Origin: a virus
Taxonomy: Duplodnaviria > Caudoviricetes
IMG/VR virus record: IMGVR_UViG_3300026546_000011
Span: 1-35,577 of that record
DNA: 35,577 bases
Strand: one strand, 5' to 3'
The notes under the pieces were generated by a model. That model was not told where the DNA came from, did not search any database, and worked only from the letters and a program-made list of their open reading frames with translations. This document shows, piece after piece, positions 1 through 35,577 of the stretch. The translations under genes were made by a program, and so were the position numbers. Numbering within the stretch: position 1 is the stretch's first letter; each line of letters begins with the position of its first letter.

Positions 1-771
1 GCAATTTTGTAAAAAGGCTATTAAAGCATCATCCGTATTATCGGTTGATGTGCTACATTCTGTATCCCCAGAATAGTTTATTTGATTATAAAAAATAATA
101 CCACCAGAGTAATTTGTATTTCCAGAAACATTACTAAAATCAGGTAAATCTCTATCAACTTCAACAATTAAATTATCCGAGGCTAAACTACCACTAATAA
201 CATCTACAATTTTATAAAATAAAAATGGTACTGGTACATTAGCATTTACAGTATATCCAGTTGTATTTCCCGATAAAACAGGGTTAGCCCATTTTATCAT
301 TAATAAATCACCCTTTGATGGTTCATTAACATTACCTAAATATGTAATTGATTGATTAATATGTAATAAAGTCCCACCTGTTACAGTATCACTAACAATC
401 ATTATATCCGCTTGTTTTACATGAGCACCATCTGTTAAAAATTCTGTAGATGTTGGATTAAAAAAACCAATAGGGTTAACATGATTTTCTACTGTTAAAC
501 CTAAATTTGGTACTGTACCGATAGGATTTAAAGTATCGCCACTTACAATTTGTGTTATAAACGATAATATTTGGGGGTTTTTATCTGTTGCTCTTAAAAT
601 ATTAGAATTAAAAGGGTTAAATCCAGTATTATTAATAAAATTATAATCTATTTCACTATCCCCTATACCAAAATAATCAAAAGATAATTTACCTCTTGAT
701 AATAATTCCCTACCTTTTGATGTTATCATTATATTTAATACAATCGGATCTTTTTTTTCTATAAATGCCAT
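1..771 (-). CDS. Virion structural protein, 3'-truncated by the window edge (absent from the ORF track)
   Basis: ATG at 771 reads MAFIEKKDPIVLNIMITSKGRELLSRGKLSFDYFGIGDSEIDY. The same frame is open at the window edge (...DALIAFLQNC). The T-x-KGRELL...F-x-x-GDSEIDY N-terminus resembles structural proteins found next to baseplate genes in large phages. A late-type motif lies at 786-794. Confidence 0.75.
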   Translation of the reverse strand, partial: MAFIEKKDPIVLNIMITSKGRELLSRGKLSFDYFGIGDSEIDYNFINNTGFNPFNSNILRATDKNPQILSFITQIVSGDTLNPIGTVPNLGLTVENHVNPIGFFNPTSTEFLTDGAHVKQADIMIVSDTVTGGTLLHINQSITYLGNVNEPSKGDLLMIKWANPVLSGNTTGYTVNANVPVPFLFYKIVDVISGSLASDNLIVEVDRDLPDFSNVSGNTNYSGGIIFYNQINYSGDTECSTSTDNTDDALIAFLQNC

Positions 772-785
772 AAACTATATTTTAT

Positions 786-794
786 AATAAATAC
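786..794 (-). promoter_or_regulatory. Putative phage late promoter (coding strand GTATTTATT)
   Basis: Near-copy of the GTATTTATA motif found upstream of five other genes; about 15 nt upstream of the ATG at 771. Confidence 0.55.
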
Positions 795-827
795 CCTATA
801 TTTATTTTTTTATATTTTTTAATTAGA

Positions 828-2738
828 TTAAATGTTTCTTCCAGCACTACAACTGAAATAACAATTATTGGGATCTATATTATAATTTTCATGGTTTGTT
901 GCATAAGATATACTACCTTTAGCATAAGCCTCACCATCTCTAACATCATCACCAGTTACATCTTCAACAGTATTAGTTAAACCATACTCAACACAAACAT
1001 TATCATTATATTTAATATTTACCGTTAATGTTACTTCACAAATTTGACTATAATTCTCACCTAAATCTGCATCAGCACTAACAGACATTATAATATGATC
1101 ATTACAAATAATTCTCATTTGAGATATTGCTTTACCCCCTGGTACGGTACTACCTCCACTATCGCCATCACTAGGACTACCCCCACCATCATCGGGAATT
1201 ATTCTAGTGTTATTGTCTGAATCTGGTAATCTTTTAGATGCTAAAACATATAAATTGATATCAACATCATTAGAATCATTTGTATATAATATTGGTGTTG
1301 TGTTAATTATACCACACCCTTCTAAACTTGTATTATTACTTGGTGTTAATAACGATATTAAATAACTACCAGAACTATCCACAGCTGAATCGCAACTAAT
1401 ACTTCCAATTGACGGGTTAATACCTATAGTTATTGGTGACACATTATCAATATTTAAACCAATATTAATATCGCTATTTGCTGAAGTTACTTCGGATTTT
1501 AAATTATAACAAATATCATCACCATTACATATTTCAAAAGTTTTACTTTGAACAACATTTTCATCAGCAATTAAATGATAAATAGTATCACCATTTGGTT
1601 TACAATAAATATTACCTATAATATCACCAGTACCAACAATAGTTTTATTAAAATTCATAGTAACATTAACACACTCATTTATTGGAATACCCTCGGCTTT
1701 ATCATATGTTAATACCCCACTAACTGTACAACCATTATTATTATCGTTATATGTTTGATTTAAACTTAAAACAACGTCATATTGTCCCATAGCATCTATT
1801 ATACCAACACAAGTATTACCACTATTAATTTCAATATAATCACTACCAACAATATTAGATAAACAAATATATGAATGACCAGTATCACCATAGGTAGGCG
1901 CATTAAGTTGAATATCATAACACACATCATCACCAAAACCAAAAGTTAATGAATTAGTTGTTGAATTATTACAAATAGATGATATTGGATCAAATACACT
2001 ACCATTATTAGGTTTACAAAATACTTTGGCATAACCGCTTGCATTACTATAAGAATTAACACCTAATTCAAAATCAATAGTTATTTTTTCCTGATCTTCC
2101 AATGGTGGATCTACCACAATTTTACCTTTTTTATCTCCAAAAGCATTTATATAAACACCTTCCTCAAGGGAGACTGTTTTTACAACAATTGGATTAAATT
2201 GACTAAAATCAATAGTTTTATATAATTGACAATAAATACTATTATCGGTGGTATTATAATCTCTAACATATACATCATATGTTAAATTCATATCTACATT
2301 AAGAAAAATATCATTAACTTGCCAATCACTTTCAATTGGTATTACACCAACATTAACCACGGCAAATTGTAATTCACCATAACCAACCCCATAATTAATA
2401 ACTTGAACACCAGTATCATATTTTTCAACATAAAAATCGGTATCAATTAAACAATCAATACAATCTGGAGTGGTGATAATAGCATTTGTTTTTAAATCAT
2501 TTATTTCTGTAGACAATACCCCCACATATAATAAAAAATCATTAACTCTTTTTTCATAATCATTATCACTCATTAATGATAAATCTATTAAATTTATATT
2601 ATTATAATATAAATTAACCCCCTCACAAGTTAATGTAAATTCATTAGTTAAATTATATTGTGTTGTAAACCCTGAAGTATATATACCATATGGTACATAT
2701 GACATAGCATTTAAAATATATTTTCTACCAGTACCCAT
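828..2738 (-). CDS. Cys-rich, beta-rich putative structural (baseplate/fibre-associated) protein
   Basis: 636 aa, rich in N/D/S/T/C. Repeated units FCKPNNG...GDDVCYDI and YCKPNG...GDDICYNL. Directly downstream of the gp7-like gene. Confidence 0.55.
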   Translation of the reverse strand: MGTGRKYILNAMSYVPYGIYTSGFTTQYNLTNEFTLTCEGVNLYYNNINLIDLSLMSDNDYEKRVNDFLLYVGVLSTEINDLKTNAIITTPDCIDCLIDTDFYVEKYDTGVQVINYGVGYGELQFAVVNVGVIPIESDWQVNDIFLNVDMNLTYDVYVRDYNTTDNSIYCQLYKTIDFSQFNPIVVKTVSLEEGVYINAFGDKKGKIVVDPPLEDQEKITIDFELGVNSYSNASGYAKVFCKPNNGSVFDPISSICNNSTTNSLTFGFGDDVCYDIQLNAPTYGDTGHSYICLSNIVGSDYIEINSGNTCVGIIDAMGQYDVVLSLNQTYNDNNNGCTVSGVLTYDKAEGIPINECVNVTMNFNKTIVGTGDIIGNIYCKPNGDTIYHLIADENVVQSKTFEICNGDDICYNLKSEVTSANSDINIGLNIDNVSPITIGINPSIGSISCDSAVDSSGSYLISLLTPSNNTSLEGCGIINTTPILYTNDSNDVDINLYVLASKRLPDSDNNTRIIPDDGGGSPSDGDSGGSTVPGGKAISQMRIICNDHIIMSVSADADLGENYSQICEVTLTVNIKYNDNVCVEYGLTNTVEDVTGDDVRDGEAYAKGSISYATNHENYNIDPNNCYFSCSAGRNI

Positions 2739-2746
2739 ATTATTAT

Positions 2747-5700
2747 TTAATTAACACAAATAAAATCATCATCCCAACTAAAACTAGTAGTTGGTAATCT
2801 TTTCTTAAAAATAGAAGCATCATTACCAAAATAATTTAATTCATTATCGTTTAATACCACACCTCGTTTATATGTAAATTTTTGTTTAGTAAATACAGTA
2901 TTGCGTATTAACAAACCACCCTTTTTTTGTATTATTGTAGCACTTAATAATTGGTCAACAAAACGTTGAAAAAAGGCGTTATATTTTGTTAAAAATCCAT
3001 ATAAATTATGAAAAGTATAACCATTAGATTGTAAAGGATCATTATCATTTAAACAACTACGTAAAATATAACTATTATACACTCTTAATAATGTAGGATA
3101 CCACCCACCTTTAAAATCAGTAATAATTTTTCTATTAGATGCGTTAACTAATCTACGTTGAACTAAATCAATAAACTCTAAAAAAGATAATTTACTAATA
3201 TCCCCTAACCCAAAGATATCATCTATAATAGGATTAAATAAATTACCTTCAGCAACCATATAATAAGCAGTAACAACACTCCCTAAATTAACAGTAGGTG
3301 GTAATAATATTTCATATGGGTTATTTGGGTTTACTGTATAATCAGTTTCAGGTTCTAATGCAATACCATCTACCAAAATTTTTACATTTTGTGCTTCAAA
3401 AATTTTATATTTTAATTTATATATTACTTTATTAGATGTATTACTATAATATAAATTACCACCACATAATGTGTCTATTCTACTAACATCTTGTCTAGCA
3501 TTTATACTCGTTGAACCACTAACATTTATAAATGCCACTTGAGCATATATAGGATTATTAATAATATCATGGGTAGCAAGAAACGCTATTAAATCTTGAT
3601 TCTGTATTATTAATTGTTGTGGATTATTGGGGTTTATAATATAATCTGCCTGTATAATTTGATTTCCTTGTGTGGCTGAAATACCATTAATTGTTAACTG
3701 TACATCACCATTAGGTTTATCAGGTAAATCAATTATAGTGCCATTTAAATCTGGATTAATTCTTATAACTATATATTTTATAGTTATCTTCTCTAAACCA
3801 CTATTTTTTTTATATATACCCGTTACTTCTATCACATCTCTATTAACACCAGGTTGATTATTTGCTGGATATAAAATATATAATTTAGGAAAATTATTAG
3901 GATTAGGATCAATCCAATATTCATTATGTTTAGTATAATCGCCATAATCAGGCGGTGACGTTGAATTATCTGTAATACCAGATGGTGGATTATATTCAAA
4001 ATATTTAGGTGCATTTAACTCTATACCGTTATATCTCACTTCAATATCCCCCTCTGGTTTAAAAGGTAAAGTAAATTCTTGTGTACCACCAACAGGAACA
4101 TCTAAAGACAAATTAACAAATGTATATGGTACTGTATAACCTGTTGAATTTGCAGGAAAATCAATATCGTGTATATATCTATATATATCATATTCAATGC
4201 CTCTAGAGGTGTCTAAAGCAATATCAATTTCTTTAGTATTCAACACTAATTTACTATCTTCTTGATAATAAGTGGGGGTTATATCATCACGTCTATAAAC
4301 ACCACCACTTTGAACCCAAGATTTTTTATTATCTATTTGTGGTTGTAAATTAAAACCCACTAATCTAAAATTATCCATATATGCTTGACCACTATCAGTA
4401 TCACCCGATATTTGAAAATAAAAATCATTTGTTTCAAAAGGTGCAATTGGATATCCATCATTATCATATGGTAATGATATTGAGGGTAAATCAACTAAAT
4501 CAATAGGGACTGTATTTGGGTTTATTTTACCGTCTACAGTATAAACATATTCAGTAATATTTATAAAAGGTTCGGGAATACCTATTAATAAAAATATAGA
4601 TTTAATAGCCTCTCTAGTCCCTTTAGTTTTCCAAAAATAATTAGTGTTTATTAAAATTCTACGCCATAATTCAATATCAACTTCGGCAGGGGTTAAATCA
4701 TAATTCAAATTACGTTCATTATTATCTGTTGAAAAAATATTATCAACTAATTCGCGTTCATTTACTAATTGAAAAACATCCCACCCAAATACATTCGCTA
4801 AATTTTTTACTATTTGGTCTGGTAAATTATTTTTTTTATCGTAAGTTACTTTATTAATATAAACTAATGAATCTATAAATTCTTTTAATCTATCAAATTC
4901 CCAACCATATGTTTTTAACAGTTTATCCATTTTTTCTTTTTCAGTATAATCATATACCTTTAAAGATGATGGTGTTAAAAATCTAGCAATTAAATCAGTT
5001 TTTATAGTATCATATTTTTTACCGATATTTAAAAAAGATTCTAAAAAACTACTATATTGTGGTGTATTAATATCAATATTATATCCATCAGATGTATTCC
5101 ATAATAAATCTATATCATTATATTGAATATCACCATTATCCAATAATATAGGATCTTTTATTGAAAAACTAAAACCTCTTACATTATCTCTATTAGAAAG
5201 AATAAAGCGTTCAAAATTATTAAGTGAATATCTAAAATTATCATATTCACGTATATTAGGTCTTATATGATAGTTAAAATATGGTATTGTTGATCCCGTT
5301 ATAAATAAAAATGGATTACCCTTACATTTAATATAAACATTATAATCTGTTTTAGTATAACCCGTAAAACCAATTATATTATGGGTATAATCATCTTTAT
5401 TTTCATCAGTCCAAATAATAAATTTATCATATGATAAATTTAAATTTTTTAATACATCGTCATTAGGGATTGTAGAATCTATTTTATTAAAAACAACATC
5501 AAAATTATTAATTATAAAATTTTTAGATGTTTTAAATGTCGACACATCTAAAAAAGGATCATATTGAAAATCATAAATTGTTATATTACCATTTGTAGTC
5601 TGTTGAGATGAAACATATAAACTACCAGGATATTTAACAATAATATTTTCAACTGATTTTCTAATTAATTCAAAAGCAGAACCAAATTTAACAAAATTAT

Positions 5701-5971
5701 TTAAATCAGTTTTATCTAAATTTAAAACAACGTTAGTATCGAATTTAAAAGATAAATCAGATTCAACATCATTTAAATTTAAAGTTTCTAAAGTAATTGG
5801 TGTTATAAATGATGATAAATAATTATCATAATTAACATGTTGACGACCCTCCAAGTTACTTGTTATAGTAAATAAACCAAATTGGAAAATTGTTTGTGAT
5901 GCGGTATTTGTAAATGTATTACCATTTATATTTTGATCTAACTGATTATTTACAATTTTAATTTTTCCCAC
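2747..5971 (-). CDS. Baseplate wedge-like large structural protein (T4 gp7 / P2 gpI-like KGT motif)
   Basis: 1074 aa with a GTG start. LANVFGW...ELWRRILINTNYFWKTKGTREAIKSIFLLIG matches the KGT-x-x-AI wedge signature. Sits in a baseplate gene neighbourhood. Confidence 0.65.
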   Translation of the reverse strand: MGKIKIVNNQLDQNINGNTFTNTASQTIFQFGLFTITSNLEGRQHVNYDNYLSSFITPITLETLNLNDVESDLSFKFDTNVVLNLDKTDLNNFVKFGSAFELIRKSVENIIVKYPGSLYVSSQQTTNGNITIYDFQYDPFLDVSTFKTSKNFIINNFDVVFNKIDSTIPNDDVLKNLNLSYDKFIIWTDENKDDYTHNIIGFTGYTKTDYNVYIKCKGNPFLFITGSTIPYFNYHIRPNIREYDNFRYSLNNFERFILSNRDNVRGFSFSIKDPILLDNGDIQYNDIDLLWNTSDGYNIDINTPQYSSFLESFLNIGKKYDTIKTDLIARFLTPSSLKVYDYTEKEKMDKLLKTYGWEFDRLKEFIDSLVYINKVTYDKKNNLPDQIVKNLANVFGWDVFQLVNERELVDNIFSTDNNERNLNYDLTPAEVDIELWRRILINTNYFWKTKGTREAIKSIFLLIGIPEPFINITEYVYTVDGKINPNTVPIDLVDLPSISLPYDNDGYPIAPFETNDFYFQISGDTDSGQAYMDNFRLVGFNLQPQIDNKKSWVQSGGVYRRDDITPTYYQEDSKLVLNTKEIDIALDTSRGIEYDIYRYIHDIDFPANSTGYTVPYTFVNLSLDVPVGGTQEFTLPFKPEGDIEVRYNGIELNAPKYFEYNPPSGITDNSTSPPDYGDYTKHNEYWIDPNPNNFPKLYILYPANNQPGVNRDVIEVTGIYKKNSGLEKITIKYIVIRINPDLNGTIIDLPDKPNGDVQLTINGISATQGNQIIQADYIINPNNPQQLIIQNQDLIAFLATHDIINNPIYAQVAFINVSGSTSINARQDVSRIDTLCGGNLYYSNTSNKVIYKLKYKIFEAQNVKILVDGIALEPETDYTVNPNNPYEILLPPTVNLGSVVTAYYMVAEGNLFNPIIDDIFGLGDISKLSFLEFIDLVQRRLVNASNRKIITDFKGGWYPTLLRVYNSYILRSCLNDNDPLQSNGYTFHNLYGFLTKYNAFFQRFVDQLLSATIIQKKGGLLIRNTVFTKQKFTYKRGVVLNDNELNYFGNDASIFKKRLPTTSFSWDDDFICVN

Positions 5972-5984
5972 TTTTATACTTTTT

Positions 5985-5993
5985 TATAAATAC
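5985..5993 (-). promoter_or_regulatory. Putative phage late promoter GTATTTATA
   Basis: + strand TATAAATAC, about 14 nt upstream of the GTG at 5971 and immediately after a terminator hairpin. Confidence 0.65.
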
Positions 5994-5998
5994 TTTTT

Positions 5999-6031
5999 AA
6001 AAAAAAATGTCAATATAATATTGACATTTTT
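5999..6031 (-). terminator. Intrinsic terminator
   Basis: Inverted repeat AAAAATGTCAATA/TATTGACATTTTT (6003-6015/6019-6031) with a U-tract on the minus strand, just after the stop at 6053. Confidence 0.65.
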
Positions 6032-6052
6032 AATTAGGGATTATTTTTCAAT

Positions 6053-6952
6053 TTATAAATCACCAGTAATATCATCAAAATTTTGGCTACCATCAATATT
6101 TTGACGTTTTTCTTTAACTTCATATAGGGGGGTATAATCAACATCATCTTTAATTTCGTATAAATCAAATTGTTTTAATATATCCCTATCTTTATTATAA
6201 TACGTTAATATACCCTTATTAACATCTTTAATTTGTTCACCCCCAACTATATCAACAATAGTATCAATAGTATTTTCAACTAATTCCACCTCTATAACAA
6301 CGGGATTAAAATAAGTGTTAGATAAAATTATTTTTTGTCCTGGTTTTCCTATAAAAGGTGTTAAATTTGGTTTAATATCCGATGAACTACTTGGTGTTAC
6401 TTGTAAAAATAATAAAGTACCAGCATCATCAAATCTATATTTAATTGATTTTTGATTTGTATTTCCAATATTTTGTGTTACAGGCACGACTTTATTAGAA
6501 GTAACTATATATCTCACACTATTACGTAATTTAGTACCGTCATCATTTATATATTCAATACGATAACCCTGTAAAGCATTATTTGATCTTAATTTTTCAG
6601 GTAAATCATTTATATCAACAGTAATACCGTTTACATTGGGTAATGCAGACAACACATTACAATCAACGATAATTGTTTTTATTTCTTTAGGTTTTAAATA
6701 TATTGTATATATACCAATTTGATTAAATATTGTTGCTGGTAAATTAAGATTATATAAACCACTTAATAAATTTTCATTATTATTTTCCTGCTCATCTATT
6801 GGTAAATATCTATACGATAAAACATCAGTAGATTTTATCCTATATGTTTCATTATTTACTGTTTCTCTATTAGGTATATATGTATAAAAAACATCTATAT
6901 CTTCAATTTGTACGTCTGAAGGTCTTATTGACCCATAAGTTCCTACACTCAT
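6053..6952 (-). CDS. Putative virion structural protein (baseplate cluster)
   Basis: 299 aa beginning MSVGTYGSIRPSDV; tightly coupled within the baseplate operon. Confidence 0.55.
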   Translation of the reverse strand: MSVGTYGSIRPSDVQIEDIDVFYTYIPNRETVNNETYRIKSTDVLSYRYLPIDEQENNNENLLSGLYNLNLPATIFNQIGIYTIYLKPKEIKTIIVDCNVLSALPNVNGITVDINDLPEKLRSNNALQGYRIEYINDDGTKLRNSVRYIVTSNKVVPVTQNIGNTNQKSIKYRFDDAGTLLFLQVTPSSSSDIKPNLTPFIGKPGQKIILSNTYFNPVVIEVELVENTIDTIVDIVGGEQIKDVNKGILTYYNKDRDILKQFDLYEIKDDVDYTPLYEVKEKRQNIDGSQNFDDITGDL

Positions 6953-6953
6953 A

Positions 6954-7613
6954 TTAATTTAATTTATATATAATATAATAATTACCTGCAACATATGATT
7001 TTAAATCGGATAAATTATTAATATATTCCATATTATAATTTTTTTCAAATATTGATATGTTTGGTCTATTAATAAATACATTACTTGATAAATTTAAATC
7101 CCCAGATAAATTATCTTTATGTGGATCTTTATAATAAGGTTTATTTAAAAAATCCTCAGAAGGATATGTTTTTTTAAAATAAAAAAATGTGTTAGTTTTA
7201 CCTGTATTATTTTCAATATAATCTATATATGATATTCCGTCTATATAATACACTATTTTCATAGGATAAGTATTATAAACAGATTCACTAATATTAACAC
7301 CGTTATTATAAATATTATTCGATAAATAATATCTTTTTATAAAAAGTGGTTGTTGTGAATATTTTCGTAATTCTAATAATCTACTACTACATTTACCAGT
7401 TACAGTATATTCTTCAGGGGTTATAGTTGTACCCGTAACACCAGAAAAATCATAAACATCAAAAAACCCTAAATTAGTTTCTTCTTTTTCTAATAAAAAA
7501 GTTAAATTGTAAACAGCATTTAAATCGGGAATTATATTAATATACTCAACACCATCTATTTCAGTAACACCAGTTATTAATGCCTGTTTAATATTTTTTT
7601 TTATAACTTTCAT
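6954..7613 (-). CDS. Hypothetical structural protein
   Basis: 219 aa; 1-nt gaps to both neighbours in the baseplate operon. Confidence 0.5.
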   Translation of the reverse strand: MKVIKKNIKQALITGVTEIDGVEYINIIPDLNAVYNLTFLLEKEETNLGFFDVYDFSGVTGTTITPEEYTVTGKCSSRLLELRKYSQQPLFIKRYYLSNNIYNNGVNISESVYNTYPMKIVYYIDGISYIDYIENNTGKTNTFFYFKKTYPSEDFLNKPYYKDPHKDNLSGDLNLSSNVFINRPNISIFEKNYNMEYINNLSDLKSYVAGNYYIIYKLN

Positions 7614-7614
7614 T

Positions 7615-9483
7615 TTAAAAATAAACTTTTTTTCTTAAAAATACTTTAATATCTTTTTCAGGATATTTAATCTCAAACATTGAATCTGCTGTAGAATAAA
7701 TGGTATTATTAATGATTTTTATTTCACCAGTATTTTGATCTGTAATTGTTTGTGAAATAACATTCATTGAATATTCACCATTAAATTTATTATATACTTT
7801 TACATTTATAACATTAATAACACCATTAGCATCTAAAATTTTTTTCTCTAATTCACCCAAATGTAAATCATCATTCATTTGATGTTTAAAAATATTAAGA
7901 TAATCTTTTACTATTGTTATTATATTATTAGCAATAGTCATATTCGATGTATTTTCAACATATACATCAATATCAAATGCTAAATTAAAAATTTTACCAT
8001 CTTTAATTTCAACATAATCATTTATCATCCTATAATAACTCAGATATTCTGTAATATTTTCTTTTAATAATGTGTTACTATTATTAGATAATTTACCCTC
8101 ACTATCAATACTTAAAATAGGTATAACAACCTTATTATTTAATTTATAAGCGTTTGCTCTAAATGGTGAACCAAATTTCCCTGGCATTTTATATATTTGA
8201 ACTAAATAATCTGTTAAAGTTACACTCCTATTTTGACTTGAAAAATTATATTTAATTAATTCACGAACTTCATCAATAGACAGTCCGTTATTACCCCCTA
8301 TTGCTGGTATTGGATTTGATACTTTTAAACTTCGTTTAATTACATTATTATAATCCTGACGAGGACCTTTTACATTTATTGTATAATCACCCATACCAGT
8401 TAAAGTTTTAGCACCTATATTAGAACTAAAACCCCCACCTGTTCTATATTTAATAAATAATGTATACCCAGGTATTAATTGTTCCCCCAATGAATTGTTA
8501 TGTAAAAAATTATTTAAAAATTCACGAGTAGAAACACCCTCTTTTAATAAACCATCAATTAAGGGGTTAACATCTGATTTCCCTGAACCAAATGTTATTT
8601 TACAATATCCTTTAGGGGTATATTCTTTAACAAATTTTTTAGAAACGTATTTCCAATGACCCGCTTTTAAATTATTATTAATATCTGTTGTAATTAACGA
8701 AGAATTATAATTTTCAATAAAAACTTTTTGTTGTGCTAAATAATCAACTTCATAATAATGTTTAATTCCATTTGTATCATCATATATAGGACTAAATTCT
8801 TCAGGGGAAGGATTTGTAGTATAATTAGTACCTTCTTTTAAAATAACACCCTCAATTTCTAAAATATTATCATCAGGTAATATTATATTATAAAACGGAT
8901 ATACTTCAGCATCAGTAATAACTTTTTTAAATATTGTTGTAGCACCATTTATAACTATTTCACGTTTAGTAACTGAATAATTAACAATAATACCATTATT
9001 ATCAGTATTTGGAATTATTGATCTATTAGGAAAACCCATACTGCTAACAGGTAAACTCCAATCCACAACATCTTGAGTTTCAAATACCTTTCCAGCCCCA
9101 ATTACTTGAGCACCAGGGGCTAAAGATGGGTAATAATTACTATCTGGTTTATCACCTTTAACGGGAACATTTACTGTAAAATCAACCACAGTAACAGATG
9201 GTCTATTACCAGGTATATTAAACCCCATATTTTTCGCTATATTTAATATAGATGCTTTTTGTTGGGCATATTCTAATTGTGTTTCTTGAAAAGCACGATC
9301 TGTATTGATAGCCAAATTATTACCAACACCAGCATTTAAATCAATTAACATAGCACCTACACTAGAATCAGTAAAATCAGTTAAAACTTCGGGATATTGT
9401 TGTCTTATATAATTGATTAAATCACTTCTAATTTCACCAAAGGTTCTACTACCATATTTAATTATATTTACTGGATCACTCAT
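7615..9483 (-). CDS. Baseplate wedge subunit (T4 gp6 / baseplate J-like)
   Basis: N-terminal RTFGEIRSDLINYIRQQYPEVLTDFTDSSVGAMLIDL...AKNMGF, internal FGSG and YRTGGG...NIG, and C-terminal AIGG...SQNRSVTLTDY are typical of gp6-like proteins. Follows a gp25-like gene. Confidence 0.85.
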   Translation of the reverse strand: MSDPVNIIKYGSRTFGEIRSDLINYIRQQYPEVLTDFTDSSVGAMLIDLNAGVGNNLAINTDRAFQETQLEYAQQKASILNIAKNMGFNIPGNRPSVTVVDFTVNVPVKGDKPDSNYYPSLAPGAQVIGAGKVFETQDVVDWSLPVSSMGFPNRSIIPNTDNNGIIVNYSVTKREIVINGATTIFKKVITDAEVYPFYNIILPDDNILEIEGVILKEGTNYTTNPSPEEFSPIYDDTNGIKHYYEVDYLAQQKVFIENYNSSLITTDINNNLKAGHWKYVSKKFVKEYTPKGYCKITFGSGKSDVNPLIDGLLKEGVSTREFLNNFLHNNSLGEQLIPGYTLFIKYRTGGGFSSNIGAKTLTGMGDYTINVKGPRQDYNNVIKRSLKVSNPIPAIGGNNGLSIDEVRELIKYNFSSQNRSVTLTDYLVQIYKMPGKFGSPFRANAYKLNNKVVIPILSIDSEGKLSNNSNTLLKENITEYLSYYRMINDYVEIKDGKIFNLAFDIDVYVENTSNMTIANNIITIVKDYLNIFKHQMNDDLHLGELEKKILDANGVINVINVKVYNKFNGEYSMNVISQTITDQNTGEIKIINNTIYSTADSMFEIKYPEKDIKVFLRKKVYF

Positions 9484-9499
9484 TATTTACTTTTTTTAT

Positions 9500-9898
9500 T
9501 TAAAATTTTATATTTAATTCACTATTTTCAGTTAAAACATTTTCATTATAAGTAAATTTAACATTAACATTTAATTGATACTCAGAATTAACATCTGATT
9601 CTTCATCACCTAATCTATAAAAATTTACACTATTAATTGTTAATGATGGTATGTACTTTGCAACAGTATCTTTTATATCTTTTTCAATATCAACAGCAGT
9701 TAAATCATCATTAGGTTCAAAAACGAATTTTAATAAATTACAACCATATTCAGGTTCATAATATCTTTCACCTTTTTCGGTTAATAATAATAATACTAAA
9801 TCAGAACTATACATATCTTTAGTTATATAGTTCATTTTAAAATAAGTATTTAATTCTTTATCATCAATTAAAGGAAATTTAATATTAAAACTTCTCAT
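9500..9898 (-). CDS. Baseplate wedge / sheath initiator protein (T4 gp25 / GPW-like)
   Basis: LLLTEKGERYYEPEYGCNLLKFVFEP is the gp25 signature. Confidence 0.9.
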   Translation of the reverse strand: MRSFNIKFPLIDDKELNTYFKMNYITKDMYSSDLVLLLLTEKGERYYEPEYGCNLLKFVFEPNDDLTAVDIEKDIKDTVAKYIPSLTINSVNFYRLGDEESDVNSEYQLNVNVKFTYNENVLTENSELNIKF

Positions 9899-9913
9899 TT
9901 ATATACATTTTTA

Positions 9914-9922
9914 TATAAATAC
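9914..9922 (-). promoter_or_regulatory. Putative phage late promoter GTATTTATA
   Basis: + strand TATAAATAC, about 16 nt upstream of the gp25-like ATG and following a terminator. Confidence 0.65.
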
Positions 9923-9926
9923 TTAT

Positions 9927-9958
9927 AAAAAAAATTCCATCAAAACTGATGGAATTTT
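9927..9958 (-). terminator. Intrinsic terminator
   Basis: Perfect stem AAAATTCCATCA/TGATGGAATTTT (9931-9942/9947-9958), 4-nt loop, U-tract on the minus strand. Confidence 0.75.
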
Positions 9959-9983
9959 CTAATTAATTTTTAAATAACACTAA

Positions 9984-10400
9984 TTATTTATAAAGTTTTT
10001 TTAACTCATTATATTGATTTAATAATTTTTCAGAATCTGGTAAATTATTAAGATTATCTAAATAATCATCATTAAATTCATTTATTAATTTATTTAATTC
10101 TAAAGACAATTCTGTTATATAATAATGTTTTGCAAATAATTCACGTAATCTGTTTAATATAACAGTTTCATTTTCATTTTTATTTTCAAATTCTTCAAAT
10201 TTTCGATCTAATTCTACAATTTCTTCAGGTGTTAATTGTCGTTTACCTATTTTTTCAATTCTTTTTTTTACATTTTCACTATCTACTAAATTATTATCTA
10301 CCCTATAATTAATAGAATTAAATCTTTTTGCTGCATCAGAATTAAATTCTTCTTTATCTAATGCTTCTTTTAAATTTTTTAAAAAATTATTATCACTCAT
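9984..10400 (-). CDS. Hypothetical helical/coiled-coil protein
   Basis: 138-aa ORF rich in E/K/N/L; last gene of the glycosyltransferase operon. Confidence 0.6.
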   Translation of the reverse strand: MSDNNFLKNLKEALDKEEFNSDAAKRFNSINYRVDNNLVDSENVKKRIEKIGKRQLTPEEIVELDRKFEEFENKNENETVILNRLRELFAKHYYITELSLELNKLINEFNDDYLDNLNNLPDSEKLLNQYNELKKLYK

Positions 10401-10401
10401 A

Positions 10402-11292
10402 TTATATTGTTTTATTTTCCATTATTTTACCTATAAATTTAAAAACCTCATAATCATTATGAATTATCCTTTTTTTAAATTTATCTATTTTATAACCTAT
10501 TACTTCCCCATATTTTTCTTTATAAAAAACATTATCAATATTTATCAATTCTTTAATAATTTCATTATCATTATCAAATTCATTTGTTTTAAATTTAAGA
10601 GGTATAAAAAATTCTAATTGAATAACATCCATTCCTATTTTTTTTATAAAAAGGGTTTCAGTTAATATTTCTATTTTATTTATAACATGATTATCTCTTT
10701 TTACATATAAAGGGAATTTAAATTTATTACCCTTTTTAACAATAGTAGTCATATCTTTATCATTCTCATCAACACCGTACAATAAATCACTTAAACCAAC
10801 TTCAATTGGTTTATTAGAGTGAACATTAATAACCTCATAATCATCTTTAGTGGCACGTGTAATGGTTTCTTTTTCAATAACCTCTTTTAATGTTTTATTT
10901 TTATATTTATGTTTTTTATCGAAAAAACCATGATGATCTGTAATTTCACCTGTTATAGGATCTTTACGACCAATATTCATTGAAAATTTATCAGCAGCAA
11001 CCGCTTGTTCAAAAGGTGTTTTCTTTAACATAAACTCATCTGCTTTACGTAATATTTCATAAAACTCCTGTACATATACTTCGTCTCTTTCACCACTTAA
11101 AAATTTATTTAAAATACTCCCCTTTTTTTCTTTTATCATTGAAACTATTGTTTCACCCTTTATATTTAAAGTATCTTTTTCAACATAATACATTGCTAAT
11201 GAAAGATATAACATAAAAGCATATAATTTCATGTATAACCAAACTAATATTTTTTTTATTGGAAATAAAAAATATTTACTCTTTTTTTTCAT
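10402..11292 (-). CDS. Hypothetical protein with an N-terminal membrane anchor
   Basis: Basic N-terminus followed by hydrophobic ILVWLYMKLYAFMLYLSLAMYYV; overlaps the glycosyltransferase stop. Confidence 0.6.
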   Translation of the reverse strand: MKKKSKYFLFPIKKILVWLYMKLYAFMLYLSLAMYYVEKDTLNIKGETIVSMIKEKKGSILNKFLSGERDEVYVQEFYEILRKADEFMLKKTPFEQAVAADKFSMNIGRKDPITGEITDHHGFFDKKHKYKNKTLKEVIEKETITRATKDDYEVINVHSNKPIEVGLSDLLYGVDENDKDMTTIVKKGNKFKFPLYVKRDNHVINKIEILTETLFIKKIGMDVIQLEFFIPLKFKTNEFDNDNEIIKELINIDNVFYKEKYGEVIGYKIDKFKKRIIHNDYEVFKFIGKIMENKTI

Positions 11293-12706
11293 TTACAACA
11301 ACATATTTTTCACTAAATTTTTGAGGATTATTTTTTATACTTTCTAAATGAATATATTCATAAAAATCAGCACGTTTTTTTGTAACTGTTGATAAGTTAT
11401 ACTTATCTTTAAAATCTTCATATAACTGTTCACCCAATTTTTTTCTTAAATCAGCATCTAAAATTAAACGTTTTAAATATTTTAACCAATATTTATATTT
11501 ATTAGGTTTATTAGGTATTAAAATACAATTTTCCATATGTTTACCATCAACATTATAAGGTGGTATATCATTACAAACAATCGGTAATTTTCGAGTCCAA
11601 CACTCAACTTGTTTTAAATTACTTTTCATATGATTAAAATCATTATCATCTAAAGGTGCTATTACAATATCAGCCTCATTTAAAACATTAGCATATATAT
11701 TTGCTTTTTTTGTCCAACGTCTACCAAAATTACCTTCATCACCAGGATAAACACCCCTTTCAAAATTCATTAACCATTCTTTATAATCATCATTTTCAAT
11801 TATTCTATGATTATCAGTTAAAATTTTCTCATATTTTAAATAAACAGATTCTTCCGATTTTAAATCCCTTTTATTTTCTAAAAATACTTTACCCCTATAT
11901 TTATTTACTAAATCTTCTGGCACATTAGAAATTTTATTAATATCACCCTTACTATTATTAATTTCATTTATAATTTTTTTATTCCACAAACCACGTAATT
12001 GTAATTCTTTACCAAACTCGTCATTAAATTTTATTTCAGTTGTTGATCCAGCAGTATCCCAACCAGCTAAAATAATTTTAAATTTATCTTTTAAATCTGG
12101 ATTAGCATATAACGCATTAACAACACCCTCTAATTGTTGTATATCCCCCCAATGCGATGATCCTGCTGCATAAACAATTCGCACTTTACCATTAGGATCT
12201 GGTTTCCATTTATTTTGAAATTGTAGCATCCATTCTGGATTTATAGAATTATATAAAACCATAACATTATCCTTACCAGTAATTTCTCGAATTTTTTCAG
12301 CAAATAATTCGGTTGTTGTTGTCACATAATCAGCAAGTTTCAAATTTTCGATAATTGAAACATGTAAATTTTTACCCTTAGATAGTGTATAAAAAGGGTG
12401 ATTCTTAGATAAATGCCAATAATCGTCAATATCAACAATTAATGTAACCCCCGCTTTTTTCAATTCTTTCACCAATTCTTTCATATGAGTTATATTACCC
12501 AAAATTTGGCGATGATAATGTATTATATCAAAACTTTTTAAATAATCTAAAGTTGTGGGATCTTTAAAATCTAATTGTGGATTAATTTCCACGAAAAATT
12601 TATCTGAGTATTTTTGTTCTAATTCAATTGCAGGTGTTAAAGTTCTAAAATAATTAACCCCAGCACCATCTAAGTTAAAAAATAAAATTCGTATTTTATT
12701 ATCCAT
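11276..12706 (-). CDS. GT-B fold glycosyltransferase (GT4-like)
   Basis: GAGVNYFR, VDIDDYW, ADYVTTTT, ADIVIAPL-x-x-NDFNHMKSNLKQVE and the C-terminal LRKKLGEQLYE helix match phage GT-B enzymes. Confidence 0.85.
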   Translation of the reverse strand: MDNKIRILFFNLDGAGVNYFRTLTPAIELEQKYSDKFFVEINPQLDFKDPTTLDYLKSFDIIHYHRQILGNITHMKELVKELKKAGVTLIVDIDDYWHLSKNHPFYTLSKGKNLHVSIIENLKLADYVTTTTELFAEKIREITGKDNVMVLYNSINPEWMLQFQNKWKPDPNGKVRIVYAAGSSHWGDIQQLEGVVNALYANPDLKDKFKIILAGWDTAGSTTEIKFNDEFGKELQLRGLWNKKIINEINNSKGDINKISNVPEDLVNKYRGKVFLENKRDLKSEESVYLKYEKILTDNHRIIENDDYKEWLMNFERGVYPGDEGNFGRRWTKKANIYANVLNEADIVIAPLDDNDFNHMKSNLKQVECWTRKLPIVCNDIPPYNVDGKHMENCILIPNKPNKYKYWLKYLKRLILDADLRKKLGEQLYEDFKDKYNLSTVTKKRADFYEYIHLESIKNNPQKFSEKYVVVNEKKE

Positions 12707-12742
12707 TTAATATTCATATATTATATATAAAGTTATTTATAA

Positions 12743-12774
12743 CAAATATAATACATATAAAAATAAAAAACAAA
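12743..12774 (-). promoter_or_regulatory. Bacteroidota primary-sigma type promoter (TTTG-N20-TATATTTG)
   Basis: -7 element TATATTTG at 12750-12743 and -33 TTTG at 12774-12771 with a 20-nt spacer; upstream of the glycosyltransferase. Confidence 0.7.
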
Positions 12775-12798
12775 AAAAAACCACAAAAAGTGTGGTTT
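12772..12798 (-). terminator. Intrinsic terminator ending the late payload operon
   Basis: Stem AAACCACA/TGTGGTTT (12778-12785/12791-12798) with a long U-tract on the minus strand, at the stop of the 116-aa gene. Confidence 0.6.
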
Positions 12799-13147
12799 AT
12801 TTTTCAATTTTATTTATTGTACGCTTTTTTTTCTTTGTAATTTTTGCAGGTAAGGTTGGTTTTATTTTTTTTTCTGTTTTTTCACTTACATTTTTCTTTA
12901 TTTTTTTATTTAATAGTTTATCAATTTTCTTATCGTTAACTTCTTCTACTATAATTAAACCCTTTAATCGTAACAAATGTATTGACACTGGTAATGATAA
13001 AACTTTTAAATAAAATTCGTTATCTGGTTTTAACTTAATAGTTTTTTTTGTCATACCATTAATATAATCAATATTTAATGTTGAATTATAATTTATATCT
13101 CGTTTATTAAAATTATTCGTAATATTTTTAATTTTATATGTTTTCAT
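12797..13147 (-). CDS. Small basic protein with a Lys-rich tail
   Basis: 116 aa; the K-rich C-terminus could bind DNA. Confidence 0.6.
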   Translation of the reverse strand: MKTYKIKNITNNFNKRDINYNSTLNIDYINGMTKKTIKLKPDNEFYLKVLSLPVSIHLLRLKGLIIVEEVNDKKIDKLLNKKIKKNVSEKTEKKIKPTLPAKITKKKKRTINKIEK

Positions 13148-13152
13148 AATTT

Positions 13153-13968
13153 TTATTTTAAACCTTGTACCATTACATCACCATATTTAATACCATCATA
13201 ACCTAATCGTTTTGCTCTTTCAGCAATGGCTTTATTTTTTAAATTTATAATTGGTGTATTATTATGTTCTTTACTTAATTTTTGAAAATCGACATTGGGA
13301 AACCATACTCTTATTAAACTATCTATAGGATTCTCGCCATTAGAAATTACTATACCCAAATCATTTGTATTTAATAAATTGTCAAATTCAATTTCATATC
13401 TATCATACCCTTTAGTAGAATCTAAAATAAAAAAATTACCTATAACAGATCCCTTTTTTATAGGTTCTTTTCGATATGCTATAATTTTAATTTTGTTTTT
13501 ATCTTTTGGTTTCATTTCCTCTAAAGTAGTAATAAATTGATTATCATTATCACTATCAATATTATTTACGCTATTTATAGGATCTTGACCCACAACTTCT
13601 TCCATTTTTTGTTGTTGTTCATATTCATATATATCTTGAATTTTATTTAACATACGTGCTGTATCTTTAGCATTTAAATTTACTTTATATGCTAAAACAG
13701 GTTTATTAGTTATCATTGATTTAACCCATCTATGATGTCCGTCTACAACACTATTATCATTTGAAATCCAAATTGGTTTTATATTATTATCATCATCAAA
13801 CTTACCCAATGTATCTGAAAAAACAATACCTTGCATTGGTTTTAATTTATTGGGCTTTACTTCAACTTGAGTACATGAAACACCATTATCTTTTAATTGA
13901 TTAAAAACATAATCACCAGGTGCAGACACTTGTGGTAAATATAATGGTTTATACTGCATTGTTATCAT
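13153..13968 (-). CDS. ParB/Srx-like domain protein with a second C-terminal domain
   Basis: LKPMQ...PIWISNDNSVVDGHHRW is the ParB/Srx signature; the C-terminal domain ends AKRLGYDGIKY. Confidence 0.75.
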   Translation of the reverse strand: MITMQYKPLYLPQVSAPGDYVFNQLKDNGVSCTQVEVKPNKLKPMQGIVFSDTLGKFDDDNNIKPIWISNDNSVVDGHHRWVKSMITNKPVLAYKVNLNAKDTARMLNKIQDIYEYEQQQKMEEVVGQDPINSVNNIDSDNDNQFITTLEEMKPKDKNKIKIIAYRKEPIKKGSVIGNFFILDSTKGYDRYEIEFDNLLNTNDLGIVISNGENPIDSLIRVWFPNVDFQKLSKEHNNTPIINLKNKAIAERAKRLGYDGIKYGDVMVQGLK

Positions 13969-13982
13969 AGAAAAAATCTTTA

Positions 13983-14570
13983 TTATAAATACTCATTTAA
14001 AAATTTTATAATCACCTCACTAATTAATTGATTTATTTTATTATGACCAAACTCATCTACCAAAAAAAATTCACCATTTTTTACATAATATATTTTATAA
14101 TCTATATTATCTGGTAATTCATTACGTATTGATGTATATTCCTCTAATTTATCTAATTTATCTTGCATATCATCATATACATCAATTTCTTCAATATCTG
14201 GAAATTTTTCCATATAATGCATAATAACATCACCTTTATTTAAATCACCAGTATAATTCATAATTAGTTTATTATAAGGGATATTTTTTGATTTAAGAAT
14301 AGATTCTACTTGTGGTCGTAATTGTTCTAATCGTGCTGTTAATATTAAAACATATGTATCTTTATCAACATAATCATCTCTAATTTTTGCAACCACAATA
14401 GGGAATGGATCAAAATTAAATACATTTAAATCTAAACTTTCTGGTTTACTCCACCAACCTTTTGTGGGATATTGTTTATTATAATATTTTACCCATTCTG
14501 ATTTACCAGGATTAGGTGTAGGACTTTTCACTAAAGTACCGTCAAAATCATATACCGCTAATTTTTTCAT
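13983..14570 (-). CDS. HAD-family phosphatase (Swiss-army-knife RNA-repair type)
   Basis: Motif I YDFDGTL, GWWSKPESL, motif II LTAR, motif III Lys (NKG), motif IV YDD. Confidence 0.85.
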   Translation of the reverse strand: MKKLAVYDFDGTLVKSPTPNPGKSEWVKYYNKQYPTKGWWSKPESLDLNVFNFDPFPIVVAKIRDDYVDKDTYVLILTARLEQLRPQVESILKSKNIPYNKLIMNYTGDLNKGDVIMHYMEKFPDIEEIDVYDDMQDKLDKLEEYTSIRNELPDNIDYKIYYVKNGEFFLVDEFGHNKINQLISEVIIKFLNEYL

Positions 14571-14583
14571 TTATAATCACTAA

Positions 14584-14591
14584 CAAAATTA
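14584..14591 (-). promoter_or_regulatory. Possible Bacteroidota -7 element TAATTTTG
   Basis: Matches TAnnTTTG in the gap upstream of the HAD gene; no correctly spaced -33 element. Confidence 0.35.
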
Positions 14592-14608
14592 AATTATTTT
14601 TATTCTTT

Positions 14609-15058
14609 TTATATATCAAGAATTTTTATATTTTCATTTATATTAAAAGGTACTTCTTCTATTTTACCAGAAAAATATACTCGTGTTTCTATAGGATACC
14701 ATTTTTCAATATCATTTGACATTCGAGGTTTACCACCATTTGGGTTTACCGCTAAAGTAATGTGTGGTATATTATTACTAGTTTCTATATTAGGATATAT
14801 AATTTCCACACCAGCAGCAATAGCCATATCACTTTTACCCAAACTTATAATTCTAAATCGTGCAGTTGTATTTAAATATGGCTCTATTTCAGGTTTTGCA
14901 GCACCCAAATTTAAAGTTATGTGATGTGTATAAATTTTCCAATTATCTGGTATAAAATCACCTAGAAAATTTAATAATTTCCTTTTACTTCTTTCATCTA
15001 AAATTATAGCTGTATATGATATAGTTACCTTTTTTCCTTTATCAACTATTCCATTCAT
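14609..15058 (-). CDS. 2H phosphoesterase / 2',3'-cyclic phosphodiesterase (tRNA-ligase CPD-like)
   Basis: Two HxT motifs (HHITL and PHITLAV), followed by KPRMSNDIEKW. Confidence 0.85.
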   Translation of the reverse strand: MNGIVDKGKKVTISYTAIILDERSKRKLLNFLGDFIPDNWKIYTHHITLNLGAAKPEIEPYLNTTARFRIISLGKSDMAIAAGVEIIYPNIETSNNIPHITLAVNPNGGKPRMSNDIEKWYPIETRVYFSGKIEEVPFNINENIKILDI

Positions 15059-15063
15059 TTTTT

Positions 15064-16587
15064 TTATAATATTTTTTTACTATTATTTAATATTTTATAG
15101 AAATTTTCAACTAATTTAGTTTGTTGTTCACTATCTTTTTTTGCTTGCTGATATTGATTTTCAACCCCTAAAAATTTAGCCATTTCATCGGGGGTTATAT
15201 ATTTTGCAGGATGTATATTTACATTTTCTTCTTCACTTAAAGGTGTGTTATTATCATTATTTTGTTTTTTTAAATAATCATTAATATGTTTAATCATCAA
15301 ATTAACCACATTAGTTACTGTATCAAATACTTTTAACATAGATTCTTTATCACCACCCCATAATAAAGCATAATTTATTGATGTTGTTTTTAAATCGAAA
15401 CCATATGAAGCCATTACCATCCAAGCGGCAATTTCTGCTTGTTGTTCAACAACACCTCTACTATCTTTACCAATAAAAAATTGCTCAAAATCAGGATCTT
15501 TACTTTTTACGTATGTTTGGTGTAACAATTCATGTGCAATTTCGTGTGCTAAGGTTTTTGTTAAACCCACATCATTACCCTCATTTTTTAAAACTTCAAT
15601 ACTACCGCTTTTACTAACACCCTTAGCACCCCCTAAATCATCACTCATATCAATTTTTATATCTTTTGAATGTGCAAAATCAATTAAAGCATTATAAATA
15701 GGTCTTACTTTTTCATCAATTAAATCATCTTCAGCCCATTTCACATCTTCTTTCTTTTTAAATTCCTCATAATAATCCTTTTTACCTTCTATTTGAGTTG
15801 TAAATCTAACATCATATGTGGGATACCATTCAAAAGAATTTTTAAATATAAGACCTAATTCAATATTTAATTTATGTTTTAAACCAGGCTTATCTTTTAA
15901 AGTATCTTGAGGATTTAAATTATGTTTTTTATAAAAATCTTTTTTTATTTTCTCACGTTCTGTTTTAGATAATTTACTTCTCATATGCTTTGGTTTTACC
16001 AACCATATTATAGGGGCTTCTTTATTAACAACCCTATTAAACATTTTCCATACTGAACGTGATTTAACCCAAGTGGCTTTTCTATCTTGTAATAAGATAA
16101 GCATTGAATTATACAAACTATAACCATGATCTTTAATACTTCTAAAACTTTGAACTATTTTCATAGTTTTTTTAAATTCCTCATCATTATCTATATTAAC
16201 AATTTCGTTTCTTAAATCTTCTAAACTTTTTCTAATTTTAATTTCATCTTCTTTAGGTAAAACATTACTTTGAATATTTTCTAAACTATTTATTAATTCT
16301 TCAGCAGCATCTAAGTATTCATCCACTTCATCAGTTGGTTTTTTTTCTATTTTTAAAATTTCTCGTAAAGCAGGTTTTATATTATTTTCTTTAATATCTT
16401 CATAATTTTCATCATTATAAAACCAAAACCACACTTTTTTTAAATTATTCCATTTAGCACCATATTTTTTTAAAATACTAGTATGTGGATATATTTTTAT
16501 TTCACTTTCATTGGGATCAATATAAACTATTTTATATTTTTTACCTTGTTTACTTGTTTCAACAGATCTTTTTAATTTAAATTCCAT
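15064..16587 (-). CDS. ArdC-like ssDNA-binding domain fused to a zincin-like metallopeptidase (polyvalent-protein type)
   Basis: YSLYNSMLILLQ-x-x-x-ATWVKS-x-x-x-WKMFNRVVNK (ArdC-N), YDVRFT, LAHEIAHELLH (HExxH) and EQQAE. The N-terminus also carries LKKYGAKWN-x-x-x-K-x-W. Confidence 0.85.
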   Translation of the reverse strand: MEFKLKRSVETSKQGKKYKIVYIDPNESEIKIYPHTSILKKYGAKWNNLKKVWFWFYNDENYEDIKENNIKPALREILKIEKKPTDEVDEYLDAAEELINSLENIQSNVLPKEDEIKIRKSLEDLRNEIVNIDNDEEFKKTMKIVQSFRSIKDHGYSLYNSMLILLQDRKATWVKSRSVWKMFNRVVNKEAPIIWLVKPKHMRSKLSKTEREKIKKDFYKKHNLNPQDTLKDKPGLKHKLNIELGLIFKNSFEWYPTYDVRFTTQIEGKKDYYEEFKKKEDVKWAEDDLIDEKVRPIYNALIDFAHSKDIKIDMSDDLGGAKGVSKSGSIEVLKNEGNDVGLTKTLAHEIAHELLHQTYVKSKDPDFEQFFIGKDSRGVVEQQAEIAAWMVMASYGFDLKTTSINYALLWGGDKESMLKVFDTVTNVVNLMIKHINDYLKKQNNDNNTPLSEEENVNIHPAKYITPDEMAKFLGVENQYQQAKKDSEQQTKLVENFYKILNNSKKIL

Positions 16588-16599
16588 TTTTTTATAATA

Positions 16600-16749
16600 T
16601 TAATCAATAACATTATTTTTCTCATCTTCAATTGACAGTAAACTATTATTAATAATTTCCTCAATTAAAGCATCATTATATTCTTTTTCAACACCTAAAA
16701 AAATTGCTAAATCTTTTGGCGTTATTTCTTTTGTTTCTTTTATTTCCAT
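16600..16749 (-). CDS. Unannotated 49-aa ORF similar to the C-terminal motif of the ArdC protein
   Basis: Translated by hand: MEIKETKEITPKDLAIFLGVEKEYNDALIEEIINNSLLSIEDEKNNVID*. It fills the gap between two genes. ITPKDLAIFLGVEKEY resembles ITPDEMAKFLGVENQY. Confidence 0.75.
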   Translation of the reverse strand: MEIKETKEITPKDLAIFLGVEKEYNDALIEEIINNSLLSIEDEKNNVID

Positions 16750-16766
16750 TTTTTTATTTTAGATTA

Positions 16767-19700
16767 TTAACCTGTACTTGCTATAAAATCAATACTTTTT
16801 TGTGGTATTTTTTCAGGACTATCATATCTTTTACTTGCTGCTCTATGAGTATAAACATAAAACCCATTTTTATCAGCACCTAATGAAACACCATGAAATC
16901 TTTTACCTTTTACTTTAGGTATTTTTAAACCATGAACTCTACCACCTTCAATATATTTTGAACCACCCCCTAAATATTTAAATATATTTTCTTTCATCTC
17001 TTTAGATATATTTTTTGATTTTAAAAGAGATTCTTTTGTTTTTATATATTTAGTTTTTTTTCTTTTTTTAGTTTCATTTAAATTAAGTGGTATTATTTTT
17101 TTTATAAATACTAAAATATCATCATAATTATTATTTATTTTATCATAATATATATTTATTAATATTTTTTTCAAAATATTGCCAGTTTCTCGTTTATTTG
17201 GTAATAATTTGCTAACTTCACCACCATTTATATTTAATTCTCTCACCGTTTTAGGATATTTACCCGATAATAAATCAATTGATGATTTTTCTAATTCCTC
17301 TGGTAATATTTTACTTTCTAATGTTCGGGGCGATTTTAAATACATATTATGAGATAATACTCTATAATAACCAGGATTTTCATTTTTTTTGTAATTATCA
17401 AACCCTAATATGAAGGCTTCAATATCAGCAACTGATTTATTATCTAATCTTAAATTTTTTTTATAAAAATCTAAAGGTTTGTGATTATGTTTTGTTAATA
17501 AAAATACAAATTCAGATATTGTATTTACATTATTAAATTCACCAGGATTTAATTGATCTATATATAAATCACTATCAAAAATTTCTTTATATAAATTAGT
17601 TTCAATTAATATTTTAGCACCTAAATAGGGATTACCCTTTTTTACTATTTTTTCAAATTCAGTAATTATTCTATCACCAGGTATTTCTTTAATTTTATAA
17701 GCATTTTTCTGTATTAATCTCATTGTTTTTGGTTCAATGATAAAACCAAATCTAGATGCAAATTGAACTGCTCTTAACATCCGTAAAGGATCATCTGCAA
17801 ATGCTTTAGGATCAACAACTCTAATAATTTTATTTTTTAAATCTTCAATACCATTAAAAGGATCAATATATTTACCATTAATATCTTTAGCAATAGCATT
17901 AATAGTAAAATCACGTCTTTTTAAATCATCTTCAATAGGTAATGTATGGTCACTCGTAATTTCAAAACCCTTATGACCACCTTCACCCGTAGGTTTTTCA
18001 GTTCTAGGTATTGCTATATCAATATCTTCAGTAGCTCCTTTAGGTATAAATTTAATAATACCAAATTGTTTACCAACATTATTTACTTTACCGTATTTAC
18101 TTAAAATTTTACTTAATTCTTCTAAAGGTATACCAGTTATTAAAATATCTAAATCTTTAGATTCTTTACCTAAAAATTCATCTCTAACTATACCACCTAC
18201 TGAATATATTTTACCACCATTTTTCTCAATATCATCTTTAAAAGGTAAATCTTCTAATTTATATTCAACACTTTCATCTATAATATTATTTTCATTATAA
18301 ATAACTTTACCAAAATTATCAACATCATGATAACTATAAATATTTTTTGTCGAAAATTTAATTTTGGGATTTTTAATTTGTGCTTTAGCAAAAATTACTT
18401 TTATTTCATTTAAAAAGTTTTTAAAATAAATCACCAAATCATCAATATTTTTAAAATTTTTTTGAATTTTCAGTTTTTTAAAAATATGATTCATCATCTC
18501 AATATACGGATAATCTAAATCCTTTCTTATATTATTATAATCAATATTAGAAGCACCCAAAACAAACTCATTACTATCTTTTAATCTAATAACGCTAATA
18601 CCACCAATTATTGTTGGTATTATCCATTCAAAATTATAATAAATATCATCATTCAGTGTCGGTATAATATGTTTATCCTTTAAAAAATTATATAAGTCAA
18701 AATGAGTTAATTTAGCCTCACTTTCCACATATAAATCACCATTTAATGTTACAATACCACGTATAAAAGAATCTAAATCTTTTAAATTTTTCGGGTTTTT
18801 TATTATCTTAACACCATTACTTTCACCAACTATTTCATTATTTTGAATAGCCAATTCTTTATTTAAATCAGCATCTGGATCTGTAAATTGATGAGGATAT
18901 TTATTTACTAAATATTTATCACCAACCCCTTCTGCTGTATAATTTCTTTTTTTCAAATCAATAACATCATATTTAAAAACACCACGATATTTACTATAAT
19001 CAATTATATTTTCAGATGAAAATTTTAATTGCGGATTTTTATTTCGTGCTTTATTAATAAAACTATCAATCTGTTTTTCACATATTTTTTTAAATTCTTT
19101 TATTTCAGTATCATTTGGAATATCATTTTTATTGAAAATACTAATTTTATTATCAGGGTTTTTTTCCATTTTTAGAAAACTATATGTTGAACATACCATA
19201 CCCTCACCAGTCATAAATATATTTAAATTACCTGGTCTTTGAATTGTTAAATATCCGATTTTTTCAGGTAGATATATAATATATCCTAAATATAATGATG
19301 ATTTATTTGTTATAATATTATTATCATATAAAAAACTAATAATATCTGCGTGTATAACATTATAACTATAATTCTTCAAAACATATACATCACCATTATC
19401 AAGTATAACACCCCTAACATCACGATCTAACATTGAAAAAGATGTTGGGTTTTTTATTAATTCATCACCATTTTCCATTTTAAAAATTTCAACATCGCCC
19501 CTTTCCACAGCCTTTGTTAATTGAAAATCACGTTCAAATTCATCATCAGGATCTGTGAATTGATAAGGGTGTTTTTTTGCTAAAAATTTATCAGCAACCC
19601 CTTCTTCAATATCGTCAATTTTATCTAAAATACTATCCTCACTATAAACCTTAACACATTCTAATTTAAAATCAATATTAGAATTTTTAGTTTTACTTAA

Positions 19701-22178
19701 TTTTATAAAATTATTAGCACTTAATCTATAAGTTCTTAAATACTCACCCTTTGTAGTATCTTCTGGTAAATTATTATTTTTTAATATTTTCCCTCTCCAT
19801 TTTGGACTATCAAAATCTATTGATATCCATTTACTACAAATTGAAATTGATTCACCTAAATAAATAGCATTTAAATTATCTTTTCGTTGAACTGTTAAAA
19901 ACCCAAGTTTCTCTGGTATCATAATATGATAATAATTGTTTAACTTATTTTTGTTTAAAACACCAATATCTTCTAAAATTTCAATAAGAGCACTATGTAT
20001 AATTTTATTATTTGATACTATATATAAATCACCATTATTAGTTATAACACCTCTAACACTATCAGGAAAATTATACAAATTATCGGGATTTTTTACTATT
20101 ATAAGATTATTATATTTACCATATTCACCATTAAACACAATCTTATTTTTATCAGATTGATTAATTAAATTGTTTTTATATTTTTGTTCAAAATCATCAT
20201 CATCTTTAGATAAAGATTGTAATTTAGGGTTGTTTTTATAATATTTTTCCCAAGTACCCTCATTAAGATTAAATTGGTATGTATCAACAACCCTTTTTAA
20301 ACTAATTTTTATATTAGGGTGTTTTCTCTCAAAAATCGTTATAAATTCTTTATATAGTGGTATAACTTCTTGTTTAAAATGCATTAATGTTTTTACATCA
20401 GCATCCCCAACTTCTAAAACGTTTTCTTTATATGCTTTTATAACACTTATATAATCAGTAGGTTTCACATCCCATCTATTCCTATATTCAATATTCTTAA
20501 ATTCGGGAATATTTTCCTTTAAAATTTTAAATATTTCGATATGAATTAAATCAGGGGTTGAACAGATATATAAATCACCATTTTTTAATATAAAACCTCT
20601 TGTACCCCCCTCTAAATTATTAAAATTTTTAGGGTTTTTATAAATATAAAACGCTTCATGTTTAGGATCGAAATAAAACTCTCTAAAATCATTAATATCA
20701 CCCTTATAAACCACATCTGAAGATTCTTCATTTTTATTTATATTATAATATTTATTGGGATCTTGAGGTATTATCCCCTTCTTAGCATATATTTTATCAG
20801 CAATACCATACCCCCTATTATCTTCAACAACACTCCCAAATTCTAAATTATTAATATCACCTTGATTACAGGCATCCGAAGTATTACCTTTTCCCGCCAA
20901 TCTACATCTTTTTTTTACTGTAACAGTAGACGACCCTGGCATATATGATTTTTTTCTATCTTCATCAATATTTTTTAAAGATTTTAGATATTTAAAGAAT
21001 ATTTTTTTATCTATTGGGTTTTTTTCAAAATATTTGTAAAGATTGTTTTTTATTTTTTTAAAATCTGATAAATCACCATTAGATATTTTATTAAAAAAAT
21101 CACTAAAATCTTGTTTAAATATAACTTCTATAATAAATTTAAGACGATCAGAATCATCAATTTCATTATTTTCTTTAATTTTTATTGTATTTTTTTTATC
21201 TAAATTCGGTATTTCTGTTGAATATCCCATTGGTTTAGCAATATCAAATAATTTTAAAATATTATTTTTATAACCCAAATTATCCACATTTGCATAATCA
21301 TTATATCTACGTAAACCATAACCATCTAATTCAGTGTGAATATTCACCATACCAATCATAAAATTATATATATCTAATATTGGTATAGTATTATTAATTT
21401 GTTTTAATTTATTTAAATTATCATCAGATAAATTTAAATTATATTTTTTTAAATTTTCTTTAGAAATATCACCGTTTAAATACAAACTAATTATCTTTAA
21501 AAAATTTAAATAATTAAAAGCATTGGTTCTTAAAAAATTTCTATTAAAAAATTTTTTAATATATTTTATAAAATCAAATTTTTCGGTTAAATTTGATATA
21601 TTATTATACCCATCAATATATTTAATAAATAAATTTTTGGGTTTGTCTGGTATAAATTCTTCTAAAATAGCAAAAATAATTTCACCCTCATCTTCATTTA
21701 TTATTTTATAAACATCATAAATCCACGCTAAATAATATGGTTTTTCACCCTTTAATTTAATGGCTGCTTCAACCTCTGTTGGATCTGTTGTTATTTTTAA
21801 TATTTTATTATCATTAGTTTTATAAGCATAACCATTAGCACCACTGCCAATATAAACATTATCTGAAACTAAACTATATTTTTTTGGTAAAATTTCTGCA
21901 ATATTATCGGCATTTTCGCGATCTAAATGATATCTATCTAAAAAATATTTTTGATCATCTTCCATTAAAATTTGATGTTTAACAAAAAAATTTTTTATTT
22001 TATTATTAATTTTTTTATTTTTTTTAATTCTTTCAAATAAAATATATTCATCAGTTATATCATCTGGAACAGATAAAGGCGTTAAAGCCCAAAAAGAATG
22101 ACGTATTTCATTTCCATCATAAAAATCTTCAAAATTATCTGGTATATTTAAATCTAATAATTCATAAATTTTATACAT
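16767..22178 (-). CDS. 1803-aa multidomain polyprotein: protein-kinase-like domain, four repeats of an unknown domain, class II CCA-adding enzyme, C-terminal domain
   Basis: Kinase: IGSGANGYAY, ILKIT, DYANVDNLG, LKLFDI. Repeats: KNP...RG...NGD(L/V)Y...H, four copies. CCA: VGGIVRD...DLDI, RTE, DLKRRDFTINA, DPFNG, DDPLRMLRA. Confidence 0.85.
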   Translation of the reverse strand: MYKIYELLDLNIPDNFEDFYDGNEIRHSFWALTPLSVPDDITDEYILFERIKKNKKINNKIKNFFVKHQILMEDDQKYFLDRYHLDRENADNIAEILPKKYSLVSDNVYIGSGANGYAYKTNDNKILKITTDPTEVEAAIKLKGEKPYYLAWIYDVYKIINEDEGEIIFAILEEFIPDKPKNLFIKYIDGYNNISNLTEKFDFIKYIKKFFNRNFLRTNAFNYLNFLKIISLYLNGDISKENLKKYNLNLSDDNLNKLKQINNTIPILDIYNFMIGMVNIHTELDGYGLRRYNDYANVDNLGYKNNILKLFDIAKPMGYSTEIPNLDKKNTIKIKENNEIDDSDRLKFIIEVIFKQDFSDFFNKISNGDLSDFKKIKNNLYKYFEKNPIDKKIFFKYLKSLKNIDEDRKKSYMPGSSTVTVKKRCRLAGKGNTSDACNQGDINNLEFGSVVEDNRGYGIADKIYAKKGIIPQDPNKYYNINKNEESSDVVYKGDINDFREFYFDPKHEAFYIYKNPKNFNNLEGGTRGFILKNGDLYICSTPDLIHIEIFKILKENIPEFKNIEYRNRWDVKPTDYISVIKAYKENVLEVGDADVKTLMHFKQEVIPLYKEFITIFERKHPNIKISLKRVVDTYQFNLNEGTWEKYYKNNPKLQSLSKDDDDFEQKYKNNLINQSDKNKIVFNGEYGKYNNLIIVKNPDNLYNFPDSVRGVITNNGDLYIVSNNKIIHSALIEILEDIGVLNKNKLNNYYHIMIPEKLGFLTVQRKDNLNAIYLGESISICSKWISIDFDSPKWRGKILKNNNLPEDTTKGEYLRTYRLSANNFIKLSKTKNSNIDFKLECVKVYSEDSILDKIDDIEEGVADKFLAKKHPYQFTDPDDEFERDFQLTKAVERGDVEIFKMENGDELIKNPTSFSMLDRDVRGVILDNGDVYVLKNYSYNVIHADIISFLYDNNIITNKSSLYLGYIIYLPEKIGYLTIQRPGNLNIFMTGEGMVCSTYSFLKMEKNPDNKISIFNKNDIPNDTEIKEFKKICEKQIDSFINKARNKNPQLKFSSENIIDYSKYRGVFKYDVIDLKKRNYTAEGVGDKYLVNKYPHQFTDPDADLNKELAIQNNEIVGESNGVKIIKNPKNLKDLDSFIRGIVTLNGDLYVESEAKLTHFDLYNFLKDKHIIPTLNDDIYYNFEWIIPTIIGGISVIRLKDSNEFVLGASNIDYNNIRKDLDYPYIEMMNHIFKKLKIQKNFKNIDDLVIYFKNFLNEIKVIFAKAQIKNPKIKFSTKNIYSYHDVDNFGKVIYNENNIIDESVEYKLEDLPFKDDIEKNGGKIYSVGGIVRDEFLGKESKDLDILITGIPLEELSKILSKYGKVNNVGKQFGIIKFIPKGATEDIDIAIPRTEKPTGEGGHKGFEITSDHTLPIEDDLKRRDFTINAIAKDINGKYIDPFNGIEDLKNKIIRVVDPKAFADDPLRMLRAVQFASRFGFIIEPKTMRLIQKNAYKIKEIPGDRIITEFEKIVKKGNPYLGAKILIETNLYKEIFDSDLYIDQLNPGEFNNVNTISEFVFLLTKHNHKPLDFYKKNLRLDNKSVADIEAFILGFDNYKKNENPGYYRVLSHNMYLKSPRTLESKILPEELEKSSIDLLSGKYPKTVRELNINGGEVSKLLPNKRETGNILKKILINIYYDKINNNYDDILVFIKKIIPLNLNETKKRKKTKYIKTKESLLKSKNISKEMKENIFKYLGGGSKYIEGGRVHGLKIPKVKGKRFHGVSLGADKNGFYVYTHRAASKRYDSPEKIPQKSIDFIASTG
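18877..19604. repeat. 56-nt imperfect direct repeat (18877-18932 and 19549-19604) at the start of polyprotein repeats 4 and 3
   Basis: 48/56 nt identical by manual alignment; encodes EGVGDKYLVNKYPHQFTDP and EGVADKFLAKKHPYQFTDP. Confidence 0.85.
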
Positions 22179-22205
22179 AATAATTATTATATTATTATAT
22201 TCTTT

Positions 22206-22799
22206 TTATGTTTTCTTCTTTTTATATAGTTCTTTTAATGTTTTTAAAACAACATTTTTTACTATATCCTCATTTTCATTAATCACTTCCTTAATACGTT
22301 CACTCATAAAAATATTTACTATTGAATTTTTTAAAGCATTTTCAATTAAATGTTCAAAATTATCAGTTATAATTTTCTTAATTATTTCTTCATTAATCAT
22401 ACCTGATTGTTGAGGTAATGATGTTAATAATTCATTTTCATTTACAGATCCATATCTTTTTTTATTTAATAAATTATTACTTCTTTTTTCTATTTCCTCA
22501 TATAATAAACCATCTCTATCAACACTATTTTGTGTTTTTGTATTTTGAGGTATTTCAGTATTGTTAATAGTATGTCTAATATTCTCACCCTTTTTTTCAG
22601 CAACCTTATTATCAACCATTTTTACTAATTTAGATGCATGTGTTTCACGTCCTGAATTTAAAGATTCTAATAAACCATTTAAAAACTGATCTTTTGGTTG
22701 TAAATTTGTGTTATTTGCATCAATACCAATATTTGATTTAGTTTCTTTTCTTCTTTTTATCTCGTCTTTTAATTTATTTAAATTAATATTATCACTCAT
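22206..22799 (-). CDS. Hypothetical helical protein
   Basis: 197 aa, N/K/E-rich, within the late operon. Confidence 0.65.
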   Translation of the reverse strand: MSDNINLNKLKDEIKRRKETKSNIGIDANNTNLQPKDQFLNGLLESLNSGRETHASKLVKMVDNKVAEKKGENIRHTINNTEIPQNTKTQNSVDRDGLLYEEIEKRSNNLLNKKRYGSVNENELLTSLPQQSGMINEEIIKKIITDNFEHLIENALKNSIVNIFMSERIKEVINENEDIVKNVVLKTLKELYKKKKT

Positions 22800-22810
22800 A
22801 ATTATAAAAT

Positions 22811-23629
22811 TTATTTATTTATTTTATCATTTAAATCTTTTTCAATATTATTGAAAAAATCCGTTGGTATTGGTTTATTTTCAAGCACATATCTATTATA
22901 TAATTCTTGTAAATTACCGATAACAACATCTTCAGGTACATTATTAATTTCTAATCCACGTTTAGTCATTAAAACCATATCACCTTTATCATTTTGTACA
23001 ACCCAATAATTTCTTTTCGCTTTTTTTCTATATTTGGTAACTACATCTGATAAATATTCAATCTCATCTTTTGTTATAGATCTATTAATTTTTTCAGCAT
23101 GTTTAAAAAAATCGTCATATCTGCTAATTTTTTTATCATAATCTGTCTTATCTGGTGTTTCTTTACTAATTGACAATTCCACTTCAATATCCTTATCATT
23201 AGGGTTATATTTAACCCCATCATTAGTAATAAAAAATTCTTTAGGTTTAAACTCGTAACCAGTAGGATATATTGATTTAATTCCATCAATTCTAAATAAA
23301 CGCCATCCTGGTTGTATACCCCCTTTAGGACTTGATTGTTTTTCATGTCCTTGTCTTGGTATTCTATTTAACCCTTTATAACTATCAGAACTTCCAGCAT
23401 CCTGCCATGCTCTAACAACATAATTGCCCGTAGTTTTATGTTTACCATAAACAAATGGTCTGATAGTTCTATACCCCTTTAATATGGTATCATCCCCATC
23501 ATAATAAATAAATAATATTTTATGTTGTTTTATAGCCGTTTTTATATCATTTGGATTTACATTCTCAAATAATAAACGTTTCTTAAAACTTAAAATATTT
23601 TCAAATATTTTTTTTAATTCATTAACCAT
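22811..23629 (-). CDS. WYL-domain protein without an HTH
   Basis: IYYDG...GYRTIRPFVYG...VVRAWQ...GWRLFRIDGI matches the WYL SH3-like fold pattern. Confidence 0.75.
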   Translation of the reverse strand: MVNELKKIFENILSFKKRLLFENVNPNDIKTAIKQHKILFIYYDGDDTILKGYRTIRPFVYGKHKTTGNYVVRAWQDAGSSDSYKGLNRIPRQGHEKQSSPKGGIQPGWRLFRIDGIKSIYPTGYEFKPKEFFITNDGVKYNPNDKDIEVELSISKETPDKTDYDKKISRYDDFFKHAEKINRSITKDEIEYLSDVVTKYRKKAKRNYWVVQNDKGDMVLMTKRGLEINNVPEDVVIGNLQELYNRYVLENKPIPTDFFNNIEKDLNDKINK

Positions 23630-23868
23630 TATGCTTTACTACTATCATATTGATCGTTGGCATTATATTTATTTTTTACCATTGATTTTTGTCGTGTTTT
23701 TATATCAGTAAGACCACCAACAGAATCGTTTAATTCACCCTTCCCTTTTTCATCACCATCAGATAAAGCATTGGGATTTGAAATATTATATTCGTCATTA
23801 CTATTATAAGAATTACGTGTCATTTCACGCTTTCTAAATGCTACACTCATATCTTCTAATCTGCTCAT
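23629..23868 (-). CDS. Small hydrophilic protein with an internal repeat
   Basis: 79 aa; RNSYNSNDEY and KNKYNANDQY flank NALSDGDEKGKG; first gene after a late-type promoter. Confidence 0.7.
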   Translation of the reverse strand: MSRLEDMSVAFRKREMTRNSYNSNDEYNISNPNALSDGDEKGKGELNDSVGGLTDIKTRQKSMVKNKYNANDQYDSSKA

Positions 23869-23897
23869 TTTTTTTATATTAAAATATTGTTATTTTA

Positions 23898-23906
23898 TAT
23901 AAATAC
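23898..23906 (-). promoter_or_regulatory. Putative phage late promoter GTATTTATA
   Basis: + strand TATAAATAC, about 30 nt upstream of the ATG at 23868. Confidence 0.6.
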
Positions 23907-23910
23907 TACA

Positions 23911-24675
23911 TTAATCATAATTTTTAAATGCTAGATTAATATAATCTAATAAATTAGGAACGTGATCTAAAAATTTAATTTCTTGAGGTAAATACCAACC
24001 ATATGCAACATTTTCAATCATATCAAGTTTAACATTATCAATATCACTATCATATTTACAAACATATATATATTCAATATTATCTGCTGTACGTTGAATT
24101 ATATATCTATGTGAATATTTTGTTATCACTAAACCAGTTTCCTCTTTTATTTCACGATAACAAGCATCTATAGGTTCTTCACCTTTTTCAACACCACCAC
24201 CTACTAAAGACCATTTACTTGGTTGCCAATCGGCTTTATCACTTCTTTTAACTAATAAAATTTGACTATCTGGATTAACTATAATAGCGATTACATTTTT
24301 TTTAGCATCATTATCATCAAAAACAACATTTTCATTTAATTGTATTTCTTGATTTAAATCTTGTTTACCATCACCTTTAATTTTTCGTGAAATTTCAGTT
24401 CCCTTTCTATCCTGTGATAATTTTTGCTCTATAAACCCTCTCATTAAATTACCACCAGCTAATTCATATTCTTGTTTTTCATTTGAATTAATATTAAAAC
24501 TATCAAACATATTTTTTATACGTTTCATATCTTGGTAAGTAATTCTACCATTTTTTAAAATAAATTTTGCTCTTTTCACACCCTTACCTTGAGGATATAT
24601 TGTTAATTGCTTACTTATATATTCTAAAATTTCTTTGGGTATTATATATTCTTTATCATATAATTCACTATTCAT
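23911..24675 (-). CDS. Nudix hydrolase with an extra N-terminal domain
   Basis: Nudix box GGVEKGEEPIDACYREIKEETGL, preceded by ILLVKRS...WSLV. Confidence 0.9.
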   Translation of the reverse strand: MNSELYDKEYIIPKEILEYISKQLTIYPQGKGVKRAKFILKNGRITYQDMKRIKNMFDSFNINSNEKQEYELAGGNLMRGFIEQKLSQDRKGTEISRKIKGDGKQDLNQEIQLNENVVFDDNDAKKNVIAIIVNPDSQILLVKRSDKADWQPSKWSLVGGGVEKGEEPIDACYREIKEETGLVITKYSHRYIIQRTADNIEYIYVCKYDSDIDNVKLDMIENVAYGWYLPQEIKFLDHVPNLLDYINLAFKNYD

Positions 24676-24681
24676 AATTAA

Positions 24682-24742
24682 TTTATATTCTTTTACATAT
24701 AATTTTTATTATATATTATATTTTATATTCCATTACATATAA
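24682..24742. repeat. Intergenic 21-nt direct repeat with a 40-nt period
   Basis: TTTATATTCTTTTACATATAA (24682-24702) and TTTATATTCCATTACATATAA (24722-24742); 19/21 identical. Confidence 0.6.
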
Positions 24743-24746
24743 AATA

Positions 24747-25511
24747 TTACCACTGATATATGTTATATTGTAAACCTAAACCAATAACAAAAGATGGTTG
24801 ATTATTCATAAAATCATAACCTATTACTGCTGCAGGACCTATTCCAAAACCTGTAAACCAATGTTTCTTTTTAGGATATTTAACAAAAACACCACTCATA
24901 TTATTTATTTTTAAAGCGGGATGTTTTGTTAACACATAAACTTCAACACCATCTTTAGTATATCGTTGACCCCATATTAAATTAACAACACTTGACCTTT
25001 CCAACATTTCAGTTTTTTCATGTGTTATTGTTATTATATCATCATCACAATATGTTTTTATTGTAGTACTACCAATATAATGATCGAAATTATTATCGCC
25101 ATAATCATAAAATAATTTCCAGGGTATTTCCCATGTATTAGTGTCCTTTTTTACAGGCTCATACATTTGTGATTCTAAAGCATTTAAATATTGTCTTAAT
25201 TCAGTAGTATCTTGTTTTAAATTAAAAATAATATGATTTAACGTTATCACATCACCCTTAATTTTTTTCACTTCATTATATAATGAATCGTTACATTTTT
25301 TTAATTCCTTTTTATCTGCTTTATATGCTTTTGTTGTATATAATAATTCATTATTTTTTCGATGTAATAATATTGTTTTATCATCACTTATTTTCAAATT
25401 ATACTCACTAATTTTCAATTCTTTATGTAATTTGTTAATAACCCCTAATAAAGAAATTATTAATGCTACGATAAAAACAACACCCCATTTTATTTTTTTT
25501 AAATTATTCAT
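24747..25511 (-). CDS. Membrane-anchored coiled-coil protein with C-terminal amphipathic beta-strands (candidate single-chain spanin)
   Basis: N-terminal TM WGVVFIVALIISLLGVI, a coiled coil, and a C-terminus GFGIGPAAVIGYD...VIGLGLQYNIYQW ending in an aromatic residue. Confidence 0.6.
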   Translation of the reverse strand: MNNLKKIKWGVVFIVALIISLLGVINKLHKELKISEYNLKISDDKTILLHRKNNELLYTTKAYKADKKELKKCNDSLYNEVKKIKGDVITLNHIIFNLKQDTTELRQYLNALESQMYEPVKKDTNTWEIPWKLFYDYGDNNFDHYIGSTTIKTYCDDDIITITHEKTEMLERSSVVNLIWGQRYTKDGVEVYVLTKHPALKINNMSGVFVKYPKKKHWFTGFGIGPAAVIGYDFMNNQPSFVIGLGLQYNIYQW

Positions 25512-26127
25512 CTTCTAATAAATTTTTTAATTTAGAAACATTTTTTTTATCCATTTTATTAATTAAATCAGCAAGATGTTTTATTTTTTTATCTAAAACA
25601 TCCCTATCTTTAGATTTTTCTTTTGAAATATCTTTAGGATCGTCTTTTTTTTCTAATACTTTACCCTCAATAAAAGTATTTTCATCAATATTTTCTTTTA
25701 AAGTATTATTTAATTCATTTAAAGAATTTTCAATATACGGTTTTAAAAAATCTATAATCTCTTTAGCAGTATCGTTACAAAAATCTTTATTATCCTTTAA
25801 ATTGTTAAAGTCATTTTTTACTTTATTGGGTTTTTTTAAATAAGAAATTAAAACACTTTTTCTTTTATCATATAAAAATTTAGACAAATCATCAATTAAA
25901 TTATTATTACCCTTTTCCTCACTTTCAAAAAAAGGTAATAAACTAAAACCAAATCTTGCTAACATATCATATTTAAATGGTTGATGCCCCTTACCAGCAT
26001 TAAAATCAGTAGTATTTAATGCTTTACTATCTAAATTAGATCCGTTTGTTGGGTATTTATCATAACCTATTAATTCATCATTTGAATCTATTATTTCATC
26101 TAACATTTTTTTTGTTAATTTCGCCAT
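25504..26127 (-). CDS. Hypothetical late protein
   Basis: 207 aa; directly behind a late-type motif. Confidence 0.65.
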   Translation of the reverse strand: MAKLTKKMLDEIIDSNDELIGYDKYPTNGSNLDSKALNTTDFNAGKGHQPFKYDMLARFGFSLLPFFESEEKGNNNLIDDLSKFLYDKRKSVLISYLKKPNKVKNDFNNLKDNKDFCNDTAKEIIDFLKPYIENSLNELNNTLKENIDENTFIEGKVLEKKDDPKDISKEKSKDRDVLDKKIKHLADLINKMDKKNVSKLKNLLEDE

Positions 26128-26142
26128 AATATCATATTTTTA

Positions 26143-26151
26143 TATAAATAC
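26143..26151 (-). promoter_or_regulatory. Putative phage late promoter GTATTTATA
   Basis: + strand TATAAATAC, about 16 nt upstream of the ATG at 26127. Confidence 0.65.
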
Positions 26152-26165
26152 TGAATATTACTATA

Positions 26166-26546
26166 TTACCACCACAAACCATCAAATATTTCTGGGAATA
26201 CCTTTAACCCCTTTTTTATTTGTTTTTTCTCTTTTTCGGTAAAATTACGTTCACCATTATTACGTTCTAATAACTCTAATGCTCTTAAAAATTGTTTATG
26301 TTGTTTTTTTTCTTTTTTAGTAAATGCTATAACTTTATAAGATACTTTTATAAATCGTTTAAATCGTGGTAATATAAATTTCACTATTGTGTCTGTTAAA
26401 CTCCAAGTTTCAGAATCATCAAATCCACGTTTTAAACGTTGTTTTTTATGTTTTTTTTCCCTTTTATCATATTTACCTATTAAAGAAAAACAAATATTGG
26501 GTATTCCTAAATATTTAGGATCTTTATCACATTGATTATTATTCAT
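26166..26546 (-). CDS. Hypothetical phage protein
   Basis: 126 aa; RGFDDSETWSL...ILPRFKRF...FDGLWW. Confidence 0.7.
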   Translation of the reverse strand: MNNNQCDKDPKYLGIPNICFSLIGKYDKREKKHKKQRLKRGFDDSETWSLTDTIVKFILPRFKRFIKVSYKVIAFTKKEKKQHKQFLRALELLERNNGERNFTEKEKKQIKKGLKVFPEIFDGLWW

Positions 26547-26571
26547 ACTTAATATTTTTTTATTATATATA

Positions 26572-26602
26572 CAAAAGTAATAAAAATTTTAATAAACAAC
26601 AA
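26572..26602 (-). promoter_or_regulatory. Bacteroidota-type promoter (TTG-N20-TACTTTTG)
   Basis: -7 TACTTTTG at 26579-26572; TTG at 26602-26600 with a 20-nt spacer. Confidence 0.6.
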
Positions 26603-27188
26603 CTTTTTTATAAAAAAGACCCCTTTCGGTTTCTAATTCCAATATATAAAAACCCTTAAATGATTTTATATAAAAATTCGTTTTATGGGGGGATATTTTT
26701 TTTTGGGTACGCCCTTCAATACCTATTAATTTTAAATTTTCAACAGGTAATTTTGATGATATTATAATTTTACCATCTATAACTGTTAAATTTATATCAT
26801 TATTATCATCAATACGCATCATACTACTTGTCGCATAATCTTGATAATAATATTTGGTTACCCAACTTAAACTTTCAACACCTAAAGAATCATAATAATA
26901 CGAATAAATAGTATCACCAATATATTTATCTAAAAATAATAAAGTTCTTTCACCATTAGGATCTATTTTATAATAATATCTTTCATATGGTTCTTCATCC
27001 CATTGAAAATATAAAATCCAATTACCTAATGTATCTTTTTTATAAAAATATTGATCGCTATTATCAACACGTACTGTCTTATACTTAGCGACACCATCCA
27101 ATAGCATTATAATACTATCCGTTTGACTCTTTATAATTAATGAACCTAATAGAAATAAAATGATAAATAAAATCCTTTTCATAAACAT
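26589..27188 (-). CDS. Secreted protein with a signal peptide and a T9SS type-A-like C-terminal domain
   Basis: MKRILFIILFLLGSLIIKSQ signal peptide with Gln at +1; C-terminal LKLIGIEGR...KGFYILELETERGLFYKKVVVY. Confidence 0.65.
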   Translation of the reverse strand: MFMKRILFIILFLLGSLIIKSQTDSIIMLLDGVAKYKTVRVDNSDQYFYKKDTLGNWILYFQWDEEPYERYYYKIDPNGERTLLFLDKYIGDTIYSYYYDSLGVESLSWVTKYYYQDYATSSMMRIDDNNDINLTVIDGKIIISSKLPVENLKLIGIEGRTQKKISPHKTNFYIKSFKGFYILELETERGLFYKKVVVY

Positions 27189-27189
27189 A

Positions 27190-27227
27190 TTCTTTATAAT
27201 ATAAATAGTATTTTATACTATAAAGAA
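27190..27227 (-). promoter_or_regulatory. 16-bp leader hairpin containing a late-type promoter motif (CTATTTATA, 27208-27200)
   Basis: Minus strand TTCTTTATAGTATAAA-ATACTA-TTTATATTATAAAGAA (one G:U pair), ending 1 nt before the ATG at 27188. Confidence 0.55.
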
Positions 27228-27236
27228 AATAAATTT

Positions 27237-27491
27237 TTAAGGAAAATAATCCCAACACCAAATAGGTGTTTTATCACCCACATAAGCACCTGAAACATTA
27301 TATGTAAAATATTCTAAAGCATCTAATTCATTCATACCATCTTCTATTAAAATATCAATACATTTTGATACTGAATAAATTATTCTCATTGAATGTTCTT
27401 CATACCCTATAACAGCAGCATCAAAACCATCGGCAATTAAAAAATCATAATCATAAAAATTTTCAACTATATTATCTAAAATTTCGCCCAT
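27237..27491 (-). CDS. Small acidic hypothetical phage protein
   Basis: 84 aa; ADGFDAAVIG...DALEYFTYNVSGAYVGDKTP. Confidence 0.75.
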   Translation of the reverse strand: MGEILDNIVENFYDYDFLIADGFDAAVIGYEEHSMRIIYSVSKCIDILIEDGMNELDALEYFTYNVSGAYVGDKTPIWCWDYFP

Positions 27492-27642
27492 AATATTCTA
27501 TTTTATTTATTACATAATGTGTAAATGTTGAATATTTGTTAACACACAAATCCAATATTTTATAATATTTACCACTTTTAATAATTTTATCAGTATTTCT
27601 ATCAACTAATAAATATACATTATACGTATTCTTCTTCCTCAT
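27472..27642 (-). CDS. Small hypothetical protein (start probably the Met at 27642)
   Basis: Fills the gap between the polymerase and the 84-aa gene with short overlaps at both ends. Confidence 0.4.
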   Translation of the reverse strand: MRKKNTYNVYLLVDRNTDKIIKSGKYYKILDLCVNKYSTFTHYVINKIEYYGRNFR

Positions 27643-30600
27643 CTTTTTTTGATTGTATAAAATCATCTAATATTTTTATACCATCATCACCAGTTTCATT
27701 TAAATAAGTATTAAAATCTTTTTCAATATTAAACGTATTTTTAAAGATTTCGAAAAATTTTAATCTTTCTTTATATTCATCACCATCAATATCAAAATTA
27801 GATGATATTTTAATATGATCCTGTTTTTTCTTTTCTTTATATTCTAATTCAATTTCAATTTCGCTTTTAGGAATTGCCAAATCTTTACGTATAATTTGAA
27901 TATATTTACCGTTATGATACCCAAGTTCATATCTCTTACCATATTTATATAATATATAATCACCTTTATTTATTTTATCATTAACAGATTTAATTAAAGG
28001 TTTACCAGTTTTTTTCATTTTCTTATTTAAAAATTCTAAAGCATGATTATATATATCATAATATATTTTTTTATTTTTACGCTCTTTAAAACCATTCCAA
28101 ACTAAACGAGGATCATAACCAGTAAAATTCCAAAAATTTATTTCTTCACTACTTAAACTCATAGTATCTTCTAAACTATCTAAATCATATAATCCCATTT
28201 CTAATTCATTACGAGTAAACATACCTTTTTTTAATGTTTCAATTTCCTCATTTTTATTAGTTGTTTCATTTTTCTTTTTAGTTCTTACTATTTTAGCAAA
28301 TATTTTTTCTCTAATTTCTGGTTTAAAACCAATTAACAAATTTGTTATTCTTTTATTAAATTTATCTAAATATTTATCAACATTATATTCACCTAACATA
28401 TCAGGATTATCTCTTAAATCATCTACACTAATTAATCTTGAAGCCATTCTTTTTTTACCAGTTTTTTTATCTTTTATAATTTTAGAATCCCCATGTGATT
28501 TACGATAACCAGTATTAACATAGTATATCATACTATCTAATTCAGGTTCAGGTGGCATATAAACTGCTATTAACTTCATTTTATCATTAACTGTTAATTT
28601 ACTCTCATCTTTTTTTAAGTCTAATTCGTTTTTATGTTTTTCAAATAATTCTTCAGCAATTAATTTACGTTGTTTTATAACCAATTCCATATGAGCCTGT
28701 TGCGCCTTATCTTTACCGTTTTTATCTTTACCACGTTTTTTATATTCATCAATAGTGTACTTAAATCGACTTTTATTTGCTATCTTTTTTAAGGGTATTC
28801 TTCTATAATAAATATCATCAACATAATCATTATAATATTGTACAAATTCATATCCCTTACCATTTAAAATTAAATCAAAACCTTTATTCATAAAATCTTC
28901 AATATATTCTGGCATTGTAACAGATTTAATAGTATTACCTATCAATTTCACTTGTTTCTTTATTTCACCCGTTTTTTTATTCTTTTTTTCAACTAATAAA
29001 GCATAATTATTACGAGATAAATTCAAACACGATAAAAATTCACCATCATTATCAACAGACATATAAGGGGGTATCATTTGTTCCTTATTATATTTGTTTA
29101 TTAAAGCTGCAATACCAACATCCCCACCATACTCCCACATTACCTCAATTGGCTTGTATTGGTCTATTTTAAACTCTCTCTCGTCAGTTATTCTTATATT
29201 AGTAGTATTTGGTATCTTAAAATTAATACCGTCTGTAATGGCTAATAATGGGATACAACCATATTTAGGAAACCAACTAATCCCTTGACGTAAATTTAAT
29301 CTACCATTACTTGTAATACGTGCTGCAGATATGTTATATGACCAATTAAATGAAATATCAGATCCTAAAGCACCAAATTGTGAATTATTCAAAATTTTTA
29401 TTGGTAATTGCTTTACTTTAAAAGAACTTCTATCTTTATCAGTTAACGTATTATTTTTATATTTTATATAAACATCAGGATCTAATTCTTTTAATAACTC
29501 TATTTCTTCAATATTTAAATCGCTGCTATTCGCTAATTTTTTATATATATTACGTGTCGTTGTCATATATAACAACATCATTTTCATTACACCTGTAATA
29601 TCGAAAATAGGAAATATATCCCATGTTAATTGTTCCATTGGATATAGTGAAGCATAATCAATTTTAACAATACGTTCAGTATAACCAGTCTTAAAACATC
29701 TTGATAACCCACCACTAAATTTTTGTTTAACATCTGGTACTGGAATTGCTATATTTTTTTCAAAACTCCATGCAGTTAATAATAAATTCCATATAGATGC
29801 AGTACCCATAGTACATATTTTTTGATATACTGTCGGTACTATTTTAGTTAACATAAAAGATGATTGACTGTATAATAAATCTACCTGTTCAGTTTCCCAA
29901 ATATCATCTAACAAATATTGTCTTAATAATTCACGACCATATTTAAAAATTATTTTATTTTCAGATAAAGCATTTTCTCTAAACCAATCTACAAAATCTT
30001 TATTGTCCTTTAAAATATTATTCCTATTTTTTTTATAATCATCTTCAGAATAATCCTTTTTTTGCTTTTGTAATAAAATCAATTCTTTAGATACGTCTTG
30101 ATATTTTTCAGGTATTTCTATATAATTATTTTCATTATCAGTAAGATATACACTATTTCTATAATACATATCACCAATACCATTATCATCCCCTTTTATG
30201 TAAGTTCTATTTGGTCTAGCAATACCCTCAAAATCCGCGATATATTTAAGATTTACTTTTTTTATATCTGTATTAAGAGCAGCTGTTTTTTTAGCAGCAT
30301 GTAAAATATCAACAACTGATGTACCCCACATTATAGTTGATGTATATCGTTCAGTATTAGTACCTATTTTAACAGTTGAATTAGGTCTACGTCTAATTTT
30401 AATATTATCCTTAAAAGATGTTCGTATTTTAGATAAATCCATTTTTAAAATTTTAGATCTATCTAAAATAAACATAAAGTCAAATTCTTCTGAGTTATAT
30501 CCTGCGATAATATCTGGTTTTAAAATATATATTAAATTAAAGAAATCTTGAATTAATTTAATTTCGCTTTCATCATCATCCAATTTATCTACCTCTAATA

Positions 30601-31246
30601 TTGTTTCAAATCCTTTATTATCTCTAATACCAATAGCAAATACCCTTGATATTTCTGGTCTTAAACCAGTTGTCTCAATATCGAAAATAAAACGATGTAT
30701 TTCATTATATTCTTCAATACCTTTAAATAATCTTGTTTTTTTATCAATAAGAAATTGTTCTTCTAATCGTAAAGTATAAAATAAATGTCTATTTGGGTAA
30801 ACAGGATCACCCTTTTTATCGGTTACTACATTACCCTCACCATCATATAATTTTTGATAAGCATACACACCCCCATCTTTAAAAAAATTTAATAAATGTG
30901 AATACGATTTAGAACTTGTAACTTTATATATATATCCCTTTTCTAATCTCTCTTGCCCCCCTGTTTCTAATTTATGATATGTAATACCATGTAAAATCTT
31001 TTGAGATTCCATGTATGTTTTATCATTACCATAAAAATCTCTAATACCATTTTTCTCAAAATCTTTAACATATAAAAATGGTGTATATGGTATTTCTTCT
31101 ATATATTTATCTTTACCAGGTGGGTGTATAATACATTCACCAATATTTGTTCGTGAATCTGTTTCTACATGAACCAAATATTTAATAGTATCATCATAAC
31201 CATCTAAAAAACTTTTTATTTCACTTATAACTGATAACTTATCCAT
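27620..31246 (-). CDS. Family B DNA polymerase with 3'-5' exonuclease
   Basis: ExoI FDIETTG, ExoII GYNSEEFD, ExoIII YLLDD, motif A DYASLYP, motif B KILNNSQFG, variant motif C AITDG. Confidence 0.93.
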   Translation of the reverse strand: MDKLSVISEIKSFLDGYDDTIKYLVHVETDSRTNIGECIIHPPGKDKYIEEIPYTPFLYVKDFEKNGIRDFYGNDKTYMESQKILHGITYHKLETGGQERLEKGYIYKVTSSKSYSHLLNFFKDGGVYAYQKLYDGEGNVVTDKKGDPVYPNRHLFYTLRLEEQFLIDKKTRLFKGIEEYNEIHRFIFDIETTGLRPEISRVFAIGIRDNKGFETILEVDKLDDDESEIKLIQDFFNLIYILKPDIIAGYNSEEFDFMFILDRSKILKMDLSKIRTSFKDNIKIRRRPNSTVKIGTNTERYTSTIMWGTSVVDILHAAKKTAALNTDIKKVNLKYIADFEGIARPNRTYIKGDDNGIGDMYYRNSVYLTDNENNYIEIPEKYQDVSKELILLQKQKKDYSEDDYKKNRNNILKDNKDFVDWFRENALSENKIIFKYGRELLRQYLLDDIWETEQVDLLYSQSSFMLTKIVPTVYQKICTMGTASIWNLLLTAWSFEKNIAIPVPDVKQKFSGGLSRCFKTGYTERIVKIDYASLYPMEQLTWDIFPIFDITGVMKMMLLYMTTTRNIYKKLANSSDLNIEEIELLKELDPDVYIKYKNNTLTDKDRSSFKVKQLPIKILNNSQFGALGSDISFNWSYNISAARITSNGRLNLRQGISWFPKYGCIPLLAITDGINFKIPNTTNIRITDEREFKIDQYKPIEVMWEYGGDVGIAALINKYNKEQMIPPYMSVDNDGEFLSCLNLSRNNYALLVEKKNKKTGEIKKQVKLIGNTIKSVTMPEYIEDFMNKGFDLILNGKGYEFVQYYNDYVDDIYYRRIPLKKIANKSRFKYTIDEYKKRGKDKNGKDKAQQAHMELVIKQRKLIAEELFEKHKNELDLKKDESKLTVNDKMKLIAVYMPPEPELDSMIYYVNTGYRKSHGDSKIIKDKKTGKKRMASRLISVDDLRDNPDMLGEYNVDKYLDKFNKRITNLLIGFKPEIREKIFAKIVRTKKKNETTNKNEEIETLKKGMFTRNELEMGLYDLDSLEDTMSLSSEEINFWNFTGYDPRLVWNGFKERKNKKIYYDIYNHALEFLNKKMKKTGKPLIKSVNDKINKGDYILYKYGKRYELGYHNGKYIQIIRKDLAIPKSEIEIELEYKEKKKQDHIKISSNFDIDGDEYKERLKFFEIFKNTFNIEKDFNTYLNETGDDGIKILDDFIQSKKDEEEEYV

Positions 31247-31609
31247 TTAATTATCTATTTTACGTTTTGATAACATTTTTGTTCTTCTATTAAATTTATA
31301 AACATAATCACCTACAACAGCACGATTTTCATCTAAAATTAAAGTAGGATCATCTGGTAATGCACCAATAAACCATAAAGCACAAACAAAATTATTTGGT
31401 TGCAATTTAATATAATTTTTTTTAATTTTAAATTTATAATCTAAATATTCTAATTCATCATCATAAACACCCACAGAAATTAAAATATTTTTTATTGTTT
31501 CTTTTATATCCCGTTGTATTTTTTCATCATTAAAATCAACATTTATTAATAATAAATGAATTAAAAAATCTCTAATAGGATTGATATTACGTTTATATAT
31601 TTGACCCAT
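31247..31609 (-). CDS. Hypothetical protein
   Basis: 120 aa, abutting both the helicase and the polymerase genes. Confidence 0.65.
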   Translation of the reverse strand: MGQIYKRNINPIRDFLIHLLLINVDFNDEKIQRDIKETIKNILISVGVYDDELEYLDYKFKIKKNYIKLQPNNFVCALWFIGALPDDPTLILDENRAVVGDYVYKFNRRTKMLSKRKIDN

Positions 31610-31610
31610 A

Positions 31611-33407
31611 TTATTTGTATTTTAATTTTATTTTGTTTATAACATTATTTAAAACTAAATTTGTTGCTTTCGATTCATATACTTCATTATCAATAACTTT
31701 TACTATTTCTGTTTTTTTATCTTCTAAACTATCATAAACCATTTCATCTATAGTATCTTTAAAAATTAATGGATATATATTAACAGTATTTTTTTGTCCA
31801 ATTCTATATATTCTATCTGAAACTTGATCATATTCACCAACTGAATAGGGTAATGTTATTAAAAACATTTTACTAGCAGCGGTTAAAGTTAAACCATAAT
31901 TTGCTGTTTGTATTGATGCTAAAAATATTTTTATTTTAGATTTCTCATCTTGAAATTCTCTAACCATATCAGATCGTTCCTCAACAGTTTGATCACCAGT
32001 ATGTAATACAGCAATATCACTATACATTTTTTTTAATTCTCGTAAACTTTCTTTAAAAAAATCAACAATAACTATTTTTTCATCTGTTTCTAATATACTA
32101 TTTATTAATGTTTTTAAATGATTAACTTTTAATTTTGCGGTAAATTGCCTTAATTTTACTATTTTAGTTAAAGGATTTAAATAAGTGTTTAATTTATAAT
32201 CACCTATTATTATTTCTTGTGCTACCCCTTCTTCAATAGTTTTATATTCTTTTAATTCTTTATCGGATAATTCTAATAATATTTTTTGATATATTTTATC
32301 TGGTAAATCTAATACTTCTTCTTTACGTTTTCTATGTGTATATGGTGATATTTTATAATATAATTCTTCAAATTTTTGTTGAGATATATCAGTAATCCAC
32401 CCATAACCATATAAATCATAAGTCATACCACAATAATATTCATAAAAATGTTTTTTTGTTTTAAAATCTAATGGTGATATTTGATTTAAAACACTATATA
32501 ATTCATATGCTCTATTAGGGGCTGGTGTTCCTGATAAAAATACTTTAGAAACTTTACCATTTCTAAAAATATCCTTTTTAAAAATTCTTTTAAAATTTTT
32601 AAATGTATTTGATTTAGTATTTTTTAACCGATGTGATTCATCGCAAATTAAACAATCAATTTTATCAATATTTAATTTATCCCATTTAGATTTAAAATAT
32701 ACCCATGAAGATGGATTAAAAAATTCATAATTTACTATAATATATTTAGATTCTTCAATAGTATATTTATTTTTATTCCAATTTATAATATAAGTTTTAC
32801 TATTTGTAAATTTTTCAACCTCATAATAAAAATTAAATTTTAGTGAATTTGGGGTAATGATAAAAACTTTTTCAAATTTATTATATTCCGCATAACCTAT
32901 TGAAATAACTGTTTTACCTATACCCATATCATGAGAAATTAAAGCATTTCTCACCTCATTTAAAAACATAACCCCTGCTATTTGATGTGGGTATAATTTT
33001 GTTTCTTCTTTTAAATTAATTTCAACTTCTTGACGATATTTCTCATATGTAACATCTAACTCTTGTTTCCATTTAGTCCAATATTCTTTATTTTTTTCAA
33101 GAGTTTTTTTTGCGCGAACAATTTCTTCTTTTTCTTTTTTTAATTTAGCAATAATATCTATAAATTGTTTACGATTATCATTATTACCAAAATCAAAATA
33201 TATTTTAGTTGAATTTTTATATATTTTTATTAATTCTAATAAACCATCTGCTTTTATTTCCCATGACTTATGTACCCCATTCCACTTACGTAATGATTTA
33301 TCTAAATTTTTTATATAATTTATTAATTGCTCATTATAAGGGAATTGCACATAATACCAAACTCTACGTGGTATCTTTTCGCATTTTACAATAAAAACTA
33401 CGTTCAT
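31611..33407 (-). CDS. SNF2-family (SMARCAL1/HARP-like) helicase/ATPase
   Basis: LYPHQ, HDMGIGKT, CDESH, LSGTP, ANYGLTL, QVSDRIYRIGQ; HARP-like N-terminus FPYN...RKWNGVHKSW. Confidence 0.92.
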   Translation of the reverse strand: MNVVFIVKCEKIPRRVWYYVQFPYNEQLINYIKNLDKSLRKWNGVHKSWEIKADGLLELIKIYKNSTKIYFDFGNNDNRKQFIDIIAKLKKEKEEIVRAKKTLEKNKEYWTKWKQELDVTYEKYRQEVEINLKEETKLYPHQIAGVMFLNEVRNALISHDMGIGKTVISIGYAEYNKFEKVFIITPNSLKFNFYYEVEKFTNSKTYIINWNKNKYTIEESKYIIVNYEFFNPSSWVYFKSKWDKLNIDKIDCLICDESHRLKNTKSNTFKNFKRIFKKDIFRNGKVSKVFLSGTPAPNRAYELYSVLNQISPLDFKTKKHFYEYYCGMTYDLYGYGWITDISQQKFEELYYKISPYTHRKRKEEVLDLPDKIYQKILLELSDKELKEYKTIEEGVAQEIIIGDYKLNTYLNPLTKIVKLRQFTAKLKVNHLKTLINSILETDEKIVIVDFFKESLRELKKMYSDIAVLHTGDQTVEERSDMVREFQDEKSKIKIFLASIQTANYGLTLTAASKMFLITLPYSVGEYDQVSDRIYRIGQKNTVNIYPLIFKDTIDEMVYDSLEDKKTEIVKVIDNEVYESKATNLVLNNVINKIKLKYK

Positions 33408-33428
33408 TTATATTATTTTTATTTAACA

Positions 33429-33459
33429 CAAAAATAGTATAAAAAAATAATATATACAA
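33429..33459 (-). promoter_or_regulatory. Bacteroidota-type promoter (TTG-N20-TATTTTTG) for the helicase-polymerase operon
   Basis: -7 TATTTTTG at 33436-33429; TTG at 33459-33457 with a 20-nt spacer. Confidence 0.65.
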
Positions 33460-33467
33460 TATTTTTA

Positions 33468-33875
33468 TTAAATAACAGTAGTCTTTGTTATTGAATCGCT
33501 AATAAGTATTATAATTTTATCATTATTAGGTATTGTTATTTTACCACAATTTTCCCCTAAAAAATCTAATTTAAATTCACCTCTAAATAAACCAACTATT
33601 GATGTTTGTTTTTCAGTAAATTGATAGGTCAGCGTATATTTAACTTCATCAGGATATAGTGGTCTATTTTCATTTATAATTAATTGAGCCTCTACATTTG
33701 CTATATGATATATACCAGTATCCTCATTTATCATTGAAAACGTTATAGCAACATCATCTAACATATCTTCAGCAATATCATATCGTTCTAAAAGATGTTG
33801 ATTTAAAGGATATTTTAGCACAGGTAATGTACTATTTTTTTTTATAAAAAATTTGCGTTCTGTATTGTAAAACAT
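33468..33875 (-). CDS. BppU-N-like / Ig-like structural protein
   Basis: FFIKKNSTLPVLK...TYQFTEKQTSIVGLFRGEF...ITIP pattern; follows the fibre-like gene. Confidence 0.5.
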   Translation of the reverse strand: MFYNTERKFFIKKNSTLPVLKYPLNQHLLERYDIAEDMLDDVAITFSMINEDTGIYHIANVEAQLIINENRPLYPDEVKYTLTYQFTEKQTSIVGLFRGEFKLDFLGENCGKITIPNNDKIIILISDSITKTTVI

Positions 33876-33885
33876 AATTTTAATT

Positions 33886-35577
33886 TTAAGTACCTAAATA
33901 TTTTAATTTAATAAAACTTGAATATGCTATTGTGTATACATTATGTATAGTACCAACATTATATCCTTTTAACTCCACCACATCATTTTCACTTAAAGAT
34001 ATTAAATATGATGGTAAAGTATTAGATAAATGAGCATTTGTCGTATTTCTAGCATATGATGCTGTTAATGTTTGTTTAATATCAACACCATTAACATAAA
34101 ATTTAATAGCAATTTCAGACCTATCAGTTGAATCTAAAAGAGCGTTAATATTATAATTTATTTCATAAAAACCACTCTTTAATATTGTTATTGTATTACC
34201 AGTACCATTAAAACTATTAAATGTATAATAACTATTATCAATATATTGAACTGTATCCCATCTTACTGATATAGCATTACTTTCATTCATATTGAAATTT
34301 TGTCCACCTATGGTATCTGTTAATTGAATAATACCTGTTAAAGGGTTATAAATTAAATCATCAATAGTTTTATTTGAATCCTTTAACATACCATTTGAAG
34401 TTATTAATGGTATATTATCTTCAACAGGATTTGATAACAAATCAATTTTATTATTTAAAACATCACTTATATCAGTACCGCTACTACCACCCCCTACTTT
34501 ACTTACAAGACCTAATAATATTCGATTATATGGTGGTGTACCATTTGAACTTACATAAGTTAAAAGTAATTTAACATACCCACCCATATCAATAGGATCT
34601 GCATTAATAGTATAAGTATAATTTATATCAGCGTTTTCTTTATCTCTTAAATAAAAAGTATCACCAACTTTAGCATTTAACCATGTATATTTACAATCTA
34701 TTTGATTTATATTTTGATAATCAATATATGCTTCAGTCACTAATGTTGGATCGGTATTATTAATTTTCATATAAGTAATACCTGGATCTGAATCATTAGT
34801 ATAGTTTAAATAATAATATTCTGATAAATATACCATATCAAAACCACTACCACCCGAAGTTACATAATCAATATTAACAGTATCACCAGACTTATACACA
34901 TAAACACCACCTTTACCTTTTAATGTATTACTTTCTAAAACAGTACCATTTTTATTTAAAATACTAATACCATTACCTAAATTTGATACACTATTTAATG
35001 ATTGAGGTAACGGTGAACCAACCCATAATCCTGACGAATTTTTTGTTAAAACATCATTTATATTACTATTTTCAGTATCAACATCATTTAAATCGTTTAA
35101 TTTAAATCTAAAAGGTGAACGTATAAATGAATTATTATCCTTACCAATAAAAATTTTAAAACTTTTATATTCATTAGATGCACCTACTTTTTCAACTAAA
35201 ATATGATATCTTAATAATCTACCACTTTCAATTTCAAAATCATCATCTAATTGACCTGATAAATATACGTTTTGAGTATAATTTATATTTAAGTTTAATA
35301 ATGAACTCTCCATAGTAAAAATAGGCTTAACACCTAAATCACCAATAGGTGTATTACTAATACCACTATCAATAGGTGCACCCGTTATTGTTGCATAATA
35401 AACTTCTATATATAATTTTTCGCTCGCACTTCTATCATTAATAATAACCTGTAATTGAGCATCATAAACACCCTTATATATTTTTGTTTTTATTGGTGTT
35501 AATAATGATACAAAATCCATATCTAAAGGTAGTTTTTCATTATCATAAACACTTTTCTCTAAATATTCACCACTATT
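33886..35577 (-). CDS. Tail-fibre-like protein with a C1q/BclA-C-like tip, 5'-truncated by the window
   Basis: The frame stays open from 35520 to the window edge. LNDLNDVD...DVL...WV and G/S linkers typical of fibres; C-terminal WD...ITILKSGFYEINYNI...LSENDVVEL jelly-roll pattern. Confidence 0.65.
   Translation of the reverse strand, partial: NSGEYLEKSVYDNEKLPLDMDFVSLLTPIKTKIYKGVYDAQLQVIINDRSASEKLYIEVYYATITGAPIDSGISNTPIGDLGVKPIFTMESSLLNLNINYTQNVYLSGQLDDDFEIESGRLLRYHILVEKVGASNEYKSFKIFIGKDNNSFIRSPFRFKLNDLNDVDTENSNINDVLTKNSSGLWVGSPLPQSLNSVSNLGNGISILNKNGTVLESNTLKGKGGVYVYKSGDTVNIDYVTSGGSGFDMVYLSEYYYLNYTNDSDPGITYMKINNTDPTLVTEAYIDYQNINQIDCKYTWLNAKVGDTFYLRDKENADINYTYTINADPIDMGGYVKLLLTYVSSNGTPPYNRILLGLVSKVGGGSSGTDISDVLNNKIDLLSNPVEDNIPLITSNGMLKDSNKTIDDLIYNPLTGIIQLTDTIGGQNFNMNESNAISVRWDTVQYIDNSYYTFNSFNGTGNTITILKSGFYEINYNINALLDSTDRSEIAIKFYVNGVDIKQTLTASYARNTTNAHLSNTLPSYLISLSENDVVELKGYNVGTIHNVYTIAYSSFIKLKYLGT

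Follow-up and report, generated by a model that had tools for sequence, protein, structure and literature searches.

The window, which is the whole 35,577-nt (35.6-kb) virus contig, carries on its minus strand (16767..22178) an open reading frame of 1803 aa without internal stops, and we give a probability of about 0.6 to the reading that its product is a polyprotein packed in the prohead, cut by an S77 protease and injected as separate enzymes, with its four repeats serving as PHPT1-like phosphatases. On this view, a T4-like jumbo phage would load the chain, approximately ten modules long, into its prohead, where a protease of the S77 family (gp21-type) would cut it after hydrophobic-x-Glu junctions. 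Four predicted PHPT1-like phosphatases, the CCA-adding enzyme and the kinase-like protein would then be injected separately with the DNA. The first-pass annotation had reported the same open frame and had suggested a viral polyprotein cleaved into effectors, leaving the protease and the repeat fold unnamed. Junction statistics, the leaders of stand-alone genes and the S77 proteases of relatives fit that suggestion, and from them we infer packaging, cutting and injection.

The contig has a GC content of 21-29% and all its genes lie on a single strand, among them baseplate, DNA polymerase B and SNF2 genes. Head genes, including the cognate S77 protease, are absent from it, and no tRNA genes were found in the window. 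Cultured phage records gave no match to the repeat or to the Cys module described below, and no RNA sample was among the listed sequencing runs that contain the locus.

The chain starts with a small module (aa 1-73; 21960..22178) assigned by sequence and homology, the short Lys/Tyr-rich beginning of which ends in Glu at aa 6; in relatives this module is internal and placed after a first kinase, and 27 HSPs begin here. It is followed by a kinase-like domain (aa 74-336; 21171..21959) whose core, at aa ~108-314 (nt ~21237-21857), has a Gly loop, a Lys, an Asp-x5-Asn and an F-D motif, and which stops about 20 aa past the F-D motif, just beyond the DFG equivalent, with the C-lobe absent as in Kinase-PolyVal. 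Although a Pfam search at E 0.1 returned nothing, and thus no Kinase-PolyVal profile match, and PDB sequences gave chance ribosomal matches only, the kinase placed at ~21240-21860 by the first-pass annotation is upheld by these motifs, by language-model neighbours that include kinase-fold families (score 0.94) and by 55 motif matches among related proteins. After a 70-aa helical spacer without a family match (aa 337-406; 20961..21170) comes the Cys-pair mini-module (aa 407-452; 20823..20960), also picked out earlier, which has Glu motifs flanking both ends, recurs in 55 IMG/VR loci (10 of these being a weaker, different family) and is the hallmark of the polyprotein family. A shorter cousin of it (C-T-K-F-P-Y-C-N-Q-G-D), possibly a core-assembly tag, lies near 10001 in loci L074-L083, in a different conserved protein of phages and close to its C-terminus. 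The chain ends in a basic domain (aa 1703-1803; 16770..17072; net charge +18) that the earlier reading had left as a C-terminal domain and that matches phrog_3666 (E 1.3e-10), a type that two Bacillus phages also encode as a small gene.

Between the Cys module and the CCA enzyme lie the repeats R1 (aa 453-640; 20259..20822), R2 (aa 641-859; 19602..20258), R3 (aa 860-1083; 18930..19601) and R4 (aa 1084-1302; 18273..18929). Their relatedness, noticed at first pass, holds for all six pairs, with BLAST E-values of 1e-8 to 1e-24 and local scores at z 10-30 over 100 shuffles per pair, and a profile search with the repeat collected 830 clusters at E 0.001. The family has an invariant His, two basic residues and a Ser. 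A profile-based match with an Ocnus protein from Pfam puts the His and G-x-S columns in register, and equivalents of PHPT1 Lys21, His53, Arg78 and Ser94 were found, His and Ser by aligned columns and the two basic residues by order only. All four candidate residues are present in R2 and R4; the Ser position holds Asp in R1 and Gly in R3. R3 has a predicted fold at pLDDT 94, and its fold from the single sequence was of low confidence (pLDDT 44). We predict that R1-R4 are distantly related to PHPT1, a phosphohistidine phosphatase of animals. They would remove phosphate by PHPT1 chemistry, with the His as general base and two Arg and the Ser gripping the phosphate; R2 and R4 are predicted to be active, and R1 and R3 may be weaker. 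Our first guess at a target would be phosphohistidine of host signalling proteins, and our second RNA-end or nucleotide phosphates.

PF05005 was absent among the matches listed for the repeat (25 of 62 families in one case), from the 5 phage genomes examined and from 251 Muribaculaceae-family genomes. Nothing in BFVD reached E 0.001, searching PDB sequences with repeat profiles yielded chance rows or no rows, an atlas search with a solo repeat gave no score above 0.80, and viral scans queried with A1 and with A7 gave no matches. It is somewhat unlikely that the processing model is correct while the repeat is an RNA-binding NFACT-R-like domain, a new fold or a phosphate- or nucleotide-binding decoy with no phosphatase role; against this, from sequence comparison on the PHPT1/Ocnus side alone, stand the invariant His, the basic pair, the Ser and the Ocnus alignment. 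If right, the PHPT1-like reading provides a testable chemistry for a family that has no annotation and counts at least 830 clusters. As separate observations, five further archaeal loci (L144-L148) encode Janus-like proteins of 120-175 aa, two of them in L147, and one protein (P0028) joins repeat modules to a start that is a Glu/Gln-tRNA synthetase fragment, which may be an assembly join.

The following module (aa 1303-1702; 17073..18272) is a class II CCA-type tRNA nucleotidyltransferase without an HD domain. It matches Pfam PolyA_pol (aa 1324-1453, E 9e-25), solved CCA enzymes (6ibp, E 1.4e-29) and NCBIfam PRK13299 (aa 1315-1694, E 1.4e-48, below the family cut-off), the best NCBIfam being of CCA type. 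Class II motifs A-E, the basic/acidic loop and an R-T-E loop are present and aa 1301-1702 contain no His-Asp dipeptide, which agrees with the complete core, R-x-E loop and missing HD domain recognised earlier. Cellular matches to the module are 26-49% identical and spread over many phyla. Downstream on the same strand lie a 2H cyclic phosphodiesterase (14609..15058), which in relatives is fused to the CCA enzyme, and a HAD phosphatase of RNA-repair type (13983..14570), and the CCA enzyme would complete or repair tRNA 3' ends together with these two. The complete relative G001 carries a tmRNA and 55 tRNA genes, of which 4 end in CCA and 2 are undetermined, so the enzyme could serve in phage tRNA maturation as well as in host tRNA repair. 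In the majority of the G001 tRNA genes (L008-L010) the gene itself supplies just the first C of the CCA end, and a tRNA with a CUA anticodon is present.

The CCA module led us to a syntenic locus in G001, a complete 327-kb phage, where kinase, Cys, GNAT and ART modules and CCA plus two 2H modules are on separate ORFs; an endonuclease-like gene (L001:9076-9933) lies between the two halves. Of 134 related proteins, 126 others were counted after 7 near-duplicates were dropped. Cys+CCA occurs in 39/126, repeat+CCA in 27/126 and kinase+Cys+repeat+CCA in 7/126, and all five module types are found, in the order seen here, in one protein (P0067). Relatives also carry ART-PolyVal, GNAT, 2H/Acb1-like, InPase-adjacent and SAM-lyase domains. 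The architecture that the first-pass annotation could not place is thus partly familiar: none of the related proteins listed has four tandem repeats ahead of CCA, but its two-module combinations recur and the polyvalent concept is published. Across 46 related loci, bounded by their flanks, the neighbours retained are 2H (41), HAD (39), a ParB-like gene (41), Nudix (43) and a zincin (8); neighbouring genes are labelled WYL-like, ParB-like and ArdC-like. Upstream, the genes at 22206-26127 (197-aa, 272-aa, Nudix and 207-aa) are kept in 42-43/46 loci for the three tested and have Glu motifs near domain ends; they may also be head cargo. A 362-kb contig binned in a Paceibacterota MAG (L090), probably a jumbo phage of the same clade, has a CCA module 71% identical to this one.

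The mosaic bears on assembly as well. Contig pieces from run X1, compared over 15500-21950 (thus without the first ~75 codons), span the junctions CT/CCA, CCA/R4, R4/R3, R3/R2 and R2/R1, so that the read-mapping check proposed at first pass gave no support for misassembly at those five; no piece listed bridges R1/Cys or the kinase junctions. A short joint in these pieces (side 20) was taken as chance. A chimera is highly improbable: the protein comes from a single contig and X1, which may be the source sample, has the sequence in short pieces only, but the bridged junctions, the shared order in P0067, the seven proteins with kinase+Cys+repeat+CCA and an even GC of 0.20-0.26 all speak against it.

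The Glu motifs after which modules had been said to begin sit at aa 640, 859, 1083, 1302 and 1702, each at a module end, with T-A-E (aa 1083) departing from hydrophobic-x-Glu; V-V-E is the other exception to L/I-X-E in the chain. Among relatives, [ILVM]-polar-Glu occurs at the Cys start in 38/56 (null maximum 9 in 2000 draws), the Cys end in 49/60 (13), the CCA start in 33/45 (10), the kinase in 53/60 (32) and the C-terminal domain in 5/8 (4); these counts against null maxima are not probabilities, because the windows were chosen after seeing the data and the sequences are kin. A Glu stands ahead of the repeat in 189/195 domains, and stand-alone repeat genes have leaders of 7-60 residues that end in Glu in 49 of the 51 whose start motif was located. 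Recurrent leaders are common to 7/335 G001 ORFs (random mean 0.4, maximum 3; patterns post hoc). The motif is found within domains too, and at the locus it is as dense as in replication proteins, so that overall density does not separate the two. Two other loci are of interest here: L028 (8165-10384), from a different phage lineage, encodes a tandem array of five short, repeat-like modules, with K-L/V-x-x-S/A-E ahead of each and solo genes sharing the leader, and it seems that the junction motif changes with phage lineage; in L027 (4866-11386) a series of small genes each begins with an I-K-I-R-K/N-F-x-E leader, and several of them are repeat-like and one is fused to InPase.

We consider it unlikely that the chain remains uncut, or acts as a multidomain protein in the cytoplasm, with Glu motifs that are leader relics from small-gene fusion. 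Stand-alone genes carry Glu leaders that fusion alone would leave behind, and N4 virion RNAP and ArdC are described as polyvalent proteins moved unprocessed (PMC5512222, main text); however, relics should decay, and the motifs are kept at both Cys-module ends and before CCA across lineages with differing upstream neighbours. For the cutting itself, an S77 protease is present in G001 and in 4 of 5 further relatives, the one missing it being 61% complete, which makes 5/5 complete relatives; G001 also encodes a gp23-like capsid protein. In G002 and G003 (L086-L089) the S77 matches are split inside open frames of 615-651 aa, which points to an intein-like insertion. A HEIAH zincin-motif gene (15064..16587, minus strand; weak MPTase-PolyVal, Pfam E 0.036, below cut-off) lies directly downstream of the polyprotein, and processing by an MPTase is the published model for polyvalent proteins (PMC5512222, main text), yet cutting by this neighbour is improbable, as it is found in only 8/46 related (flank-limited) loci against 5/5 complete relatives for S77, and the Glu specificity agrees with gp21.

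Under S77 processing, T4-type head maturation would extend from leader trimming to the release of many enzymes from one precursor, and the injected cargo of uncultured jumbo phages would become predictable by a sequence rule. More tentatively, and with real doubt, we suggest that a jumbo-phage clade uses its prohead protease on a capsid-packaged precursor to make an injected toolkit with cargo swapped at Glu junctions, including a large, undescribed PHPT1-like phosphohistidine phosphatase family that, within the first minutes of infection, would shut off two-component or PTS signalling in the host, plus a kinase and tRNA-end repair enzymes. In the mostly open literature covered, to which the supplements of Iyer et al. 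could add cases, we found no prohead-protease polyprotein of this kind, no phage PHPT1-like family and no phage-delivered phosphohistidine phosphatase of PHPT1 fold, the only phage mention met being the unrelated SixA.

Among known systems, the repeat resembles PHPT1 and Janus/Ocnus (PF05005; PDB 2hw4, 2nmm, 2ai6) in the predicted order of secondary structures along the whole PHPT1 chain, a His at a helix start, a G-x-S loop and basic residues in matching order; it differs in being ~12% identical, with additional N-terminal helices and insertions and no Pfam match seen. CCA enzymes of jumbo phages are already known (PMC7824862); these and PRK13299 of Bacillus type are class II enzymes that share with ours the head and neck motifs, the R-x-E loop, the D-D-P-L-R nucleotide-binding motif and the absent HD domain, whereas ours is embedded in a polyprotein, falls below NCBIfam cut-offs and has its 2H and HAD partners in neighbouring genes. 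T4 gp21 cleaves after L/I-X-E, and T4 internal proteins are injected (PMC9026906, PMC9958956). The T4 proteins IPI-III and Alt and the phiKZ/SPN3US ejection proteins (also PMC5694885) have short leaders, are cut after that Glu and are injected with DNA, and the relatives here have S77 and gp23 homologues; in those systems its task is the removal of propeptides or the breakdown of scaffolds by the protease, whereas here it would release up to 10 folded modules from one precursor. Polyvalent proteins (Iyer et al. 2017, PMC5512222, main text) are likewise large phage chains of 2-15 domains of disparate activity with mosaic relatives, a kinase without C-lobe and the ART-PolyVal, GNAT, 2H/Acb1-like, InPase-adjacent and SAM-lyase domains seen in our relatives. 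Unlike them, our chain has by Pfam no MPTase, ArdC-N or MuF hub (common, not obligatory), the weak MPTase lying next door only, and a separate prohead protease is predicted to act at every junction; its nucleotidyltransferase is a full CCA-type enzyme, theirs a minimal Pol-beta type, "CCA" occurring 0 times in that main text. The 1803-aa chain is real, and a kind of polyvalent protein with a likely T4-type processing route.
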